A DNA stretch of 57,431 bases, from positions 1 to 57,431 of the forward strand of contig JBAXFJ010000004.1 in NCBI GenBank assembly GCA_037139975.1, in the 5' to 3' direction. Of the stretch, positions 1-57,431 are shown piece after piece. The number at the start of each line of letters is the position of its first letter. Position 1 is the first letter of the stretch. The notes below the pieces were generated by a model. It searched no databases. It was not told where the DNA came from and saw nothing but the letters and a program-made list of their open reading frames with translations. This stretch comes from a bacterium (GTDB lineage: Bacteria > Patescibacteriota > Minisyncoccia > Phycocordibacterales > SBAW01). The position numbers and the translations under genes were made by a program.

Positions 1-117
1 AATTTCTGAGCGACGGCGAAGAAATATTTGTGACCAGCACCCATCAGCCGCGCAAAAACAACAAAGGTTTTTGGTGGTACACTAATGTTGTTATTATTCG
101 TGCGTTAAGAAATAAAA

Positions 118-831
118 ATGAGTATGAATCGTGTTACAAAAAGTGTGCTGGGTGCGGCAGTTGGTTTCTCGATGCTTGTCCCGGTGGCGGCGTTTGCCTC
201 GGGCCTCACCAGTAGTCAAGTGAATGCTATAGTCTCGCTCTTGCAATCGTTTAACGCGAGCACAGACGTGGTCAGTAACGTGCAAGCGGTCCTCAATGGG
301 CAGGCGCCTGCGCACAATCAAAAAGATGGGAGCGGGGAAGGTGTGGGTTCAACAACAACTATGCGCATGATGCCAGCAGGGCAGATAGGCCTGCCAATGG
401 GCCAGGCAGGCAAGATGGCATGCATCGCGCTCACGCGCAACCTCGGGCTTGGTGCAAAGGGTGACGATGTGAAGCAGCTGCAAGAGATGCTCGCAGAGGA
501 TCCTGAAAATGGTTTCGCCGCCTCATCAACCGGCACCTTTGGACCGATGACGATGCGCGCGATGAAGCGCTTCCAAGAAAAGAATGACGTTGCTTCGACC
601 ACCACGGGTCTCGTTGGTCCTGCAACGCGCGACTTCTTTGAGCGCCGTTGTGGCAAAGGATTGGACGGCCAACAAGGCAAGCCAGAAGGTCAGGATCGGC
701 CAATATTGCGCCCAATGGGCAGCTCAACCATGCCGATGATGGGCCGACCGGGCGAGGCGGGAGACAACGAGCACCCTATGATGCCGCCACCACACCCAAC
801 AGCAGGGGCCGGGTCAACAACCCATCAATAA
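118..831 (+). CDS. Secreted peptidoglycan-binding domain protein
   Basis: Signal peptide (..PVAAFA); PG_binding_1-like motif LGLGAKGDDVKQLQEML..TGTFGPMTMRAMKRFQ..TGLVGPATR. Confidence 0.75.
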   Translation: MSMNRVTKSVLGAAVGFSMLVPVAAFASGLTSSQVNAIVSLLQSFNASTDVVSNVQAVLNGQAPAHNQKDGSGEGVGSTTTMRMMPAGQIGLPMGQAGKMACIALTRNLGLGAKGDDVKQLQEMLAEDPENGFAASSTGTFGPMTMRAMKRFQEKNDVASTTTGLVGPATRDFFERRCGKGLDGQQGKPEGQDRPILRPMGSSTMPMMGRPGEAGDNEHPMMPPPHPTAGAGSTTHQ

Positions 832-866
832 TCCCAAGCAAAAGTGCCTCATGTGTGCGAGGGTGT

Positions 867-897
867 CAAAAAAGCCTTGTTTTTCAAGGCTTTTTTG
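867..897. terminator. Bidirectional intrinsic terminator
   Basis: caaaaaagccttg-ttttt-caaggcttttttg perfect inverted repeat with A/T tails after the CDS. Confidence 0.75.
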
Positions 898-916
898 ATC
901 CGCCAGCTGGCGGATC
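897..916. repeat. Short perfect palindrome GATCCGCCAGCTGGCGGATC (core recurs in pheT)
   Basis: 20-bp palindrome; the 16-bp core TCCGCCAGCTGGCGGA is also at 42287-42302. Confidence 0.75.
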
Positions 917-938
917 GGGTTTGAACATTGCTAAGCAC

Positions 939-967
939 TTGACAAAACCTGTCTATGTGTGTATAGT
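939..967 (+). promoter_or_regulatory. Near-consensus sigma70 promoter
   Basis: TTGACA-N17-TATAGT, with TG upstream of the -10. Confidence 0.8.
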
Positions 968-1148
968 ATACTCATGATTCGCTCGTAGAGGAGAGAGTCA
1001 TTCTAAGCGTTCTTTGACAAAATATCCTATATCAATTTTAAAAGAAATTGATCGGATACATAGATGTTGGTGGATTTAGAAGGGTCGCAATGTCGCGGTC
1101 CGAATTAGGCGGCCCAATGTCGGGTTGCTAAGTTTTAGGGGACGTTCT

Positions 1149-1295
1149 ATGAGTGCAGCCTACACGCAGTTTCGCCGCATCCTCTCCACGTGTGGAGAGG
1201 ATGCGGCGCGGGCATTCGTGCGCACCGTTGGGTGCGCGGCAGTGTTCGAGGCTTGGGTCGCCGAGATCCAGGCCCGGTCCGTGACCGTAAACTGA
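1149..1295 (+). CDS. Putative 48-aa small protein (MSAAYTQFRRILSTCGEDAARAFVRTVGCAAVFEAWVAEIQARSVTVN)
   Basis: ATG preceded by GGGGA; open frame inside the promoter-terminator unit; below the ORF-track length cutoff. Confidence 0.4.
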   Translation: MSAAYTQFRRILSTCGEDAARAFVRTVGCAAVFEAWVAEIQARSVTVN

Positions 1296-1346
1296 GCATG
1301 AGGGAGAGCGGAAAGTTTTCGGTTGCAGAACCATAAAATCTGCCGC

Positions 1347-1380
1347 GTGAGGGGCAACGCGTTATGTTGCCTCACCTTTT
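1347..1380 (+). terminator. Terminator-like hairpin
   Basis: gtgagg-ggcaac..gttgcc-tcac followed by a short T run. Confidence 0.5.
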
Positions 1381-1439
1381 GAGCGCAGGATTTTTACAAA
1401 TCGTGAATTCAAAAGGGATACAGAAAAAGAGAATAAAAA

Positions 1440-1697
1440 CTATTTGTATATATCGTGCGTGCCGATGGCAAGGAAAACCACAGCACCATCTTTTTCGCGA
1501 GAGAAGACAACGCGGTGTTCGTGCGTGATAGAAAAGCTATAGAAGGATTGCAACTTTCCTTTTAATTTATGTACGCGCAGTTGGTGATGATTTTGTTCTT
1601 GCCTAAAGAGCTCTATTTTGGCGCGTGCTTCGGCCCGCACCTCGGCAGATAGATTTTTAAAATCACGTACAAACGATGGTTTATAGAAAATTTCCAT
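1440..1697 (-). CDS. RelE/ParE-superfamily toxin (YafQ/RelE-like mRNA interferase)
   Basis: 85 aa; IFYKPSFVRDFK..HKLKG..YSFSI..RVVF..IGTHD pattern; downstream of an RHH gene. Confidence 0.85.
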   Translation of the reverse strand: MEIFYKPSFVRDFKNLSAEVRAEARAKIELFRQEQNHHQLRVHKLKGKLQSFYSFSITHEHRVVFSREKDGAVVFLAIGTHDIYK

Positions 1698-1717
1698 AGC
1701 GATAATGCTTGTGTGGG

Positions 1718-1924
1718 CTAGTCGATACTCGCGACTAGTTCGTCCAAATTTCCTGCCAAAGATGGTTCAGATGCCGCAAACAATATTTTACGAACAGCGC
1801 ACTCTTCTGCATAAAATTTGAGCGCTTGGCGCATAATGTCTGCTTTGGTAGAGCCAGATTCTTGTACCGCCTTGTCGAGCGTTTGTGCGAGTTCGGTGCT
1901 GAGTGGGACAGAGATAGTAGACAT
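1718..1924 (-). CDS. Ribbon-helix-helix (CopG-like) antitoxin
   Basis: 68 aa; TISVPLS..LD....G.TKADIMRQAL; acidic C-terminus; directly upstream of the toxin. Confidence 0.8.
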   Translation of the reverse strand: MSTISVPLSTELAQTLDKAVQESGSTKADIMRQALKFYAEECAVRKILFAASEPSLAGNLDELVASID

Positions 1925-2043
1925 ATTAGATATAGTAAGGTTAATTTGTATGAGACTATCATATGATATTTTAGTATATTTTGCAAGTTTTTCTACACAG
2001 GCCGCTTCTGTTGCATAGCTAAACGCATGCTACTATTGGGCGT

Positions 2044-3093
2044 ATGACAAACCAATTTCACACTTTTTTTACTCATGCGGCGCAGGTATTCTCGATGGGC
2101 TCGGTCGCGATGCCCGCAGCGGTGGGCAACGCGGTCCGCTACGGTGCGCATGTGCCGCACAGCCACCACTTCTCCAGCCTCTTTTTTATGCTACTCGGGG
2201 TGGTAGTTATTGTCCTCTCGCTCGCACTCTTGATTATTGTTTCAAAGTGGCGAATATTTGAAAAAGCAAAACAACCCGGCTGGGCCACTCTGGTGCCTGT
2301 GTATGGCAGCGTTAAATTGCTCGAAATTACCTCACGTCCGTTATGGTGGGTCGTGCTTTTGTTTATTCCGCTGGTCAACCTTGTCGTCGGCATCACTCTG
2401 GTGTATCGCCTTGCGCGCAACTTTGGCAAGAATGGGTGGTTTGCTCTCGGGCTCGTCTGTCTCCCATTCATCTTTTACCCCATGCTTGCTTTTGGTAAGG
2501 CTGAGTATAAAAACACCTTCCCCAAGCCCAGCCCTATGAGTGAGGCCGTCAAATGGACGTTGATTGGGTTGCTCGCGTGGGCGATAGTGTTTGGAATGAT
2601 GTTGGCCATGGGCGCTGGCTCTGGGCGCCCCGTGCGGCTCCAGGTGCTCTCTGATGCATACGCAACCGACGGAACATATGTATATATGTATGACCACCCT
2701 ATTTTTGATGCCGACCCTGCAACCTTCGAGATACTCGGCAGTGACGGGGGTGATTACGCCAAAGATTGGGGTCATGTCTATTATGACGGCACTGTGCTCA
2801 CCAGCGTGCAGTACCCTGAGTCGTTCCGCCTGCTTGATTCGATATACGCGCGAGACGATACGCAGGTATATCATGACGGCGAGGTGGTGTCCTGTGATGC
2901 AAACTCATTCCGAGTCCTCTCGCCTGAGAGTGGGTATGCAGAGGATGCTGGCTCTGTGTATTACGAGGGCGCTCCTGTGGTGGGTGCCGACCGCGCTACT
3001 TTTGTAGTAAAGAATGGCGATTTGAGCCCGTATGTCTCCTATGATGCAAAAGATGCAAAGCATTACTACGAGGGCGGGGAGCTTGTGAAATAA
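2044..3093 (+). CDS. Membrane protein: DUF5684-like TM domain plus DKNYY-like repeat domain
   Basis: WRIFEKAKQPGWATLVPVY..LARNFGK; repeated YAKD/YARD/YAED..VYY.G and ADPATF motifs. Confidence 0.7.
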   Translation: MTNQFHTFFTHAAQVFSMGSVAMPAAVGNAVRYGAHVPHSHHFSSLFFMLLGVVVIVLSLALLIIVSKWRIFEKAKQPGWATLVPVYGSVKLLEITSRPLWWVVLLFIPLVNLVVGITLVYRLARNFGKNGWFALGLVCLPFIFYPMLAFGKAEYKNTFPKPSPMSEAVKWTLIGLLAWAIVFGMMLAMGAGSGRPVRLQVLSDAYATDGTYVYMYDHPIFDADPATFEILGSDGGDYAKDWGHVYYDGTVLTSVQYPESFRLLDSIYARDDTQVYHDGEVVSCDANSFRVLSPESGYAEDAGSVYYEGAPVVGADRATFVVKNGDLSPYVSYDAKDAKHYYEGGELVK

Positions 3094-3099
3094 AATAAG

Positions 3100-3128
3100 T
3101 TGAAAAGCAGTCAAAAATAGGCTACTGT
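3100..3128 (+). promoter_or_regulatory. Possible promoter for the tRNA pair
   Basis: TTGAAA-N17-TACTGT. Confidence 0.4.
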
Positions 3129-3173
3129 TGGAGGCGTGCGCGTTGCTCTCTGTTTCGTTAGGGCGAGCATAAC

Positions 3174-3246
3174 GCCGTTGTAGCTCAGCTGGTAGAGCAG
3201 CTCCATGGTAAGGAGCAGGTCGTCGGTTCAATCCCGACCAACGGCT
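3174..3246 (+). tRNA. tRNA-Thr(GGT)
   Basis: Acceptor stem gccgttg/caacggc, D-arm tagctcag..ggtagagc, anticodon loop atGGTaa, T-loop ttcaatc. Confidence 0.95.
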
Positions 3247-3286
3247 CACGGTTCCAAGAAGAACCCGAGTGTCTGTGCGTGTGCGC

Positions 3287-3359
3287 GCCGAGGTAGCTCA
3301 GTTGGTAGAGCGAGGGTATCGTAAACCCTAGGTCGCCGGTCCGATCCCGGCCCTCGGCT
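3287..3359 (+). tRNA. tRNA-Thr(CGT), integration target
   Basis: Acceptor stem gccgagg/cctcggc, anticodon stem agggt/accct with loop atCGTaa; T-loop tccgatc (non-canonical C at 55). Confidence 0.9.
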
Positions 3360-4848
3360 CAAGTTTCAAACTCAAAGGGGTGTCGCCGCCGGAAATGCGC
3401 GCGGCGCGAAGCGCCGCGTAGGGGGGAATGGGGTTTCCGCGCGCTTCGCGCGCGTGGATTGAGAGGTTCAATCCGAAAACTTTTTGGAGGGGGGATTTTT
3501 TGGAGGGGAGGTCGCTCGATTTCGCTATTTCATCAAGGCGCGAAGCGCCCAAAATCCAATTTCGGACAGGTTCAACCCACGCGGCAGGGGCTTGTTCCAA
3601 ACGCACGATTTGTTCCTCAATCGTGCGGCGTTCGCTGACAAGCGAGCGGCGGCGGGACAAATATTCTTCGCGCTCCAGGTCTTCGGCCACGTATAAATCC
3701 GTCAGGCGCACGTTAGTACGCGAAATCTCTTCAATCTTGGCCTGTAGACCGTGCACGGCCTCTGCTGCTGTTTTGGACGCGTCAGCGGCCTCAGCGTCGA
3801 GCAGTTTAGTGAGCGGCGCTGTCCACTCCTGTGGCATGGCGTACTCGCCAAGAAGCGACGAAAGCTGCGAGTTCAATAACTCGCTGCGCACTGGCACTTC
3901 TGTGCATTTCACAGATTTATTTTTGCGCGTACAGCGGTAATAGGTGTAATGGTGAACATTGCCGTTCAACTGATGCTTCTCTCTAACTTCGGCCGTGATT
4001 GCCATGTTGCACGAACCGCATCGCAGGAGGCCGCAATACGGCGCGGGGTCGGTTTTGATTGCGAGCCTTCGGCCACGTCCGTGCAAAACCACGCTTACTT
4101 TGTCAAAAAGCGATTTTGAAATGAGCGGCGTATGCGTCCCTTCATATAGTTCGTTCGCGTAGCGGAAGTGACCGTAGTAAAACGGATTTTGCAAAATAAA
4201 TGAGATGCGCGAAATGTGGACGCGGCGATTGCCTTTAGACATCACGCCCGCGTTTTCTAGCCACGTCGCCAGCGCATCAAGCGTCGTCGTTCTGCTCGCG
4301 TACTTTTCAAACATCTCGCGCACGAGAGAGGCATTTTTATTGTGGACGTGAATGGTCTTGGTGCGCGGGTCGTTGAGGTAGCCGATAGGGGCGAGGCCGG
4401 GATAAATACCTTGCCGCGCTTTCTGCCGAAGGCCGCGAGAAGTATTCGCGCTCAACTGGCGTATATACTCATTCGCCATACCGAGTTCGACTGACATCAT
4501 CAACACATTGTCGTTCGGATAGTGCGAGCGGTCGTGCGTTTGGATATGACGAATGACGCCCTGTTGCAAAAGCCACTGCACTTGTCCGCCATCGACTGGA
4601 TTGCGCGCGAGGCGATCAATCTCCCAGCAAATGATGCCTTGTGCCTCGCCGCGCCCAATGCGCGACATCATGTCGTTGAATATCGCGCGACCCGGAATCT
4701 TTGCGGATTTCTTTTCGACAAACTCCTCCACAATTTCCAAATTGTCGCGCCTCGCAAGCGCGCGAAGTTCGGTAAGCTGCGCTTCGATAGACAAAATCTG
4801 TTTGTCCTCAACATCGGTAGATTTTCTAGCGTAAAGAAAATACTTCAT
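3328..4848 (-). CDS. Large serine recombinase (resolvase + recombinase + Zn-ribbon + coiled coil)
   Basis: YARKS catalytic motif, DRLAR, PIGY, CGSC..YYRC zinc ribbon; the last codons run antisense through tRNA-Thr(CGT). Confidence 0.95.
   Translation of the reverse strand: MKYFLYARKSTDVEDKQILSIEAQLTELRALARRDNLEIVEEFVEKKSAKIPGRAIFNDMMSRIGRGEAQGIICWEIDRLARNPVDGGQVQWLLQQGVIRHIQTHDRSHYPNDNVLMMSVELGMANEYIRQLSANTSRGLRQKARQGIYPGLAPIGYLNDPRTKTIHVHNKNASLVREMFEKYASRTTTLDALATWLENAGVMSKGNRRVHISRISFILQNPFYYGHFRYANELYEGTHTPLISKSLFDKVSVVLHGRGRRLAIKTDPAPYCGLLRCGSCNMAITAEVREKHQLNGNVHHYTYYRCTRKNKSVKCTEVPVRSELLNSQLSSLLGEYAMPQEWTAPLTKLLDAEAADASKTAAEAVHGLQAKIEEISRTNVRLTDLYVAEDLEREEYLSRRRSLVSERRTIEEQIVRLEQAPAAWVEPVRNWILGASRLDEIAKSSDLPSKKSPLQKVFGLNLSIHAREARGNPIPPYAALRAARISGGDTPLSLKLEPRAGIGPAT
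3358..3509. repeat. Inverted repeat arm A (recombinase 3' coding end); partner 4998-5151
   Basis: Aligns to the reverse complement of 4998-5151 with a long identical core and several substitutions/indels. Confidence 0.9.
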
Positions 4849-4875
4849 ATCTCAAATATCATACCGCATTTCGGG

Positions 4876-4958
4876 GGGAGCCATCCCCGTCGTTTTACAA
4901 TGTTCCTCAAAACGGCGAGGGATGGACTACTCGTGCGCGCATGGGCGGGTGGGGCAAA
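4876..4958. repeat. Direct repeat R1 with hairpin, upstream of the recombinase; partner 6538-6613
   Basis: gggagccatccccg.cgtttta..aaaacggcg.ggatg..gtgcgc..ggggcaaa shared by both copies. Confidence 0.8.
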
Positions 4959-4997
4959 GCACTCCACTATGTATTTATGGATTCCTGCATTTGCATT

Positions 4998-5209
4998 TCC
5001 CCTCCAAAACCCCCTCCAAAAAGTTTTCGGATTTTGTATTTTCTGAACCTCCTCCACGCGCGAAGCGCGCGGAAACCCCATTCCCCCCTACGCGGCGCTT
5101 CGCGCCGCGCGTATTTCCGGCGGCGAAACCCCTCTTGCTTTGAAACTGGAGTCTCTATTGTACTCCGCTAGAACCTACTTTAGCAAAAATCTCGATTGAC
5201 TCGCACGCG
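4998..5209 (+). pseudogene. Remnant 3' end of a paralogous serine recombinase (arm B) containing an intact attP-like junction
   Basis: Translates EARGNPIPPYAALRAARISGGETPLALKLESLLYSARTYFSKNLD*; indels upstream; no N-terminal part. Confidence 0.75.
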
Positions 5210-5394
5210 CCGAGCGCGTGGTGGCTTTGACCTAAATCGTACGCTCCGATTGGGTGGTGGTGCAAGGAATCCCGCCCACCGCGCGGAGTACCGCGCGTCC
5301 CGCCCTCTCGCCTTGCCGCTCCTCTCCATGCTGATTTTTTGCGGGGGGGGGATTTGAAAAAAGGAATGGGCGGCAAAGGCGAGGGGCGGCTTCC
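5145..5394. repeat. 250-bp inverted repeat, left copy (arm D)
   Basis: No mismatch found by eye against the reverse complement of 6706-6955; the ORF track gives the same peptide on opposite strands. Confidence 0.95.
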
Positions 5395-5476
5395 ACTGTT
5401 CACATCTATAAATTGCATGAAGAACGTGGTATTATGTGCATAAGTTTTATTAACAATTGTCCCCACCTTTTTACTT

Positions 5477-6499
5477 ATGCAAAATCAACGAGGATTCGTC
5501 GGTGTCGGTATTTTGATAGCCATAGTGCTCGGTTTGATTGTCCTCGGAGGTGGGGCATATTACGTCATACACCAGCAATCGTCCTCGTCAGCTCTCTCGG
5601 ATAATACTTTGGACAATTCGCAAACTTTGCCGACAAAAAATAATCAGGCGCAAACTACGGCAAATACGCCAACCTCAAAACCATCTGTTACGCTTACTCT
5701 ACCAAAAAGCGGTACGCAGGTTCCTTATGGCGGCAATTTGCAGATTAGTTGGCATACAGCCAATGTTCCGACGAACGCAAAGGTGCTGTTCTACTTGAAC
5801 GAGCCAGCGGATTTCAAGGATGTCGGTCCGATTGATCCGGTTGGGTCAGCAAATGCCGCTGATGGTAGTTATACGTGGCATGTTGATTTGACTGATTGCA
5901 CGGGTTCTGGCTGTAGCACCATCGAGTCTGGAAAATCCTATACATTAACGATAAAAGTAGGAACGCCTCAAGATACAACCAACTGTAACACACATTGCGG
6001 AAATTGGTTTGATTCAATCGCAGAAGCTACAAGTAATTCTTTCATAATTACCAATGGCGCGTCTGCGTCTGCGAATTGGCAAACGTATAGAAGTACAAAT
6101 GGATTCGAAATACAATATCCGCCGAACTGGATTGAACAAGAACATGGTGACGGCCATTCGTCTTTCGGTTTTGTCGCCGCCTTTGGTCAAAAACCTTTCG
6201 GTCCAGATGGATATGACGGCGAACTTTTTGTCGTTGGAAATGATTTTACGAGCACCGAACAATTCATCGCGCAAATGGGCAAGCAATTTGGCGACAGACA
6301 AGAAAAAAGAGAAAGTATTAGTGTAAATGGTCTGTCTGCGCTCAAAGTTACTGTTACTACCCCTTCTATACCGAGTTGGATTTTCAAAGCCGTTATAATC
6401 AAGCGACTTGATCGACCCGATGAGATTTACTTCATTCATAATGGTGCGATTCAGAGCAATGACTTCGAAAAATTCTACGGAAGTTTCAAGCTTATTTAG
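5477..6499 (+). CDS. Membrane-anchored surface protein with a pilin-like N-terminus
   Basis: MQNQRGF + hydrophobic helix, S/T/Q linker, Ig-like beta domain with Cys pairs, PsbP-like WQTY..GFEIQYP.NW C-terminal domain; visibly more AT-rich than the flanks. Confidence 0.75.
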   Translation: MQNQRGFVGVGILIAIVLGLIVLGGGAYYVIHQQSSSSALSDNTLDNSQTLPTKNNQAQTTANTPTSKPSVTLTLPKSGTQVPYGGNLQISWHTANVPTNAKVLFYLNEPADFKDVGPIDPVGSANAADGSYTWHVDLTDCTGSGCSTIESGKSYTLTIKVGTPQDTTNCNTHCGNWFDSIAEATSNSFIITNGASASANWQTYRSTNGFEIQYPPNWIEQEHGDGHSSFGFVAAFGQKPFGPDGYDGELFVVGNDFTSTEQFIAQMGKQFGDRQEKRESISVNGLSALKVTVTTPSIPSWIFKAVIIKRLDRPDEIYFIHNGAIQSNDFEKFYGSFKLI

Positions 6500-6537
6500 C
6501 TTGTGCGCGCTTCGCGCACGCTTGAATGTTTCCACTA

Positions 6538-6613
6538 GGGAGCCATCCCCGCCGTTTTATAATTTTTCCTAAAACGGCGGGGATGATGTGTGCGCACGGG
6601 TGGGAGGGGCAAA
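6538..6613. repeat. Direct repeat R1' with a perfect 16-bp hairpin
   Basis: catccccgccgtttta (6544-6559) pairs with taaaacggcggggatg (6570-6585). Confidence 0.8.
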
Positions 6614-6705
6614 CACATATAGATTTTGCGCCTCGCCATTCCTTAAAGAATTTTGCATGGCGAGGCACCGCTTGTATTTGAATCACACCCTTCCTTTTCC
6701 TAAAA

Positions 6706-6955
6706 GGAAGCCGCCCCTCGCCTTTGCCGCCCATTCCTTTTTTCAAATCCCCCCCCCGCAAAAAATCAGCATGGAGAGGAGCGGCAAGGCGAGAGGGCGG
6801 GACGCGCGGTACTCCGCGCGGTGGGCGGGATTCCTTGCACCACCACCCAATCGGAGCGTACGATTTAGGTCAAAGCCACCACGCGCTCGGCGCGTGCGAG
6901 TCAATCGAGATTTTTGCTAAAGTAGGTTCTAGCGGAGTACAATAGAGACTCCAGT
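6706..6955. repeat. 250-bp inverted repeat, right copy (arm C), ending at attR
   Basis: Reverse complement of 5145-5394. Confidence 0.95.
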
Positions 6956-6981
6956 ATTGTGCAAGGGTGGCTATTTAGAAT

Positions 6982-7869
6982 ATGGAAAAAGCCGAGATAG
7001 AAAAAAGAATTGGGGAGATTGAGACGGCGATGGGAGCGTCTGACTTTTGGACTGATAAAAACAAAGCGCAAAGCCTTGTGCACGAACTCAAAGATTTAAA
7101 AGAAGAGGCAGAGCATGGTGGCGGCGCAAATTTTGATAGAGGCAACGCTATTCTCTCTATCGTATCTGGCGCGGGTGGCGACGACGCCGAGGATTTCGCA
7201 CAAATGCTTTTAGGGATGTATCGTAAATTTTTAGAGGGCCGTGGTTGGGGGTATAAGGTGTTGCACGAAAACAGGAACGACCATGGCGGCTATCGCAACC
7301 TCTCTATCGAAGTAGAAGGCAAGGGTGCATACGGCACACTAAAAAACGAATACGGCGTGCATCGACTTGTGCGCATCTCGCCGTTTAATGCCAATCAAAA
7401 AAGACAGACGTCGTTTGTGCTGGTCGAAGTCTTGCCAGTCTTTGCAAAAGTGGGTAGTTTTGATTTGCCTGAAAGCGAGCTCGAGATTAGCTTTGCGCGC
7501 TCGGGCGGCCCCGGTGGGCAGAACGTGAACAAGCGCGAGACGGCGGTGCGCGTGGTGCATGTGGCGACCGGCATCTCGGCCCACGTTGACGGCGAAAGGA
7601 CGCAAGGTGCCAACAAAGAAAAAGCAATCGCGATAGTCAAAGCAAAGCTCGCGCACTTTTTGGAAGCGCAGCGCAAAGAAAAAATCTCGGACCTCTCAAC
7701 TGATACCAATAAGATAGAGTGGGGAAGTCAAATTCGCTCGTATGTCCTCCACCCCTACAAACTCGTCAAAGACCACCGCAGCGGCGTCGAAGTCCACGAC
7801 GCCGAGTCGGTCCTCGACGGCAACCTCGAACCGTTTTTAGAACAGAAAGGAGGAAAAGAGACAGAGTAG
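6982..7869 (+). CDS. prfB: Peptide chain release factor 2 (short form)
   Basis: GGPGGQNVNK, HRLVRISPF (SPF motif), WGSQIRSYVLHPY. Confidence 0.93.
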   Translation: MEKAEIEKRIGEIETAMGASDFWTDKNKAQSLVHELKDLKEEAEHGGGANFDRGNAILSIVSGAGGDDAEDFAQMLLGMYRKFLEGRGWGYKVLHENRNDHGGYRNLSIEVEGKGAYGTLKNEYGVHRLVRISPFNANQKRQTSFVLVEVLPVFAKVGSFDLPESELEISFARSGGPGGQNVNKRETAVRVVHVATGISAHVDGERTQGANKEKAIAIVKAKLAHFLEAQRKEKISDLSTDTNKIEWGSQIRSYVLHPYKLVKDHRSGVEVHDAESVLDGNLEPFLEQKGGKETE

Positions 7870-7935
7870 CCATTTCTTTTGTTCATAAACCCATTTTGCA
7901 TAGTTGGCGCGCGGGGGTACAATAGGTGGGTTGCT

Positions 7936-8616
7936 ATGATCTACTATGACCGGGTGAGTAAAATATATGCCGACAGCTCGGTTGCGCTCGAGGACGTTTC
8001 GTTCTCAGTCGAGCCGGGTGAATTCATCTCCATTGTTGGGCACTCGGGCGCGGGCAAGACGACACTTGTCAAAATGCTTCTCGCTGAAGAGAAGCCCTCA
8101 TCTGGCTCGGTCTTTTTTGAATCGATAAATGTGCACGAAGTACCATTGTCTCACGTGGGTGAGCTGCGTCGCAAAATCGGCACTGTCTTTCAAGACTTCA
8201 AACTCCTGCCCCAAAAGACCGCCTACGAAAACATCGCGTTCGCGATGGAAGCTGCTGGCCGTCCCGAGGCAGAGATCCACTCTGATGTGCCGCACGTGCT
8301 CAACTTGGTCGACTTGGGCGACAAGATGAACCACTTTCCTGGAGAGATGTCGGGTGGCGAACAGCAGCGCGTGGCCATCGCGCGCGCCATCGTCAACCAA
8401 CCCGACGTGATTGTCGCCGACGAGCCAACGGGCAACCTTGACCCGGTCAACACATTCGAAATCGTTCAAATCCTCAAAAAAATCAACGACCTGGGCACTA
8501 CTATTATATTAACGACTCACAACAAAGGCGTCATCGACGCACTCAAGAAGCGCGTTATCACCATGGACCGCGGCAAAGTCATCCGCGACGACCGCGAAGG
8601 AAAGTATATTTTGTAA
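7936..8616 (+). CDS. ftsE: Cell division ABC ATPase FtsE
   Basis: [40 protein letters not shown]; upstream of ftsX. Confidence 0.92.
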
Positions 8617-8655
8617 TAACGCACCACAAAACGAGTAAGGTATACTTAAAAATAT

Positions 8656-9591
8656 ATGAAAACGTTGGTATTCAAACGAGTGATACGTGCAGGGTTGCTG
8701 GATTTTTGGCGCAACGGTTTTGTGTCGCTTGCGTCTATCCTCGTGATGACCGTCACGTTGTTTGTGGTGGGGACGAGTATCTTTGCGGGGGTGATCCTCA
8801 ACTTTACGCTCGACCAATTGCGCGACAAAGCTGATGTGAATGTCTACTTTGCTACCACGGCGCCCGAGGATCAGATTTTACAGTTACAAAAATCAGTCGA
8901 AGCGCTGCCCGAAGTTGCAATGACCCACTACGTCAACGCCGCAGATGCGCTTGCGGCGTTTCGTGACCGACACCAGGGCGACCAGTTGACGCTGCAAGCG
9001 CTCGATGAGCTTGGGACAAACCCGCTTGGTGCGGTTTTGACCGTGAAAGCAAAAGATATTTCCCAGTATGATGCCATCGCACAATTTTTGCAGAGTCAGC
9101 AAGCGCTTTCAAGTGGGGGAGCGGCCAGCATCATCGACAAAGTCAACTATTTTGATGCCGACCATCGTGCAGCACTCGATCGTTTGCAAAAGATCACTGA
9201 CTCTGCTCAACGACTTGGGTTCATAATCATTGTTATTTTGATCCTCACCACCATCGCCATCTCGTTCAACACGATGCGTCTCGCCATCTATACCTCGCGC
9301 GAAGAAATTCAGGTGATGCGCCTGGTGGGGGCAGCGCGCTTCTATGTGCGGGCGCCATTCATGGTCGAGGGCGTGCTCTATGGGCTCATCGCAGGTGCCA
9401 TAACGCTCATACTTTTTTACCCGTTGACCTATTGGCTCGGTTCCGCAACCGAAAACTTCTTTGGCGGGGTCAATATTTTTTCCTACTACCTCTCGCACTT
9501 CTTTACCTTCTTTGTGGTCATAGTGGGCACAGGTGTGTTGCTGGGCGGCATCGCTTCGTTCTTGGCGGTGCGTCGCTATCTCAAAATTTAA
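8656..9591 (+). CDS. ftsX: Cell division permease FtsX
   Basis: NPL..LTVK, NTMRLAIY..REEIQVMRLVGA..VRAPF..EG. Confidence 0.92.
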   Translation: MKTLVFKRVIRAGLLDFWRNGFVSLASILVMTVTLFVVGTSIFAGVILNFTLDQLRDKADVNVYFATTAPEDQILQLQKSVEALPEVAMTHYVNAADALAAFRDRHQGDQLTLQALDELGTNPLGAVLTVKAKDISQYDAIAQFLQSQQALSSGGAASIIDKVNYFDADHRAALDRLQKITDSAQRLGFIIIVILILTTIAISFNTMRLAIYTSREEIQVMRLVGAARFYVRAPFMVEGVLYGLIAGAITLILFYPLTYWLGSATENFFGGVNIFSYYLSHFFTFFVVIVGTGVLLGGIASFLAVRRYLKI

Positions 9592-9619
9592 AATAAACGT
9601 ATAATCTCTGAAACACCGT

Positions 9620-11305
9620 ATGCCAGAAAAATCAGAACAGACAGAAAACACTACAGAGAGCACAAAGAGACAGCCAAAATATATTTTCGTTGTCGGCGGG
9701 GTGATGTCGGGTATCGGCAAAGGAGTTGCTTCGTCTTCAATCGGCAAGATTTTGCAAGCAAAAGGCTTCAAGGTCACGGCAATCAAAATAGACCCCTACA
9801 TCAACGTCGACGCAGGCACCATGAACCCCACCGAGCATGGCGAGGTGTTTGTGCTCGAAGACGGCTACGAGTGCGACCAAGACATGGGCAACTATGAGCG
9901 CTTTTTGAATACGACGCTGCCCTCAATCAACTACATGACCACTGGGCGGGTCTACCAGGAAGTCATCCGTCGCGAACGCAACTTGGAATATGGCGGAAAG
10001 AATGTTGAAGTGGTGCCCGACATTCCTCTCGAGGTGCTGCGTCGCGTCAGTGCGGCCCAAGCGGCTGCGGGCGCCGACGTGGTGATGGTCGAAGTGGGTG
10101 GTACCATCGGCGAATACCAAAACATCATCTTCCTCGAAGCGGCACGCATGCTCAAGCAGCGCAAGCCGCACGACGTGGCGGTCGTGATGCTTTCCTATGT
10201 GCCCATCCCTGGCAATATCGGCGAGATGAAAACCAAGCCCACGCAGTATGCCTCTCGCGAACTCAACTCGACTGGCCTGCAGGCCGATGTCATCCTGGCG
10301 CGCGCCGCGGTGCCGCTCGATGCAAAGCGCAAAGAAAAAATAGCAACGTTTTGCAACATTTTGCCCGAGCGCGTCATCTCGGCGCCCGACGTTGATTCGA
10401 TCTATGACGTGCCGCTCAACTATGAAAAAGACGGCATGGGCGATATTCTTTGTGAAATTTTAGGCCTCGAGAAGCGCCCCACCGACCTCGGCGCGTGGGA
10501 GCAGTTTGTCGCCAAATCAAAAAACGGTGGTGCGAAACTCGAGATAGCCGTGGTGGGCAAATACTTTCAGTCGGGCGACTATGTCCTCTCGGACGTCTAC
10601 ATCTCAGTGCTCGAGGCGCTCAAGCACGCGGCCTATGCGAACGGCGTCAAATTGAGCATGTCCTACCTCGACTCGGAAGCCTATGAAAAAGACCCGAGCA
10701 AACTCGCCGAACTGGAAAAATTCCACGGCGTCTTGGTGCCGGGCGGCTTTGGCGCGCGCGGGGTCGAGGGCATCGTGGCGACCATCCAGTATGCGCGCGA
10801 AAAGAAAATTCCCTACTTTGGTCTGTGTTATGGCATGCAGTGGCTCGTTGTGGAATATGCGCGCCACGTCGCAAACCTGGTTGGGGCAAACACGGCCGAA
10901 GTCGACATGAGCGCACCGCACGTGGTCATCGATGTGATGGAGGATCAAGTTGAGAAGCTCACCAAGCAAGACTATGGCGGCACGATGCGCCTGGGCACCT
11001 ATGAATGCCTGCTCAAAGAGGGAAGCGTTGTCCGCGAAGCGTACGGCACCAGTACAGTTTCAGAACGCCACCGCCACCGCTATGAAGTGAACCCGCAATA
11101 TATAGAACAACTTGAAAGTGCTGGTTTGGTTTTTTCGGGTCGCTCGCCATCGGGCAAGCTGATGGAAATAGCCGAGCTGCCCAAGACTGCACACCCTTTT
11201 TTTGTGGGCACCCAATTTCACCCTGAATTCCTCTCGCGCCCCTTGGCTCCCCACCCGCTCTTTGTTGCCTTCGTGAAGGCCGCGAACGAGCGTGTTGTTT
11301 CCTAA
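9620..11305 (+). CDS. pyrG: CTP synthase
   Basis: GGVMSGIGKG, KIDPYINVDAGTM, GLCYGMQ, ERHRHRYE, QFHPEF. Confidence 0.98.
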   Translation: MPEKSEQTENTTESTKRQPKYIFVVGGVMSGIGKGVASSSIGKILQAKGFKVTAIKIDPYINVDAGTMNPTEHGEVFVLEDGYECDQDMGNYERFLNTTLPSINYMTTGRVYQEVIRRERNLEYGGKNVEVVPDIPLEVLRRVSAAQAAAGADVVMVEVGGTIGEYQNIIFLEAARMLKQRKPHDVAVVMLSYVPIPGNIGEMKTKPTQYASRELNSTGLQADVILARAAVPLDAKRKEKIATFCNILPERVISAPDVDSIYDVPLNYEKDGMGDILCEILGLEKRPTDLGAWEQFVAKSKNGGAKLEIAVVGKYFQSGDYVLSDVYISVLEALKHAAYANGVKLSMSYLDSEAYEKDPSKLAELEKFHGVLVPGGFGARGVEGIVATIQYAREKKIPYFGLCYGMQWLVVEYARHVANLVGANTAEVDMSAPHVVIDVMEDQVEKLTKQDYGGTMRLGTYECLLKEGSVVREAYGTSTVSERHRHRYEVNPQYIEQLESAGLVFSGRSPSGKLMEIAELPKTAHPFFVGTQFHPEFLSRPLAPHPLFVAFVKAANERVVS

Positions 11306-11312
11306 AAGTTGT

Positions 11313-12068
11313 ATGTCGCTGAAACTTGTTTCACTCAACATTGAACGCTCAAATCACTTGGATCGTGTGCTGCCCTTTCTCGCCGCAGAGGCACCCGACG
11401 TTGTGTGTCTCCAAGAACTCATGGAATATGACATTCCGCGTTTTGCTCAGGAGTTTGGACCACATTTTCACTTTGATCCAATGACGATACATCAAGCAGA
11501 AGGTCGAGAAGGGAAAATGGGTGTTGGTATATTTTCACATAACCCATTTGTCGCAACTCGCACCCACTACTACCGTGGTAAGGCGGGCCAGGTCCCCACG
11601 CATATAGAAATGTCCGGTGCGGTCACTGAAGAGGAGAAGGGTCGCAGTGTCTCGGGCATGCTTTTAGTTGCGGAAATTATGCATGAGAATGCGTTGTATC
11701 GTGTCGGCACCGTGCATTTCACGTGGACAGCAAAAGGAGGAACAAACGATTTACAGCGGGCAGATCTGCACACTCTTTTGGAGCTTTTGGAACACGAGAG
11801 AGAAATTGTTTTCTGTGGCGACTTCAACGCGCCCCGCGGTGGAGAGATTTTCTCAAAGATCGCAGACGCGTACGCCGACAACGTCCCGTCCAAATACAAA
11901 ACGAGCATCGATGCAACCTTGCACCGCAATGGTCGCGACCGCCCAGAAGAGCTTGCCGACAAAATGGTGGACGGACTCTTCACCTCGCCACACTATCATG
12001 CCAAGGACGTTTCGCTTGTTCCCGGCATTAGCGACCACTGCGCTATTGTGGCGACCGTTACCATCTAG
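11313..12068 (+). CDS. Endonuclease/exonuclease/phosphatase family protein
   Basis: SLNIE, DVVCLQE, GDFN, SDH motifs. Confidence 0.88.
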   Translation: MSLKLVSLNIERSNHLDRVLPFLAAEAPDVVCLQELMEYDIPRFAQEFGPHFHFDPMTIHQAEGREGKMGVGIFSHNPFVATRTHYYRGKAGQVPTHIEMSGAVTEEEKGRSVSGMLLVAEIMHENALYRVGTVHFTWTAKGGTNDLQRADLHTLLELLEHEREIVFCGDFNAPRGGEIFSKIADAYADNVPSKYKTSIDATLHRNGRDRPEELADKMVDGLFTSPHYHAKDVSLVPGISDHCAIVATVTI

Positions 12069-12137
12069 CTGCTGCGCCCGTATTCTTGATGTAAGAAAGT
12101 TGTGCGTTTTGTGCCACAGAGGTGTAGAATGAAAAAT

Positions 12138-13403
12138 ATGAATAGTGCATACCGCAGGATATTTTCTGTTTTATTTGGTGCGTTCGCGTTTGTGGCGATG
12201 CTGCTGCCAGGGGCTGCGTTCGCGGCGCCGAGCGTTTCCAAATCAACAGGTGGCGACCTCACGGGCAAATCGCTAACCAAACCCTACCGGGGACCGCTCG
12301 AGTTTTCGGGCTGGGTGCCCGACTGGCGTGCAGCCTCGGGCACGCAAGACGTTTTGCCCCACCTCAAACAACTCAAGTCGGTGATGCCGTTTGGCTACCA
12401 AGTCTCAAACACGGGGCAACTCATCGACAATGCGCACATCACGCAAGGTCCGTGGCCAGCATTCATCGCAGCGGCAAAGGCAAAAAAGGTGCGTGTCGTA
12501 CCAAGCGTCGTGTGGGGTGATGGGCAGAACATCCAAGACATTCTCAGCGACACTGTTGCCCGTGTCTCGCTCGAAAACCAAATCGCATCCGAGGTCAAAG
12601 CAAGGGGTTTTGACGGCATCGACATCGACTTTGAGGCAAAACAGTCTCAGACGCGCGACTACTTCTCAACCTTCCTCAAGGGGCTCTACCAGCGCATGGG
12701 CAGCAAGTTGGTCTACTGCACCATTGAGGCGCGTCAACCGCTCGTCGACCGATACCTCCCCGGCGCGACCATCCCGCCCGACGCCACCGACTATGCCAAC
12801 GACTACAACATGCTCAACAAGTACTGCGACCGCGTCGAGGTGATGGCCTATGACCAGGGCACAACCAACCTTCGCCTCGACGCCGCGCGCTTGGCGCCCT
12901 ATGCGCCGGTCGCCGACCCGGGCTGGGTCTCGGACCTCGTCACCTTGGCCGCGCAAAATATCGCAAAAAATAAACTGATCCTCGGAGTGCCCACCTATGG
13001 CTACGAATATCAAGTCACCCCAACAGGCGGCTCCTTCAACTACAAAGTCCTTTGGGCATTCAACCCAAAGTATGCGCTCCAGATTGCAAAACAACTGGGC
13101 ATCACCCCCACGCGCACCAGCGCGGGCGAAATAGGGTTTACCTACAATCCCGCGCTTCTTGTTGCAGTTGCGCCCACCGGCACTGACTCGACCCAGACCC
13201 AGCAGTCGGCGCCCGTCACCGCCACCGTCCAAAACCAAGGCTCACAGATGAGCGGTTCTCAGCCCTTTAACTATGTCACGTGGGAGGATGCAGCGGCCAT
13301 CGCCGACAAAGTCGCTTTGGCAAGGTCTCTGGGCCTGCGCGGCGTTGCCGTCTTTAGTCTCGGTGGCGCCGAAGACCCCGGCATGTGGGCGGTACTGAAA
13401 TAA
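12138..13403 (+). CDS. Secreted glycoside hydrolase family 18 protein
   Basis: Signal peptide; GFDGIDIDFE catalytic motif, MAYD, LGVPTYG; start chosen from TAGAAT 7 nt upstream (12129 is the alternative). Confidence 0.88.
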   Translation: MNSAYRRIFSVLFGAFAFVAMLLPGAAFAAPSVSKSTGGDLTGKSLTKPYRGPLEFSGWVPDWRAASGTQDVLPHLKQLKSVMPFGYQVSNTGQLIDNAHITQGPWPAFIAAAKAKKVRVVPSVVWGDGQNIQDILSDTVARVSLENQIASEVKARGFDGIDIDFEAKQSQTRDYFSTFLKGLYQRMGSKLVYCTIEARQPLVDRYLPGATIPPDATDYANDYNMLNKYCDRVEVMAYDQGTTNLRLDAARLAPYAPVADPGWVSDLVTLAAQNIAKNKLILGVPTYGYEYQVTPTGGSFNYKVLWAFNPKYALQIAKQLGITPTRTSAGEIGFTYNPALLVAVAPTGTDSTQTQQSAPVTATVQNQGSQMSGSQPFNYVTWEDAAAIADKVALARSLGLRGVAVFSLGGAEDPGMWAVLK

Positions 13404-13481
13404 TTTCTGCTTGAGTTTAGGGCGTTTTTTAGGTACTGTGTGCATACATTACCAGTCCCGTTGGGGATGGTGGTTACCCAT

Positions 13482-13546
13482 TGCCAGATCGTCCCTCGGC
13501 CGTAGCCCGGCCTACGGGCGAGGCTAATGGTAGGACAACTGGTTCT
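13482..13546 (+). pseudogene. 5' half of a tRNA-Gln gene interrupted by a 31-nt hairpin
   Basis: tgccagatcgtc + [cctcggccgtagcccggcctacgggcgaggc] + taatggtaggacaac matches the first 27 nt of the tRNA at 13778. Confidence 0.8.
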
Positions 13547-13792
13547 ATGCAATACGTATACGTTCTAAGAAGCAAGAAAGATAACAAACTCTACATTGGT
13601 TGTACCGCCAGCATAGAGAAACGCTTGCTCCAGCATAATTGTGGTAAGGTTCGGTCGACCAAGGGGAGACTTCCTCTTGAGTTGGTGTACCAGGAAGCAT
13701 ATGCTGATACATACGAAGCGTTTCGGATGGAACGTTTCTACAAGACTCCAAAAGGCAAAAAGGAGTTACACAAAAATTGCCAGATCGTCTAA
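13547..13792 (+). CDS. GIY-YIG nuclease family protein
   Basis: YVYVLRS..KLYIGCT....RLLQHN.G...STK...P.ELVY.E; stop codon lies inside tRNA-Gln. Confidence 0.9.
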   Translation: MQYVYVLRSKKDNKLYIGCTASIEKRLLQHNCGKVRSTKGRLPLELVYQEAYADTYEAFRMERFYKTPKGKKELHKNCQIV

Positions 13793-13848
13793 TGGTAGGA
13801 CAACAGACTCTGAATCTGTTTATCTAGGTTCGAATCCTAGTCTGGCAG
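13778..13848 (+). tRNA. tRNA-Gln(CTG)
   Basis: Acceptor stem tgccaga/tctggca, anticodon stem acaga/tctgt with loop ctCTGaa, T-arm ctagg-ttcgaat-cctag. Confidence 0.95.
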
Positions 13849-14091
13849 CCCACTTGGACAACGTGCTAGTTCTAGCACTGTGTCGAAAGGTTTTCGCAAT
13901 GCAAGACGCTTGCGATACGCAACTGGTCTGAGATTATGGCCCAGTTGTCCATTGTCTTTCCTGACCGTGTTCAATTCTAACCCATATATTAATTAGTTAA
14001 TCGCTGGCGGGAGGGGTGCTGGCAGGAGCCGTGGCAAAATTGTCGCGGCTTTTTGCTTTGTTTTCAGTCCCAAATATGGTATACTGCAGGT

Positions 14092-14265
14092 ATGAAAAAG
14101 GCAGCCCAAAGCTACACTATTGGTCGCAACGCATTCGCCAAGATCAGCGCCGTAGAGGGTATCCACTTGACCCCAGAGCTGCGCAAAGACTTTCAAACAT
14201 TTGAGCAAAAGAACCTCTCTCATGCAGATAGGCGTGAAGCCATCTCCAAAAAATACGCTCACTAG
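14092..14265 (+). CDS. Small protein resembling Fic-associated antitoxins
   Basis: 57 aa with TIGRNAFAKISAVEG (S/GxxxE[G/N]-like); TATACT 6 nt upstream. Confidence 0.6.
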   Translation: MKKAAQSYTIGRNAFAKISAVEGIHLTPELRKDFQTFEQKNLSHADRREAISKKYAH

Positions 14266-14273
14266 CTCCCTGT

Positions 14274-14310
14274 ATGTACGACGCGGTACAAGACATTTTT
14301 TGACCCGGCG
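14274..14310 (+). pseudogene. Possible N-terminal remnant of a Fic toxin gene
   Basis: MYDAVQDIF*PG directly after the antitoxin-like gene; resembles Fic N-termini (D-P-Y-x-Y-P-G). Confidence 0.35.
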
Positions 14311-14552
14311 TCAGGACTGCGCGTCCATTTCTGCACACTGAGTTTTGGTCAGCAGCCCGCTGCGTATGAACGCCCAATGCAACCACTTTTTCATGTCGAA
14401 GGTGGGGGTGCGAGGCACTAACGCTTTTGTTTTGGTGCTCTGTATCTTCCCGCACCCCCTCCTTGGGGGGTATTTTTTCGTCTATCCACACACGTGTTGT
14501 GTGTAGTGTCTGGTTGTTTGCACGGAGCGCATGCCTTATACTTAGGGGTATT

Positions 14553-15242
14553 ATGGTAACACCAGAGGCACTCGCCTATGTGCGAGCAAAGCAAGCGACA
14601 GGTGCTCAAAAAGAAGAAATTACTAAAAGCCTTTTGGAAGTTGGGTGGGATGTGCAAACCATAGGTGAGATTTTTAGCGCACTCGAAAAAGAAAAGCCCG
14701 CAGAAAAGCCCGCAGTAGTTGCTGCCACTTCTGCTGCTCCGGTAGTGGCAGCGGCAGCTCCAGCAACTTCTGCGAGCGCTGCAACCGCTTCTCCAGCGGG
14801 CGCTGCGTCTGCGCACATTCCAGTGACGCCAACGCTACGTGCGCTCACTGCTATCGATGCGCAGCTCCGCGCTGGTGTCGATAAAAAGACCATACAAGCA
14901 CTTTTGCTTGGTGTTGGGTGGGAGGCTGCTGCGGTGGATGAAGCCCTGGTTGCGGTTGAGTGGGGTGAGAGTTTGTCGAAACCAGGTTCAGCGACGTCAG
15001 CATTGCTGGATGCGCACGCACCAAAGTTAGGGGTGGTTGAACACGCTCTTGCACAGATCCCCGCTGTGCCGACCAAGCGCGCACTCGTCGCCATTGACGC
15101 ACTGCTCCACAGTGGGGTGAGCAAGGGAAACATCCGCACACTGCTCACGGGCGTGGGGTGGGATATTCGTGCTATCGACGAAGCGTTTCTTGCGGTTGAG
15201 TGGCGCGACCAGTCAACTACCGAAACTCCTGCAACGCTATAA
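14553..15242 (+). CDS. Hypothetical protein with three copies of a short helical LLxxGW domain
   Basis: Repeats ..G..K..I..LL..VGW....I/VDEA; Ala/Pro linker. Confidence 0.7.
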   Translation: MVTPEALAYVRAKQATGAQKEEITKSLLEVGWDVQTIGEIFSALEKEKPAEKPAVVAATSAAPVVAAAAPATSASAATASPAGAASAHIPVTPTLRALTAIDAQLRAGVDKKTIQALLLGVGWEAAAVDEALVAVEWGESLSKPGSATSALLDAHAPKLGVVEHALAQIPAVPTKRALVAIDALLHSGVSKGNIRTLLTGVGWDIRAIDEAFLAVEWRDQSTTETPATL

Positions 15243-15287
15243 CAAAAACTCTTTTCAGAGCACTAAAACTCTGATATGGTGTGCAGT

Positions 15288-16151
15288 ATGTTTAAATTTC
15301 TAAGAATATTTTTTTTCAGTGTGGTCGGCATCTTTGCGCTCATTGGCGTGCTCTTTACCGCAGTGTTTTTTGCGATGCAGTTTGGTCTGCTCAATGTACG
15401 TGGCTCGATTGCTTCGCGTAATGCGTTTTTTGGGTTTCCTTCGGCGCCCACTGGGGGCGTTCTGGGGGTCGCAAGCAGTACGCCGCCGTGTGTTGATGCC
15501 GCGGTTGCTGTGTGCAATTGGACGCAGACGCCCGAATGGGCGGTCATCCAAGCTGGATTACTCAAGGATCAGAGTGTTGTTGCGCGGGTTAGCGCCGAGA
15601 CGGGGGTGCCCGCACGTATGATTGTTGCGGCTGCGGTGCCCGAACAAATTCGCTTTTTCACTGCTGAGCGGGAAGTGTTCAAACGATACTTCGAGCCACT
15701 GAAAATACTTGGCTCACTTTCACAATTCTCGCTCGGCGTCTCGGGCATCAAACAAGACACGGCAAATCATATTGAACAATATGTTGCCGATGCAAGCTCG
15801 CCGTTTTACCCGGGGCCCAACCTGTTGCGGTTTGTTGCCTACACCTCAGACGCCAACCATGACACGCAACTCTACGACCGCCTCACTGACCCAAAAGATC
15901 ATTACTATTCCTACCTTTACACCGCGTTGTATATCAAAGAAATTGAGGCGCAGTGGCAGCGTGCGGGGTTTGATATATCGCAAAACCCCGCAGCAGTGGT
16001 GACGCTCTTTAATATAGGGTTCAAAGGCTCGCACCCTGACCCGAATCCTGCTGCGGGCGGCGCTGCCATCACCACTGGCGGCACGACCTATGTATATGGC
16101 GAGCTTGGCGCAAACTTCTACAATTCAACCGAGCTCCCCGAGTTTCAGTAA
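15288..16151 (+). CDS. Membrane-anchored hypothetical protein, possibly lysozyme-like fold
   Basis: N-terminal TM; ETGVPARMIVAAAVPEQ..SLGVSGIK..TLFNIG pattern reminiscent of lytic-transglycosylase-like proteins. Confidence 0.5.
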   Translation: MFKFLRIFFFSVVGIFALIGVLFTAVFFAMQFGLLNVRGSIASRNAFFGFPSAPTGGVLGVASSTPPCVDAAVAVCNWTQTPEWAVIQAGLLKDQSVVARVSAETGVPARMIVAAAVPEQIRFFTAEREVFKRYFEPLKILGSLSQFSLGVSGIKQDTANHIEQYVADASSPFYPGPNLLRFVAYTSDANHDTQLYDRLTDPKDHYYSYLYTALYIKEIEAQWQRAGFDISQNPAAVVTLFNIGFKGSHPDPNPAAGGAAITTGGTTYVYGELGANFYNSTELPEFQ

Positions 16152-16195
16152 ACAAGGACAACAACACTCGGGATATCTTTGCTATACTAGGGTCT

Positions 16196-16918
16196 ATGTC
16201 AATACACCACCCAACAGCTGCTCACCCAGAGCCACATGGCGACACGGGTTCCTCGCAACTCAACTGGTTGCGTGCTGCTGTCTTGGGTGCCAACGATGGC
16301 ATCGTGTCGGTTGCATCGGTTGTTGTGGGGGTGGCTGGTGCTACCGACACCAGTAGTTTTATTCTCACTGCGGGCGTTGCGGCACTTGTTGGAGGGGCGC
16401 TTTCAATGGCGGTGGGCGAATATGTTTCGGTGAGCGCACAGCGCGACACTGAAAAGGCATTGCTTGAAAAAGAACGTTATGAACTCAAGCATTTTCCCGA
16501 AGCTGAGCTCGAAGAATTGGCGAGTATTTATGTTACAAAAGGACTCTCGCATGAAACCGCGCACGTGGTAGCGCGCGAATTGACCGCAAAAGACGCGTTT
16601 GCAGCCCACGTTGATGCCGAACTGGGCATAGATCCAAATGATCTGACTAATCCGTGGCACGCAGCATTTGCTTCGGCAGGAGCATTTCTCTCTGGTGGCG
16701 TTATTCCAATCATTGCTATTACGTTTGTGCCCGAAGCGGTGCGACTTTTTGCGACTTTTGGTGGCGTTCTCCTTGCGCTCGCGCTCACTGGGTGGGTGAG
16801 TGCATACGTTGGCGGCGCCAACAAAACGACCGCCACCGTTCGCAACGTGCTCGGTGGTGCGCTCGCAATGGCGACCACTTTTGGTGTGGGTAAACTCTTT
16901 GGTGTTGTGGGCTTGTAG
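16196..16918 (+). CDS. VIT1/CCC1 family Fe/Mn transporter
   Basis: LRAAVLGANDGIVS, SMAVGEYVSV. Confidence 0.95.
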   Translation: MSIHHPTAAHPEPHGDTGSSQLNWLRAAVLGANDGIVSVASVVVGVAGATDTSSFILTAGVAALVGGALSMAVGEYVSVSAQRDTEKALLEKERYELKHFPEAELEELASIYVTKGLSHETAHVVARELTAKDAFAAHVDAELGIDPNDLTNPWHAAFASAGAFLSGGVIPIIAITFVPEAVRLFATFGGVLLALALTGWVSAYVGGANKTTATVRNVLGGALAMATTFGVGKLFGVVGL

Positions 16919-16935
16919 GGGTGTATGATAGGGGC

Positions 16936-17037
16936 ATGAATACGAAACTAACAACCATAAGTGCGGTGGTGCTGCGTCTGTGCTTGGGCTGGTTCATGCT
17001 TATTGACGGTCTGCAAGCGGCGCGCAACCCTGCCTAG
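16936..17037 (+). pseudogene. Truncated DoxX-like gene
   Basis: MNTKLTTISAVVLRLCLGWFMLIDGLQAARNPA* with TAG where Trp is expected; TATGAT 6 nt upstream. Confidence 0.5.
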
Positions 17038-17070
17038 AATAGGAGCTATTTTTTTTGAAGGTGGTTGGCA

Positions 17071-17694
17071 TCATGCTATCTCAATGAGTACTTCGTTGCG
17101 CATCATCCACGGCGGTGTCCATGGGGCGTTGTATCCGGCGTATTGTGGCTCTCCGATGGCAGTAACTTTGTCATGAGACAGTGCGGACAAAAGTTCTTGT
17201 TTTTTAGATTGCACGCGCGCATCAGTGCGCCACAAAGTAAACCTCTTGGCCGCCATTTTCTTGGCAGGTGCTTGGGCGATAGTTATCCGCGAGTCAGTAG
17301 GCGTGGGGAGCGTGGTCAACGTATATGAGCGGGGCATGCCGAACGTAATGGTGTGAGACTCTCCTTCGATGTTTGCCATTACCGGGGCCGTCATGGCGAT
17401 TGATTGTCCGTTGCGCTTTTGTTCGACCACTGGCGCGGTCATCGAAATGTTTTCTTTCTTTGTGTTTCCACCAAAAATGTACCCAGCGACGATGCGGAAT
17501 CCTTGCCCAAGTGCGTCTCGGTATGGACCGGTAACTGTTGTCTGTGCGACAAGATGTGCAGGATAGTTGCGAATCTCGTAGCCATCAGTTTTCGTGAGCA
17601 CCGAGTATTCAGTCTGTTCGACTCGAGAGGAGAAGTAGCCCCAGAGGGACCATCCGACCACCATTAGTAATACAAGAATGAGCGATAGTTCCAT
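17071..17694 (-). CDS. SOUL heme-binding family protein
   Basis: EIRNYP, GFRIVAGYIFGGN, ISMTAPV, YNAPWTPPWMMRNEV. Confidence 0.92.
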   Translation of the reverse strand: MELSLILVLLMVVGWSLWGYFSSRVEQTEYSVLTKTDGYEIRNYPAHLVAQTTVTGPYRDALGQGFRIVAGYIFGGNTKKENISMTAPVVEQKRNGQSIAMTAPVMANIEGESHTITFGMPRSYTLTTLPTPTDSRITIAQAPAKKMAAKRFTLWRTDARVQSKKQELLSALSHDKVTAIGEPQYAGYNAPWTPPWMMRNEVLIEIA

Positions 17695-17795
17695 GTAGTC
17701 CAAGTATACCACTCATAAACTTTAGACTACATGAAGATGCCGTAAAAAGATGTACCGTTTATAACGCAACAGTTGCTCTTTGCTATACTTAAAGC

Positions 17796-18041
17796 ATGAA
17801 AGAAGTTACCTCTGGGTCAGCGCACAAGCTGCCGGCGGATTTGAAAAAAGCGCTTGCGGGGGCGCCCGCAGCACGGGCGACGTGGGATGATGTTACACCG
17901 CTCGCGCGCAGTGAGTGGATCTGTTGGGTCACCTCGGGTAAAAAAGCCGAAACGCGCGGCATTCGCATCAAAAAAGCACTCTCGAAACTTTCAGGCGGCA
18001 TGCGCCGGCCCTGCTGTTGGGCCGGTTGCCCGCATCGTTGA
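17796..18041 (+). CDS. YdeI/OmpD-associated family protein
   Basis: LPADLKKAL..W..VTPLARSEWICWV..KKAETR..RI..RRPCCWAGC. Confidence 0.85.
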   Translation: MKEVTSGSAHKLPADLKKALAGAPAARATWDDVTPLARSEWICWVTSGKKAETRGIRIKKALSKLSGGMRRPCCWAGCPHR

Positions 18042-18052
18042 GAGTTTTTGGT

Positions 18053-18292
18053 ATGTATTTCATCTACATTCTAAAGTGCAAAGACGGTTCGCTCTACACG
18101 GGCATCACAACCGATGTTGTGCGGCGATTTGCCGAACACCAAAGCGGCGTGGGCGGGCACTATACCCGCGCGCATGGGGCAGTGCGCATTGTGTATACTG
18201 AAAAATACCCAAACAGGAGCCTTGCCTCAAAGCGCGAAGCTGAGATAAAGGGCATGTCGAGAGTGCAAAAACTTCATTTACTAATGCTATAA
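18053..18292 (+). CDS. GIY-YIG nuclease (UPF0213/YhbQ-like)
   Basis: YILKCKDGSLYTGITTD..RR..EHQSG.G..YT..ASKREAEIK. Confidence 0.9.
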   Translation: MYFIYILKCKDGSLYTGITTDVVRRFAEHQSGVGGHYTRAHGAVRIVYTEKYPNRSLASKREAEIKGMSRVQKLHLLML

Positions 18293-18301
18293 TGTAAACA
18301 T

Positions 18302-18715
18302 ATGGAAGTATCATACACATTGATTTTGGTCGCGGTGGTCGCTCAATTTATTCTTGGGGCGCTGTGGTATTCGCCTTTGTTGTTTGGGAAATGGTGGATG
18401 CAGATTATGGAGTGCGAGGGCATGTCGAAGGCACAGATGCAGAAAATGCAAAAAGAGATGATGCCGTTTTATGGTCTCCAGTTTTTGCTCACGCTCCTGA
18501 GCACCGTTTCGTTTGCCAACCTTGCTGTATACTTGCCTGGCTTTAGCATCTACCACGTGGGCTTCTGGCTGTGGGTCGGCTTTCTCGCTCCCACACAAAT
18601 CGCCTCGGTTGTATGGGCAAATACCAAGAAAAAGTTTTGGCCCAAACAAATCTTTGTGATGCTGAGCTATCAGTTGGTTGGCATTATGCTCGCCGCGTTT
18701 ATCCTCTCGCTATAG
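18302..18715 (+). CDS. DUF1761 membrane protein
   Basis: FILGALWYSPLLFGKWW; four TM segments. Confidence 0.85.
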   Translation: MEVSYTLILVAVVAQFILGALWYSPLLFGKWWMQIMECEGMSKAQMQKMQKEMMPFYGLQFLLTLLSTVSFANLAVYLPGFSIYHVGFWLWVGFLAPTQIASVVWANTKKKFWPKQIFVMLSYQLVGIMLAAFILSL

Positions 18716-18738
18716 AATCTCGTGTGATTCTATTGGTT

Positions 18739-19359
18739 TTATTTTAAAACATCTACCGTTTTGCGGATGTGATCAAATTCAAATAGGAGCGCCTGCTTGT
18801 CGAACTCACGCACTGTGCCTGGTGGGTAGTTTTCAAATACGCTGTAGTGTATGAAATAGCGCGCCGCCCGGCAGGGGTTTGTGTTTGGTAGTGCATATAC
18901 TGTTTCTTCATATCGATTGCCTGCGCCTGCTCCGGTGGTGGAAGCGACTGAATAGATCGTGCCGTTTTCTGTGAGAGTATGTGTTGGTGTCTGCGCGCCA
19001 CCGCTTTGGTCGAGAAAGAGCGCTGCGGTGCAGGCCGAGGTGGTAGCGATGCGCTCGACGCTGAGGTAGGAGTCTGCCCCAAGGTTAGTGCCCGCGGCAG
19101 TGGAGGTAGAAATAGTAAATTTTACTCCCTCGATGAGGTGTTCGAGCCCCATTTCTTGATAGACGTAGCGGCTGTCGACTGCGTACCCTTCGGGGTAGCG
19201 GATAGAAAAACCTTCTGCGGTGTTTTCATATACCCGGGTGAGGTCGCCAAAGTCTGTGTTTGCTGCGGGGGCTGGCGCGCGCATCAAGAAAAGCCCAAGC
19301 ACCGCAGCGGCGATAATCAGAAATATAAAAAATAGGGTATGTTTTGCATGCAGGGACAT
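18739..19359 (-). CDS. Membrane-anchored hypothetical protein
   Basis: N-terminal TM; GFSIRYP motif; TATACT 6 nt upstream. Confidence 0.7.
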   Translation of the reverse strand: MSLHAKHTLFFIFLIIAAAVLGLFLMRAPAPAANTDFGDLTRVYENTAEGFSIRYPEGYAVDSRYVYQEMGLEHLIEGVKFTISTSTAAGTNLGADSYLSVERIATTSACTAALFLDQSGGAQTPTHTLTENGTIYSVASTTGAGAGNRYEETVYALPNTNPCRAARYFIHYSVFENYPPGTVREFDKQALLFEFDHIRKTVDVLK

Positions 19360-19407
19360 ATGTTTAGTATACTATAGTCACATTACTGGTAAGTATCTGT
19401 ACATTGT

Positions 19408-20091
19408 ATGAATAAAATTGTTCTTGCGATTCTTGGTGTGCTCATGGTGCTCGGTGTGGGATATTGGTTGTTATCTGGACCCAGCGCTGCGTCAAATCAG
19501 CCCATGGTTGGGCAAGAGCAGGCAACGACCACTGGCGCAGCGGTGCCGGTGACTGACGCCACTGCTTCGACTACCAACACTACAACTAGTAACTCTAATA
19601 AAAAAAATATGACTGCAACACTACACACGAACATGGGCGACATCACGGTAGAGTTCTTTCCCGACCAGGCGCCCAACACCGTCGCCAACTTTATCAAGCT
19701 TGCAAAGAGCGGCTTTTATGACGGCACCAAATTTCACCGGGTTATTAAGGGCTTTATGGACCAAGGCGGCGACCCGCTTTCAAAAGATGATTCGATGGTG
19801 GCGCGGTGGGGTACGGGCGGCCCAGGCTATCAATTTAACGATGAAATAGCTGCCCAAAACGAAAACGCCCCAGGCACTATCGCGATGGCCAACTCTGGCC
19901 CCAACACGCAAGGGAGCCAGTTCTTCATCAATGCAGTCGACAATCGCACTAACCTCGGCAACAACTACACCGTTTTTGGTAAAGTTACGTCGGGCATGGA
20001 TGTGGTTACTGCCATCAACAATGTCCAAACTGGACAGTCTGACCGACCACTGAAGCCAGTGGTGCTCACCAGCGTGACGCTGAGTAGTTAG
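19408..20091 (+). CDS. Cyclophilin-type peptidyl-prolyl isomerase with membrane anchor
   Basis: FYDGTKFHRVIKGFMDQGGDP, AMANSGPNTQGSQFFI, YTVFG. Confidence 0.95.
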   Translation: MNKIVLAILGVLMVLGVGYWLLSGPSAASNQPMVGQEQATTTGAAVPVTDATASTTNTTTSNSNKKNMTATLHTNMGDITVEFFPDQAPNTVANFIKLAKSGFYDGTKFHRVIKGFMDQGGDPLSKDDSMVARWGTGGPGYQFNDEIAAQNENAPGTIAMANSGPNTQGSQFFINAVDNRTNLGNNYTVFGKVTSGMDVVTAINNVQTGQSDRPLKPVVLTSVTLSS

Positions 20092-20108
20092 ATGTACTCG
20101 CCACAAAA

Positions 20109-20146
20109 AAACACCCGCGCGGCACCTATGTACCGCGCGGGTGTTT
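20109..20146. terminator. Intrinsic terminator hairpin
   Basis: aaacacccgcgcgg..ccgcgcgggtgttt. Confidence 0.7.
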
Positions 20147-20166
20147 GCGTCTTGTATACTAAACGC

Positions 20167-21000
20167 ATGAGTGTTGTAAAACGTATAGTCGGGTTTGTGT
20201 GGACGCTTGTTTGGGTAGCGGGTCTATGCGGTGTCGGCTACTTTTTTTACTATGAAAAATTGCCGTGCAAGCAGCCCATTGCCTACAAAATTGGGACACT
20301 CGACCCACGCTTTGGAGTGTCAGAGAGTGATTTTGAAAAAGACATCACGCAGGCGAGTGGTCTGTGGAGTGGCGCTGCGGGCAAGTTGTTGTTTGTCCAT
20401 GACTCACACGGAGCGCTCACCATCAGTCTTGTCTATGATACGCGTCAACAAACCTCGCAAGAAGAAGTAACACAAAGAGCTGCAATAAACCAAACCAGCC
20501 AAAACGCCGCACAGATAAAAGCACAGTACATGGCACTGCAGCAGGAGTACACAACAGCAAGCCAAACATACGAGCAGCTTGTTGCGCAATACAACCAGTC
20601 GCCAAACAGAGAGAGGGCGGCTGGCGCGCGCGCGGAGATAGAGGTGAAGCGACTGCAAGTAAACACTCTCGCCGATCAAATCAACTCACTCATCAAGCAA
20701 TACAATGGGCTGGTCGATCAGATCAACGCAAACGTCAGCGCCATTAACAACGACGGGCTCACAGGCACACAGTTTGAAGAAGGAGTGTATATTGCAGATG
20801 CGCAGGGGACGCGCATCAACGTCTATCAGTTCGACAACAAGACTGCGTTCATCCGCGTGCTTGCTCACGAGCTGGGCCACGCGATTGGACTCGAGCACAA
20901 CGACAACATCGACTCTATCATGAGTCCGGTCAACCAAAGCAAAAGCCTCTCCCTGAGTCCCGAAGACCTCGCCGCCCTCAAAACTGAGTGTGGAATATAA
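20167..21000 (+). CDS. Matrixin-family zinc metalloprotease with coiled-coil insert
   Basis: HELGHAIGLEH plus Met-turn SIMSP; N-terminal TM. Confidence 0.9.
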   Translation: MSVVKRIVGFVWTLVWVAGLCGVGYFFYYEKLPCKQPIAYKIGTLDPRFGVSESDFEKDITQASGLWSGAAGKLLFVHDSHGALTISLVYDTRQQTSQEEVTQRAAINQTSQNAAQIKAQYMALQQEYTTASQTYEQLVAQYNQSPNRERAAGARAEIEVKRLQVNTLADQINSLIKQYNGLVDQINANVSAINNDGLTGTQFEEGVYIADAQGTRINVYQFDNKTAFIRVLAHELGHAIGLEHNDNIDSIMSPVNQSKSLSLSPEDLAALKTECGI

Positions 21001-21030
21001 ATGTGAACAGGTAAGGTCTATACTAGAACA

Positions 21031-23400
21031 ATGATATTGTTTTCAGCAGTTTTAAGGCACAGGGTTGAGGCGATTGCGCGCATTGTGTCGCGGCATGTTT
21101 TTTTGCTGATTAATGCGATTATTTTTGCAGTGGTTGCGTTACTGGTGGTGTTTGGCGACACGCAGGAGGGAATTTTTATTGCGCTCATTACCGTCATCAA
21201 CATCGTCTTTGGTGCGGGACAGGAGATCAGCGCATGGCTCACGCTCGAGAAGTTGCAGCTGCTCGCGGCGCCACGAGTGCTTCGGGTGACTGCAGACGGA
21301 ACAGAGTCGGTCGTGATGGCAGAAGACATTCGCGCCAAAGACACCATCAAGCTCAAGATGGGCGACCAGGTGCCTTGCGACGGGGTGCTTGCTTCGTCGC
21401 ATGGCTTCGAGGTTAATGAGGCGCTCATTACGGGCGAGTCGACGGCCTTTTTGCGCACGCAGGGCGACAGCGTCCTAGCGGGCAGCATCATCACTTCAGG
21501 TTCAGGCACGCTCGTTGCCGAGAATGCCTTTGCGGAAAGTCGCATTGTGCAGATGACCCAAAGTATTAAAAAGTATGTGCTCATCCTCAGTCCCATCCAG
21601 TCGGCAATCAACCTGGTTATCACATACACGAGCTACCTGCTTTTGCTCGTTATTCTTTTTGTCACCGTGTGGGGCACGATGGTGCATGAGTCGACCATAG
21701 CCATCATCCAAAACATTGGGGCACTCACCAGTATGCTGCTTCCACAAGGGATGGTGGTCATCGTCACGCTGCTTTTCTCGTATGGAGCAGCGCACATGTA
21801 TCGTAAAAATGTTTTACTGCAGGAAATAAACGCAACCGAGAAGTTTGGCCGCATAAAAAATCTCTGCATGGATAAGACAGGCACACTCACGAGCGCTGAA
21901 CTCGTGGTGGAGCGCCTACATCTGCCGCCAGGTGTGGACGAGGTTTATGCCCGAGACTCTGCTCGCGGCTACATCAAAGGCACAGGGGATTCATCGCAAA
22001 CCATCGAGACGATCAAAAAAGAAATGGGTGAGGTATATGCCGGTGAAGTTGTGGAAGATCTGCCCTTTTCTTCGTCGCGCCAGTTTGGGGTCGCGCGCAT
22101 CAAAGACGTGCATGGCGAGCGGCTCGTCCTGGCCGGTGGGCCCGAAGTTTTTTTGCCGCACATTTTGTCTGAGTCAGAGAAAAAGTGGATGCAAAACCTT
22201 ATAGACACTGAGGCGCCCGCGGGCAAACGGCTCCTATGTTTTGTTCTGGCCTCTACGGGTCCGCTGCCCAAAGAACTTGTGGGTCTTGGGCTTTCTGTTT
22301 CGGCGGTCTTTACGCTCAGTCATACTTTGCGTGAGGGTGTTGCTGAGGCAGTTCAATTTTTTCAAAATAGGGGAGTTGTCATCCGCATTATCTCGGGCGA
22401 CAACCCAAAGACGGTCGCGGCGGTCGCACTGCAGGCTGGTGTGCGTGGCACGGAGGCAGTCATCACGGGCGTCGAGCTTGAAGGCTGGAGTGACGCCGAC
22501 TATGTGCAACGCGTCCCTGGCTACACACTCTTTGCGCGCATCAAGCCCGAGCAGAAAGAAAAAATAATCGAAGGACTCAAACAAAGCGGCTTTACCGCGA
22601 TGATCGGCGACGGGGCCAATGACGCCCTTGCTATCAAGAAAGCCGACCTTGGGATAGCTATGTTTGACGGCGCACAGGCTACGCGGCAAGTTGCGGGGGT
22701 GGTGTTAGTCAAAAACAGTTTTTCTGACCTGCCAAACGGGGTGAAGCTTGCCGACAATATTATCCAAAACATCGAGCTGTGCGCGAGTCTTTTTTTCAAC
22801 CAGGTATTCCTCGGTTTCTTTTTCTTTGTGCTGTTGGCACTTTTTGACTACCCATCGCCGTTTACACCACTTAACATCACGTTTATCAATTACTTTACTG
22901 TGGGGCTGCCCGGCCTCCTCATTTTCTATTGGATCATCCGCCCCGTGCACGCGCGTGTGGTGCCGCAAGACAAATCATTTCTGCGGCAGGTGATGCCCTT
23001 TGCGCTCCTTTCGGCGTTACCACAGACGTTGGTGGCAGGCGTTGCGTTTTATATGAGTCTTGAACATGCGCAACAGCACGGCCCCACGAGTCTGGTGGTG
23101 CTCGCGTGCATCATAGTGGGAATCATCTTTTTTATGGTTGCACCCAAGGTCTATGGTGGCCCCATGACGGGTACACAAGTACGCCAGCTTTCGGTACTCG
23201 CGGTTTTTGAGGTGGTCTTGATTGTTGCATTGCTAAAAATTCCTCTGGTCACAGAATTTTACAATCTGAAAGCTCCATCACTTCACAGCACTCTCGAGCT
23301 GCTGCCGGTTGTTGCCCTGTATGTGCTGGTGCAATGGGCGGTGACGTCTGGCTATTACCGCCTTGTCGGGCTCAAAAAAGTCTTTGAAATTCCAGCGTGA
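21031..23400 (+). CDS. P-type cation-transporting ATPase (CtpE-like)
   Basis: TGES, DKTGTLT, SGDN, GDGAND. Confidence 0.93.
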   Translation: MILFSAVLRHRVEAIARIVSRHVFLLINAIIFAVVALLVVFGDTQEGIFIALITVINIVFGAGQEISAWLTLEKLQLLAAPRVLRVTADGTESVVMAEDIRAKDTIKLKMGDQVPCDGVLASSHGFEVNEALITGESTAFLRTQGDSVLAGSIITSGSGTLVAENAFAESRIVQMTQSIKKYVLILSPIQSAINLVITYTSYLLLLVILFVTVWGTMVHESTIAIIQNIGALTSMLLPQGMVVIVTLLFSYGAAHMYRKNVLLQEINATEKFGRIKNLCMDKTGTLTSAELVVERLHLPPGVDEVYARDSARGYIKGTGDSSQTIETIKKEMGEVYAGEVVEDLPFSSSRQFGVARIKDVHGERLVLAGGPEVFLPHILSESEKKWMQNLIDTEAPAGKRLLCFVLASTGPLPKELVGLGLSVSAVFTLSHTLREGVAEAVQFFQNRGVVIRIISGDNPKTVAAVALQAGVRGTEAVITGVELEGWSDADYVQRVPGYTLFARIKPEQKEKIIEGLKQSGFTAMIGDGANDALAIKKADLGIAMFDGAQATRQVAGVVLVKNSFSDLPNGVKLADNIIQNIELCASLFFNQVFLGFFFFVLLALFDYPSPFTPLNITFINYFTVGLPGLLIFYWIIRPVHARVVPQDKSFLRQVMPFALLSALPQTLVAGVAFYMSLEHAQQHGPTSLVVLACIIVGIIFFMVAPKVYGGPMTGTQVRQLSVLAVFEVVLIVALLKIPLVTEFYNLKAPSLHSTLELLPVVALYVLVQWAVTSGYYRLVGLKKVFEIPA

Positions 23401-23443
23401 GGCGGGGGTGGCAGACGTGGGTAGTTAGGACTATACTAAGGCC

Positions 23444-24202
23444 ATGACATGGATAATCGCGGCTGTAGCTGCAGTGCTTGTGCTTTTGTCACTACGCGTA
23501 GTTAAAGAATATGACCGCGGGGTTATTTTCTTTTTGGGAAAAGCAACCGGCGTGCGAGGGCCGGGGCTCATTGTCCTTGTGCCGCTTTTTGAGATGATGA
23601 CCAAAGTGACGTTGCGGACCATCACGATGAACATCCCGTCGCAGAAAATTATCACCAAAGACAATGTTTCAATAGATATCGCAGCAGTAGCCTACTTTCA
23701 CATCGTCGACCCGATGAAGTCGGTGGTTGCCATCGAGAACGTGTACGACGCGGTCAATCAAATTAGCCAGACCACGGTGCGCAACATTGTGGGGCAATTT
23801 ATGCTCGACCAGGTGCTCTCGCAAACTGCCGACATCAACGCACAGATTAAAGAGGTGATTGATCAGCACACTGAACCCTGGGGTGCGCAGGTGACTGCGG
23901 TTGAGATCAAAGACATCGCCCTGCCTGAAAATATGCAGCGCGCGATGGCCAAAGAAGCCGAGGCCGAGCGTGAGCGCCGCGCCAAAATTGTTGCCGCAGA
24001 AGGCGAGATGCAAGCCGCGCAGAAGCTGGGCGAGGCGGCGGACATTATCTCCAAGCACCCCGTCGCGCTCCAGCTGCGTACGCTCCAGACCATGGCTGAA
24101 ATTTCAGTCGAGAAAAACTCAACCATCATCTTCCCCGCACAGTTCATGACCACGGTCGAAGAAGCGGTTCGCATGATCAAAGGGGATTCTAAGAGTTTAT
24201 AG
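23444..24202 (+). CDS. SPFH/band 7 (stomatin-like) protein
   Basis: [40 protein letters not shown]. Confidence 0.95.
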
Positions 24203-24217
24203 GTACGCTGCCTAGCT

Positions 24218-24667
24218 ATGAACTACTGGCTGATGAAAACCGAGCCTGGGGTGTATTCGATAGACGACCTTAAAAAGAAGGGGACGGACGCGTGGGACGG
24301 GGTGCGCAACTATCAAGCGCGTAACTTTATGATGACAATGAAGGTGGGCGACGGCGTGCTTTTTTATCACTCGGGCAAAGAGCCCGGGGTGGTGGGGCTG
24401 GCAAAAGTAGCAAAGCTTGCGTACCCTGACGCCTCGCAGTTTGATAAAAAAGATATGCATTTTGACCCAAAAGCGACGAAAGAAAAACCAATTTGGTTTT
24501 GTGTTGACGTGCAGTTTGTACAAAAGTTTAAAACTCCAATGATGCTTGCCCAGATTAAACGCGAGAAAAAACTCGCTGGCATGCGCGTCCGCGAAGTCGG
24601 TTCGCGCCTCTCGGTGCAACCGGTTTCAAAAGAGCATTTTGAGCATATTGCCCAAATGGCACAGTAA
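24218..24667 (+). CDS. EVE domain protein
   Basis: YWLMKTEP, WDGVRNYQARNF, RLSVQPV. Confidence 0.95.
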   Translation: MNYWLMKTEPGVYSIDDLKKKGTDAWDGVRNYQARNFMMTMKVGDGVLFYHSGKEPGVVGLAKVAKLAYPDASQFDKKDMHFDPKATKEKPIWFCVDVQFVQKFKTPMMLAQIKREKKLAGMRVREVGSRLSVQPVSKEHFEHIAQMAQ

Positions 24668-24718
24668 AAAAGCCAATGTGCTAGAATGGGCGTACTAGCA
24701 GAATAATCTAAAAAATAT

Positions 24719-25240
24719 ATGGAAAATATATACGACTACACGATGCCAACGTTTATAAAACTCCTCGGTGGGCTCAAGGGTGTGTTGGCCAAGGCGACAG
24801 AGCATAGGCTTGATGAGGGCAAGCTCCTACAAGATAGACTCGCACCCGACATGTTCCCGCTGGTAAAGCAGGTACAGGTCGCGACCGACCAGGCCAAGGG
24901 CGCGTCAGCTCGGCTCTCGGGTATGGAAGCTCCAAAGTTTGAGGACACCGAAGCGACTGTCGCCGAACTCCAGGCTCGCATCGATAAGACGATTGAGTTT
25001 ATACAGTCAGTTCCTCAGAGCGCGTTCGCGGGCGCGGGGGAGCGCCAGATAACTATTTCCTATTTCCCAGGGAAATTCATGACGGGGTTTGATTATGCGC
25101 GCGACTATGCGATACCAAACTTTTTCTTCCATATCTCGATGGCGTACGCCTTGGTGCGCAAAAATGATGTGCCGGTTGGCAAGGCCGATTTCATGAACGG
25201 CCTCCCGCTCCAAGACCTCGAAGTAACCGAGGCGATATAG
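24719..25240 (+). CDS. DUF1993 (DinB-like) protein
   Basis: RLAPDMFPL..QVQ, PNFFFH..AY..R...VPVGKADF. Confidence 0.92.
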   Translation: MENIYDYTMPTFIKLLGGLKGVLAKATEHRLDEGKLLQDRLAPDMFPLVKQVQVATDQAKGASARLSGMEAPKFEDTEATVAELQARIDKTIEFIQSVPQSAFAGAGERQITISYFPGKFMTGFDYARDYAIPNFFFHISMAYALVRKNDVPVGKADFMNGLPLQDLEVTEAI

Positions 25241-25249
25241 TCTGGCGCC

Positions 25250-25792
25250 ATGAACCCCACGTTTATCACCGGCAACCAAAACAAGGCCGACTATCTGTCG
25301 AAATATTTAGGCTATCCCGTGGAGCACACTAAACTTGATTTAGAAGAAATCCAGTCTCTTGATTTAAGAGAGGTGGTGCAGCATAAAGTCCTGCAAGCAT
25401 ATGCGAAAGTAGGGAAGCCAGTTTTGGTCGAAGATGTTTCTCTTGAATTCAAAGCGCTCGGCAGGCTCCCGGGCACGTTCATCCGCTTCTTCTTAGAAGA
25501 ACTTTCGCTCGAGCAAATATGTGCGCTCGTTGATGGTAAAGATCGCAGCGCCGTTGCTCGCTGCATTTTTGGATATTTTGACGGTAAAGAGGAGAAGTAT
25601 TTTGAAAGTAGTATGTCGGGTAGTGTTGCAGAAAAACCAGCAGGTGCTGGTGGTTATGGATGGGACCCAATTTTTATTCCCGAGGGCTATTCAGTAACCC
25701 GCGCAGAGTTGAGTGAAGAAGATGATAAAATTACGTATCTTAAAATCAAACCATTCGAGCAATTAAAAACATTTCTTGTTGCAAAGAATTAG
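25250..25792 (+). CDS. Ham1/ITPase-family non-canonical purine NTP pyrophosphatase
   Basis: TGNQNK, LEEIQ, VED..L...PG, YGWDPIF. Confidence 0.88.
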   Translation: MNPTFITGNQNKADYLSKYLGYPVEHTKLDLEEIQSLDLREVVQHKVLQAYAKVGKPVLVEDVSLEFKALGRLPGTFIRFFLEELSLEQICALVDGKDRSAVARCIFGYFDGKEEKYFESSMSGSVAEKPAGAGGYGWDPIFIPEGYSVTRAELSEEDDKITYLKIKPFEQLKTFLVAKN

Positions 25793-25801
25793 TTTAGTTT
25801 T

Positions 25802-26533
25802 TTAACTCGCGAATTTGATGATAAGGAAGAGAGTGGCCATGCCCAAGAGGGTGGCGATGGTCGTCCATTTGGCCGGGTGGGAGTGATGGCTCTCGGGCAC
25901 CAAGTCGGATGCGCCGATATAGAGAAAGAAGCCTGCAAAGAGCGCGAGCAGGAGACCGAGTTGATTAGAAGGAATGGTAAAGAAGAGCGTGATCACCACG
26001 CCCAAGACCGGCGCGAGTGCGTCTGCCCAGAGCCATTTGAACGCACGTGATACGTCGCCGTTGTTTCGGATGACCATGTTAACTGTGTTGATGCCGTCGG
26101 AAAAGTCGTGTGCCAAGACCGCAACCGCCACAACTGCCCCCACCGCAGGCGAGACCTGGAAGGCAAGGCCAATACCGATACCGTCGAGTAGACTGTGGAA
26201 CGAGAGGGTGCCTGCGCCAAAGTCGCCGAGGCGCAGATGCGCATGCGCGTCGTCTTTTGCTTCGTGTTCTCCGTGCTCGTGCAAGAGGACAAATCGGTCG
26301 AGGATAAGGTAGAGCGCGAAGCCAAGCGCGACGATTGAGGTAATAGAGAGGGGCGAGTAGTGCGCGCCGCCCAGCTCGAGCGCTTCGGGCATCAGGTCAA
26401 AAAAGGCGACGCCGATGACCGCTCCGGCACTAAAACCCAAAATAAGATGCAATTGGTCTTTGAGCCGCAAGGCAAAAAGCCCGCCGAGGAGGGTTGAGGC
26501 AAACGTTGCGACTACGATAGCAAAAACCAACAT
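25802..26533 (-). CDS. ZIP family metal transporter
   Basis: HSLLDG, HDFSDG, LVPESH. Confidence 0.92.
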   Translation of the reverse strand: MLVFAIVVATFASTLLGGLFALRLKDQLHLILGFSAGAVIGVAFFDLMPEALELGGAHYSPLSITSIVALGFALYLILDRFVLLHEHGEHEAKDDAHAHLRLGDFGAGTLSFHSLLDGIGIGLAFQVSPAVGAVVAVAVLAHDFSDGINTVNMVIRNNGDVSRAFKWLWADALAPVLGVVITLFFTIPSNQLGLLLALFAGFFLYIGASDLVPESHHSHPAKWTTIATLLGMATLFLIIKFAS

Positions 26534-26615
26534 ATGGCTTCTTTACAGTAGCCTTTTTTCGTTTTATTTGCAATGCACTTCTGTGTAGAGTGTTTGAACC
26601 TGGTACACTCAGTAT

Positions 26616-27389
26616 ATGGATTATGCAAAAGAGGTAGAGGTTGCAAAGCGACTTGCGTTGCATGCAGGTGAGATTATGTTGCAATACTTTGACGCTGACC
26701 AGCAGGTGCAGGTTAAGGCCGATCAGTCGCCAGTTACTGTCGCCGATACGCTCATTAACGACATGGTCATCGAAGAGCTGTCTCGCGAGTTTCCTGAGGA
26801 CGGTATTATTGGCGAAGAAAAGAGTACTGCTGAATATGGGGGTGGACGGAAGTGGTTTTGCGACCCGATAGACGGTACGTCGGGCTATATTGCTGGGTCG
26901 CCTACCGCGATGTTTTCGCTCGCGTTGGTTATAGACGGTGTGCCTGTTGTTGGTGTTGCGTATGATCCATTTTTAAAACGAATGTATGAGGGCGTTCAAG
27001 GGGTGGGGAGTTTTTGTAATTCTGTGCGGCTTGAGGTTTCAAAGAATGGTTTACGTGGTGGGCGAGTGGGGCTCACTAGTGGTGCAGGACGGCTCCGCAC
27101 TTTGCCATATATCCCCGTGCTTGAAAAAGAGGGGGTATATTTTTCCGTGGTGAGCGGCGCCGTCTATAAATCAACTCTTGTAGCTCGCGGCAAACTCGCG
27201 GGTTACATTGAAGCGGGAGTGTGTGCGCACGACATGGCCGCAGTGCAGGTGATCGTTGAAGAGGCTGGTGGCAGGGTCACGGGTATGCAAGGAGAAGTTT
27301 TAGATTACAATAGGCCTTTTCAGGGAGCGATTACTTCAAACAGTGTGGTACATGAGAGACTTGTAGAAATTGTGAATACTTCAAAATAA
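26616..27389 (+). CDS. Inositol monophosphatase family protein
   Basis: VTVAD, GEE, DPIDGT, HDMAA..EAGG. Confidence 0.92.
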   Translation: MDYAKEVEVAKRLALHAGEIMLQYFDADQQVQVKADQSPVTVADTLINDMVIEELSREFPEDGIIGEEKSTAEYGGGRKWFCDPIDGTSGYIAGSPTAMFSLALVIDGVPVVGVAYDPFLKRMYEGVQGVGSFCNSVRLEVSKNGLRGGRVGLTSGAGRLRTLPYIPVLEKEGVYFSVVSGAVYKSTLVARGKLAGYIEAGVCAHDMAAVQVIVEEAGGRVTGMQGEVLDYNRPFQGAITSNSVVHERLVEIVNTSK

Positions 27390-27394
27390 ATAAC

Positions 27395-28135
27395 ATGAAA
27401 GAGACGCGGGGCATCATGGGTATGCCGATTACGGTTGAGGTGGTGGGCGGCGATGCCACTCTGTTGGAGAGTGTGTTTGCGTATTTTAAAGAAGTAGACG
27501 AGCGGTTTAGTACCTATAAAGAGAATAGTGAAATATCAAAAATAAATCGTGGTGAGTTGCAAGAGGGTGAATATAGCCCGCACATGCGAGAAGTATTTGC
27601 CCTGGCTGAAAAAACGAAACAAGAAACGAATGGTTTTTTTGATATCAAAACTCCAGTGGGGTTGCTCGACCCGTCGGGTATCGTCAAGGGTTGGGCGATA
27701 CAAAACGCCGCAGAACTTTTGAAAGAGAGGGAAGTGCAAAATTTTTGCATCGAGGCGGGTGGTGATATCCAAACTTCAGGTAAAAATGAAGAAGGTGGCG
27801 AGTGGTCGGTAGGAATCCGAAACCCTTTTAACCCGAGCGAGATTATAAAGGTGCTCTACCCAAAAGGCAGGGGTGTGGCGACCTCGGGTAGCTATGCCCG
27901 CGGGGCGCATATCTATAATCCTCACAACAAAGAGGCTTCACCCAGCTATTGGGCAAGCATCACGGTGCTTGGCCCAAATGTGCTCGAGGCAGACCGGTTT
28001 GCCACTGCGGCGTTTGCGATGGGGCAGGAGGGTGCAGCGTTTATTGAACAGCTCCCAGGGTTTGAGGCATATGCGATAGATCAAAATGGGATTGCAACCA
28101 TAACAGGGGGGTTCGGCGTATATACCTGTGTATAG
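27395..28135 (+). CDS. apbE: FAD:protein FMN transferase
   Basis: MGM, SEISKIN, DPSGIVKGW, GGDI, ATSGSY, HIYNP, ADRFATA. Confidence 0.92.
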   Translation: MKETRGIMGMPITVEVVGGDATLLESVFAYFKEVDERFSTYKENSEISKINRGELQEGEYSPHMREVFALAEKTKQETNGFFDIKTPVGLLDPSGIVKGWAIQNAAELLKEREVQNFCIEAGGDIQTSGKNEEGGEWSVGIRNPFNPSEIIKVLYPKGRGVATSGSYARGAHIYNPHNKEASPSYWASITVLGPNVLEADRFATAAFAMGQEGAAFIEQLPGFEAYAIDQNGIATITGGFGVYTCV

Positions 28136-28171
28136 GAGTGTCCGATTTTGACGTATAATAAAAAACATATA

Positions 28172-28681
28172 ATGAAGAAATTAGTACTTTCGCTTGGGGT
28201 AGTCGCGGTGGGTGTTGGCTATGTGGTGTTTCAATATATGGGGAATGCGGGTGCTCCGGTGGTTGCCACTAACCCTGGCACGGTAGAGCAGCCAACAACA
28301 AACACAACTCCGCCGCCAAGCACAACACCAACACCAGCTCCGGTTCCAATCCCCGCACCAACCCCGACTCCAGCACCTGCCCCTACACCTAAAGGTCAAT
28401 ATAAAGATGGTAGCTACACCGGCGCGGTTGCCGACGCATTCTATGGTCCTATGCAAGTGCGCGCGGTTATATCGGGGGGCAAGATCAGCGATGTGCAGTT
28501 TCTGCAATACCCAAGCGACCGTGGCACTACGCTGCGCATCAGCCAAAACGCGATGCCAATTTTGAAGCGAGAAGCAATTGCGGCCCAAAGCGCCAAAGTA
28601 AACAGCATCTCTGGTGCAACACAAACCGTCGATGGTTTTGTGCAGTCGCTCTCCTCGGCGCTTGCGCAGGCAAAAGCCTAA
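28172..28681 (+). CDS. Membrane-anchored FMN-binding (flavinylated) protein
   Basis: TM anchor, P/T linker, YKDGSYTG, flavinylation motif NSISGAT. Confidence 0.9.
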   Translation: MKKLVLSLGVVAVGVGYVVFQYMGNAGAPVVATNPGTVEQPTTNTTPPPSTTPTPAPVPIPAPTPTPAPAPTPKGQYKDGSYTGAVADAFYGPMQVRAVISGGKISDVQFLQYPSDRGTTLRISQNAMPILKREAIAAQSAKVNSISGATQTVDGFVQSLSSALAQAKA

Positions 28682-28689
28682 TCTAAAAA

Positions 28690-30228
28690 ATGTTTTCTTT
28701 CATAGACAATCTCCTCAATCGGGTCACCATGTACCGGTTGGTGCTCTACTATCTCGTGGTGCTCTGGGCGTTCGCGTTTGTCTTCTTTGCACTCCATATC
28801 CTGGCGCACAGCCCTATTGACCTGCTCTTCTCAACACTCGTTATTTTGGGGGTGTGTGCGCTCACCCAGGTGGTGTTTGCAAAAGTCTTTCAGGCCGCGA
28901 CCAACATCGAGTCGGTCTACATCACAGCGTTTATCCTCGCGCTGATCATCTCGCCGGTCTCGTGGAGCGACGCATCGGGTATCGGCTTTCTCGTCTTTGT
29001 CTCGGTGTTTGCTATAGCTTCAAAATATATTCTCGCGATTGGTAAGAAGCATATTTTTAATCCTGCGGCGTTGGGTGTCGCGCTCGCGGCCCTCACGATA
29101 GGCCAGTCGGCGACCTGGTGGGTGGCGGGCAACTCGGCGCTCATGCCCATTGTGGTCATTGGGGGCCTGTGCATCGTGCGCAAAATTCGTCGCTTCGACC
29201 TCGTGATCGCTTTTTCGGTTGTCTCGCTCATAACCATCTCGCTCACGCGACTCGCGGGCGACCCCCTTACGCCCATGCTCCAAACATTTTCGCACTCCGC
29301 ATTTTTCTTCCTTGCGTTTGTGATGCTCACCGAACCGCTCACGATGCCACCCGAACGCTGGACGCGCATCCTTTATGGCGCGATTGTTGGGTTTTTGTTT
29401 GCGCCTCATGTGCACTTCGGCTCTTTCTATCCAACACCCGAAATCGCGCTGCTCATCGGCAACATCTTTGCCTATGCGGTGAGCCCCAAGGGGCGCTTCA
29501 TGCTCACCTTGAAAGAGAAAAACAAGTTGGGCGAAGGAGTGTATGAATTTGTTTTTAATCCAGACCGGCCGCTCTCGTTTCTGCCTGGGCAGTACCTCGA
29601 GTGGACACTTCCGCATGCGAAGCCCGACAGCCGCGGGAACAGACGCTACTTTACTATTGCCTCGTCGCCAACAGAAAATACCGTGCGCCTTGGGGTCAAA
29701 GTCTATGAGCCTTCGAACACCTACAAACAAGCGCTCATGGGGATGCCGGTGGGCGGCATGGTCTCCGTCTCGGGGCTTTCGGGCGAATTTACTCTGCCAA
29801 AAAATAAAAAGAAAAAACTCGTCTTCATTGCGGGCGGCATCGGCATCACCCCATTTCGCGCGATGGCTCAGCAGATGATCGATACAAAAGATACGCGCGA
29901 CGCGGCGCTCTTGTATTCCAATAAAACACTTACCGAGGTTGCCTACAAAGACGTGTTCGATAGGGCAAAAGAAGTTGGGCTCAAGACGGTGTATGTAATA
30001 ACGAACGAGAAGGTGGGGGAGAAGATAGGCGGCCCAGCCGCGCCCGCGGGCGTCTACGGTGGGATGCTCGACGCCGCGCTCATTATGCGCGAAGTGCCCG
30101 ACTTTAAAGAGCGTATGTTTTATCTTTCGGGGCCGCACGGCATGGTCGAGGCATTCAAAAAAACGCTACATGGTATGGGCGTCTCACGCTTCAATATCAA
30201 AGCCGACTACTTCCCCGGGTTTGTGTAA
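28690..30228 (+). CDS. RnfD/NqrB-like membrane domain fused to an FNR-like FAD/NAD(P)H domain
   Basis: KHIFNPA, MLTEPLTMP; RYFTIAS, AGGIGITPF, YLSGP. Confidence 0.88.
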   Translation: MFSFIDNLLNRVTMYRLVLYYLVVLWAFAFVFFALHILAHSPIDLLFSTLVILGVCALTQVVFAKVFQAATNIESVYITAFILALIISPVSWSDASGIGFLVFVSVFAIASKYILAIGKKHIFNPAALGVALAALTIGQSATWWVAGNSALMPIVVIGGLCIVRKIRRFDLVIAFSVVSLITISLTRLAGDPLTPMLQTFSHSAFFFLAFVMLTEPLTMPPERWTRILYGAIVGFLFAPHVHFGSFYPTPEIALLIGNIFAYAVSPKGRFMLTLKEKNKLGEGVYEFVFNPDRPLSFLPGQYLEWTLPHAKPDSRGNRRYFTIASSPTENTVRLGVKVYEPSNTYKQALMGMPVGGMVSVSGLSGEFTLPKNKKKKLVFIAGGIGITPFRAMAQQMIDTKDTRDAALLYSNKTLTEVAYKDVFDRAKEVGLKTVYVITNEKVGEKIGGPAAPAGVYGGMLDAALIMREVPDFKERMFYLSGPHGMVEAFKKTLHGMGVSRFNIKADYFPGFV

Positions 30229-30234
30229 AGTTAA

Positions 30235-30262
30235 TTGACTTTTTAGCTAGTGGGTATATACT
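30235..30262 (+). promoter_or_regulatory. Sigma70-like promoter with no sense ORF downstream
   Basis: TTGACT-N16-TATACT. Confidence 0.6.
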
Positions 30263-30267
30263 GTGGT

Positions 30268-30321
30268 TACATTCGGCATTAGCCGCGACCCCCGCCCGCA
30301 AGGGCGGGGGAACATCGTTTT
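30268..30321 (+). ncRNA. Candidate small RNA convergent with the PemK/MazF gene
   Basis: Hairpins cggc-atta-gccg (30274-30285) and cccccgccc-GCAA-gggcggggg (30289-30310) directly after the promoter. Confidence 0.45.
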
Positions 30322-30706
30322 AAAAGTATAGTTTTTGAAATCCCTCTTTTATTTTCGCAAAATTGTCGGTATCGATTTGGCCAAGTTTTGAATGCAGACG
30401 CCTGTAGTCGATGGTGCGTATTTGGTTAAGGCATACGTATTCATCTTGTTCATCAAACTGAACGTATACATACCAACTGCCCTCGCGCTTTTGTGTGGTG
30501 GTGGGCGCAACGAGATAAAATCCATGTGCCAACTTTTTGATAATCAGCACAGGCCGAGAAAAACGACCGCTTTTGCCATTCATTTCTGAGCCGACATTTT
30601 GGCCCAAACTTGCCCACCACAAGTCTCTTTCCGAAACAAATGGTGGGCGATGGTCACCGCTATCAAGTTTTTCTTTTATGCCGATCCATTCCAAAAATCG
30701 CTTCAT
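30320..30706 (-). CDS. PemK/MazF-family toxin, no adjacent protein antitoxin
   Basis: DLWWASLGQNVGSEMNGK..RPVLI..VAPTTT..QIRTID..RL..KLG; TACACT 6 nt upstream. Confidence 0.88.
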   Translation of the reverse strand: MKRFLEWIGIKEKLDSGDHRPPFVSERDLWWASLGQNVGSEMNGKSGRFSRPVLIIKKLAHGFYLVAPTTTQKREGSWYVYVQFDEQDEYVCLNQIRTIDYRRLHSKLGQIDTDNFAKIKEGFQKLYF

Positions 30707-30948
30707 GTAAAAAGTGTAACATCTATTTACGAGTAGAAAGTGTCGCACGAGCGTGTTAAAATTTAACCATAAAAATGTCCGTAGGGGTGATGTGTGGCGA
30801 ATCAGGTATCCCATGCGGTGGCACGCATGTGAGCAATCTCGGCAATATCGGGCCAATTGTGGTGCGCAAAATAAAGAAAGAAAAAGATGTGATTCGGGTG
30901 TCGTATGCGCTCTAAAACACAGAGCCTCGGCCATGCTATACTAAGGGG

Positions 30949-32079
30949 GTGAATTTTACACAGAAGGCGGTTCGGGTTGGGGGTGTGTTTGCGTGTGCCA
31001 TGCTTTTTGTGGCGCTTATTGTCTATGCTGACCCATTTTCTGTGCGCTATCACTCGGCAGATGCAGCGGCCGTGGCTTTGGCTACGAGCACTTCTACCCA
31101 GGCGAGCTCGACACCGGCCGTGCCGCCACTCGACACTGCAGCCTATGACGCAAAGATGCTCGTGCTCGCCAACAATCCAGCCCCCAAGCCTATAGCAACT
31201 TCAACGGCGAGTACGACAAAAAAAGTAGCTTCATCAACCGTGGCGGTAAAAAAGTCGCTTTGGCCGGTCCAAGGCTTGCCCTATCCACTCCCCGGCGCGC
31301 TTTTGCCCTTTAATCGCATCATTGCCTACTACGGCAATTTCTATTCCAAAGGCATGGGTGTCTTGGGGCAATATCCAGAGGACGCGGTAATCCAAAAACT
31401 GCTCGCAGAAAAAGCGTCGTGGGAGGCGGCAGACCCTTCGACCCCGGTCGTCCCCGCGATAGACTACATCGTCACGACCGCCCAAGGCTCGCCCGGCGCC
31501 GACGGCAAATATCGCTTCCGGATGCCTGACAGCCAGATTGACCACGCGCTCGAGTTGGCAGACAAGGTGCACGGTATTGTTATTCTCGATGTACAGGTAG
31601 GGCTCAGTAATGTGCAAACCGAAATTCCACTGCTCGAGAAATATCTTAAGATGCCGCAGGTGCACCTCGCGCTTGACCCTGAGTTCGCGATGCATGGCGG
31701 CGCCAAGCCCGGTAGCGTCATTGGCACCATGAGCGCGACCGACATTAATTTTGCGGCAAACTACCTCGCAAAGCTCGTGGACGATAATCATTTGCCACCA
31801 AAAATCCTGGTGGTGCATCGTTTTACTTTACCAATGGTAACGGGCTATAAAAATATTACGCCACTGCCCGAGGTGCAAGTGGTGATGGACATGGACGGAT
31901 GGGGATTCCCTGCAAAAAAAATAAACACCTATAACACGGTCATTACTCCTCAGCCGGTGCAGTTTGCGGGTCTGAAGCTTTTCTATAAAAATGATCTTCT
32001 CAAGCCTTCAACGCGCCTCCTCACCATGAAAGAAATCTTCAACCTGCGCCCCATCCCAAGCTTTATCCAGTATCAGTAA
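30949..32079 (+). CDS. Secreted/anchored hypothetical protein (probable TIM-barrel, glycoside-hydrolase-like)
   Basis: TM/signal, S/T linker, RIIAYYG, LDVQVG, LALDPEF, HRF, DMDGWG. Confidence 0.65.
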   Translation: MNFTQKAVRVGGVFACAMLFVALIVYADPFSVRYHSADAAAVALATSTSTQASSTPAVPPLDTAAYDAKMLVLANNPAPKPIATSTASTTKKVASSTVAVKKSLWPVQGLPYPLPGALLPFNRIIAYYGNFYSKGMGVLGQYPEDAVIQKLLAEKASWEAADPSTPVVPAIDYIVTTAQGSPGADGKYRFRMPDSQIDHALELADKVHGIVILDVQVGLSNVQTEIPLLEKYLKMPQVHLALDPEFAMHGGAKPGSVIGTMSATDINFAANYLAKLVDDNHLPPKILVVHRFTLPMVTGYKNITPLPEVQVVMDMDGWGFPAKKINTYNTVITPQPVQFAGLKLFYKNDLLKPSTRLLTMKEIFNLRPIPSFIQYQ

Positions 32080-32087
32080 CGTCTGCT

Positions 32088-32870
32088 TTAAAACCCCAGG
32101 GCTTTAAGAAAGTCGCTCAACTCTTTGCCTGAGAGGGCGCGGTGCTCACCGGGTTTGAGTTTGTCGAGATTAATATTCATGATGCGGCGGCGCTCGAGGT
32201 TCGACACGACGTAGCCGAGCGCCGCGCACATGCGGCGGATCTGGTGTTTTTTGCCCTCGGTCAGCACAATAGAAAATTTGTTTTCACCCAAAACTTTCAC
32301 CGTGCAGGGCTTTGTCAGGTGTCCTTCAATGTTGACGCCCGGCTCGATGCGCTTTTGAAAATTTGATTGCAGGGGTTCTTTGACGCGCACAATGTATTCT
32401 TTCTCGTGGGCAAAGTCCGGGTTGAGCAGCTTGTCGGTCAGGCGCCCGTCGTCGGTTAAAATCATGAGGCCGCTTGAGTCTTTGTCGAGTCGCCCAATAG
32501 GGAAGACGCCGGGTGTGGGCACCACTGCTTTGATGTCCTCTTCACCTTCGCCTGGCGAGTGCGTGATGATGCCGCGCGGTTTGTGGTAGGCAAAGTATCT
32601 GTATTGTTTGGTGCGGAAGCGCACTTCAACCGTGTCTGTTTCCTGCACCTGGTCACCCAGCACGGCGCGTGTGCCGTTGAGCAAGACCTGGCCTTTGCCC
32701 ACATAGGTGTCGGCTTCGCGCCGTGTGCACAGGTTCTTCCACGCCAAATACTTGTTGATGCGCATGGGGAACACGCCACGGGGTGTGCCCACAACGGGCA
32801 CAACCTTTTTTTGTTTTGCCATAGGACGCCTTGGTCTTTGGCTCGTTTTTGGGGAATATGCTCGCTTCAC
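32088..32870 (-). CDS. RsuA/RluB/RluF family rRNA pseudouridine synthase
   Basis: S4 domain RINKYLA..RREAD; GRLDKDSSGL; EGKKHQIRRM (start may be 32822). Confidence 0.93.
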   Translation of the reverse strand: MKRAYSPKTSQRPRRPMAKQKKVVPVVGTPRGVFPMRINKYLAWKNLCTRREADTYVGKGQVLLNGTRAVLGDQVQETDTVEVRFRTKQYRYFAYHKPRGIITHSPGEGEEDIKAVVPTPGVFPIGRLDKDSSGLMILTDDGRLTDKLLNPDFAHEKEYIVRVKEPLQSNFQKRIEPGVNIEGHLTKPCTVKVLGENKFSIVLTEGKKHQIRRMCAALGYVVSNLERRRIMNINLDKLKPGEHRALSGKELSDFLKALGF

Positions 32871-32914
32871 TCCTGCACTATATACTAAAACCTCAAAAAA
32901 CAACACGAGTCAAA

Positions 32915-34198
32915 TTACACAAGGCTCCACAACAGTGCTAGGGCAATGGCACTCATAACAGCAGCAACGATGACTCCTAGAATATTTGAGCGTTTTGAGT
33001 TGGTATGCTCGCCCAAGATTTTTTTGTTGTTGCCGATGTATAGGATGATGATGATGAGCGGCGGGGCCAGCAGGCCGTTGAGTATTGCCGCGTAATAGAG
33101 CATCGTCATGGCGCCGAGCCCGGTGAAGTTTACAAAAAATCCCACGAGTGTGGCGAGGGCGATGATGCCATAGAAGCCGTGTGCATCTGCATATTTTCTC
33201 CCCAAGCCCTCTTTCCACCCAAACGCCTCGGCCACGGCGTATCCGGCCGAGCCTGCAAGTACGGGTACTGCCAAAAGGCCCGTGCCAAGAATGCCAAGAG
33301 TAAAGAGCAAGAACGCGAAGTTGCCCGCTACTGGTTGGAGCGCGCGTGCCGCGTCGGCAGCAGTAGCTATCATGTGTGTGCCACCAAAACTAAGTGTCGC
33401 TGCGACCGAGAGGATGATGAAAAACATTACCAGTTGTGAAAAGACCATACCCACCGTGGTGTCTCGCTGCATCGCTTTAATTTCGACTGTGGTAATTGCG
33501 GGTTGTGCCGGGTCGTTCATGTCGAGCAGCTTGCCGCTTTCAACTTCTTCCTCGACCTCTTCGTCGGTTTGCCAGAAGAAAAGATAGGGCGAGATGGTCG
33601 TGCCGAGTATTGCGGCGATGTTCATTAAATAACTTTGCGTAAGGGCGATGTGGGGAATGAACGTTGAGCGCAACACCAAGCTCCAGTCTTGGTGCACAAC
33701 GAACGCGGTGGCGACATAGGCCAAGAGCGAGAGGGTGAGATATTTCAAAAACTTTGCATAGTTTTTGTATGAGACGAAGATTTCCAAAAGAAGCGTGAAA
33801 AGAGTGATGACGATGAGGAGTAATACAAACGGGGCGGTGGGCACCAACAGCTGCACTGCCGCGGCCATCGCACCCAGGTCGGCGCCGATGTTTATGGTGT
33901 TGGCCACCAGCAGCAAGAGTACTGCAAAGAAAAGTATTTTTTTGGAATATTCTTCACAAATGATTTGCGAAAGGCCTTTGCCCGTGACCATCCCGATGCG
34001 GCCACACATCTCCTGCACGGCGATCATAAACGGGAGCGAGAAAAGCGCTGTCCACAGCTGGCTGTAGCCAAACATCGCGCCCGTTTGCGAATAGGTCGCA
34101 ATCCCACTTGGGTCGTCGTCCGCCGCGCCGGTAATAAACCCCGGCCCCACCGACTTCCATGCGCCCCGCACTTTCTCCCAAAAAGTCTTTTGTTGCAT
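32915..34198 (-). CDS. NRAMP-family divalent metal transporter
   Basis: GPGFITGAADDDPSGI, GTTISPY. Confidence 0.92.
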   Translation of the reverse strand: MQQKTFWEKVRGAWKSVGPGFITGAADDDPSGIATYSQTGAMFGYSQLWTALFSLPFMIAVQEMCGRIGMVTGKGLSQIICEEYSKKILFFAVLLLLVANTINIGADLGAMAAAVQLLVPTAPFVLLLIVITLFTLLLEIFVSYKNYAKFLKYLTLSLLAYVATAFVVHQDWSLVLRSTFIPHIALTQSYLMNIAAILGTTISPYLFFWQTDEEVEEEVESGKLLDMNDPAQPAITTVEIKAMQRDTTVGMVFSQLVMFFIILSVAATLSFGGTHMIATAADAARALQPVAGNFAFLLFTLGILGTGLLAVPVLAGSAGYAVAEAFGWKEGLGRKYADAHGFYGIIALATLVGFFVNFTGLGAMTMLYYAAILNGLLAPPLIIIILYIGNNKKILGEHTNSKRSNILGVIVAAVMSAIALALLWSLV

Positions 34199-34228
34199 GG
34201 CTGTAGTATAGCAGAACAAGGCAGCCTG

Positions 34229-34257
34229 TTGACAAAACCGTTTGAGTAGTATAGTAT
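34229..34257 (+). promoter_or_regulatory. Promoter of the DEAD-box helicase gene
   Basis: TTGACA-N17-TAGTAT. Confidence 0.6.
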
Positions 34258-34367
34258 TATAAGTAACCAAATCTCACTCGTTTTCTATATTCGTTTTGGG
34301 GTTTACTAGCCACATCTTTATTTATAAAGGCTAGCGGTGTGGGGCTGAAAAACCCTATTTATATTCT

Positions 34368-35810
34368 ATGGATCAACAACCATTCGTCGTTGGTGGCACT
34401 TCAAATCGCCCCCGCGCATCGTTCAAACGCCCTTCTTTTACCGGAGGCAGCAAGCCTGCAGGCTCTAGTCACAGTGCCCCTAAACCCGCCGGAATGTCGG
34501 GCAGGCCAGGTGGTTTTAGTCGTGGCGGCTCAGCTCGTCCTGGTGGCTACCAGGGTCACAAGACCGGTGGCTACCAAGGTGGTCGCAGTTCGGGCACGCC
34601 AAGTCGTGGCGGCTATCAGGGCAATCGTGGTAGTGCAAGTCGCGGCCCAGCACGGGGAAGTTCTCGTGGCGGCAAACGCGGTGGTGGTATGGGTGACTTT
34701 ATCGACCCATCAAAATTCATCAACAAAGCAGTCATCACCGAAGAGGTCGCGGTGTTTGTACCTGAGCACCAGTTTACCGATTTTCAAATTGACGAAGAGC
34801 TTAAGAAAGCTATCGCCGCAAAGGGCTACATGCTCCCATCTCCCATCCAAGACAAAGCTATTCCGCATGTTTTGAAGGGTCAAGATGTGGTCGGTATCGC
34901 CAACACAGGGACTGGTAAAACCGCTGCTTTTCTTATCCCACTCATCCACAAAGTCCGCACCCAGCCAAACACTCAAGTATTGATTGTCGTGCCGACGCGC
35001 GAGCTCGCGGTGCAGATCGAACAGGAACTCCGCGGCTTTACCAAGCTGATGAAAATCTTTTCGGTCGTGTGTGTGGGCGGCGCCTCAATCGGGCCGCAAA
35101 TCATGGCGCTCCGCCGCACCAACCAATTCGTCATCGGCACCCCAGGGCGCCTCAAAGATTTGGTTGAGCGCGGTAAAATCCGCCTTGCCTCATATAACAC
35201 CATTGTGCTTGACGAAGCCGACCGCATGCTCGACATGGGTTTTGTGCACGACATGCGCTACGTGATGCAAAGTATGCCCAAAGACCGTCATACGCTCTTT
35301 TTCTCGGCGACGGTGTCACGCGAAATCGACACGCTCATTAACGAATTCTTGCACGACCCAGTGCGCATTAGCGTCAAGACTGGTGACACTTCAAAGAATG
35401 TTGATCAAGACGTGGTGCATGTGCCCGTAGGCAAAGACCGCTTTGATGTCTTGCACGACCTGCTCAATGAAAAAGAATTCAGCAAAGTGCTTGTCTTTGG
35501 CCGCACCAAACACGGTGTCGAGAAGCTCGCCAAGACGCTTTCGACTCGCGGCTTTAAAGCAGACTCAATCCATGGCAACAAGAGCCAGTCGCAACGTCAA
35601 CGCTCGCTCGAAGCCTTCAAGGGTGGCAAGGTACAGATATTGGTGGCAACCGACGTGGCAGCACGCGGTCTCGACATCAACGACGTCTCACACGTCATCA
35701 ACTACGAACTGCCGATGACCTATGAAGACTATGTGCACCGCATTGGCCGCACCGGCCGTGCCGGCAAAAAAGGCAAAGCTTTGACGTTTATTGACTCAAA
35801 AGCTCGTTAA
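34368..35810 (+). CDS. DEAD-box RNA helicase with an RGG-rich N-terminus
   Basis: Q motif, TGTGKT, PTRELA, DEAD, SAT, HRIGRTGR. Confidence 0.97.
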   Translation: MDQQPFVVGGTSNRPRASFKRPSFTGGSKPAGSSHSAPKPAGMSGRPGGFSRGGSARPGGYQGHKTGGYQGGRSSGTPSRGGYQGNRGSASRGPARGSSRGGKRGGGMGDFIDPSKFINKAVITEEVAVFVPEHQFTDFQIDEELKKAIAAKGYMLPSPIQDKAIPHVLKGQDVVGIANTGTGKTAAFLIPLIHKVRTQPNTQVLIVVPTRELAVQIEQELRGFTKLMKIFSVVCVGGASIGPQIMALRRTNQFVIGTPGRLKDLVERGKIRLASYNTIVLDEADRMLDMGFVHDMRYVMQSMPKDRHTLFFSATVSREIDTLINEFLHDPVRISVKTGDTSKNVDQDVVHVPVGKDRFDVLHDLLNEKEFSKVLVFGRTKHGVEKLAKTLSTRGFKADSIHGNKSQSQRQRSLEAFKGGKVQILVATDVAARGLDINDVSHVINYELPMTYEDYVHRIGRTGRAGKKGKALTFIDSKAR

Positions 35811-35827
35811 AATAATTACTTTTATTT

Positions 35828-35866
35828 AAAAAAACAGCCCCGACGAATGTCGGGGCTGTTTTTTTT
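35828..35866. terminator. Bidirectional intrinsic terminator
   Basis: aaaaaaacagccccgac-gaat-gtcggggctgtttttttt between convergent genes. Confidence 0.9.
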
Positions 35867-35889
35867 GTCTACAATTTAAATTGCGCTGA

Positions 35890-36738
35890 CTACTTGGCGC
35901 GAGTGAGTATAAACTCAAAGTCTTTGAGGTCGCGGTGGATATAATAACCAGTGAGGGTGAGTGTATCTGCTTCACTGTGCCAGGCGCCCATATGCCCCGT
36001 GCGGCCCGTCTCAAAACCCGCATCTTTGAGGAGCGCTACCAGTTCGGGGCTGGTATAGCCAAACGGCGAGGCAAAGTGCACCACCGGCTTGCCCAGCTCG
36101 GCCTCGAGTTTCTTTTTGCCGTCCAGCACTTCGTGTTGTACTCCTTCAGGAGTCAGCTTTTGCATGTAGGGATGCGTCACGGTGTGGTCAGCAATTTCCA
36201 TACCAGCAGCGTCAATCTCTTTGATCTGCTCCCATGTCATAAAGCGCGCGTCTCCTATGGTTGGTGGGTTGGTGTAGATGTAAAACACTGCAAGCATGTG
36301 ATATTTTTTGAGCAAAGGGAATGCATAGACGTATTGATTTTTCCACCCGTCATCAAACCCAAGGACTACGGGTTTAGCGATGGGCGAGGTGGTGCCTGCT
36401 CTCAGTTCACGGGCGAGCTCGTCCATACTGATGGGGGTGTAGCCATGTTCGCTGAGGTATTGCAGCTGCTGCTCAAACATCTCGGGGGTGATTGAATAGT
36501 CTTTCTGCATCTGTGTCTCGGTTGCGGTGTCGGGCTTCACACTGTGATAGATAAAGATAGGAATGTGTAGCAGGGTCGTTGATGTACTGGTTGTGTGCGT
36601 TGTTGTGGTTGAAGCAAGGGGGATAGCTGTCACGACACTTGCCCTGAGGCTCTTTTGGTTTGGATGCAAAAAAAGCATACCTACAACACTCAGCAGGACG
36701 ACTACTCCACAGCAAATGTAAACAAGGTTTTTCTGCAT
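35890..36738 (-). CDS. Polysaccharide deacetylase (CE4, IcaB/PgaB-like)
   Basis: YH, FDDG, HTVTH, FASPFG; N-terminal TM. Confidence 0.9.
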   Translation of the reverse strand: MQKNLVYICCGVVVLLSVVGMLFLHPNQKSLRASVVTAIPLASTTTTHTTSTSTTLLHIPIFIYHSVKPDTATETQMQKDYSITPEMFEQQLQYLSEHGYTPISMDELARELRAGTTSPIAKPVVLGFDDGWKNQYVYAFPLLKKYHMLAVFYIYTNPPTIGDARFMTWEQIKEIDAAGMEIADHTVTHPYMQKLTPEGVQHEVLDGKKKLEAELGKPVVHFASPFGYTSPELVALLKDAGFETGRTGHMGAWHSEADTLTLTGYYIHRDLKDFEFILTRAK

Positions 36739-36772
36739 ATATTCTTGTCCACTATACGCGCTCGCACCTTTT

Positions 36773-37366
36773 TCACCTATGTGGATAGCGTACTTTGTAC
36801 CATTCTATGAAAATGGGAAGCAGTGAGAGGAGGATAATCCCCATAATGATGGGCAGTAGGTAGTGTTCGGTTGCTGGGAATGCGCTGCCCAAGAAGTAGC
36901 CAAGCAGGGTGACCCCCGCGCTCCACGCGACGCCGCCCACGATGTTGTAACGTACAAAAAGTTGGTAGGGCATCTCGCCTACACCGGCCAAAATGGGTGC
37001 GAATGTGCGCACGACGGGTATGAAGCGCGCAATGATGATTGTTTTTGCGCCATACTTTTTATAGTACGCCTGCACCTGTTTCAAACGCTCCCGCTTAAAA
37101 CAGAACGAGTCATGTCGGTTAAAAATCTGTTTGCCTATTTTTGTGCCAAACCAATAACCAACGCTGTCGCCCAAAATCGCTGCAGCACCCAGGAGCAAAA
37201 CAAGAAGCGCAATATTGAAAAATCCCTGACTCGCCAAGAGCCCAGCGCTAAAAAGGACCGAGTCGCCCGGGAGGAAGAATCCGAAAAACACTCCTGATTC
37301 TAGGAATACGAGTGTAAAGAGTCCCGCATACCCAAGCGTCGGCACAAGTGAGACAAAATCTATCAT
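36773..37366 (-). CDS. DedA/VTT family membrane protein
   Basis: FLPGDS, GDSVGYWFG, ARFIPVVRTFAP. Confidence 0.95.
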   Translation of the reverse strand: MIDFVSLVPTLGYAGLFTLVFLESGVFFGFFLPGDSVLFSAGLLASQGFFNIALLVLLLGAAAILGDSVGYWFGTKIGKQIFNRHDSFCFKRERLKQVQAYYKKYGAKTIIIARFIPVVRTFAPILAGVGEMPYQLFVRYNIVGGVAWSAGVTLLGYFLGSAFPATEHYLLPIIMGIILLSLLPIFIEWYKVRYPHR

Positions 37367-37815
37367 GCCAGGATGTGTAACGTCTCACTACGCGTGGTTG
37401 TGGGAATGGTTTGTACTGAAGGATGTTTGGGCAATAAAAGCAAAATACTCAATCCTAAGGACATGAGAGAGATAGCAATCAAGAGAATATTTGCTTGGTT
37501 TTTGCTCTGTACGATGTACCATTGTAAAAGTAGTCCTATGATTCCAGGAGACCTTGCCGTGTTTTGTGTGTAATGTGGATGAAAGCGTTTCTGGTTTTGT
37601 TCCAGCTCCTGTTGTATTCGTGCCAGTTCTGCGGTGGTAGATGTTCCGGGTTTTGTGTCAGTATTTGGATTATTGAGTGATGTAGTGCCAAAAAGCGCAT
37701 CATTGATGACGTCTTCGCTCCAACCAGCGGCCCGCAACGCCGCCAAGATTTGCTCTTGGGTAGAACCGGCAGCTTTATTTTGTGCGATGTATTGCAGAAG
37801 TTCGGGTGTGGCCAT
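37363..37815 (-). CDS. Membrane protein with an N-terminal LxxxGW helical domain
   Basis: MATPELLQYI..GSTQEQILAALRAAGWSEDVINDAL; C-terminal TM. Confidence 0.65.
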   Translation of the reverse strand: MATPELLQYIAQNKAAGSTQEQILAALRAAGWSEDVINDALFGTTSLNNPNTDTKPGTSTTAELARIQQELEQNQKRFHPHYTQNTARSPGIIGLLLQWYIVQSKNQANILLIAISLMSLGLSILLLLPKHPSVQTIPTTTRSETLHILA

Positions 37816-37863
37816 ATCTCAAGTGCGCATACACATGCTGTGTGTAGACATTAAAAGTATATA

Positions 37864-38568
37864 CTAGAACCCCGAGCGAGGGTATGTGGAAGTCGCGGTT
37901 TTTTGTGTAGAAGTGGCAAGGGTTTTGAGCTCAGGAATAAGTTTTTGCATCTCGTCGAATGTTTTGAGTCCATAGACCGGTGGCCGGTCATTGATGATGA
38001 ACGCGGGGAGTTTTGCCTCGACGTGACGCAAGGAGGCAAGTGTTTTAAGTGCTGAAAGGTTGAGGTTGTAATCAAACGAATAGACACGAAGTCCTGGGTA
38101 TTGGTCGCGCAAATAGGTGAGCACGTTGCCGGCGCTGCCGCAGTCACTGCAATCGCCGGCATTTGAGTAAAAGTAAAGAATAAACACGGGCTTTTGCCCA
38201 CATTTTTTGCTCACTTGCTCCATTAAAAGGTAGTCTTTGATCTCGAGTAGTGAATATTGAGACTTGAGGTTGATTACTTCTGGGTTGGTTGTGCCCAAGT
38301 TGTCTTCGGTGAATGAGAGGCGGCTCGCGAGCGAATTGAGCTCGCTCGAAAGGACGGGGTTTTGTGATATGGTCTCGCAATCAAGGCTGCCTAAGAGTGC
38401 AAACTGTGTTTCAGACGAGAGAATGTCGGTTGAGACGCTTTCTTCGGCAGCGCGGATCTCGACAACGCGCTGTGCGTCGAGGCGGGACTCGATGTAAAAA
38501 GCAGTCGCAAAAAGCGCAACGGTGATGACAAGCGCAAGCACATATTTTTGCAGGTTTATACGAGCCAT
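37864..38568 (-). CDS. Membrane-anchored protein with a thioredoxin-like CxxC domain
   Basis: ILYFYS..CSDC..LRVYSFD..LPAFII. Confidence 0.65.
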   Translation of the reverse strand: MARINLQKYVLALVITVALFATAFYIESRLDAQRVVEIRAAEESVSTDILSSETQFALLGSLDCETISQNPVLSSELNSLASRLSFTEDNLGTTNPEVINLKSQYSLLEIKDYLLMEQVSKKCGQKPVFILYFYSNAGDCSDCGSAGNVLTYLRDQYPGLRVYSFDYNLNLSALKTLASLRHVEAKLPAFIINDRPPVYGLKTFDEMQKLIPELKTLATSTQKTATSTYPRSGF

Positions 38569-39791
38569 CCTCTTTCTTTTGAGCGCGCGGTGTCCCAGGT
38601 TGCTCGCGCAAGCCACAGTGGTGCAAGGAAGCCAAACAGGAAGAAATAGGACACAAACGATTTAAACGACAGGTCAGTGTGCGCCATGCGCTTGCCAAGC
38701 AAGATGGCAGTCAAGGTCAGGATCATCACCGCGACAACCAAAAAGGTGAGCATGCTGGTGTTGAGGTAAAACCACTCGATGCGCATGTGTGGCAGGTGTA
38801 GGGGGATGCGTGTTGCCCAGGCGCTCATCAGTCGCCCAAACAAGGCTTTTCCCATTTGGTAAAATGCATAACTTGCGCTGTAGAGGCCGGCCATAAATGC
38901 AGCGAGGCCAAAGGGTAATATGAGAAGGCCAAAGTGCCCATATTTTGGATTGAAGTACATGTAGGAATAGTCGCGGGAGTTTTCAAGGAAGCCGCGCGAC
39001 CAACGGGTGCGCTGGCGAACAAGCGCGCCCACCGTGTTGGGGACGTTGGTCGAGACGACCGCGTGGTGGGCATTGACGATCTTCAGGCCGTTGGCGTGCA
39101 TACGAAACGCCATCTCCATGTCTTCGGTGTGGTGCGCTTTGCGAAATTGGCCGATCTTTTCGAAGACTTCGCGACGATAAATTGAAAATGGTCCAGGCAG
39201 GACAGAGATAGCGTGTATGTTGTCGAACATCTTTTTATAGAAAATCCCAAAGGTATACTCGACCGACTGCATCATCTCGAGAAGGTTTCGTGAACGATTC
39301 ACCTTCATCGCTGGTGCCACTGCCATGGTTTGTGGGTCTTCTTCAAACTCTTTTACGATCTCAAGGAGTGCGTCGGGAGCAACAAACGAGTCTGCGTCGA
39401 GGCAGCCGACCAGGTCGCTGTGTGAATGATTAATGCCAAAGTTGAGTGCGCCAAACTTGCTCCCTTCGTTTTCCTTTTGATAGACCGTAATCTGGGGGTG
39501 GTGCGCAAACTGCATCGCGACTTCATAGGTGTTGTCCACTGACCCATCGTCAATGATGATGATGGAGAGTTTTTCTTTTGGATAGTCGAGCGCAAGGAGC
39601 GAGTGGATGGTTGCTGGCAGGGTTGTTGCCTTGTTCCAGCAAGGGACCAATATGGCGACACTGGGATAGTGTTTGGGGCGAGTGTTGGTCTTCTTCTCTG
39701 GGCGCTTTTCGACGAATGAAATCAACATAAACACCTCGAAATAGAGGGCCAAAAAGAGGCACACGTATAGACCGAACATCCCGATATGCAT
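38556..39791 (-). CDS. Processive GT2 glycosyltransferase (IcaA/PgaC-like)
   Basis: DDGS, DADS, TED, QRTRW; flanking TMs (start could be 39779). Confidence 0.9.
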   Translation of the reverse strand: MHIGMFGLYVCLFLALYFEVFMLISFVEKRPEKKTNTRPKHYPSVAILVPCWNKATTLPATIHSLLALDYPKEKLSIIIIDDGSVDNTYEVAMQFAHHPQITVYQKENEGSKFGALNFGINHSHSDLVGCLDADSFVAPDALLEIVKEFEEDPQTMAVAPAMKVNRSRNLLEMMQSVEYTFGIFYKKMFDNIHAISVLPGPFSIYRREVFEKIGQFRKAHHTEDMEMAFRMHANGLKIVNAHHAVVSTNVPNTVGALVRQRTRWSRGFLENSRDYSYMYFNPKYGHFGLLILPFGLAAFMAGLYSASYAFYQMGKALFGRLMSAWATRIPLHLPHMRIEWFYLNTSMLTFLVVAVMILTLTAILLGKRMAHTDLSFKSFVSYFFLFGFLAPLWLARATWDTARSKERGWLV

Positions 39792-39836
39792 GGCTCTAGG
39801 ATACCATTTTTATATAAAAACGGCTATAGTGGTGAG

Positions 39837-40574
39837 GTGGAAGCTGCAAAAGGTCACATACACCCGATTTCCAGTCTGATGCGCGAGGCAAACCGCATCT
39901 TTTTTGACATGGGATTTACCTTTGCCGAGGGGCCGCTGCTCGAAACCGAGTGGTACAACTTCGACTCGTTAAATGTCCCCAAAGACCACCCTGCCCGTGA
40001 TATGCAGGACACTTTCTTTATTAAAGACGAGCCAGGGCATGTCTTGCGCACCCACACGAGCCCTGTGCAGATACATTATATGGAAGAGCAGATGAAAAAG
40101 GGAATAGAACCCCCATATCGAATCATTGTGCCAGGAAGAGCATTTCGCAACGAGGCAACCGACATGACACACGAAGCAGAATTTTTCCAAATAGAGGGTT
40201 TGGTGGTGGGCGAGGACATTACCTTGGCGCACCTCAAAGGCACGCTCGCTGAGTTTTTTGCAAAGCTCTTTAAAGGTGCTTCGGTTGAGATTCGCTTCCG
40301 ACCAAGCTTCTTTCCATTCGTCGAGCCGGGGGTCGAGGTCGACATGATGCTGGTGGGCGAGGGCGTCCCCGAGAAACTTCAAAATAAATGGATAGAAATT
40401 ATGGGCGCGGGCATGGTGCACCCCAACGTGCTTAAGAATGCGGGCGTTGATCCAAAGAAATATCAAGGTTTTGCCTTTGGCATGGGCCTCGACCGGCTGG
40501 CCCTTTTGCGCTGGGGCATCGACGATGTGCGCCTCATGCACTCGGGCGACCTGCGCTTCATCAATCAGTTTTAA
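39837..40574 (+). CDS. pheS: Phenylalanyl-tRNA synthetase alpha subunit (short)
   Basis: HPARDMQDTF, LRTHTSPVQ, FRPSFFPFVEP, GFAFGMGLDR; GTG start 6 nt after TATAGT. Confidence 0.95.
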   Translation: MEAAKGHIHPISSLMREANRIFFDMGFTFAEGPLLETEWYNFDSLNVPKDHPARDMQDTFFIKDEPGHVLRTHTSPVQIHYMEEQMKKGIEPPYRIIVPGRAFRNEATDMTHEAEFFQIEGLVVGEDITLAHLKGTLAEFFAKLFKGASVEIRFRPSFFPFVEPGVEVDMMLVGEGVPEKLQNKWIEIMGAGMVHPNVLKNAGVDPKKYQGFAFGMGLDRLALLRWGIDDVRLMHSGDLRFINQF

Positions 40575-40589
40575 GCGATATATATTTGT

Positions 40590-42473
40590 ATGAAAATTTC
40601 TTGCAACTGGCTCCAGATATATTTTGAGCAGGAACTGCCTAATGCCGAGGTGTTGTCGGACGCACTCACGTTCCATGTGTTCGAGATAGATGGGATAGAA
40701 AAAGTAGGCGGGGATGATGTGCTTGATGTAAAAGTTACACCCAACCGTGGGCATGATTGCCTTTCGCACGCGGGCATCGCCCGCGAGCTTTCGGCGATTT
40801 TAACAGTGCCGATGAAGCGCGATCCGCTGGCCAACTCCTCTTCTTCTGACCTTTCTATCCGCTCGCTTGAGCCTAAACTCGGCGAGCTCCAGGAAGGGTC
40901 TCCAGAAAAGTCGCTGGTATTGGTGCGTATAGAAACGCCGCTCTGTAGGCGCTACATCGCTGGGCATATGAAGGGCGTTAAAGTTGGTCCATCGCCCGAC
41001 TGGTTGCGTTCTGCGTTAGAATCGATGGGACAAAAGTCTATAAATAATATAGTGGATGCGACCAACTATGTGATGTTCGACCTGGGGCAGCCGCTGCACG
41101 CCTTTGACGCAGGCAAGCTTGCCCCTGACCTAAGGTTAAACCTTAGCCCAGACCTCCCAAGGTTTAACCTTGAAGTCAGAAACGCGAAGCCGGGTGAAAA
41201 GTTGCTGGCGCTCGATGAAAAAGAATACGCGCTTGCAGAACATATGCTCGTGATTGCTGATGGTAATTCAGGAGATGCGATTGGTGTTGCGGGAGTCAAA
41301 GGCGGCAAGCCTGCGGAGATCTCTGAAAGCACAACCGAGATCATTATTGAGTCTGCCAACTTCGACGGCGCCTGTGTGCGCAAGACTGCCCAAGCGCTCA
41401 AGCTGCGCACCGATGCTTCAGCGCGTTTTGAGCAGCAGCTCTCGCCCGAGCTCGCGGGCTACGCGATGCGCGCGGTTATCGAACTTATCCAAAAAATAGC
41501 AGGCGGCGAGGTGGTGGGCTTTTGTGATGTGTATCCTGAGTCGCAGAAACAAACCTACGTTTCGGTTACGACTGAAAAAATAAATCAAGTTTTGGGTACA
41601 GCGTTAACCGGAGCAGATGTTGCGGACGTGTTTCAGCGTCTTGGGTTTGCATACAAAGAGCAAGAAGGGGTGTTTGAGGTGCAGCCGCCATTCCAGAGAC
41701 TTGATCTAGAAATCTCAGAAGATTTGGTTGAAGAAGTGGGGCGTATTGTGGGGTATGACAAAGTTTTGCCCGCGCCACTTCCTGCTTTTTCTGCACAACC
41801 AGAGATAAATCAAAATTTTGCTGCAGCAGAAAAAGTGCGAGAAGAGCTTGTCAATCAAGGGTGTTCTGAAGTTTTCACTTCCGTATTTGCCGAGAAAGGC
41901 GAGCGAGTAGTGTTAAATAAAGTAGATGGCGTGCGGCCTTATATGCGCACAACGCTGGTGGATGGTTTGCAGGATGCGCTCAAGAAAAATATCCCTAATA
42001 AAGATTTATTGGGTCTTAAAGAAATCAAGCTTTTTGAAATCGGTACTGTTTGGAGGAAAGGCAAAGAAATAACGATGCTCGGGACTATTGTCGAGGGTGA
42101 GAAGGCTACAGAAAAACCACTCGAATCAATTGATGCCACTGAGTATCAAAATCTACCACTCTCGAAGACTGACCGATATCAGTCATTTTCAAAATATCCT
42201 TACATCGTGCGCGATGTGGCATTTTGGACTCCTACTGGGACAGGCGAAACTGCTGTCGCAGAGATGATTAAAACAGAGGCGGGGGGTCCGCCAGCTGGCG
42301 GAGTGCTTCAAAGTATTCGCTTGTTCGATACGTTTACAAAAGGAGATAAAACCTCGCTCGGATTTCGCCTCATATTCCAGTCGTTTGAAAAGACGCTTAC
42401 CGACGACGAGGTGAATCCGATTATGGAGAAAATCTATACAAAACTAAAGGCGGAGGGGTTTGAAATTAGGTAA
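40590..42473 (+). CDS. pheT: Phenylalanyl-tRNA synthetase beta subunit (reduced)
   Basis: TPNRGHDCLS, INNIVDATNY, GQPLHAFD, DLVEEVGR, C-terminal anticodon-binding domain. Confidence 0.95.
   Translation: MKISCNWLQIYFEQELPNAEVLSDALTFHVFEIDGIEKVGGDDVLDVKVTPNRGHDCLSHAGIARELSAILTVPMKRDPLANSSSSDLSIRSLEPKLGELQEGSPEKSLVLVRIETPLCRRYIAGHMKGVKVGPSPDWLRSALESMGQKSINNIVDATNYVMFDLGQPLHAFDAGKLAPDLRLNLSPDLPRFNLEVRNAKPGEKLLALDEKEYALAEHMLVIADGNSGDAIGVAGVKGGKPAEISESTTEIIIESANFDGACVRKTAQALKLRTDASARFEQQLSPELAGYAMRAVIELIQKIAGGEVVGFCDVYPESQKQTYVSVTTEKINQVLGTALTGADVADVFQRLGFAYKEQEGVFEVQPPFQRLDLEISEDLVEEVGRIVGYDKVLPAPLPAFSAQPEINQNFAAAEKVREELVNQGCSEVFTSVFAEKGERVVLNKVDGVRPYMRTTLVDGLQDALKKNIPNKDLLGLKEIKLFEIGTVWRKGKEITMLGTIVEGEKATEKPLESIDATEYQNLPLSKTDRYQSFSKYPYIVRDVAFWTPTGTGETAVAEMIKTEAGGPPAGGVLQSIRLFDTFTKGDKTSLGFRLIFQSFEKTLTDDEVNPIMEKIYTKLKAEGFEIR
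41130..41172. repeat. Two AAGGTT(A/T)AACCTT palindromes inside pheT
   Basis: ctaaggttaaaccttag (41130-41146) and caaggtttaaccttg (41158-41172); third copy at 53908-53928. Confidence 0.75.
42287..42302. repeat. TCCGCCAGCTGGCGGA palindrome inside pheT (encodes PPAGG)
   Basis: Identical to the core of the intergenic palindrome at 897-916. Confidence 0.75.
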
Positions 42474-42476
42474 AAA

Positions 42477-42516
42477 AGAGGCCGAGCGATGTGCTCGGCC
42501 TGCGTGTTTTCTTTTT
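42477..42516. terminator. Terminator-like hairpin between convergent genes
   Basis: aggccgagc-gatgt-gctcggcct with A- and T-rich flanks. Confidence 0.7.
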
Positions 42517-42520
42517 GGTA

Positions 42521-43123
42521 TTAGTCCGGTTTCCTGAGAATCAAGTGCCACTCATGCCACTGTATTGGTACGGTTTTGCCAGTTGGCGCTGAATGAGAGC
42601 GCTCTTCTTTTTGATACAAAACCTCCCAACCCTGCGTGATCTCCATGACCTCTGTGGTGGTGAAGCCGCACACTACGCTGTCTTTCACCCAATCGGCCTC
42701 CATGCCCATGAGGTTGAAGGCGAAGACTCCTCCTGGGCGAAGGGCTCGGTGCGCCATGATCACCACTTTTTTGATATCTGGTTTGAATAGGAACCACAGC
42801 GCTCTGATTGAGAGCACGATGTCGAGAGAACTGCACTCTGCCTCGTAGCGCTCCATTCGTTTGAGAATAAACGTTACGCTGTCTACGCCTTTGGTATGGT
42901 CCGCCGCAAAAGGGTTTTGATCCACAGCGTGAACCCTTGCAAAGCCGGAGTCGACCAAATGACGTGCATTTACACCTGCGCCCGAACCCAGGTCAAGTGC
43001 CATGCCACGCCGCTCGTGCCCCAAGGCCTCTAAAGCGAGGGCAACCAGGGGGTCTGCTGCTCGCCCCTGTGTTTCTGAGTAGTATGCACGCCAGCCGCTA
43101 GTGTTGATCTTTGTATCGATCAT
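42521..43123 (-). CDS. Class I SAM-dependent methyltransferase
   Basis: ALDLGSGAG, VHAVD, LRPGG. Confidence 0.88.
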   Translation of the reverse strand: MIDTKINTSGWRAYYSETQGRAADPLVALALEALGHERRGMALDLGSGAGVNARHLVDSGFARVHAVDQNPFAADHTKGVDSVTFILKRMERYEAECSSLDIVLSIRALWFLFKPDIKKVVIMAHRALRPGGVFAFNLMGMEADWVKDSVVCGFTTTEVMEITQGWEVLYQKEERSHSAPTGKTVPIQWHEWHLILRKPD

Positions 43124-43282
43124 CGGACACCCCTTTTTTTTTGTGAGTTGGTTGCAGAATCCAATATCAGAATAACACAAAAGTGTTTGTTTGCAAGATT
43201 TTCTGGAATCAGTATGTTGTCTCTGTCTCTACGTTGGGATATTTTTGTGATATACTGGAGCCAACCAGAGAGGTTATTTTTT

Positions 43283-45418
43283 ATGGCTAAAGAAGAAAAG
43301 AAATCGTCATACAGTGCGGCCGACATCACCGTGCTCGAAGGGCTCGAGGCAGTGCGCCGTCGCCCGGGCATGTACATCGGCACCACGGGGACCGATGGCC
43401 TGCACCACCTGGTGTGGGAGGTGTTCGACAACTCGCGCGACGAGGCGATGGGTGGTTTTGCCGACGATATTGAAGTGGTGTTGCTACCGGGCCCAAACAA
43501 AGGCGAGACGCTCGTGCGCGTGGCCGACAACGGCCGCGGCATTCCCGTTGATGTGCACAAAGCAACCAAGGTCTCAGCGCTCGAGACCATCATGACGACG
43601 CTCCATGCCGGTGGCAAGTTTGGCGGCGAGGGATACAAAGTTTCGGGAGGTTTGCACGGCGTGGGTGCCTCGGTGGTGAACGCGCTCTCGACCTACTTAC
43701 TCGCCGAAGTGCACCGCGACGGCGGCGCATACTGCCAAGAGTATGCGCTCGGCAAAAAGAAAGCACCGATTAAAAAACTCGGTTCATCGAAATTGCACGG
43801 CACGGTCATTTCTTTCTCCCCCGACGCAAGCATCTTTACTACTACCACTGAGTTTGATTTTGCTAAAATAGTTTCGCACTTGCGTGAGCAGGCCTACTTG
43901 GTCAAGAGTCTGCGTATCACCATCATCGACGCGCGCGAGAGTACGATCAAGTTACCCAAGCCAGGCGACGGTCTCTACATCCGCGACCTCCTCACCGGCT
44001 CTCCCTCGCAAACATTCTACTTTGAAGGGGGCCTCCGCTCGCTCATTTCGTTCCATAACCGCTACCAAAAGCCAGTACACAAAAATATTTTCTATATTGA
44101 TAAAGAATTCATTCCGCCGGGTGGTGCGGCGGCGGATAGTGTTGCGGTTGAGATCGCTCTGCAATATGTTGATGACATCTCCTCGCGTGTGTTTCCCTTT
44201 GCCAACAATATCTACAACCTCGAGGGCGGCACCCACATCACCGGCTTTAAAACAGCGCTCACGCGCACGCTCAACGCCTATGGGCGCAAGGCGAACGCGA
44301 TTAAAGACAGCGAAGAAAACTTTACTGGCGATGATGTTTTAGAGGGCCTCACCGCGGTGGTGTCGGTCAAGCTTCGCGAGATCCAGTTCGAGGGCCAAAC
44401 CAAAGGGAAGCTCGGCTCTGTCGAGGCGCGTAGCGCGGTAGACACTGTCTTCGCAAGCGCTTTCAACGAGTTTCTTGAGGAGAATCCGGATGATGCGCGC
44501 GCGATTATTTCAAAATCAATCCTTGCTTTAAAGGCGCGCAAAGCCGCCAAAGCCGCCAAAGACTCGGTGATGCGCAAAGGGGCGCTTGAAGGCATGACCC
44601 TGCCGGGCAAGCTCGCCGACTGCCAGACCAAAGACCCAAGCGAGTCTGAAATATTTATTGTGGAAGGAGACTCGGCAGGTGGCTCGGCCAAGACGGGGCG
44701 CGACAGGCGCACCCAAGCGGTCTTGCCACTGCGCGGTAAAATCCTCAATGTTGAACGGGCGCGCCTCGACAAGATGCTCGCGAGCGAGCAGATTAAAAAC
44801 TTGGTGGTGGCGCTCGGCACCGCCATCGGCGACGTGTTTGATATCAGCAAACTCCGCTACCATAAAGTCATTATCGCGACCGATGCCGACGTCGACGGGG
44901 CGCACATCCGCACGCTCCTGCTCACCCTGCTCTATCGCCACTTTAAGCCGCTCATCGAGGGTGGGTTTATCTACATCGCCCAGCCGCCGCTCTATAAAAT
45001 CAAACGCGGCAAAGAAGTCCACTATGTCTATTCAGACGAAGAGAAAAATGCATTGCTTGGTGCCGACGCCGACAAGGTGCAGGTAGAAGGCGCTGAAGAA
45101 GAAGACGAAAAGGGTTCTACTGGTGAAGGGGTAGAGGGTGAAGATGAGGGTGTGGGCGAAGACAGCGAAGCAGAAAATGCAAAAGCTAAAAAGAAAGAAC
45201 AACGAGTTTCGATGCAACGCTACAAAGGTCTGGGAGAGATGAACCCCGAGGAGCTCTGGGAGACAACCATGGACCCCAAGAACCGCGTGCTTAAACAAGT
45301 AAACATCACCGACGCTGCCGATGCCGACAGTATCTTTAACATACTCATGGGCGAAGATGTCTCTTCGCGCAAGTCGTTCATCCAGTCAAATGCTAAACTC
45401 GCCAATTTGGATATTTAG
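43283..45418 (+). CDS. gyrB: DNA gyrase subunit B
   Basis: LEAVRRRPGMYIG, HAGGKF, GGLHGVG, EGDSAGG, PLRGK, DADVDG, RYKGLGEM. Confidence 0.96.
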   Translation: MAKEEKKSSYSAADITVLEGLEAVRRRPGMYIGTTGTDGLHHLVWEVFDNSRDEAMGGFADDIEVVLLPGPNKGETLVRVADNGRGIPVDVHKATKVSALETIMTTLHAGGKFGGEGYKVSGGLHGVGASVVNALSTYLLAEVHRDGGAYCQEYALGKKKAPIKKLGSSKLHGTVISFSPDASIFTTTTEFDFAKIVSHLREQAYLVKSLRITIIDARESTIKLPKPGDGLYIRDLLTGSPSQTFYFEGGLRSLISFHNRYQKPVHKNIFYIDKEFIPPGGAAADSVAVEIALQYVDDISSRVFPFANNIYNLEGGTHITGFKTALTRTLNAYGRKANAIKDSEENFTGDDVLEGLTAVVSVKLREIQFEGQTKGKLGSVEARSAVDTVFASAFNEFLEENPDDARAIISKSILALKARKAAKAAKDSVMRKGALEGMTLPGKLADCQTKDPSESEIFIVEGDSAGGSAKTGRDRRTQAVLPLRGKILNVERARLDKMLASEQIKNLVVALGTAIGDVFDISKLRYHKVIIATDADVDGAHIRTLLLTLLYRHFKPLIEGGFIYIAQPPLYKIKRGKEVHYVYSDEEKNALLGADADKVQVEGAEEEDEKGSTGEGVEGEDEGVGEDSEAENAKAKKKEQRVSMQRYKGLGEMNPEELWETTMDPKNRVLKQVNITDAADADSIFNILMGEDVSSRKSFIQSNAKLANLDI

Positions 45419-45577
45419 TCCCTCCAGATTTTTAGTACGCACATAGGGGCTGGGCAGATGTATAAAACTTTCTTCGCGCGGTCGAAATACCACCCGACCC
45501 AAAAGTCATACCAAAGAAAGTAGAATTGTATGTGTAGTTTGCCGTTGCCAAACATGCCCTAATTCTAACTCGATTTT

Positions 45578-46627
45578 TTAATACACCGGCAAAGGAAGAG
45601 AGGCGATGTTGTTTTGCTCGTTATTTTCTTGCGCGATGTTTTGCGGGTCGGCGATGACAGTGAAAATATCTTGGTGCTGGGCGAAGTATTGATTGTTGTT
45701 GAGGGGGATGTCGAAGCCGAGTGTATAGACGATCTTGTCGCCTGGGTAGAGCTTTTGCTGCATAGGGCTGTGGTAGGTGTAAGGAGAATTGAGTGGGATA
45801 ATGGCATCAAAAGCCCAGTTGGCGGGGGTGACGTTAGTGCCAATGTTTTGAATCACAAACTGTGCGGTGTAGTGGACAGGGCCGAGCGCGCTGTTGGTGT
45901 TAGCACTTGTGGGCGTGACCGAAAGTATCTGCACGGTGAAGTCAGGGAAACCCGAAAGGCTGGCGCGCTTACTTGAAGTTGCTGGTTTTGCGGTTGTGAC
46001 GGGCGTTGCTTTTGCTGTGGTTGTGGTGGCAGAGGTGTTGGTTGGCGTTGCTGCGCTCGCGTGTAGCGCAGGAAGCACCACCGTGGTGCTCGAGGCAACA
46101 GCGGTGACCGTCCCATCTGCAAGTCGTTGGGCAAAAATAACGAGAGAGGTTGTTGCTTGTTTTTGTCCCACAACGATGAGCGCCAGCGGCATCGAGCTGG
46201 TTGCATCTATAAAATCGAACGGAGTGTTGCAGGCGACCTCTTTGTATGTGCCGGTCGGCACGAGTGTTTTTGCTGAAAGGTTGGCAGCGCACGAATAGGA
46301 GACTTGGTATGCGTATGCGCCCGTCTCGCCTTGGTGATTCCATAAAAGGAGAAATGCTTGCCCGCTCGTGATGATGTTTGGCGCCATGAGAGACAGGGTC
46401 TCCGGCACGAGGGGGAGTTGTGTCGCAGTTGATGTGGAAACGGTAGTAGAAAGCGTGTTTGTTTGGGTTGTTTGTGTAATAGTGGTGCTGGTTGTGGTAT
46501 CAAAAAGTGTTGGAATGTAGAAGGCGATTTGAATAATACCCCACGCACCAACGAGTAATACGGCCACAAGGCCTACGACTGCAACAGCGCGCAAGATCAA
46601 GTCCCGAAACGATGGTTTGTCTGACAT
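45578..46627 (-). CDS. Membrane-anchored Thr-rich surface protein with a CARDB/Ig-like C-terminus
   Basis: N-terminal TM; PDFTV..IQNIGT..VIADPQN..E.NEQNN. Confidence 0.65.
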   Translation of the reverse strand: MSDKPSFRDLILRAVAVVGLVAVLLVGAWGIIQIAFYIPTLFDTTTSTTITQTTQTNTLSTTVSTSTATQLPLVPETLSLMAPNIITSGQAFLLLWNHQGETGAYAYQVSYSCAANLSAKTLVPTGTYKEVACNTPFDFIDATSSMPLALIVVGQKQATTSLVIFAQRLADGTVTAVASSTTVVLPALHASAATPTNTSATTTTAKATPVTTAKPATSSKRASLSGFPDFTVQILSVTPTSANTNSALGPVHYTAQFVIQNIGTNVTPANWAFDAIIPLNSPYTYHSPMQQKLYPGDKIVYTLGFDIPLNNNQYFAQHQDIFTVIADPQNIAQENNEQNNIASLPLPVY

Positions 46628-46706
46628 GTAAAGACTTTATCATACATGACGTTTCTGTCAAGTCGCATTATTTGACAACATACCGTTATTTTGTTATTGT
46701 TGTCTC

Positions 46707-46922
46707 ATGTTAAAGAAGGGCGCAAAAGTCATCGAAGAGCCAGTAAGGGCGGTCCAAAAGAACTCGCAGATACGCGAGGTTCGTAAGACGTTCCAACAAG
46801 ATGGCCAGTGGATCGAGCGTCCAAACAAGACAACCATTCTGATCTGTCTTTGCGGCAATCGCTACCTCAAAACGCGTCTCAAACAAGAAAAGTGCTTGCG
46901 CTGCATCTCGCGCGCGGTCTAG
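46707..46922 (+). CDS. Small basic putative zinc-ribbon protein
   Basis: CLC..CLRC; TTGACA-type promoter upstream. Confidence 0.55.
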   Translation: MLKKGAKVIEEPVRAVQKNSQIREVRKTFQQDGQWIERPNKTTILICLCGNRYLKTRLKQEKCLRCISRAV

Positions 46923-46970
46923 GTTTCCAACACCTGCTCTTGTAAAGTGCTGGGTGTATAGTGGTGCCGT

Positions 46971-47321
46971 ATGCTTATGCGGCGAAACAGGCGGCAATAT
47001 CTACAGCTGCGCGAAGATGCGCGCGCGCTTGTGCGCACGCGGCTCGCACATTTCAATACTTTTTATAATCACCCGGTTGGCAGGCTTTCTATCAAAAACC
47101 ACAAGTCGCGGTGGGGAAGCTGTTCAAGCAAGGGTAATCTCAATTTTAATTACAAAATAGTGCTCCTGCCACCCGAGGTTGCTGACTACGTCATTGTGCA
47201 CGAGCTGTGTCACCTTGTTGAATTTAACCATTCGCCCAAATTCTGGGCTCTTGTATCGAAAACGTTGCCCGATCACGCTCACCTCCGCCAAACCCTGCGC
47301 CGCATTGAGCGCACAAAGTAA
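46971..47321 (+). CDS. YgjP/DUF45-like (M48-type) metallohydrolase, short form
   Basis: SRWGSCS, DYVIVHELCHL..NHSPKFW. Confidence 0.9.
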   Translation: MLMRRNRRQYLQLREDARALVRTRLAHFNTFYNHPVGRLSIKNHKSRWGSCSSKGNLNFNYKIVLLPPEVADYVIVHELCHLVEFNHSPKFWALVSKTLPDHAHLRQTLRRIERTK

Positions 47322-47333
47322 AGATGTGTCTGT

Positions 47334-47364
47334 AAAAAAAGAAATAGCCGCTTTTGTGCGGCTA
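47334..47364 (-). terminator. Intrinsic terminator of the minus-strand small ORF
   Basis: tagccgc-ttttgt-gcggcta with a T-rich tail on the minus strand. Confidence 0.6.
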
Positions 47365-47397
47365 GTGCAGTGCTTGTCCAAAAATGAGAGTGAGCGA

Positions 47398-47619
47398 TCA
47401 ATAGTAGGCAGAAAGGTCTTCCTGAAGGGGTCGCGGGAACCCGTCTGGATTCCAGCCTGCCGCCAGTTTTTTCTCAAACAGTGAGGGCTGACAGATGAAC
47501 GGCGCGGGTTGCCTCGTGTCGTTTGCTATCACTGCTCCGTCCGGCGCTCGTGTGTTGAGCGTTTTGGTCCGCCTAGTCAGCGCTTGTTTGAAAAACCGCG
47601 CCATCGGTGACACCGCCAT
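47398..47619 (-). CDS. Hypothetical 73-aa protein divergent from lexA
   Basis: GGGAG Shine-Dalgarno, upstream TTGACA, downstream terminator. Confidence 0.55.
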   Translation of the reverse strand: MAVSPMARFFKQALTRRTKTLNTRAPDGAVIANDTRQPAPFICQPSLFEKKLAAGWNPDGFPRPLQEDLSAYY

Positions 47620-47632
47620 TTTTTACTCCCTG

Positions 47633-47652
47633 AAGCGAACATTGTTCCGCTT
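47633..47652. promoter_or_regulatory. Palindromic operator candidate (GAAC-N3-GTTC)
   Basis: aagcGAACattGTTCcgctt in the divergent lexA intergenic region. Confidence 0.45.
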
Positions 47653-47766
47653 TTATTTCTAATATTTTTTTGTTGCTGTGTCAATTTTTGTTTTCGAATA
47701 TGTTATCCACAGAATTTGTGTATGTTGTGTATCGCATGTGATTTGTGAGTGCTACTATACACACAT

Positions 47767-48426
47767 ATGAACAGAGCACTTACATACAAACAGCAGCGGG
47801 TCTTGGGCGCGGTGAAGGATTTTGTCGAGGGTGGGGCGGGGTCGCCCACACTTGACCAGTTGCGCACGAAGCTAGGATTCAGCTCCTTGCGCACGGTCAC
47901 GCAATATCTCGAAACTCTCGAGAGCAAGGGCTATATTGTTCGGCACAGGGGCTTCAAGCGCAATATCGAAGTGCGCAATGTTGACGGCATGTGGGGTACG
48001 GTCAATGTCCCCATCGTTGCAAGTGTTGGCTGCGATGACCTCAGTGTTTTCGCCGAGCGGGTAACCGACGAATATCTTGAAGTCGACAAGCGCATCGTTG
48101 AACAAGAAGAAGGCGATATTGTTGCGGTGCGCGCCATCGGCACCAGTATGAATGATGCGGGCATCAACACGGGCGACTACGTGCTTATCCGCTTTACCGA
48201 GCACGCTGAAAACGGCGACCGTGTTGCTGCGATTGTGGGCGATATGGTGACGGTTAAGCGTCTCGAACGCCGTGACGGCATGACCATCCTCTGGCCCGAG
48301 TCCAAAGACCCAAAGTTTAAGCCAATCATTTTGCACGAAGACTTCAAAATTGCCGGCAAGGTCTTGTGTGTTATTCCTGCGCCAATGAGCGAGATTACCG
48401 AAGTTGTGCCGCTCGAGGGTTACTAA
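47767..48426 (+). CDS. lexA: LexA-family repressor (wHTH + S24 peptidase)
   Basis: LT.KQ..VL..SPTL..L...LGFSS..TV..YL..LE.KGYI; catalytic Ser (GTSM) and Lys (TVKR). Confidence 0.85.
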   Translation: MNRALTYKQQRVLGAVKDFVEGGAGSPTLDQLRTKLGFSSLRTVTQYLETLESKGYIVRHRGFKRNIEVRNVDGMWGTVNVPIVASVGCDDLSVFAERVTDEYLEVDKRIVEQEEGDIVAVRAIGTSMNDAGINTGDYVLIRFTEHAENGDRVAAIVGDMVTVKRLERRDGMTILWPESKDPKFKPIILHEDFKIAGKVLCVIPAPMSEITEVVPLEGY

Positions 48427-48477
48427 GCAAACGTGAAAGTCTGTGATGATATAAAAATAAGCTGATAGAATAAAGTC

Positions 48478-48990
48478 ATGATTCAAAGCATTGAAGCGTT
48501 TTATGCGGGAGTTGGTGAATATGTTGCACAGTTTGAACTGTTTGTGAAAAAGCACGCTCTCGAGGGTGTCGCCAAGGCAGACCATATATGCTACAAATGT
48601 GGATCAAAAGAGTCTTTTGAAGCTTTGCGCGAACTGTTTGAACCGAAAGACGTCAGTGTCTATATCTATCAAGCAATGATCTCGGAACGTCGCATTGCCT
48701 ATATCAAACTCAAAAAAAGCATCGAGACAAGCATTGGCACTATTGAATTCCTTGAGCTCTCAGACCAAAAACTCAATGGTTCACAGGTTGACGGCTTTGA
48801 CCACATCGAACTGTACCCAACACGAATTTCTTATGATGAATTGGTTGAGCAGCTCGAGATGTCTGAAAGGGTCACCAAGGTTGAACGGCTCCACCATACC
48901 ACTCACGACATCGACACAGGTGGTGGTTTTTTGGCGCGGCTAACCACGGGTCCGCTTATAGAGAAGATAAAAACGCGCGAAATGGTCTAG
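48478..48990 (+). CDS. YecM-like VOC family protein
   Basis: ADHICYK, IEFLEL, GFDHIELY. Confidence 0.75.
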   Translation: MIQSIEAFYAGVGEYVAQFELFVKKHALEGVAKADHICYKCGSKESFEALRELFEPKDVSVYIYQAMISERRIAYIKLKKSIETSIGTIEFLELSDQKLNGSQVDGFDHIELYPTRISYDELVEQLEMSERVTKVERLHHTTHDIDTGGGFLARLTTGPLIEKIKTREMV

Positions 48991-49024
48991 CGGTTGTTTT
49001 TTTGGATGGTACACTGTTGATTGT

Positions 49025-49723
49025 ATGCACATAATCTCTCGCTTGTTTCGAGTGTGTGCGTTTGGGGTGTTTTTTTCTCTTGCCCTCTGTGTGGGAATGT
49101 TACTTTCTATTTATACAAAAGGGCACGGTTCCATATATTCATCGGTCGATGCTGCGCCAAACGCCCAAGTTGCTATTGTTCTTGGGGCAAGTATCAGCTC
49201 CAACGGCACACTTTCACCCGTTCTTAAAGAACGGGCAGACGCGGCGTATGCGCTCTATGTCGCAAAAAAAGTTTCCAAGATTTTGGTGAGTGGCGACAAT
49301 GGTACGTTGCATTATGACGAAGTCTATCCAGTGGGGAAGTATTTATTGGCAAAAGGTATCCCAAAAGAAGATATTTTTCTGGATTATGCAGGGTTCGACA
49401 CCTACAGCAGTATGTATCGAGCACGCCATGTCTTTGTGGTTTCTTCGGCTATCATAGTGTCACAAGCATTTCACTTGCCGCGTGCGTTGTTCATTGCGCG
49501 TGCTGTTGGGTTGTCAGCGGTGGGTATGGACGCAGCAAAGCCAGAAGACCACTATTTGTCCAATGTGTTGCGGGAAGTGCCCGCGTCGCTCAAGGCGGTA
49601 TGGGATGTGTTTTCAAATCGTGTACCCAAGTATATGGGGCCAGAAATTTCCGTTGCAGGGAGCGCGGTTGACACATGGGTTGGGCCAAAATCAGAAATGA
49701 GCTACTTCAAGGGGTCACCGTAG
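49025..49723 (+). CDS. SanA/YdcF (DUF218) family protein
   Basis: IVLGA, ILVSGDN, DYAGFDTYSS, QAFHLPRA, RE. Confidence 0.92.
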   Translation: MHIISRLFRVCAFGVFFSLALCVGMLLSIYTKGHGSIYSSVDAAPNAQVAIVLGASISSNGTLSPVLKERADAAYALYVAKKVSKILVSGDNGTLHYDEVYPVGKYLLAKGIPKEDIFLDYAGFDTYSSMYRARHVFVVSSAIIVSQAFHLPRALFIARAVGLSAVGMDAAKPEDHYLSNVLREVPASLKAVWDVFSNRVPKYMGPEISVAGSAVDTWVGPKSEMSYFKGSP

Positions 49724-49833
49724 TCAAAAAGAGTCTCTGTTATAACAAATTCTTGCTGTGGATAGTCACAGCACAAGAGGGTATACTGTGAGGGTGCGAT
49801 TACTTTATTGAATAGCTAAAATTCTAAAAACAT

Positions 49834-50157
49834 ATGCCAGCAGTACTTAAGTGGGTTTTGGTGCTTGTCGTTTTGGTGGGGGTGGGGTGGCTCCTGTGGT
49901 GGAGCGGTTGGTTCAAAAGTGCATCGTATTCAGCTTCAACACAAGGAAATGCTGCGGGCGCTGTTGCTGCGACGACTACTCAAGCAGCAAGTGCTGCGCC
50001 GGCGCCACTCAACGGCATGAGCGTTGCGAGTGACTCTTCTGATCCAGCGATTGGGCAAGACACTGCCGCAGTAGACGCGCAGATGCAAGCGCTCGACGCT
50101 GATGGTTCGCAGGTTACGGCAAGTCTAAACGACAAACCAGTTGCCCAGTCCTATTAA
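49834..50157 (+). CDS. Small membrane-anchored hypothetical protein
   Basis: N-terminal TM, A/S/T-rich body. Confidence 0.65.
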   Translation: MPAVLKWVLVLVVLVGVGWLLWWSGWFKSASYSASTQGNAAGAVAATTTQAASAAPAPLNGMSVASDSSDPAIGQDTAAVDAQMQALDADGSQVTASLNDKPVAQSY

Positions 50158-50189
50158 TAATTTTTCTACCACACTAAACTCTAGACACT

Positions 50190-50996
50190 ATGACTACATA
50201 TAAAACAGGAACACGGATAGCATTTGGGCTTGTGGGGATGTTGCTTGTGCCAACTCTCGCTTTCGCCGCTGCAACCACCACGCCAGCTGGCGCCAGCAAA
50301 GCAGCTGCAAAGATGACTGCGGCAAAAGCGCGTGCCGACCAGGAAATTGATCGCCGTGTTGCAACCCTTAATGAAGTAACCGATCGTGTTGGGGTGATGC
50401 AGGAGGTTCAGGCCGACTTTAAACAAAATCTGGCAGGTGCGGTCAGTGGTCAGGTTGCTGCGTTTGCAGCGCTCAAAGCAAAAATAGATGCAGAAACTGA
50501 CCCAACGTTGCTCAAGAGTGAGGTCCAGTCCATAAACGAATCATATCGCGTATACGCGCTTTTGGTGCCTCAAGCAAGAATCGCTACCGCAGCCGACCGT
50601 GTCGTTACGCTCACCAGGATGATGACCATACTTGGTTCCAAGTTGCAGGCGCGCATCGCTGCTGCGCAAACCGCGGGCACCGACATCAGCGCCCTTTCAA
50701 AGACGTTGGGCGATTTGTCGCAAAAACTTTCTGATGCCAATGCGCAGGCGCAAAGCGCAGTGTCAGTGTCAGTGTCGCTGGTGCCGGACGAGGGCGACAA
50801 AGTAAAGATGGCTGCAAATGCCGCAGCGCTCAAAACTGCCCACACAGCGGTTGGTGTGGCGCAGAAGGATCTTAAGGATTCTCGCAAGGATATCGCCACT
50901 ATCTTGAAGGGTCTCAATGTCTCTTTGTCTGCTGCGTCTTCGACTCCAACCATAACCCCAGGATCAGCAACTGCGTCGACAACAACCGCACACTAA
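50190..50996 (+). CDS. Secreted alpha-helical/coiled-coil protein
   Basis: Signal peptide (..PTLAFA), Ala-rich heptads. Confidence 0.7.
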   Translation: MTTYKTGTRIAFGLVGMLLVPTLAFAAATTTPAGASKAAAKMTAAKARADQEIDRRVATLNEVTDRVGVMQEVQADFKQNLAGAVSGQVAAFAALKAKIDAETDPTLLKSEVQSINESYRVYALLVPQARIATAADRVVTLTRMMTILGSKLQARIAAAQTAGTDISALSKTLGDLSQKLSDANAQAQSAVSVSVSLVPDEGDKVKMAANAAALKTAHTAVGVAQKDLKDSRKDIATILKGLNVSLSAASSTPTITPGSATASTTTAH

Positions 50997-51048
50997 CCAA
51001 GCAATTCGACGTTGGCGGAAACGAACTGCAACACAACTCACCACTATT

Positions 51049-51276
51049 ATGAACGAACAACTCGATCGGATTGAAAAAAAGATGGTCGAGCTTGAAGGCA
51101 AGCTGGACGCGACCTATGCCGCCGCACACAAGGTGCTGGTGTATATCAAGTGGACGGGGATCATCACCGTGGCGGTGATCGTCATCCCACTTTTTATACT
51201 CCCCTTTTTCATTCCCTCGTTTCTTGCGTCACAAGGAGTGGGTGCGGGTAGTATAAACAGCTTGTTGGGGCAGTAG
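51049..51276 (+). CDS. Small coiled-coil plus TM protein
   Basis: MNEQLDRIEKKMVELEGKLD followed by a hydrophobic helix. Confidence 0.65.
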   Translation: MNEQLDRIEKKMVELEGKLDATYAAAHKVLVYIKWTGIITVAVIVIPLFILPFFIPSFLASQGVGAGSINSLLGQ

Positions 51277-51345
51277 TACGTTGGGCTTGTATAAAATAGG
51301 ATTTGTGGTAGGGTGGTGGCACTATCCGGTAACCACAAAAACACC

Positions 51346-52266
51346 ATGTCACTGCGCCCTATTATAGCTATCCTCGCGTCATTTGCCTTTGTGTTTATTG
51401 TGGTGCCTGTTTTTGTCTCTGCAGAATACACGACGCAATATTATAGTGGACAGGGTACACTTTTGGTGTATGTGCAGGTTCCTTCTGCAAACCTAACCAC
51501 TCGGATTTTACGTCTCCCTGGAGACTTCACCGCGGTTGTCTCAGGTGGGAGTGCTTCGCCCGCTTCTTTTCAGGGTTCAATTAACGGGGTGACAGTTTCT
51601 GTCCTTGGCAGCTACTCAGTTACAGCACTTCCTGTACCGGGCTACAATCCGATATATTCGAGCGGATGTTCTGGGAATTTCTCTTCAGGAGACCACGGAC
51701 TTTGCATCATCACTGAGTATCAGAACAGCAACGACTATAATGGTGTCGTCACCCCATACCCATATCCCTATGTGGGCCAAACTCCGCTCACCTGTGCGCC
51801 TGTGTATCAAACCATAACGTTGGGCCAGCCAGTCACATTCGCGGTTGGTGGCGGAAGTGGCATCTACAACTGGTCTACACCAAACCGCACCTATTTGGGC
51901 ACACGAGCGTCGCTCACTACAACGCTCCAGTCTTCGGGAGTTCAAACAGTTACGGTGTCGAGTGACACCCAAACAGCAATCTGCACCGTCAATGTTGTTG
52001 GCACCAATGGTCCGGTCAGCTACACCACGCCGAGCTATGTCCCCCCAACGACCTCTTCGGCTGTGGCGAGTGCATATCCTGTACCAACTACAGCAGTCAC
52101 GAGCACGTATGTGCCAAAACTCCCCAACACAGGCTTTGAGCCGCTTTCGGTAATGCTCGAGAGAGATGGAGGCGCGCCGCTCGCGTTCGCACTCGTGTTG
52201 CTTGCTGCTGCAGGAATATTCTTTGCACCGTATGCTCGAAAAATCATTATCTCTTCCACTCGTTAG
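51346..52266 (+). CDS. LPxTG-anchored surface protein
   Basis: Signal peptide, beta-rich domains, LPNTG + hydrophobic stretch + RK tail. Confidence 0.8.
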   Translation: MSLRPIIAILASFAFVFIVVPVFVSAEYTTQYYSGQGTLLVYVQVPSANLTTRILRLPGDFTAVVSGGSASPASFQGSINGVTVSVLGSYSVTALPVPGYNPIYSSGCSGNFSSGDHGLCIITEYQNSNDYNGVVTPYPYPYVGQTPLTCAPVYQTITLGQPVTFAVGGGSGIYNWSTPNRTYLGTRASLTTTLQSSGVQTVTVSSDTQTAICTVNVVGTNGPVSYTTPSYVPPTTSSAVASAYPVPTTAVTSTYVPKLPNTGFEPLSVMLERDGGAPLAFALVLLAAAGIFFAPYARKIIISSTR

Positions 52267-52921
52267 GTGTATCGTCGTAAGTGTGGGCATGTTTGTTATT
52301 CTCTTTGGAATGGCTGATATGGTTTCGCGCGTTGGGTCGCTCACGTTTGGACACCTTTCTGGCGCGCAAATTTTTAGCTCTCCTGCAGCACAAGACTTCT
52401 CCGCTTCAGGAGATTCTACGTTTGCCCGCCGTGATGGCGGGTTTGTGTCTGCACTGCCGCTCGCATCAACCACACCTATTATTCCCACTCGACTCACAAT
52501 ACCAAGCATTGGTGTGGATGCGGTGGTAGAACAGGTGGGCAACACATCTGCTGGGGCAATGGCAACACCAAAAAGTTTTGGGAATGTGGGTTGGTATTCG
52601 CCGGGAAACAAGCCGGGTGAAGTGGGGAGTGTCGTCATGGCGGGACACGTCAACAACGCACTGACGAAAGCCGGCGTGTTTGAACACCTTTCACAAGTAA
52701 AGATTGGTGATATCGTGACGGTCTCAGACAAAGACAATAAAACACTTGTCTACACGGTGAACGAGATAGACGAATATCCAGTAGAAGGCGCTCCCACAGC
52801 ATCTATCTTTACATCGACCGGTCCGACACAGCTTGTGCTTATCACGTGTGATGGTTCCTGGGACGGGAATGCGCACTCTTTTGATAAACGCCTGGTGGTC
52901 TATGCGCGGCTTTCTGTTTAA
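52232..52921 (+). CDS. Class F sortase
   Basis: RLTIPSIGVDA, VGWY, AGH, LITC, RLVVYA (His/Cys/Arg triad); start uncertain. Confidence 0.9.
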   Translation: MLEKSLSLPLVRCIVVSVGMFVILFGMADMVSRVGSLTFGHLSGAQIFSSPAAQDFSASGDSTFARRDGGFVSALPLASTTPIIPTRLTIPSIGVDAVVEQVGNTSAGAMATPKSFGNVGWYSPGNKPGEVGSVVMAGHVNNALTKAGVFEHLSQVKIGDIVTVSDKDNKTLVYTVNEIDEYPVEGAPTASIFTSTGPTQLVLITCDGSWDGNAHSFDKRLVVYARLSV

Positions 52922-52927
52922 TTGGGC

Positions 52928-52956
52928 TTGCGTACGCAGTAGCGTCGTGCTACAGT
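52928..52956 (+). promoter_or_regulatory. Sigma70 promoter of the RRM gene
   Basis: TTGCGT-N17-TACAGT with an extended TG. Confidence 0.65.
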
Positions 52957-52960
52957 AGCG

Positions 52961-53045
52961 CTGTTCATAAGTAAGATTCTCCATTGTGTTCCGCTGTGCG
53001 GCAACCCCGGGGAGGTCGCCTTACGAAAGAACAGGGGAAACCCCC
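52961..53045 (+). promoter_or_regulatory. Structured 5' leader of the RRM gene
   Basis: Nested pairings ctgttc/gaacag, gtaag/cttac, ctcc/ggag, gttccgc/gcggcaac. Confidence 0.5.
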
Positions 53046-53070
53046 TATTATTTCATTCGTATACGCACAT

Positions 53071-53328
53071 ATGGTACAAAAACTGTTTGTGGGTGGCATC
53101 CCTTGGAAGACCTCGAAAGAGGAACTCCAGGACGCGTTTGCCAAAGCTGGTGAAGTCGTTTCTACTTCGATCGTTATGGATCGTGAGTCAGGCGAATCAC
53201 GCGGCTTCGGCTTCGTTGAGATGGCCGACGAGGCTGCTGCTGAAGCTGCTATTTCTATGTGGAATGGCAAAGACTTCGGTGGCCGTACTCTGACGGTTTC
53301 TCACGCCCGCCCAAAAGCTAACGAATAA
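53071..53328 (+). CDS. RRM RNA-binding protein
   Basis: RNP2 KLFVGGI, RNP1 RGFGFVEM. Confidence 0.95.
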   Translation: MVQKLFVGGIPWKTSKEELQDAFAKAGEVVSTSIVMDRESGESRGFGFVEMADEAAAEAAISMWNGKDFGGRTLTVSHARPKANE

Positions 53329-53357
53329 TCGTTAGCCTCAAGTCTCTCTTGAGCCAC

Positions 53358-53401
53358 AATCCCTCGTTTCGATTCCGAAAGGAAAAGAACGGGGGATTTT
53401 T
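53358..53401 (+). terminator. Intrinsic terminator
   Basis: aatccctcgtt..aacgggggatt-ttt. Confidence 0.65.
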
Positions 53402-53417
53402 GGTATGATGTGCGCAC

Positions 53418-54326
53418 ATGGCAGGGGCAGCAAACAAAAATAGGACGCAAGACAAGAACCTGCAAAAACTTCTTGGTGCTGTTTTGATGCACTGTCAAAA
53501 AGCGGGGAGGCATGATTTACCCTGGAGAGCAACGCGCGACCCATACAAAATCCTCGTGTCAGAGATGATGCTCCAACAGACGCAAGTTGCTCGGGTCATT
53601 CCAAAATATCATGTGTTTATAAAAGTATTCCCAGACATCCAAGCGCTTGCCAAAGCACCGTTCCCGAAAGTCCTCGCGCTCTGGAGTGGGCTTGGCTATA
53701 ACCGGCGGGCAAAGTATCTGCATCAAACTGCAAAATTAATTACTGAAAAGTATGGCGGGAAATTTCCTAAAGATCTTATTGCCACTAAGTTGCCTGGTGT
53801 TGGGACGTACACGGCGAGGGCGGTGATGGCTTTTGCCTATAACAAACCCGAAGTATTTATCGAAACAAATATCCGTACGGTTTTTACTCACTTTTGCTTC
53901 GCTGAAATATCAAGGTTTAACCTTGATAAAAGTAGCATAAAAGTTTCTGACTCGGAGATCTTGCCGTTGATAGAGAAAGCGTTGGTGTTGGCACAGAGAA
54001 GAGGTGTAAGTCCCAGAGATTTTTATGCAGCACTGATGGACTATGGTGCACATCTTAAACAAAATGGCGTGCGGATCAATAACCAAAGCAAGCACTACAC
54101 AAAGCAGTCCAAGTTTGCAGGTTCTGCTCGCCAACTCCGCGGGGCTATCCTACGCGAGTTGCTCAAAAAACCAGCAACTCTTGCAGAGCTTTCAAAAAAT
54201 CTTACAAAAACGCTTTCTCAAGCTAATAGGGCAAGTGTTGAAATAAAAACTGAACTCACCAAACTCCAAAAAGAGGGAATGGTAGTGAAAGAGGGGAAAT
54301 TTTATAGCATTACCCAAAATATCTAA
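53418..54326 (+). CDS. mutY: A/G-specific adenine glycosylase (HhH-GPD)
   Basis: LPWR..DPY.ILVSEMMLQQTQV, WSGLGYNRRA, LPGVGTYTA. Confidence 0.88.
   Translation: MAGAANKNRTQDKNLQKLLGAVLMHCQKAGRHDLPWRATRDPYKILVSEMMLQQTQVARVIPKYHVFIKVFPDIQALAKAPFPKVLALWSGLGYNRRAKYLHQTAKLITEKYGGKFPKDLIATKLPGVGTYTARAVMAFAYNKPEVFIETNIRTVFTHFCFAEISRFNLDKSSIKVSDSEILPLIEKALVLAQRRGVSPRDFYAALMDYGAHLKQNGVRINNQSKHYTKQSKFAGSARQLRGAILRELLKKPATLAELSKNLTKTLSQANRASVEIKTELTKLQKEGMVVKEGKFYSITQNI
53908..53928. repeat. TATCAAGGTTTAACCTTGATA palindrome inside mutY
   Basis: 10-bp arms around one base; same core as the pheT copies. Confidence 0.75.
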
Positions 54327-54350
54327 TTTTCAGCTAGAATAGAAGCACAT

Positions 54351-56102
54351 ATGGCGGATGTGCAAGTACAGGAGATAAAAGAGAAGCTCAGTATTGTTGA
54401 GGTGGTGGGGCAGTATACCCAGGTGCGGCGCGCCGGGCGCAATTTTGTGGCGCGGTGCCCATTCCACAACGAACGGACGCCGTCATTCCACATTTCGCCC
54501 GAGCGTGGCACGTACATCTGTTTTGGTTGCGGCGAAAAAGGCGATGTCTTTTCTTTTGTACAAAAAATAGAGGGGATAGATTTCAAAACAGCGCTCGAGG
54601 AGTTGGCAAAGAAAGCAGGGGTGGTTTTGGAGAGAAAGACGTTTGCGCCTGGTGCCAAAGAACACGAAAAAGAGGTTAAAGAAAAAGAAGAAGTTCTGCG
54701 CGACATTTGTGAAGCGGCAACGGTGTATTTTGAATCTGTTTTAGCCCAAAGACCAGACGTGTTGAAATATTTGGAAGGGCGACACGTGACGCCTGAAACA
54801 ATCAAAATGTGGCGGCTGGGCTACGCGCCCGCGAATTGGCAGTCCTTGTCTGACCACTTGAGTAAGCTAGGTTTTAAGAAAGAAGACATCGCTGATGCTG
54901 GGGTGGCAGCAAAATCTGACAAACGTCCCGGTGAAATTTACGATAGATTTAGAGGCCGCATCATGTTCCCCATGTCTGACGCGCAGGGACGAGTGATTGC
55001 TTTTTCAGGCAGATTTTTTGAAGATATTCAGAGTTCGAGCACTAGAAGTGGTGATGGCGCAGGCGGCGAGTCTGAACAAAGAAGTGAACCTGCAAAATAT
55101 GTGAACAGTCCCGAAACCGCACTGTTTAAAAAGTCACGCGTGCTCTATGGGTTTGATAAGGCGAAAAGTGCGATACGCAAAGCCGACTGCATGCTGCTGG
55201 TTGAAGGGCAGTTTGACCTGGTGATGGCGCACCAGTCTGGCCTGCCGTTTACGGTGGCGGTGTCGGGCACGGCGCTGACGCCCGAGCACCTGACCTTGCT
55301 GGGGCGCCTGTCAAAGCGGCTGGTCTTGGCGCTTGATGGTGACGCTGCTGGCGTGCGCGCGGGGCACAAGAGCGCGCTCATGGCACTTGCCTTGGGTTTT
55401 GACGTAAAGATCCCCACTTTTCAAGATGGTAAAGACCCTGCAGACATCGCGGGAGAGAATCCTGAATTGCTCAAAGAAGCGGTGCGCGCGTCAAAAACAG
55501 CCATTGAATTCTTTCTTGAAGTGTTGCGCACAGACCTGAAAGGTAATAAAAAACTAGACGAGCGTGCATATAAAAAAGCAGTGCAAGCAAACGTGCTGCC
55601 ACTGATTGCTGTGCTTTCAAGCAAGATAGACCAAGAACACTTTACGCGTATGGTCGCGAGCAAGCTTCTTGTTTCCGAAGAGGCGGTGCGCGCCGAGGTT
55701 GCCCACGTGCCGAGATATGACCCGCATGCTTTTTCAAACAGCGCTCTCGCGTCTGCAGAGGAGCATACTCCTGCCGCGGACCAGTTAGTGTCTGCGGCGA
55801 CAGAGCAGGAACTTTCAGCGATAGAAAAAAAAGCAGTGATGCTTTTGCTCGCATTTCCTAAAGATTCTCCAGATTGGAAGGACCCCACAGGTTCCCCGGT
55901 GTACGAGCGCCTCGTGGTGCTGTTTGGGCAAGAACGTATCGATGAGCTGCAGAAAGAATGTGAGCCGCGGGCCGAATTTTGGCGCTTTACTTTTGAAAAA
56001 GAACTGGGTGAGCACACCAGCGTAGAGACCATTGCGGCCGACATGCTCGCGGACATTGCGCGTGCTGTCGAAAGAGAGAGTTACAAACGCAAGTATTTGT
56101 GA
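54351..56102 (+). CDS. dnaG: DNA primase
   Basis: [43 protein letters not shown]. Confidence 0.97.
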
Positions 56103-56118
56103 TATAGTGTTGCCACGT

Positions 56119-57431
56119 ATGGCAAAAACTAAAAAAGGGGCAAAAAAAGCTGTGAAGGCGGGGAAGGTGGTGAAAAAGGTTCGTGTGCGCAAGGTGCCTG
56201 CCAAAAAGAAACTACCCGCCTCAGCAAAGAAATCTCTGCCTACAAAGGCGCAAAACGCAATTTTGAAAGCAAAAAAATTGCGCGAAGCTGCAACAAGTCG
56301 TCGTGTGAAGCTTGCCCGCCGTGATGGCGGGCTGGCCCCCAAGGCAAAAGCTGGTGCCTCAAAGGTTGGGGGAAAAGCCGCCACCTCGTCAAAGACGAGT
56401 CCCAAAGCAGCAAAGCAAAGCAAGCACGCAGATGAGCGGACAAAGAAAGCTGAACAACTGATGGCGCGTGGTCGCGAAACGGGCTTTGTCACCTATGACG
56501 AAATTTTGAAAATGTTTCCAACCATCGAGAGCGACATCGAGTTTCTTGAAGAATTGTATGACAAATTTTCGAGTGCAAAAATAGATGTGCTCGAAGGTGG
56601 CGGTATGCTTGACGCCAACGTTGAAGTATCCGAAAAGGGCTATGGCCGCTCAGACTCGCAGTATGACTCCATCCAGATGTATTTGCGCGAGATCGGTAAA
56701 TATCCGTTGCTCAACGGTGAACAAGAGCGCGCGTTTGCCAAGCGCATTGTTGAGGGTGATGCTGAGGCACGCAACCTACTCGCACGCGCCAACCTGCGCC
56801 TGGTGGTCTCTATCGCTAAAAAATATGTGGGCCGTTCGCCCGACCTGACCTTGCTCGACCTCATCCAAGAGGGGAATCTTGGCCTCTTTAAGGCAGTCGA
56901 TAAGTTTGACTACACCAAGGGCTACAAATTCTCGACCTATGCGACCTGGTGGATCCGCCAGGCGATTACCCGCGCCCTTGCCGACCAATCAAGAACTATT
57001 CGTATTCCTGTGCACATGGTCGAGACGATAGCGAAGTATAAACAAGTTTCGCGCCGCCTCAGCCAAGACCTGGGCCGCGACCCGCTCGCAGAGGAGATTG
57101 CGCTCGAGATGGGTGTGGACGTAGACAAGATCTACCAAATAGAAAAGATCGACCAAGACACTGTCTCGCTCGAGAGCCCAGTGGGCAGCGACAGTGACGG
57201 CGACGACCGCTCAGTGCTCGGTGACTTCATCAAAGATGACAAAATCCTCTCGCCCGATCAGGAGGTTTCGCGCCGTATCTTGGGTGACCAACTCAAAGAG
57301 ATCCTCGACGAGCTTTCGCCCAAAGAACGTGAGATTTTGAAACTCCGTCACGGGCTCGAAGATGGCATCTACCACACGCTCGAGGAAGTGGGTAAGAAGT
57401 TTGGCGTCACCCGCGAGCGTATCCGCCAAAT
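56119..57431 (+). CDS. rpoD: Primary sigma factor, runs off the window end
   Basis: In frame from ATG 56119: [53 protein letters not shown]; follows dnaG. Confidence 0.96.

What the first reader, a model, noticed from the sequence alone, without database searches (positions are those of the whole stretch)
3328..6955. Serine-recombinase element whose attachment site lies inside its own gene, so integration rewrites the C-terminus
Seen: the left junction is tRNA..cctcggCTC|aagtttcaaa and the right junction is ..atagagaCTC|cagtattg. Removing 3361-6951 restores the tRNA-Thr end ggc-T-CCA about 30 nt upstream of prfB. Circularising the element fuses ..LSLKLE to SLLYSARTYFSKNLD* in frame. In the integrated state the protein instead ends ..LKLE-PRAGIGPAT*, read antisense from the tRNA. 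Known: att sites that split a gene occur with SSV-type tyrosine integrases and some mycobacteriophage repressors, and tRNA targets are mostly associated with tyrosine integrases. Inference: the tail swap may control directionality or stability, since no directionality-factor gene is visible.
Basis: partly seen in the sequence, partly recalled or inferred. Interest (0 to 1): 0.85.

Follow-up and report, generated by a model that had tools for sequence, protein, structure and literature searches.

The report
Recombinase element that rewrites its tail
A 3.6-kb mobile element sits at the very end of a tRNA gene, and because its insertion point lies inside its own recombinase gene, inserting swaps the enzyme's last helix; it belongs to a large family, not found in print, that also keeps a flipped spare copy of that site inside itself.

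Summary
Bases 3361-6951 are an insertion between tRNA-Thr(cgt) and prfB. These two genes abut (0-43 nt apart) in 15 of 29 relatives' loci.

The crossover core CTC is the Glu-497 codon of a 506-aa large serine recombinase (LSR). As integrated, the ORF runs antisense into the tRNA and ends ...LKLE-PRAGIGPAT*. Read across an intact attP it ends ...LKLE-SLLYSARTYFSKNLD*.

That native tail is real:
- 6 of the 120 best homologues carry it, and 97 of 120 end in antisense-tRNA residues.
- Its codons vary as coding sequence does.
- AlphaFold places it in a confident terminal helix, which is lost in the integrated form.

An inverted, complete attP lies at about 5149-5151. The LSR module is therefore bracketed by inverted repeats 3358-3509 / 4998-5151, and the cargo module by perfect 250-nt repeats 5145-5394 / 6706-6955. 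The internal site keeps an in-frame spare tail.

The same layout recurs at least seven times in this 758-kb genome, where 7 of 43 tRNA genes are occupied, and in dozens of metagenome loci.

Next to a tRNA the LSR module always reads into the tRNA, while the cargo module occurs in both orientations. My best reading (about 0.5) is that losing the tail switches the enzyme off. No assay was possible.

The parts
3287..3360 (+). tRNA-Thr(cgt). Its 3' end is the B half of the attachment site. The gene stays whole, but the encoded CCA becomes CAA.
   Evidence: ARAGORN; Rfam RF00005 63.6 bits. Relatives encode ggctCCA.
3358..3360 (.). attL crossover core CTC, which is the GAG codon of Glu497 on the LSR strand.
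   Evidence: Sequence. The same trinucleotide stands at 6949-6951 and, as GAG, at 5149-5151. Junction alignment of 38 loci.
3328..4848 (-). Large serine recombinase gene, 506 aa. The last 9 codons plus the stop (3328-3357) are antisense to the tRNA.
   Evidence: Pfam PF00239 1.4e-19, PF07508 9.1e-15, PF13408 1.5e-06. Ser10, Arg8, Asp78, Arg79 and Arg82 lie in nearly invariant columns. Foldseek best match is SPbeta integrase, E 8e-22 (run on the model of the 86%-identical homologue).
3358..3509 (.). IR-a, the P' arm. It encodes LSR residues about 447-497, the sub-domain after the coiled coil.
   Evidence: the repeat finder I2 and I3; blastn 85% over 158 nt to 4998-5151.
4876..4958 (.). Block A, short copy: a conserved hairpin-bearing region just upstream of the LSR start.
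   Evidence: Direct repeat D2. In many of the related loci with a Block A match, a copy ends 12-36 or about 115-122 nt before the LSR start.
4998..5151 (.). IR-a', an inverted spare copy of the LSR 3' end. It carries a 13-nt insertion and an in-frame TGA upstream.
   Evidence: (75% identity to residues 451-498, 1 TGA).
5125..5175 (-). Internal complete attP (P-core-P') in inverted orientation, with core GAG at 5149-5151.
   Evidence: IR-a' and IR-b overlap at 5145-5151. Site comparison.
5152..5199 (+). Spare native tail SLLYSARTYFSKNLD plus stop, in frame with the spare C-terminal copy.
   Evidence: Translation. The same feature is present in 26 related loci and at all 9 sites scanned in the genome.
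5145..5394 (.). IR-b, the inner P arm. It holds the tail codons and a conserved hairpin block at 5201-5263.
   Evidence: the repeat finder I1: 250 nt, 100% complementary. Unitig depth is about 144-149 against 67-93 for its neighbours in the source run. Block B alignment.
5477..6499 (+). Cargo ORF, 340 aa. It has a hydrophobic N-terminal stretch (read by eye) and a weak Ig-like match. Function unknown.
   Evidence: Pfam Big_7 1.7e-4 and Kre9_KNH 3.5e-3, both below the curated cut-offs.
6538..6700 (.). Block A, long copy, at the far end of the cargo module.
6706..6955 (.). IR-b', the outer P arm. On the minus strand, 6904-6948 encode the native tail, with the stop at 6901-6903.
   Evidence: A promoter-like TTGCTA-18-TACAAT at 6914-6943(+) points at prfB (the scan as a whole was not enriched over shuffles).
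6949..6951 (.). attR crossover core CTC.
6982..7869 (+). prfB (peptide chain release factor 2 family), the host gene displaced 3.6 kb from the tRNA.
   Evidence: Pfam PCRF 1.1e-39 and RF-1 2.9e-31. Synteny with tRNA-Thr in relatives.

Best explanation
SHOWN. Bases 3361-6951 are an integrated two-module element of a large Patescibacteria family of large-serine-recombinase (LSR) elements. These elements insert at the extreme 3' end (discriminator/CCA) of tRNA genes.

The crossover core is a codon of the recombinase gene itself, 15 codons before its natural stop.
- Across an intact attP, the enzyme ends in a conserved amphipathic helix (..LE-SLLxxxRTYF..).
- After integration, the ORF instead runs antisense into the tRNA.

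Between the LSR module and the cargo module lies a second, inverted attP with an in-frame spare copy of the last 50 or so codons plus the native tail. Each module is therefore bracketed by inverted repeats.

INFERRED (about 0.5). The native tail is needed for recombinase activity, so integration through the attP in the gene switches the enzyme off and locks the element in.
- An excised circle has two equivalent inverted attP sites, so it can enter through either.
- Entry through the spare site leaves an active, native-tailed enzyme facing the tRNA-side junction. That enzyme, or selection, then inverts the LSR module into the tRNA-reading state, which is a trap.
- This accounts for two facts together: the LSR module is always found reading into the tRNA, while the cargo module is found in both orientations.

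MORE SPECULATIVE (about 0.3). Rare homologous flipping across the IR-a repeats re-attaches the spare tail and re-arms the element without a directionality factor.
For: Anatomy.

Insertion:
- tRNA-Thr(cgt) abuts prfB in 15 of 29 relatives' loci.
- Contigs of the source run bridge both junctions at single-copy depth.

Family:
- 7 of the 43 tRNA genes of this genome are read into by LSR ORFs.
- 38 of 54 complete ORFs in 80 metagenome loci overlap a tRNA.
- 97 of 120 homologues end in antisense T-arm residues.

The native tail is translated and structured:
- 6 of 120 homologues carry it. Their nearest neighbours, at 73-92% identity, carry tRNA tails.
- 26 internal sites encode it in frame. Summed entropy by codon position is 10.5 / 7.1 / 12.6, with AGA/CGA and TTG/CTA synonymous changes.
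- It is present at all 9 sites scanned in the genome; the LSR paralogues of these units are 33-78% identical.
- AlphaFold2 places a helix at 492-509 with pLDDT 86-92 in a native-tailed homologue. In the window's protein there is no helix after residue 487 and pLDDT is 43-59 over residues 481-506.

Orientation:
- The LSR module reads into a tRNA gene or a tRNA 3' fragment in all 16 cases whose IR-a arms are at least 98% identical.
- No locus has a tRNA beside the spare copy.
- Among close relatives the cargo module is window-like in 3 and flipped in 4.

IR-a arms evolve in concert: own-pair identity is 0.93 against 0.77-0.79 between elements.

Precedent: Phe532, near the C-terminus of the SPbeta integrase, sits at the contact with the directionality factor (PMC11722253, passages).
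Against: - No activity was measured for either isoform.
- Most integrated copies keep intact ORFs and catalytic residues (8 of the 10 LSR-like frames in this genome; 54 of 80 loci). This could mean that the tRNA-tailed enzyme is still used.
- Per the abstract of PMC3783163 (search listing), serine integrases do not recombine other pairings of attachment sites. The proposed self-inversion (attL with attP) is one such pairing.
- The P-arm sequence that encodes the tail also matches an outward promoter-like pattern. Part of its conservation could therefore be at the DNA level.
- Orientations of segments flanked by perfect repeats in short-read assemblies can be arbitrary.
- No circle, empty site or flipped form was seen in the source run, but only contigs could be laid.
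Confidence: 0.5

Rival explanations
1. Directionality switch. The native-tailed enzyme in the circle only integrates. The enzyme that has lost the terminal helix in the chromosome is competent for attL x attR excision, so the position of the gene replaces a directionality factor.
For: - No candidate directionality-factor gene lies in the 3.6 kb.
- Integrated copies mostly keep intact ORFs.
- In the SPbeta integrase, a residue near the C-terminus sits at the contact with the directionality factor. [quoted passage not shown]
- The tail helix is lost on integration.
Against: - An enzyme active on the hybrid sites should also act on the internal inverted attP and scramble the orientation of the LSR module, yet that orientation is uniform.
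- Elements accumulate, with 7 of 43 tRNAs occupied and tandem arrays, which fits locking better than ready excision.
- The replacement tails are arbitrary antisense-tRNA peptides that differ between target tRNAs.
Confidence: 0.2
2. Neutral by-product. The last 15 residues are dispensable and both isoforms behave alike. The attP overlaps the ORF only because the P arm doubles as coding sequence. The inverted repeats are maintained by homologous recombination for other reasons, such as module exchange or outward promoters.
For: - LSR C-terminal extensions vary, and the last 28 residues were disordered in the SPbeta maps.
- The P arm carries a promoter-like site aimed at prfB.
- Blocks A and B are conserved non-coding parts of the arms.
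Against: - The tail motif is kept across the LSR paralogues of this genome, which are 33-78% identical, with a coding pattern of substitution.
- The helix is predicted with pLDDT 86-92.
- A spare in-frame tail is kept at every scorable internal site (26 loci; 9 of 9 sites).
- The uniform orientation of the LSR module would need a separate explanation.
Confidence: 0.2
3. Not an insertion with a spare site but a host inversion switch (shufflon-like), or the repeats are an assembly artefact.
For: - Inverted repeats abut at a shared core.
- The cargo module is seen in both orientations.
- IR-b is 100% identical over 250 nt.
Against: - The region is absent from the same site in 15 of 29 relatives' loci.
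- The family sits at many different tRNAs.
- IR-a arms differ (85-93% identity), so they cannot be an assembler duplication.
- IR-b has twice the depth of its neighbours in an independent contig set of the source run.
- Diverged IR-b pairs (93-99% identity) occur in other assemblies.
Confidence: 0.05

Closest known systems
Phage and element large serine integrases (SPbeta SprA, Bxb1, phiC31, Listeria A118/LI)
   Same: Same domain order: catalytic domain, recombinase domain, and zinc ribbon with an inserted coiled coil. Foldseek E values are 8e-22 to 1e-13 over nearly the full length (run on the model of an 86%-identical homologue). The identity shared at the crossover is very short. Integration forms hybrid junctions.
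   Different: - The target is the extreme 3' end of tRNA genes. [quoted passage not shown]
- The attP core is a codon of the integrase ORF.
- No directionality-factor candidate is present.
- There is an internal inverted attP.
- Array junctions imply pairings other than attP x attB.
SSV-type archaeal tyrosine integrases, whose attP lies inside the int gene (recalled; a review was listed but not read)
   Same: The attachment site lies within the recombinase's own gene, so integration changes the gene product. tRNA genes are the targets.
   Different: The catalytic family is unrelated (tyrosine). There the gene is split into two parts, whereas here only the last 15 residues are exchanged and a spare copy is kept.
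Integration-dependent immunity of mycobacteriophages such as BPs and Brujita (recalled, not looked up)
   Same: attP lies inside a coding sequence, so integration changes the C-terminus of a regulator and thereby its activity or stability.
   Different: There the affected gene is the repressor and the integrase is a tyrosine enzyme. Here the recombinase edits itself.
Invertible segments that swap protein C-termini (Mu Gin/G segment, P1 Cin, R64 shufflon) and the inverted-repeat 2-micron plasmid with Flp (recalled)
   Same: Segments are bracketed by inverted recombination sites, alternative 3' coding ends are available, and a circle would carry two inverted sites.
   Different: - In those systems the recombinase gene lies outside the invertible segment and the variable protein is a tail fibre or pilin.
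- Here the recombinase gene is the bracketed segment, the arms are 150-430 nt long, and the LSR module is found in one orientation only.
Tn4451/Tn5397-type LSR transposons (TnpX, TndX)
   Same: Small cargo-carrying elements moved by a single LSR, with both directions catalysed without a directionality factor (IME review PMC5704250, passages).
   Different: Those elements have low target specificity or disrupt protein-coding genes. That review describes no tRNA target, no ORF-spanning site and no internal inverted site.

Membership tests
Large serine recombinase (serine integrase) | N-terminal resolvase-type catalytic domain with a serine nucleophile and conserved Arg/Asp residues | tested here: met
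   PF00239 E 1.4e-19 over residues 4-147. Ser10, Arg8, Asp78, Arg79 and Arg82 lie in nearly invariant columns.
Large serine recombinase (serine integrase) | Recombinase domain followed by a zinc ribbon with an inserted coiled coil | tested here: met
   PF07508 9.1e-15 and PF13408 1.5e-06. Predicted long antiparallel helices at 340-387 and 393-443. Foldseek hits to the SPbeta, Bxb1, phiC31 and LI integrases (model of an 86%-identical homologue).
Large serine recombinase (serine integrase) | Short att sites with a 2-bp crossover, and conservative integration without target duplication | tested here: inconclusive
   Only CTC is shared by both junctions and the internal site. This fits a 2-bp crossover, but the dinucleotide cannot be fixed from sequence alone.
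Large serine recombinase (serine integrase) | Recombination restricted to attP x attB unless a directionality factor is present | tested here: inconclusive
   Array junctions of the P-core-P' type between different elements (L122, and C2 of this genome) imply attP x attL or attP x attR events, or else homologous exchange. No assay was possible.
tRNA-gene genomic islands (Islander-type) | Tyrosine integrase, with a displaced tRNA fragment marking the far end | tested here: not met
   The integrase is of the serine family. The crossover lies at the discriminator/CCA, so no tRNA fragment is duplicated at 6949-6955.
Invertase-type switches (Gin/Hin, shufflon) | A segment bracketed by inverted sites that occurs in both orientations, with the recombinase gene outside it | tested here: not met
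   The cargo module occurs in both orientations among relatives (3 window-like, 4 flipped). The LSR gene lies inside its own bracketed segment, and that segment is found in one orientation only.
SSV-type self-partitioning integrases | attP inside the integrase ORF, and tyrosine catalysis | tested here: not met
   The first feature is met. The second is not, since the enzyme is of the serine family. It works alike but is not a member.

The most novel reading that the evidence does not exclude
The recombinase gene is itself an invertible cassette that works as an on/off switch for the element's mobility.
- Reading into the tRNA, the enzyme lacks its terminal helix and is off.
- Flipping across the IR-a repeats joins it to the spare tail kept at the internal inverted attP and turns it on.
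- The active enzyme can then excise the element or flip itself back.

This would be a control of serine-integrase activity that needs no directionality factor and is written into the DNA. It would be used by a very large family of tRNA-targeting elements in bacteria with tiny genomes.
Probability: 0.3. Interest if true: 0.88.

Novelty: new variant of a known kind. Interest (0 to 1): 0.76.

Why it matters
Serine integrases are the main tools for one-way insertion of large DNA, and their direction is normally set by a separate protein.

Here a natural family appears to couple the enzyme's own C-terminal helix to the state of the DNA: free, integrated or flipped. If the tail matters, this is a compact, self-limiting design that could be copied.

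The family also targets the conserved 3' end of tRNA genes. A 2014 database paper says serine-family integrases are not known to do this, and my nine literature searches found no later report.

It also fills a notable share of very small genomes. Here 7 of 43 tRNA genes are occupied, and cargo in sister elements includes a type I restriction-modification system. These elements therefore matter for how such organisms gain accessory genes.

The conserved internal inverted attP is unexplained by current models of serine integrases and gives a concrete question to test.

Tried and rejected
1. RNA families. Rfam at E up to 1 over 3000-7400 found only the two tRNAs and two chance-level hits.

2. Reads. 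Only Logan contigs could be laid. Contigs of the source run bridge both junctions. No circle junction, empty site or flipped form appeared. Contigs cannot show rare forms, so this says nothing either way. The other three runs hold only related repeats from other organisms.

4. Phage link. One distant hit (34% identity) in viral contigs. I dropped the idea.

5. Counting native tails with a C-terminal region search. Only 10 candidates came back, so this was unproductive.

6. Remnants of this element at relatives' prfB loci. blastn gave no hit at all, and the script then stopped on the empty output.

7. 'The attL core is mutated, so the element is fossil'. Rejected. CTT-GAG and CTG-GAG are synonymous Leu-Glu variants, and both are common among relatives.

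8. 'Each repeat-bracketed module is an independent cassette with a palindromic site'. Rejected. All 26 scored internal sites join the spare LSR end to a P arm with the in-frame tail.

9. 'IR-b is an assembler artefact'. Rejected, because the depth is doubled and diverged pairs occur elsewhere.

10. Far ends of relatives' elements. An inverted partner of the inner P arm was found in only 1 of 16 loci with enough flank, so element sizes elsewhere are unknown.

11. Aligning the tail to the SprA C-terminus by sequence. The profile match stops at position 412.

12. Literature.
- Searches found no description of tRNA-targeting LSRs, of an attP inside an LSR gene, or of this repeat layout.
- Abe et al. 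2021 is not held. I saw it only as a title in reference lists.
- Supplementary files were not opened.

13. The cargo protein's function was not pursued.

Full report
WHAT IS THERE

The window is contig C4 of a 758-kb, 96%-complete genome. Names given by the sources to homologues place its relatives in Patescibacteria/Paceibacterota.

tRNA-Thr(ggt) lies at 3174-3247 and tRNA-Thr(cgt) at 3287-3360 (ARAGORN; Rfam). They are followed by:
- a 506-aa ORF on the minus strand (3328-4848) with Resolvase, Recombinase and zinc-ribbon domains;
- a 340-aa ORF on the plus strand (5477-6499) with a hydrophobic N-terminus (read by eye) and only weak Ig-like matches;
- prfB at 6982-7869.

The trinucleotide CTC stands at 3358-3360 and again at 6949-6951.

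The integrated ORF ends ...LSLKLEPRAGIGPAT*. Its last nine codons are the antisense of the tRNA acceptor and T arms. The minus strand at the right end reads ...LE-SLLYSARTYFSKNLD* in the frame fixed by GAG, the complement of CTC.

IS IT AN INSERTION?

I searched prfB in 40 relatives' genomes and fetched 29 loci.
- In 15 of them, 14 from the same genus, ARAGORN finds tRNA-Thr(cgt) ending 0-43 nt before the prfB start.
- A sixteenth locus is cut by its contig end but shows the same tRNA end by eye.
- Of the other 13 loci:
  - five have the tRNA 130-1100 nt upstream;
  - two have it on the other strand;
  - two have 66 nt or less of upstream sequence;
  - four have none in the sequence held.
- The relatives' tRNAs encode ggct-CCA.

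No relative's prfB locus holds sequence like 3361-6951 (no hits).

In the source run, independent contigs bridge 2000-3427 and 6926-8379. The element's depth (67-93) matches that of its flanks (75-82).

The insertion, its borders and the restored tRNA end are therefore confirmed.

The repeat finder shows two pairs of inverted repeats.
- 3358-3452 / 5057-5151 is 93% complementary. blastn extends it to 3358-3509 / 4998-5151 at 85%. I call this pair IR-a.
- 5145-5394 / 6706-6955 is 250 nt and 100% complementary. I call this pair IR-b.

The two pairs overlap at 5145-5151. Read on the minus strand, the internal junction is therefore a complete attP: the outer P arm, the core, and the P' arm that follows the tRNA at the left end.

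The plus strand from 5053 reads ...REARGNPIPPYAALRAARISGGETPLALKLE-SLLYSARTYFSKNLD*. This is a spare copy of the last 50 or so codons of the recombinase joined in frame to the native tail. It is cut off from any start by a 13-nt insertion and a TGA.

The layout is: tRNA | P' - LSR gene - inverted P' | core | inverted P - cargo - P | prfB.

IR-b has about twice the depth of its neighbours in the source run (about 144-149 against 67-93). Both copies are therefore real.

A FAMILY, NOT A ONE-OFF

The genome holds ten LSR-like frames. The same two-module, repeat-bracketed layout recurs on contigs C1, C2 and C10.

Seven LSR ORFs read antisense into an ARAGORN-called tRNA gene: Thr-cgt, Arg-gcg, Ser-gct, Gln-ttg, Asn-gtt, Arg-cct and Ser-cga. 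Two more read into tRNA 3' fragments inside a tandem array. So 7 of 43 tRNA genes are occupied.

In the genus, 17 of 60 other genomes have a homologue at E of 1e-60 or better. Most of the 20 regions I examined show an LSR next to a tRNA with IR-a arms.

Of the 120 best homologues in the protein collection (61-100% identity):
- 97 end in antisense T-arm residues, typically ..LILEP..GIEP.T...CSTN*, stopping in the antisense D loop;
- 6 end in the native tail (..LE-SLLYSARTYFSEHSN and the like);
- 17 are truncated or otherwise different.

Of 80 metagenome loci, 54 have a complete ORF.
- 38 of these overlap a tRNA on the other strand: Thr 32, Arg 2, Glu 2, Leu 1, Val 1.
- 6 have an antisense-tRNA-like tail although no tRNA was called.
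- 2 have the native tail, and one more has a native-like longer tail.
- 32 show IR-a.

The junction always falls at the discriminator/CCA, as ggctc|AAG.. or ggctcca|G... The tRNA therefore stays whole and no fragment is duplicated. A gene of the CCA-adding enzyme family is present in the genome.

IS THE NATIVE TAIL FUNCTIONAL SEQUENCE?

- At 26 internal sites of related loci, the spare copy runs in frame into S/C-L-L-x-x-x-R-T-Y/H-F and stops 5-8 codons later.
- Over 15 codons, the summed entropy by codon position is 10.5, 7.1 and 12.6. Arg is written AGA or CGA, and Leu is written TTG, TTA, CTA or CTT.
- The motif is kept at all 9 sites scanned in this genome. The LSR paralogues of these units are only 33-78% identical.
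- Native-tailed proteins are scattered among tRNA-tailed ones. Their nearest neighbours, at 73-92% identity, carry tRNA tails.
- AlphaFold2 on a native-tailed homologue that is 86% identical to the window's protein gives mean pLDDT 83.8 and a last helix at 492-509. This helix spans the crossover residue Glu497, with block pLDDT of 92 and 86.
- With the same 27 companion sequences, the window's protein has no helix after residue 487. Its pLDDT falls to 68, 59, 53 and 43 over the last four blocks.

Integration therefore replaces two thirds of a confidently predicted terminal helix with a proline-led, disordered peptide.

The closest solved structures are the SPbeta integrase complexes, at E 8e-22 over nearly the full length. 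Passages of the paper on those structures place Phe532, near the C-terminus, at the contact with the essential helix of the directionality factor. They cite work on an 'extreme C-terminal element' of that enzyme in directionality. I saw that cited paper only as a title.

ORIENTATION DATA

If the bracketed modules flipped freely, both orientations of each should be seen.

For the LSR module this is not so.
- In all 16 cases where the IR-a arms are at least 98% identical, the LSR 3' end faces the tRNA or tRNA fragment. These are 7 in this genome, 7 in relatives and 2 in metagenomes.
- No locus has a tRNA beside the spare copy.
- Native-tailed LSRs occur only where both flanking sites are of the attP type, as in an array or a possible episome. 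Examples are L100, the distal LSR of L122, and a truncated LSR on C2.

For the cargo module both orientations occur among close relatives (80-85% DNA identity). Three are window-like (L104, L153, L166) and four are flipped (L107, L110, L127, L164). In L107 the homologous cargo 5' end lies beside the outer arm.

IR-a arms evolve in concert. Own-pair identity averages 0.93, against 0.77-0.79 between elements.

MECHANISM

What is shown is the anatomy, the insertion, the two alternative C-termini and the spare site.

I infer that the terminal helix is needed for activity.
- An excised circle would carry two equivalent inverted attP sites, so it could enter through either.
- Only the state in which the gene reads into the tRNA is then stable.
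- This follows because a native-tailed enzyme facing a tRNA-side junction and an inverted attP can invert its own module until it loses its tail. Alternatively, such states are selected against.
- This one assumption explains both the uniform LSR orientation and the mixed cargo orientation.

The spare tail and the concerted IR-a arms would then allow rare re-arming by homologous flipping. That last step is the boldest reading.

AGAINST IT
- Nothing was assayed.
- Classical serine integrases are not reported to recombine attL with attP (abstract of PMC3783163, seen in the search listing).
- Part of the P arm also matches an outward promoter-like pattern aimed at prfB.
- Short-read assemblies can mis-orient segments between perfect repeats. 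However, the uniform LSR orientation argues that these assemblies do resolve orientation.

COMPARISON AND NOVELTY

By domain and fold tests the enzyme is a member of the large serine recombinases. The element works like SSV-type self-partitioning integrases and like integration-dependent phage switches, but it belongs to neither.

[quoted passage not shown] A review of mobilisable elements (passages) describes serine-recombinase elements as inserting within protein genes or with low specificity.

Nine full-text searches found no description of tRNA-targeting LSRs, of an attP inside an LSR ORF, or of the internal inverted attP. Papers outside the held library and supplementary files were not seen.

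I class this as a new variant of a known kind and score interest at 0.76.

Noticed in passing
window 4876-4958 and 6538-6700; also G000 C1:76638-76775, C1:241236-241378, C1:245065-245193, C7:4610-4704, C10:8419-8507: Block A is a conserved non-coding block of 80-160 nt. It has a 16-bp hairpin with TATAAT in its loop and a second hairpin. In many of the related loci with a match, a copy ends 12-36 or about 115-122 nt upstream of the LSR start, and a longer copy lies at one end of the cargo module. It matches no Rfam family. In three other metagenome runs the bin that holds the long copy (6420-6640) had far higher summed depth than the bins of the LSR body.
   Followed up: partly
window 5201-5263 and 6837-6899; 14 further places in G000: Block B lies just after the native tail's stop. 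It is a hairpin that keeps pairing through changes on both sides (CGCACGCGC/GCGCGTG, CGCGCGC/GCGCGCG, CGCACGC/GCGTGCG), followed by a conserved stretch. By eye in the alignment it is nearly identical between elements of this genome whose LSRs are only 44% identical. This suggests exchange of arms between elements or a shared host factor.
   Followed up: partly
window 6914-6943 (+), twin at 5186-5157 (-): A promoter-like site, TTGCTA-18-TACAAT, lies inside the P arm and ends 6 nt before the core. It points out of the element at prfB, 39 nt downstream. In relatives prfB abuts the tRNA, so the element may supply its promoter. The scan as a whole was not enriched over shuffles.
   Followed up: no
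G000 C1:232287-245733: A tandem array of three LSR-plus-cargo units lies next to tRNA-Ser(gct). The units are separated by a 191-bp direct repeat, 100% identical, that ends in a tRNA-Ser 3' fragment into which the next LSR reads.
   Followed up: partly
G000 C10:1-2022: An LSR module is flanked on both sides by inverted tRNA genes: a partial Arg(gcg)-like tRNA at the contig start and Arg(cct). This is as expected if an internal attP recombined with a second tRNA, or it may be a contig-end mis-join.
   Followed up: no
G000 C1:74000-78348: Two abutting repeat-bracketed segments lie here. One pair of arms (291 nt) is the sequence downstream of an intact tRNA-Leu(gag), not element sequence. No LSR gene lies inside.
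   Followed up: no
G000 C2:44110-51849, C10:7992-11018, C1:234079-238149: Cargo modules of sister elements carry a complete type I restriction-modification set (HsdR, HsdS, HsdM), a GTP cyclohydrolase II-methyltransferase fusion, and an FAD oxidase together with membrane proteins.
   Followed up: partly
L122 (metagenome locus), 93-7909: A chain of two elements lies at tRNA-Thr(ggt). The tRNA-proximal LSR has a tRNA tail. The distal LSR is intact and gets a native-type tail from the neighbour's P arm. The junction between the two elements is of the attP type, which implies integration into an occupied site.
   Followed up: partly
window 6982-7869: prfB is a single 295-aa ORF, and its PCRF match begins at profile position 97 of 194. 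In 4 of the 39 relatives' best prfB matches the search reports one or two in-frame TAA stops.
   Followed up: no

What the first reader, a model, noticed from the sequence alone, without database searches (positions are those of the whole stretch)
3358..6955. Internal inverted attP creates two adjacent potentially invertible modules (recombinase and surface-protein cassette)
Seen: an intact attP-like junction (ttgaaactgGAGtctctattg, 5140-5160) sits mid-element in inverted orientation. Its left arm (4998-5151) is an inverted repeat of the element's left end (3358-3509) and brackets the recombinase. Its right arm (5145-5394) is a 250-bp inverted repeat, with no mismatch found, of the right end (6706-6955) and brackets the cargo gene. 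Inference: flipping 3361-5148 would give the recombinase its native tail while still integrated, and flipping 5149-6951 would invert the cargo. The locus may be a shufflon- or integron-like system in which att-bearing cassettes with surface genes are captured at a tRNA. This is my best candidate for an undescribed system in the window.
Basis: partly seen in the sequence, partly recalled or inferred. Interest (0 to 1): 0.9.

Follow-up and report, generated by a model that had tools for sequence, protein, structure and literature searches.

The report
Integrative element with two flippable modules
A 3.6-kb mobile element sits at the end of a tRNA gene and carries a second, inverted copy of its own attachment site, so its recombinase gene and its cargo gene are each bracketed by inverted repeats; it belongs to a large, apparently undescribed family in ultra-small (CPR) bacteria whose modules occur in both orientations.

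Summary
Window 3358-6955 is an insertion between tRNA-Thr(CGU) and prfB. These two genes lie 0-25 bp apart in 17 of 25 same-genus loci. The insertion encodes a large serine recombinase (LSR) and a secreted Ig-like cargo protein. Between them lies an intact, inverted attP-like junction (P-core-P'). It creates a 158-column 85% inverted repeat around the LSR and a 250-bp 100% inverted repeat around the cargo.

This is a family, not a one-off. The same layout occurs at 6 other tRNA loci in this 758-kb genome. LSR-flanking repeats occur in 54 of 80 Patescibacteria-wide loci and 42 of 80 close metagenomic relatives.

The internal arm is conserved (92-97% between relatives whose LSR genes are about 80% identical). 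Both modules occur in both orientations: cargo 15 standard to 5 flipped, LSR 119 to 4. Two contigs share a 100%-identical 1582-bp LSR module. In one it is joined at the 5-nt core to tRNA-Cys, in the other to the cargo arm.

So invertibility is supported by comparison, but was not shown for this copy. Only contigs were available, so no reads could be laid. Shufflon or integron membership is not supported. Five literature searches found no prior description.

The parts
3287..3360 (+). tRNA-Thr(CGU). Its 3' end is the B half of attB. tRNA-Thr(GGU) lies just upstream at 3174-3247.
   Evidence: ARAGORN; Rfam tRNA 63.6 bits.
3362..3364 (+). attL core (AGT), the only bases shared by all three junctions.
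   Evidence: Junction triplet printed; sequence.
3358..3509 (+). Proximal P' arm. On the minus strand it encodes about the last 50 codons of the recombinase.
   Evidence: The protein alignment is conserved to about residue 470 (G459, N461).
3328..4848 (-). Large serine recombinase, 506 aa. It converges on the tRNA and its stop codon lies inside the tRNA antisense.
   Evidence: Pfam Resolvase 1.4e-19, Recombinase 9.1e-15, Zn_ribbon_recom 1.5e-6. PHROG 95 integrase 1.2e-72. S10 is invariant in 20 of 20 aligned sequences.
4876..4958 (+). Partial copy of a conserved hairpin element, just upstream of the recombinase start codon.
   Evidence: Direct repeat D2; 77% match to 6538-6613; alignment.
4998..5151 (+). 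Internal, inverted P' arm.
   Evidence: It is 92-97% identical to the internal arms of relatives whose LSR genes are about 80% identical.
5145..5147 (-). Core of the internal inverted attP-like site (ACT on the plus strand).
5145..5394 (+). Internal P arm, the inverted copy of 6706-6955. It contains the P half-site and a region shared with other elements.
   Evidence: Depth is doubled in the source run.
5157..5186 (-). Promoter-like site TTGCTA-18-TACAAT pointing out of the cargo arm, through the core, towards the recombinase gene.
   Evidence: The number of sites in the region is not above chance (3 found, 3.2 expected).
5477..6499 (+). Cargo gene, 340 aa, with an N-terminal hydrophobic helix and a weak Ig-like match.
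   Evidence: Big_7 E=1.7e-4 and Kre9_KNH E=3.5e-3, both below the Pfam cut-offs. No NCBIfam or PHROG hit.
6537..6673 (+). Conserved hairpin element downstream of the cargo gene (perfect 16-bp stem at 6544-6585).
   Evidence: Inverted repeat I9. 89-90% identical copies occur in other elements. A compensatory stem change is seen.
6706..6955 (+). Distal P arm, ending in the attR core AGT (6953-6955).
6914..6943 (+). The same outward promoter-like site, here pointing into prfB.
6982..7869 (+). prfB, the host gene on the B' side of the insertion.
   Evidence: PCRF and RF-1 domains. It lies 0-25 bp after tRNA-Thr(cgt) in 17 of 25 same-genus loci.

Best explanation
Window 3358-6955 is an integrated copy of a small mobile element from a large Patescibacteria (CPR) family. 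Its large serine recombinase joins an attP site (P-core-P', with P' overlapping the 3' end of its own gene) to the extreme 3' end of a tRNA gene. In this copy the target is tRNA-Thr(CGU), and the crossover lies within AGT. The element keeps a second attP-like site, inverted, between the recombinase and the cargo. As a result the recombinase module (P' arms) and the cargo module (P arms) are each bracketed by inverted repeats that meet at that site. Both modules are invertible segments. The recombinase module changes orientation rarely, by site-specific exchange at the core: either in-place recombination of attL with the internal attP, or excision followed by re-integration through the second attP. 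The cargo module changes orientation often, at least partly by homologous recombination between its near-identical arms. Shown here: the insertion, the att anatomy, family-wide recurrence, selection on the internal arm, and the existence of both orientations. Inferred: that the recombinase itself catalyses the flips, and that flipping it (co-directional with the tRNA, with a new 15-residue tail) switches its expression.
For: Insertion. The tRNA-Thr(cgt)-to-prfB gap is 0-25 bp in 17 of 25 same-genus loci, 88 bp in 1 and 268-1139 bp in 7, against 3621 bp here. att anatomy. The triplet of junctions (tRNA|core|P', P|core|P', P|core|B') was printed for the window, 7 further complete own-genome elements and 16 other loci. 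A T-loop-like GTTC motif lies 4-6 bp further from the core in P than in the tRNA in 15 of 15 elements: 10 by script and 5 read by eye. This matches the published 5-bp shift of the zinc-ribbon motif between attP and attB (PMC3783163, passages read). Recurrence. The layout occurs at tRNA-Gln, Ser(cga), Ser(gct) x3, Arg(gcg), Arg(cct) and Leu in the own genome. LSR-flanking repeats occur in 13 of 20 same-order loci, 54 of 80 CPR-wide loci and 42 of 80 close relatives. An abutting cargo repeat occurs in 17 of the 80 CPR-wide loci. Selection. The internal arm is 92-97% identical to relatives' internal arms where LSR genes are about 80% identical, while the two arms within one element are only about 88% alike. 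Orientations. The recombinase converges on the tRNA in 119 cases and is flipped in 4: L098, L101, L129 and L214. L214 and L220 share 1582 bp at 100% identity; left of the 5-nt core one has tRNA-Cys next to infB and rbfA, the other has the P arm. Cargo orientation, scored by the hairpin element, is standard in 15 and flipped in 5 of 20 scorable modules. P arms within an element are 98.8-100% identical, against 67-90% between elements, which indicates concerted evolution. RecA is present. Tandem arrays with direct P-core-P' joints (L199, L177) show that an occupied site can be targeted again.
Against: No read-level evidence exists for this copy. The only run holding it is stored as contigs that break at the repeats, so one fixed orientation here is not excluded. 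Canonical serine integrases do not recombine attP with attL or attR (PMC3783163 abstract). The recombinase orientation is 97% one way, which a free switch would not give. At least 13 loci with ample flank have no repeat, including the closest named-genome homologues L083-L086, L090 and L092-L095, so the architecture is not obligatory. The window's internal P' half-site differs from the proximal one at about 6 of the first 20 positions, so this particular copy may be a poor substrate. Orientation variants among diverged relatives could also come from independent integrations or cargo swaps. L214 and L220 come from different samples. No directionality-factor gene is evident. The cargo start codon lies 83 bp inside its module, so flipping has no obvious on/off effect on the cargo.
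Confidence: 0.6

Rival explanations
1. The inverted attP is a static feature with no in-place inversion. The free form is a circle carrying two inverted attP sites in a repeat of about 400 bp, as in the yeast 2-micron plasmid. Integration through one or the other site, plus cargo replacement, produces the orientation variants. After integration the internal site is inert.
For: Canonical integrases pair only attP with attB. All junctions are compatible with attP x attB products. Many repeats are perfect (24 of 54 CPR-wide at 99% or more), as expected for recently arrived elements. The L214 junction is exactly what integration through the second attP would give.
Against: Integration through either site flips both modules together. 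Yet L184 and L187 have a standard recombinase (converging tRNA called) with a flipped cargo, as does L034; L204 and L241 show a flipped cargo beside a standard internal junction, but no tRNA was called for them. If the two sites were equivalent the two isomers would be about equal, not 119 to 4. No circular form was seen in any collection searched.
Confidence: 0.25
2. The flips are ordinary RecA-dependent recombination between long repeats. The recombinase only integrates and excises, and the repeats are a by-product kept for another reason, such as a promoter or operator in the arm.
For: The cargo arms are 250 bp at 100% identity and evolve in concert. RecA is present. The module with identical arms flips often, and the one with about 88% arms flips rarely. 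An outward promoter-like site lies 9-14 bp from the core in both P arms, one facing prfB and one facing the recombinase.
Against: In L214/L220 the exchange lies at the 5-nt core, not inside the arm. Homology of 5 nt cannot support RecA exchange. The promoter-like count is not above chance, and the spacing of the -10-like hexamer varies between elements (read by eye).
Confidence: 0.3
3. The repeats are an assembly artefact, either repeat collapse or a chimeric join in a metagenome-assembled genome.
For: The genome is a 29-contig assembly. Many related contigs end inside an arm.
Against: Arm depth is doubled in the source run. The left pair is 85% identical with indels. The architecture recurs in independent assemblies from many studies.
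Confidence: 0.02

Closest known systems
Phage-type large serine integrases (phiC31, Bxb1, A118/LI)
   Same: The domain set is the same. The crossover core is short. The attP half-site carries the recognition motif 4-6 bp further out than the attB half-site does.
   Different: The target is the 3' end of many different tRNAs: 9 tRNA species for recombinases 75-86% identical. attP lies inside the recombinase ORF. A second inverted attP is kept inside the element. Occupied sites are re-used. No directionality-factor gene is evident. Few relatives are found on viral contigs (13 loci; the full-length matches are 36% identical or less).
Serine DNA invertases (Hin, Gin, Cin, PinQ) and their invertible segments
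   Same: A serine recombinase sits next to a segment bracketed by inverted sites, and both orientations occur.
   Different: The recombinase is a large one with recombinase and zinc-ribbon domains; only the N-terminal 181 residues match the PHROG 'DNA invertase' family. The inverted sites are hybrid att sites of a mobile element. No promoter or alternative gene end is switched for the cargo.
Yeast 2-micron plasmid (FLP/FRT inside long inverted repeats); recalled, not read
   Same: If excised, the element would be a small circle with two inverted recombination sites inside a long repeat, separating two unique segments that can flip.
   Different: FLP is a tyrosine recombinase and the plasmid replicates. 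Here the enzyme is a serine recombinase, no replication gene is present, and the circle is only inferred.
Integrons and shufflons
   Same: Variable cargo is framed by conserved recombination-site-bearing sequence next to a recombinase, and arrays occur at one locus.
   Different: Those systems use tyrosine recombinases (IntI, Rci) with attC or sfx sites; that part is recalled, not read. None of their defining parts is present here.
SSV-type archaeal integrases with att inside the integrase ORF (PMC7253208, PMC5495485; search listing and abstract starts only)
   Same: The attachment site lies inside the integrase reading frame, so integration alters the gene. An element's integrase has been implicated in inversions.
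   Different: Those are tyrosine recombinases in archaea, and integration splits the gene. Here only the last 9-15 codons change.

Membership tests
Large serine recombinase (integrase type) | N-terminal resolvase catalytic domain with a serine nucleophile | tested here: met
   PF00239 at E=1.4e-19. S10, within Y6-R8-K9-S10, is invariant in 20 of 20 aligned sequences.
Large serine recombinase (integrase type) | Recombinase domain plus zinc-ribbon domain C-terminal to the catalytic domain | tested here: met
   PF07508 at 9.1e-15 and PF13408 at 1.5e-6, both above their cut-offs. Cysteines C277, C280 and C315 are invariant and C306 is nearly so.
Large serine recombinase (integrase type) | attP and attB share a short core, and the outer recognition motif is shifted about 5 bp between them | tested here: met
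   Cores are 3-7 bp. The shift is +4 to +6 in 15 of 15 elements, compared with PMC3783163.
Large serine recombinase (integrase type) | Recombination only between attP and attB unless a directionality factor is present | not testable with these tools
   Comparative data hint at other pairings, but no assay was possible.
SCC cassette chromosome recombinases (CcrA/B/C) and XisF | Score above the NCBIfam equivalog cut-off | tested here: not met
   CcrB scores 92 bits against a cut-off of 900; XisF scores 78.5 against 375.
Hin/Gin-type DNA invertase system | Small serine recombinase (about 190 aa) with a C-terminal helix-turn-helix, short hix-type sites and an enhancer | tested here: not met
   The protein is 506 aa with large-recombinase domains. 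PHROG 125 matches residues 1-181 only.
Integron | IntI tyrosine recombinase, attI, attC-bounded cassettes and a Pc promoter | tested here: not met
   The only recombinase is a serine enzyme. The repeats are att arms, not attC. The integron definition is recalled.
Shufflon | Rci tyrosine recombinase, multiple sfx sites, and alternative 3' gene segments for one gene | tested here: not met
   There is one complete cargo gene and no partial gene segments. The recombinase is a serine enzyme. The shufflon definition is recalled.
tRNA-targeting genomic island | Insertion at a tRNA 3' end, with an empty site in relatives | tested here: met

The most novel reading that the evidence does not exclude
This family's recombinase may be a natural integrase and invertase in one enzyme. 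It would read mainly the tRNA-like half-site and so pair the internal attP with attL, attR or an occupied site, without a directionality factor. Flipping its own gene to run with the tRNA would switch on its expression and give it the alternative tail, acting as a self-contained mobilisation switch. The inverted P arms would let cargo cassettes be flipped or exchanged, a natural counterpart of recombinase-mediated cassette exchange.
Probability: 0.25. Interest if true: 0.9.

Novelty: new variant of a known kind. Interest (0 to 1): 0.78.

Why it matters
Large serine integrases are leading tools for inserting DNA into genomes, and their strict attP x attB rule is central to how they are understood. 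By the coordinates, its members make up about 5% of this 758-kb genome.

Four features set the family apart:
- It keeps a second, inverted attP under selection.
- It targets the generic end of many different tRNAs.
- It re-uses occupied sites.
- It exists in alternative orientations, with exchange at the core.

If the enzyme catalyses these pairings, that widens the known repertoire of serine integrases. It could also offer RDF-free inversion or cassette-exchange parts. The family also gives a concrete vehicle for the accessory genes of CPR bacteria (restriction systems, pilins, surface proteins), whose routes of gene exchange are poorly known.

Tried and rejected
Read-level test. The look-up of sequencing runs found one run holding the stretch (share 0.98), which is probably the source. 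Read laying had only Logan contigs. These break at the repeats, so orientation, circles and empty sites could not be read, and no conclusion about absence is drawn.

Rfam gave only the two tRNAs. A weak HgcC hit at 5030-5110 (21 bits against a cut-off of 50) was dismissed.

Viral contigs gave 13 distant relatives, so there is no support for a phage origin.

Promoter idea. The outward TTGCTA-18-TACAAT site is real, but the count is not above chance and the hexamer spacing varies between elements. It is kept only as a lead. A cargo promoter I thought I saw at 5413-5441 did not pass the scan's criteria and is not claimed.

L177 and L199 first looked like circular forms, with the recombinase flanked by P arms on both sides. 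Repeat maps and tRNA calls showed that L199 is a tandem array, and L177 is read the same way (no tRNA lies on that contig). L127 (tRNA-Ala upstream, no arm) is not counted as flipped.

I considered and dropped several models because their products do not match the observed order of junctions, by my own reasoning: single-stranded dumbbell integration, hairpin-telomere replication, snap-back synthesis, and independently excising cassettes.

Concerted evolution of the P' arms was rejected for the window's clade (arms about 88% identical, each lineage conserved). It remains possible in clades with arms of 99% or more.

Structure prediction, complex prediction and the large protein searches were not used, because the domain calls were sufficient.

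Supplementary files of papers were not consulted. The Patescibacteria genomic-island paper (PMC12455944) has no occurrence of 'recombinase', 'integrase', 'inverted repeat' or 'tRNA' in its main text, but its supplements might list such islands.

None listed a paper describing this architecture.


Full report
**Observation.**
Arms 5145-5394 and 6706-6955 are 250 nt long, 100% complementary and 1311 nt apart. The left end 3358-3509 matches 5151-4998 at 84.8% over 158 gapped columns. The two pairs overlap at 5145-5151.

The three junctions read as follows:
- Proximal: tRNA end, then AGT, then P'.
- Internal, read in reverse: P, then AGT, then P'.
- Distal: P, then AGT, then the prfB flank.

tRNA-Thr(cgt) ends at 3360. 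The ORF 3328-4848 (minus strand) is a large serine recombinase (LSR). Its catalytic S10 is invariant. It reads through P' and stops inside the tRNA antisense.

The cargo gene 5477-6499 encodes a 340-aa protein. It has an N-terminal hydrophobic helix and only sub-threshold Ig-like matches.

**Not an artefact, and an insertion.**
In the run that probably gave rise to the assembly, the two arm pieces have depth 148.9 and 144.3. The unique parts have depth 67-93. So the arm really is present twice.

I fetched 29 same-genus loci, and 25 of them hold both tRNA-Thr(cgt) and prfB. The gap between the two genes is 0-25 bp in 17 loci, 88 bp in 1 and 268-1139 bp in 7. None of the larger gaps resembles this element. 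In the window the gap is 3621 bp.

**A family.**
The 250-nt arm has diverged copies elsewhere in the same genome, and all but one of them lie in inverted pairs. A whole-genome self-comparison, tRNA calls and junction prints show the same layout at six other tRNA loci. The layout is tRNA, core, P', LSR converging on the tRNA, inverted P', core, inverted P, cargo, P, core, flank. The loci and their cargo (ORFs, read by eye) are:
- tRNA-Gln(ttg), carrying a type I restriction system.
- tRNA-Ser(cga).
- tRNA-Ser(gct), with three elements in tandem.
- tRNA-Arg(gcg).
- tRNA-Arg(cct), cut by a contig end.
- tRNA-Leu(gag), with two repeat-bracketed modules, pilin-like cargo and no recombinase.

Together these span about 40 kb, or 5% of the assembly.

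Beyond about 56 nt from the core, P arms are 91-99% identical between elements. Yet the recombinase genes of those elements barely align. A hairpin element of about 135 nt follows the cargo in most elements.

Relatives of the recombinase occur in 30 of 61 related genomes. LSR-flanking repeats are present in the following samples:

| Sample | Loci with LSR-flanking repeat |
|---|---|
| Same-order loci | 13 of 20 |
| Named Patescibacteria-type MAG loci | 54 of 80 (45 of the 61 with more than 400 bp upstream) |
| Close metagenomic relatives | 42 of 80 |

In the named-MAG sample, 17 loci also have an abutting cargo repeat. At least 13 loci with ample flank have no repeat, so the architecture is common but not obligatory.

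**The sites are genuine att sites.**
The three-junction logic holds in 16 further loci. The P half-site carries a conserved GGTTC(G/T)AGC-type motif that resembles the tRNA T-loop. It lies 4-6 bp further from the core than the T-loop motif of the target tRNA. This holds in 15 of 15 elements: 10 by script and 5 read by eye.

Rutherford et al. 2013 (PMC3783163, passages read) report the zinc-ribbon motif of attB shifted 5 bp toward the centre relative to attP. The same paper states that other pairings of sites do not recombine.

**The internal site is kept by selection.**
Take close relatives whose recombinase genes are about 80% identical in DNA to the window's. Their internal arms are 92-97% identical to the window's internal arm, and proximal arms are 88-96% identical to the proximal arm. 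Within one element the two arms are only about 88% alike (median 87.9%). So the two arms are separate, conserved lineages, and the internal one is not a decaying relic.

Cargo arms behave differently. They are 98.8-100% identical within elements and 67-90% identical between them. That pattern indicates concerted evolution.

**Both orientations exist.**
Recombinase orientation, by sample:

| Sample | Converging on a tRNA | Flipped |
|---|---|---|
| Own genome, elements with a true tRNA | 6 of 6 | 0 |
| Same-order LSR genes | 18 of 22 (4 without a tRNA call) | 0 |
| CPR-wide loci | 53 of 80 | 3 (L098, L101, L129) |
| Close relatives | 42 of 80 | 1 (L214) |

In the three flipped CPR-wide loci, the tRNA 3' end is followed by the arm and then by the recombinase in the same direction. 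L127 is doubtful and is not counted. The remaining loci in the two 80-locus samples are undetermined.

L214 and L220 share 1582 bp at 100% identity, covering the upstream arm, the hairpin and the recombinase. Left of the 5-nt core CTCCA, L214 has tRNA-Cys preceded by infB and rbfA. L220 has the P half-site and arm instead. L181 is an 87% relative at tRNA-Cys in the standard arrangement, and its homologous host flank is inverted relative to the recombinase. The exchange therefore maps to the core, which is the signature of site-specific recombination.

Cargo orientation was scored by the position and strand of the hairpin element:

| Sample | Standard | Flipped |
|---|---|---|
| Own genome | 6 | 0 |
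| Earlier 100 loci (5 scorable) | 4 | 1 (L034) |
| Close relatives (9 scorable of 80) | 5 | 4 |
| Total (20 scorable) | 15 | 5 |

L184 carries a 77% homologue of the window's cargo in the flipped state. L184 and L187 have a converging tRNA, and so does L034, so in these three the cargo is flipped beside a standard recombinase. L204 and L241 show the flipped cargo beside a standard internal junction, but no tRNA was called for them. Integration through the alternative attP would flip both modules together, so it cannot explain a flipped cargo beside a standard recombinase.

**Arrays.**
L199 reads tRNA-Thr(ggt), LSR2 module, cargo, LSR1 module, next P arm, with a direct P-core-P' joint between the two elements. 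L177 has the same flanking P arms, plus an inserted IS110 transposase and a type III restriction cargo. Such joints are what attP x attL would produce. Recombinases that are 75-86% identical sit at nine different tRNAs. Both facts suggest that recognition rests mainly on the tRNA-like half-site. This is inference.

**Mechanism.**
Shown here:
- Integration at the tRNA end.
- A second, conserved, inverted attP-like site.
- Modules found in both orientations.
- Core-level exchange for the recombinase module.
- Concerted evolution of the cargo arms.
- RecA present in the genome.

Inferred:
- The recombinase performs the core-level flips, either in place (attL with the internal site) or by excision and re-entry through the second site.
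- Cargo flips are at least partly homologous.
- Flipping the recombinase makes it co-directional with the tRNA. It also replaces a 9-residue tRNA-antisense tail with a 15-residue tail encoded in the cargo arm (read). This could act as an expression switch and would explain why the flipped state is rare.

An outward promoter-like site 9-14 bp from the core faces prfB at one arm and the recombinase at the other. Its count is not above chance.

**Limits.**
No reads could be laid on this copy, so its own dynamics are unknown. The window's internal P' half-site differs from the proximal one near the core. No excised circle was seen in any collection searched.

**Comparison and novelty.**
By its domains and att geometry, the enzyme is a member of the large serine recombinases. 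It is not a Ccr or XisF equivalog, nor a Hin-type invertase, an integron or a shufflon. Five full-text searches and one paper check turned up no description of an internal inverted attP or of this CPR family. I rate it a new variant of a known kind.

Noticed in passing
window 6537-6673 and 4876-4958; own genome C1:76638-76775, C1:241236-241378, C1:245065-245193, C7:4610-4704, C10:8419-8507: A conserved hairpin element of about 135 nt follows the cargo genes and also sits upstream of the recombinase. Two copies carry a compensatory stem change (C-G to T-A), and one copy has a different stem at the same place. It is very abundant in groundwater and soil metagenomes, with depths in the thousands. 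Rfam has no match. Its function is unknown; it could be a terminator, an RNA or a DNA site.
   Followed up: partly
own genome C1:73952-78267: Two adjacent repeat-bracketed modules (arms 404 bp and 291 bp, both 100% identical) lie at tRNA-Leu(gag) with no recombinase gene. A 48-bp stretch holding the tRNA's terminator is present three times (direct, inverted, direct). The cargo includes a pilin-like gene.
   Followed up: partly
own genome C1:232287-245733 and C7:6771-7230: Three elements lie in tandem at tRNA-Ser(gct). They are separated by a 191-bp direct repeat (100% identical) that ends in a pseudo-tRNA 3' end. The same 194 bp on contig C7 precede an msrB-like gene, so C7 may be the true distal flank or a strain variant.
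   Followed up: partly
L174-L253: Recombinases 75-86% identical to the window's sit at nine different tRNA species (Thr-ggt, Thr-cgt, Thr-tgt, Cys, Leu-cag, Arg-cct, Phe, Val-gac, Glu-ctc). This implies fast retargeting or relaxed target choice.
   Followed up: no
window 2800-7400 in run X1: Contig depth differs between modules: recombinase 67-68, flanks 75-82, cargo 93. This could reflect population heterogeneity or k-mers shared with other strains.
   Followed up: no
window 1440-1924, minus strand: A type II toxin-antitoxin pair lies upstream of the tRNAs: a ParE-like toxin (PF24732, E=6.7e-7) and a ribbon-helix-helix antitoxin (PF01402, E=4.2e-7).
   Followed up: partly
L177:1070-2242: An IS110-family transposase (DEDD_Tnp_IS110 plus Transposase_20) is inserted between the internal arm and the recombinase gene of a close relative. 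The neighbouring cargo there is a type III restriction-modification system.
   Followed up: partly
window 3455-3480 and relatives L098, L101, L129: The conserved C-terminal G-S/L-N motif of the recombinase is encoded by DNA whose reverse strand reads like a tRNA T-loop (GGTTCGA). In L098, L101 and L129 it marks the inner end of the P' arm; in the window it lies about 30 nt inside that end. It is unclear whether the constraint is on the protein or on the DNA.
   Followed up: no

Follow-up and report, generated by a model that had tools for sequence, protein, structure and literature searches.

A Conserved Small RNA Convergent with a Lone MazF/PemK-Type Toxin Gene of a Patescibacteriota Genome Is a Candidate RNA Antitoxin

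Introduction

MazF/PemK is a textbook type II toxin, and its partner has until now always been a protein. Does the same hold for a lone toxin gene of this family whose only evident companion is a putative small RNA gene? This is the question raised by a locus in the window, i.e., the whole 57,431-nt stretch of contig JBAXFJ010000004.1 analysed here. A preliminary description, made from the letters of the sequence, had proposed that an RNA of about 50 nt serves there as a protein-binding or antisense antitoxin. We examined the toxin, its surroundings and the presumed RNA at this locus and at those of its relatives.

Results and Discussion

The Toxin Gene and Its Product

The toxin gene, defined by its open reading frame and translation, occupies positions 30320..30706 of the minus strand (stop codon, 30320-30322) and encodes 128 amino acids. 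Its product matched the Pfam family PemK_toxin (PF02452) with 52.5 bits (cut-off 23.1; E 6.6e-14) over residues 27-126. The score against the NCBIfam MazF equivalog was 22.9 against a threshold of 120, so the protein is not the E. coli orthologue. It also carries an N-terminal helix extension of approximately 25 residues, in which W7 and K11 are invariant. A longer reading of the frame (204 amino acids, from 30934) was discarded, since the homologues measure about 128 amino acids and in-frame stops lie just upstream in the examples checked.

An AF2 model of the toxin (pLDDT 80.8) gave as its top Foldseek matches 1ne8, 4mzp and 4mdx, all of them MazF structures, with E values of about 1e-7; as modelled, the protein has the MazF/Kid beta-barrel fold. 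In line with this, a profile search of the PDB matched it to B. subtilis MazF (MazF-Bs), with R51, T70, G39, E41 and P52 of the window toxin equivalent to R25, T48, G18, E20 and P26. These five residues were invariant or at least 90% conserved among 21 sequences, and passages of PMC8634880 assign roles to their MazF-Bs counterparts, including the catalytic Arg/Thr and the G-x-E and R-P substrate contacts. Judged by this alignment, the catalytic residues are intact, all being kept as in MazFs that arrest growth. Alignment and model together place the protein among genuine MazF homologues, with B. subtilis EndoA as the nearest, and not among ToxN-like toxins. The comparison with ToxN, neutralised by the ToxI RNA, on which the preliminary description had drawn, thus survives as an analogy of mechanism and not as one of toxin type.

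A total of 392 homologues of the window toxin were found. Those belonging to the family that carries the RNA described below are 51-88% identical (up to 88% between species), and the family is often multi-copy, with up to seven matches per genome.

As originally described, a -10 element lies only 6 nt upstream of the gene: an extended -10 of the form TGn-TACACT, read from the sequence and predicted to act as such, spans 30713..30721 of the minus strand (TACACT, 30718-30713) and is followed by 6 nt and the ATG. Of 67 loci from relatives, 45 show a hexamer resembling a -10 whose end lies 3-12 nt upstream of the toxin start, and one has a motif like a Shine-Dalgarno sequence there. The position of the -10 implies a toxin mRNA that would be leaderless or nearly so. 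Since this element adjoins the toxin start, no room is left upstream for a co-transcribed gene.

Absence of a Protein Antitoxin beside the Toxin

The description of the toxin as an orphan was borne out by a clustering of 1054 nearby open reading frames from 81 toxin loci (80 species-level loci plus the window), which ruled out a conserved protein antitoxin adjoining the toxin. The best recurring family of neighbouring frames was present at 7 of the 81 loci and proved to be the antisense reading of the small RNA itself; no MazE or PemI gene was recovered beside the toxin by this clustering at any of the 81. The neighbouring genes vary from locus to locus. In a genome of the same genus, an oxidoreductase gene is followed by an unrelated gene, and this synteny and empty-site comparison defined no insertion boundary. 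The G+C content of the module is low (0.43 vs. 0.53-0.54).

The genome of the window has a single canonical mazEF pair, located elsewhere (MazE on contig C1) and devoid of the features of the toxin locus. Its MazE could in principle act on the lone toxin in trans, which counts against the need for an RNA antitoxin.

A Predicted Small RNA Gene Convergent with the Toxin Gene

The gene convergent with the toxin, on the plus strand, ends at 30228, leaving a gap of exactly 91 nt to the toxin stop. Within it we read, as the preliminary description did, a promoter pointing back at the toxin (30235..30262, plus strand), with -35 TTGACT at 30235-30240, a spacer of 16 nt and -10 TATACT at 30257-30262, which together match the consensus at 10 of 12 positions. 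This was the best of three promoter-like sites in 3 kb, and shuffled sequences gave 2.5; the single site is therefore not significant alone, whereas its conservation, documented below, is.

The predicted small RNA measures approximately 53 nt (about 30269..30321, plus strand) and is covered by a match of 63.5 bits to R1, a covariance model of the RNA, at 30262-30325. Both ends are predicted: the start was placed from the position of the -10 and from where conservation begins, and the 3' end from a U-rich tail. In order, the RNA would consist of 5'-ACAUUC, hairpin 1, a GCGACC linker, hairpin 2 and the tail AACAUCGUUUU, which overlaps the toxin stop codon. Folding and covariation define hairpin 1 (30274..30285, plus strand; CGGC/AUUA/GCCG, 4 bp) and hairpin 2 (30289..30310, plus strand), a 9-bp GC stem with a GCAA loop that is the putative terminator of the RNA; both had been noticed before and are present in the sequence. 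The segment 30262-30345 gave a folding z of -3.69. The window contains the exact 20-mer of hairpin 2 a single time, and none of 100 shuffles contained it; together with the single match of R1 in the whole genome, this uniqueness led us to reject a repeated or REP element.

Two metatranscriptome runs from the same study yielded nothing that mapped to this stretch, an outcome that speaks neither for nor against an RNA.

Linkage and Covariation across Relatives

A search beside homologous toxins for the promoter and for covarying hairpins, proposed in the preliminary description as a check, gave a positive answer on both counts. R1 matched the opposite strand, abutting the 3' end of the toxin gene, at all 81 loci, nine of which had been left out of model building. 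Likewise, when 151 genomes of the phylum were searched with the RNA first, all nine R1 matches abutted a PemK-family match. Of 82 R1 matches, 73 had the promoter at a constant spacing from the RNA, as compared to 1.4% of 5000 control positions (threshold, at least 8 of 12 matches), and its individual bases were conserved (of 82: -35 T81/T78/G76; -10 T78/A78/T82).

Within the two helices, 95.5% of the cells were paired, 10 of the 12 pairs changed on both sides and 129 cells were compensatory. This level was reached by none of 500 shuffles, slid controls attained at most 11 cells, and a plain MAFFT alignment showed the same pattern. Helix 1 was paired in 98.1% of cells, with three of four pairs changed on both sides (the top pair being C-G in 46 sequences and G-C in 34); for helix 2 the values were 94.2% and seven of eight. 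The unpaired bases (ACAUUC, GCGRCC and the UU of loop 1) were near-invariant, while the flanks were unalignable.

These alignments also bear on the strand. Read in the RNA sense, 44 of 80 sequences have a GNRA loop on hairpin 2, against one of 80 when read in the toxin sense; interior stem pairs include 18 G.U against one A.C. Both counts uphold the earlier assignment to the plus strand from the GNRA loop of the window. The outer pair of hairpin 1 is the exception, with five A.C mismatches that the toxin sense would read as G.U. It had further been stated that neither strand has a U-tract directly after the GC stem. This is right for the toxin sense, where the relatives average 1.6 U in 12 nt; it fails for the RNA sense, where a UUUU run starts 8 nt past the stem in the window and the tails of the relatives average 6.7 U over 12 nt. 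Owing to this U-rich tail, the GC hairpin looks like the small RNA's own terminator.

No Rfam family was detected at the RNA among 15 relatives' loci (gathering score) or nine viral loci (E up to 0.1), and the Rfam 15 matches on the GC hairpin were confined to CRISPR-repeat look-alikes that fell short of the threshold (20.5 bits vs. a gathering score of 45).

The RNA 5' End and the Presumed Recognition Site

According to the parts of PMC8634880 that treat its site and base contacts, MazF-Bs recognises UACAU. The predicted +1 of the window RNA falls on ACAU (30269..30272, plus strand), which is the portion of UACAU located 3' of the scissile bond in the site of the B. subtilis and S. aureus MazFs. 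ACAU at +1..+4 was present in 67 of the 82 R1 matches and missing from the other 15; position -1 among the 67 is U in 53 and C in 14. The nearest solved relatives of the window toxin are UACAU-specific MazFs, and homology, at no more than 31% identity, suggests the same specificity for the window toxin.

Two further observations concern this site. Firstly, the word TACAT occurs 34 times in 79 toxin genes, where synonymous shuffles gave 50.2 +/- 5.4 and 0 of 300 were as low (z about -3, from genes that are related and hence non-independent). The control words ACATT, TACAA, ATGTA and TACTT showed no depletion; the nested ACAT was low too (6/300). Secondly, residue 40 of the toxin adjoins the Gly equivalent to the MazF-Bs contact for the second A of UACAU. 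Of the 67 toxins with an ACAU RNA, 66 have Ser at this position; of the 10 with an ACUU or ACCU RNA, eight have Ala, Phe or Tyr and the other two keep Ser. This association lies almost wholly within one clade, and an independent-pairs test comprised two pairs on supported branches (p = 1), which leaves it without power.

Paralogues and Distant Relatives

A paralogue with 35% identity in the same genome shows the same architecture with another sequence, and a strict automatic test recovered this architecture at 17 of 30 loci of the paralogue family. The RNAs of this family begin ACAAAU or AUAAAU, resembling the MazF-Da site UACAAA. The same layout, again with other sequences, accompanies lone toxin relatives on Helicobacter and Nitratiruptor plasmids, and one distant viral locus has two RNA units.

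A mapped start site is available for a more distant relative, CJE1470, the lone MazF of prophage CJIE4 in C. jejuni RM1221, which is 29% identical to the window toxin and keeps the N-terminal extension. In supplementary file 4 of PMC3656092, a dRNA-seq study of this strain, the start site 1367803 (plus strand) is listed as antisense to CJE1470 and flagged as a putative asRNA; the upstream string listed in that file is the promoter that we found at the CJE1470 locus. The start site lies 76 nt beyond the toxin stop and points back at the toxin. Passages of PMC3995785 report that MazE is absent from the C. jejuni prophage and that the MazF protein was detected. The C. jejuni RNA differs in sequence from that of the window, is longer, has no R1 match and does not begin ACA.

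A Model for the Toxin-RNA Pair and Its Alternatives

Taken together, the sequence comparisons indicate that the small RNA probably replaces the usual protein antidote of this lone MazF-type toxin. The reading that we favour, and to which we give about an even chance of being correct, is a two-gene module resembling a toxin-antitoxin system: a MazF/PemK nuclease and a stand-alone RNA antitoxin of approximately 50 nt, most likely binding the toxin as a pseudo-substrate. An intact endoribonuclease would be made from the leaderless mRNA, and the RNA would be transcribed convergently from its own sigma-70-type promoter, ending at the terminator hairpin that abuts the toxin stop codon. The RNA would bind the toxin dimer directly, in a type III manner, with its single-stranded 5' ACAUUC lodged in the substrate groove, where it would act as a pseudo-substrate or mimic the product. 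In a UACAU-type site the scissile bond is U^A, and transcription would begin at the A just 3' of it; because of this start, the RNA would lack the nucleotide with the attacking 2'-OH and so be uncleavable. The two hairpins, and perhaps the extra N-terminal helix of the toxin, may add affinity, and the toxin would be released once the short RNA is lost. Transcription in the host, toxicity, neutralisation and binding mode are all parts of this model that we infer. Several points count against it: the low identity behind the UACAU link, the 15 RNAs that lack ACAU at +1, the different 5' end of the C. jejuni RNA, and the predicted nature of the start, since a start one base upstream would turn the RNA into a cleavable substrate at the 53 loci with U at -1.

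The main rival of a protein-binding antitoxin is control by cis-antisense, in which the small RNA would pair, in a type I-like fashion, with the 3' UTR of a toxin mRNA extended by read-through and never touch the protein; cleavage of the duplex by RNase III, or interference from convergent transcription, would then lower toxin synthesis. Mechanistically this is equally feasible, because the arrangement of the two genes makes every read-through toxin transcript complementary to the whole of the RNA, no U-tract follows the hairpin in the toxin sense and the genome encodes RNase III. Read-through is plausible given that the GC hairpin is followed in the toxin sense by the few U residues counted above. 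The convergent layout, with the RNA abutting the toxin stop, fits such control, and B. subtilis offers precedents in txpA/RatA, bsrG/SR4 and yonT/SR6, which act via 3'-end pairing and RNase III according to passages of PMC6562991. The RNA of the C. jejuni relative has also been classed as an antisense start site. An antisense RNA, however, is complementary whatever its sequence, yet the unpaired bases here stay near-invariant across toxins of 51-88% identity between unalignable flanks, and both hairpins are maintained by compensatory change. As a cis-antisense RNA needs no such conservation, the unpaired bases favour direct binding over mere antisense; ACAU at +1, the UACAU specificity of the nearest solved relatives, the 5' ends of the paralogue-family RNAs, the TACAT depletion and the residue-40 pattern are indirect hints in the same direction. 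Further, the RNA ends at the stop codon, covering neither the coding region nor the translation start, and pairing with the mRNA gives no role to ACAU at +1, to the TACAT depletion or to the residue-40 pattern. Overall, we consider antisense control a serious but rather unlikely account.

Alternatively, the RNA could be a dedicated partner of the protein without being its antitoxin: a substrate matured by the nuclease, its cofactor or its activator, or one component of an RNP, e.g., for phage sensing, in which case the protein need not be toxic. The strict linkage and conservation point to recognition as such, and a family so conserved between species and so often multi-copy, with a C. jejuni member detectable as protein in growing cells, would fit a non-toxic function. 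A neutralised toxin would be detectable as well, though, and the window toxin keeps all catalytic and substrate-binding residues of growth-arresting MazFs. Its variable neighbours, variable copy number and low G+C are, moreover, traits of mobile toxin-antitoxin or defence modules. This makes a partnership of that kind improbable.

Finally, it is scarcely credible that there is no functional RNA gene at all and that a bidirectional terminator and a chance promoter match lie beside a toxin controlled by a protein from elsewhere, such as the MazE of contig C1: the window hairpin does sit between two convergent genes, the lone promoter match carries little weight by itself and a canonical MazE exists in the genome, but the element stays with the toxin at 81 of 81 loci while the neighbouring gene differs, conservation extends to hairpin 1, to the unpaired bases and, base for base and at constant spacing, to the promoter, and a start site has been mapped at the matching place in the C. 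jejuni relative.

Relation to Known Systems and Wider Implications

Under the favoured reading, a protein-binding RNA antitoxin, the closest functional parallel is with the type III systems (ToxIN, CptIN, TenpIN). ToxN has a Kid/MazF-like fold. In type III systems, as proposed for the window module, an endoribonuclease toxin is kept inactive by a bound small structured RNA; a conserved RNA gene is linked to the toxin, here at every locus and with covariation; and both kinds of module are mobile and defence-like and vary in copy number. The differences lie in both partners. The window toxin belongs to PF02452 (MazF/PemK), PemK_toxin being its only Pfam match, unlike the type III toxins ToxN/AbiQ, CptN and TenpN (three families, per published abstracts), and the PADLOC models gave no match to it. 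The type III RNA is a tandem repeat array upstream of the toxin on the same transcript, whereas the RNA here consists of one unit, is driven by a separate promoter and lies downstream of the toxin in convergent orientation, and the window locus contains no tandem repeat; the layout had accordingly been judged, with good reason, to be unlike canonical type III loci. In the proposed module, no processing of the RNA by the toxin would be needed, in contrast to type III.

The toxin itself is nearest to type II MazEF/PemIK, especially B. subtilis EndoA(MazF)-EndoAI, with which it shares family, fold, the catalytic Arg/Thr, the base-contacting Gly/Glu/Pro and a QIRTID segment. It departs from these systems in that its family has no adjoining MazE/PemI, bears the extra N-terminal helix with its invariant Trp and Lys, and has an RNA gene instead. 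With the type I pairs of the 3'-overlap kind, to which E. faecalis par also belongs, the module has in common a convergent RNA at the toxin 3' end and a terminator hairpin that serves both genes, as passages of PMC6562991 describe for txpA/RatA, bsrG/SR4 and yonT/SR6. The toxins of those pairs are small hydrophobic peptides and their RNAs overlap by many tens of bases; the window toxin is instead a predicted soluble MazF-fold nuclease of 128 residues, and its RNA stops at the stop codon and conserves unpaired sequence.

The pemK RNA motif (Rfam RF02913), which takes its name from an association with pemK genes, was compared by covariance model and had no match in the window region (E up to 10) or in the whole genome (E up to 1). 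We found no description, in open-access papers and bioRxiv, of a MazF/PemK toxin with an RNA antitoxin or of the window RNA. C. jejuni has an RNA-antitoxin pair on pVir, cjrA/cjpT.

A large, conserved branch of MazF with a small RNA as its only constant companion would break the link between toxin family and antitoxin type, and would add to the RNA-antitoxin systems a new architecture, that of a single convergent unit transcribed from a separate promoter. Many 'orphan' MazF genes would thereby find an explanation, among them CJE1470, which has no MazE. More tentatively still, we propose a widespread fourth class of protein-binding RNA antitoxins, in which MazF is silenced by an RNA of about 50 nt acting as an uncleavable product mimic fixed by the transcription start. 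If this is true, the 5' end of the RNA is set just past the scissile bond (ACAU from UACAU or, in the paralogue family, ACAAA), toxin specificity and RNA 5' end co-evolve (Ser40 with A at +3), and a pseudo-substrate set by the start of transcription is a compact inhibitor design for MazF nucleases. The class would then extend from Patescibacteria, whose tiny genomes often contain several copies, to Helicobacter, Nitratiruptor and Campylobacter, where it would reside on plasmids and in prophages.

Patescibacteria have tiny genomes. For them, the module would represent a candidate RNA-controlled abortive-infection or addiction system, present in up to seven copies per genome, in bacteria whose major lineages are, in the words of a 2016 paper's title, essentially devoid of CRISPR-Cas.

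An orphan MazF-type toxin

The product of the PemK/MazF gene at 30320-30706 on the − strand (128 aa) matched the Pfam PemK_toxin family with 52.5 bits (cut-off, 23.1). When a profile of 21 family members was employed, the best solved relatives were the structures of B. subtilis MazF/EndoA (4mdx, 1ne8 and 4me7; E ~3e-9), and the AF2 model (pLDDT 80.8) displayed a MazF barrel following a helix at residues 2-16, with MazF proteins as all of its best Foldseek matches. Residues R51, T70, G39, E41 and P52 of the toxin, invariant or nearly so in the family, aligned to R25, T48, G18, E20 and P26 of the B. subtilis protein (MazF-Bs); in the published account (PMC8634880), R25 and T48 are described as RNA-binding and required for toxicity, with base contacts ascribed to G18 and P26. 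W7 and K11, both in the N-terminal extension, were also invariant. Sequence and modelled fold identify the toxin as a genuine and intact MazF. A longer ORF starting from an ATG at 30934 was rejected, as homologues are ~128 aa long and in-frame stops lie just 5' of the used Met in the inspected loci.

To look for protein partners, 1054 ORFs situated within 700 nt of the toxin were clustered from 80 loci on one-genome-per-species contigs and the window. No conserved protein neighbour was found among them: the top recurring ORF family was present in only 7 of 81 loci, and it corresponded to the conserved RNA element read antisense. "Orphan" is thus a fair description of this toxin. The same genome (758 kb, 96% complete, 29 contigs) also encodes, on contig C1, a canonical overlapping mazE-mazF pair (L147:1489-2105), with a 94-aa AbrB/SpoVT-type MazE and a 121-aa MazF devoid of the N-terminal extension, so that it holds the classic protein-antitoxin form along with two RNA-linked forms.

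The 91-nt gap and the toxin promoter

The convergent neighbour gene (28690-30228, +), whose product joins a membrane NQR2/RnfD-like domain to FAD/NAD-binding domains, ends 91 nt from the toxin stop. Within this gap, the + strand carries a TTGACT-N16-TATACT promoter (30235-30262), a 4-bp hairpin (30274-30285) and a 9-bp GC stem with a GCAA loop (30289-30310), followed by the tail AACAUCGUUUU reaching into the toxin stop codon. The promoter and both hairpins had been noted in a preliminary description made from the sequence alone, and were confirmed here, as was the predicted -10 of the toxin itself, located 6 nt before its ATG (TACACT, 30718-30713, −, preceded by TGn). Taken alone, the small-RNA promoter match was not significant (3 sites in 3 kb vs. 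2.5 in shuffled sequence).

A Shine-Dalgarno-like motif preceded the toxin start in 1 of 67 loci, while a -10-like hexamer ended 3-12 nt 5' of it in 45 of them, which makes a leaderless or near-leaderless toxin mRNA probable.

A 46-aa ORF at 30775-30915 (+) matched only the C-terminal end of the tRNA_SAD/AlaX editing domain (Pfam, 31.9 bits; positions 198-232 of the 234 of AlaXM). This ORF resembles what is left of an alanyl-tRNA editing gene, the 5' portion of which would have lain where the toxin module now sits; taken with the low G+C content of the module (toxin 0.43 vs. flanks 0.53-0.54), this is consistent with the module having inserted there or replaced that portion.

Conservation, strand and predicted extent of the small RNA

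The 160 nt following the toxin stop contained, in most loci, both hairpins together with a TTGAC promoter at a distance of ~77-86 nt from that stop. A covariance model (R1), built from an alignment of 72 clear cases and searched against the window, the locus of a 35%-identical second lone PemK of this genome (the paralogue) and 80 loci, gave 82 matches: one per toxin locus in 81 of 81, at the toxin 3' end and on the opposite strand, including all nine loci withheld from the model (E 1.8e-8 to 1.6e-14). No R1 match was detected beside the paralogue, and the window's genome holds a single R1 copy. When 151 genomes of the phylum were searched with the RNA first, nine matches were obtained (five in one genome), each abutting an opposite-strand PemK-family match. 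An extra copy (L050:215-278, −; 59.6 bits), ~2.2 kb upstream of the toxin of that locus, adjoins an unrelated ORF, has a poor promoter (4/12) and could represent an antitoxin copy that is orphaned or in decay.

In the model-fitted alignment, which is biased towards structure, pairing was kept in 95.5% of cells and 10 of 12 pairs had changed on both sides, in 129 cells. None of 500 shuffles reached this level, and slid partners gave at most 11 such cells; in a plain MAFFT alignment, double changes were found in all eight pairs predicted by RNAalifold. A promoter with at least 8/12 matches, whose -10 ended exactly 6 nt upstream of the conserved A in ACAUUC, accompanied 73 of the 82 matches vs. 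1.4% of 5000 control positions. The preliminary description had named covarying hairpins and a conserved promoter beside homologues among its tests, and both were borne out. The promoter offset was zero in 79 of 82 matches; -35 positions T, T, G, A and C were kept in 81, 78, 76, 62 and 59 of them, and the -10 began with T (78) and A (78) and ended with T (82).

Four concordant lines (promoter, wobble pairs, loops and tail) place the RNA on the window's + strand. Interior pairs of helix 2 comprised 18 G.U vs. one A.C; A.C combinations also occurred at loop-proximal pairs and at the outer pair of helix 1, positions that we read as unpaired. Among 80 distinct sequences, helix 2 was capped by a GNRA tetraloop in 44 when read in the RNA sense vs. 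one in the toxin sense, and the 12 nt after helix 2 held on average 6.7 U vs. 1.6, respectively. Conservation set in at the predicted +1, from which ACAUUCGG is the conserved sequence; positions -6 to -2 varied freely, and of the 67 matches starting with ACAU, 53 had U and 14 had C at position -1, the pattern expected for a start site. With this onset and a tail reaching the toxin stop, the predicted RNA would be about 50 nt long, from 30269 to ~30321 (+).

Lone MazF genes with convergent RNAs elsewhere

The paralogue (contig C3, L002:1474-1914, −) is N-terminally extended and has no upstream partner. A putative convergent RNA gene (L002:1345-1476; promoter TTGCAT-N18-TATACT, two hairpins with UUCG and GAAA loops) extends up to the stop codon of the paralogue, with a sequence that differs from the window RNA; two tRNA genes follow. 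Of 401 genomes of the phylum, 51 contained relatives of the paralogue, at as many as seven matches in a genome. A strict automatic test (promoter with at least 9/12 matches, then at least two hairpins) was passed by 17 of 30 such loci, and several of the remainder failed solely from the toxin ORF entering the RNA or the MFE fold merging hairpins. The RNAs of this family start with ACAAAUGG, AUAAAUGG or similar.

Among IMG/VR contigs, one relative had an R1 match after the toxin and two more had similar two-hairpin RNAs. One of these two (L125) carries two RNA units in tandem ~150 nt past the toxin on the opposite strand, each with a GGCC-AYUA-GGCC hairpin and a GC hairpin, which hints at a variable number of units; a promoter precedes the toxin-proximal unit, the one whose upstream region lay in the stretch examined.

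Plasmids of Helicobacter and Nitratiruptor, as well as CJIE4 prophages of C. jejuni, carry distant lone relatives (29-34% identity) that keep the N-terminal extension and lack an annotated antitoxin. Convergent promoters and structured RNAs were predicted in phage CJIE4-1 (L139:2917-3077), in three Helicobacter plasmids (L140, L142 and L143) and in the Nitratiruptor plasmid (L141). Common to the Helicobacter loci are an extended -10 in convergent orientation and an RNA of three hairpins, with both-side changes in 3 of 19 RNAalifold pairs, from three sequences only. Judging from these loci, the architecture of a lone MazF with a convergent structured RNA is general. The Campylobacterota members come from cultured bacteria and represent tractable models for the family.

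For C. jejuni RM1221, the published dRNA-seq table (Dugar et al. 2013, PMC3656092, supplementary file 4) lists a start site at 1367803 (+; step height 74.4, enrichment 9.65) antisense to CJE1470, the CJIE4 MazF, as a "putative asRNA". For CJE1470 itself, it gives a primary start at 1368332 (−) and a leader of 19 nt. The listed antisense start comes with a string of 51 nt that is identical to the promoter detected in CJIE4-1 on the strand of the RNA, 76 nt beyond the toxin stop. This shows that, in C. jejuni, a convergent RNA is produced beside a lone MazF of this branch.

Candidate function of the RNA

The module looks mobile, given its deviating G+C content and its varying neighbours and copy number, and only a nuclease and a small RNA stay constant in it, so that the simplest reading is that the RNA acts as an antitoxin. 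We give about an even chance to an antitoxin that binds the toxin directly. The unpaired ACAUUC, GCGRCC and loop 1 UU were near-invariant among loci whose toxins are just 51-88% identical and whose flanks cannot be aligned, and 67 of 82 RNAs have ACAU at +1 to +4. The nearest solved relatives are described as UACAU cutters, and the uncleavable substrate in the MazF-Bs complex carries a deoxy-U directly 5' of ACAU (PMC8634880), which points to U^A as the scissile bond; one review words the cleavage position differently. An RNA starting at the A after this bond would keep the recognition bases and lack the attacking nucleotide. Similarly, the start ACAAAU of paralogue-family RNAs resembles the reported MazF-Da site UACAAA.

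Direct binding is also favoured by the toxin genes themselves. Over a set of 79 toxin genes, TACAT was rarer than in synonymous shuffles (34 vs. 50.2 ± 5.4; 0/300 as low), a depletion of ~3 sd on related genes; the nested ACAT was low too (6/300), and four unrelated words (ACATT, TACAA, ATGTA and TACTT) were not depleted. Residue 40, adjoining the Gly that reportedly contacts the second adenine of UACAU, was Ser in 66 of the 67 toxins whose RNA has ACAU; of the 10 toxins whose RNA has ACUU or ACCU instead, 8 had Ala (six), Phe or Tyr. This pattern sits almost wholly in one clade, and an independent-pairs test is powerless for it. Against direct binding, 15 of 82 RNAs lack ACAU, and the RNA start site is a predicted one.

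Control by antisense pairing only is a less probable reading: the toxin mRNA may plausibly read through and a gene for RNase III is present, so antisense control is possible and may act alongside binding, yet any sequence at all would leave a cis-antisense RNA complementary, whereas the unpaired bases are near-invariant. That the RNA, constant beside the toxin as it is, would be its partner in some role other than antitoxin seems improbable, and with promoter and pairing conserved beside homologues, it is highly improbable that there is no RNA gene.

Relation to known systems and irregular loci

The proposed module would work in a similar way to type III systems, but it lacks the repeat array that known families carry upstream in the same transcript, and its toxin is none of ToxN, CptN or TenpN. 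Its layout is like that of type I 3'-overlap systems, whose small membrane-peptide toxins it does not share, and with respect to type II MazEF it is a MazF without MazE. No Rfam family matched, including the pemK motif RF02913, and no description of the module was found in the open-access literature searched. We rate it as a variant of RNA-antitoxin systems without an earlier description in that literature; it would be of high interest to specialists, as it would cut across the divide between types II and III, would account for orphan MazFs and can be tested directly.

The usual stop is missing in P0093, P0098 and the toxins of five loci (L018, L098, L107, L108 and L111), where the ORF runs through the GC hairpin into Gly/Arg/Pro-rich tails, which may be real extensions, decayed genes or sequencing errors. 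The full module was also present in seven records labelled Alphaproteobacteria, Methylocystis or Hyphomicrobium (L004, L014, L034, L046, L053, L058 and L060; flanks 0.53-0.60 G+C), which would be explained either by horizontal transfer from Patescibacteria into other lineages or by mis-binning of contigs. Finally, some small genomes of the phylum (0.8-1.6 Mb; G082, G167, G303 and G394) had 5-7 toxin superfamily matches, and in G082 five of them were each accompanied by an R1-type RNA.
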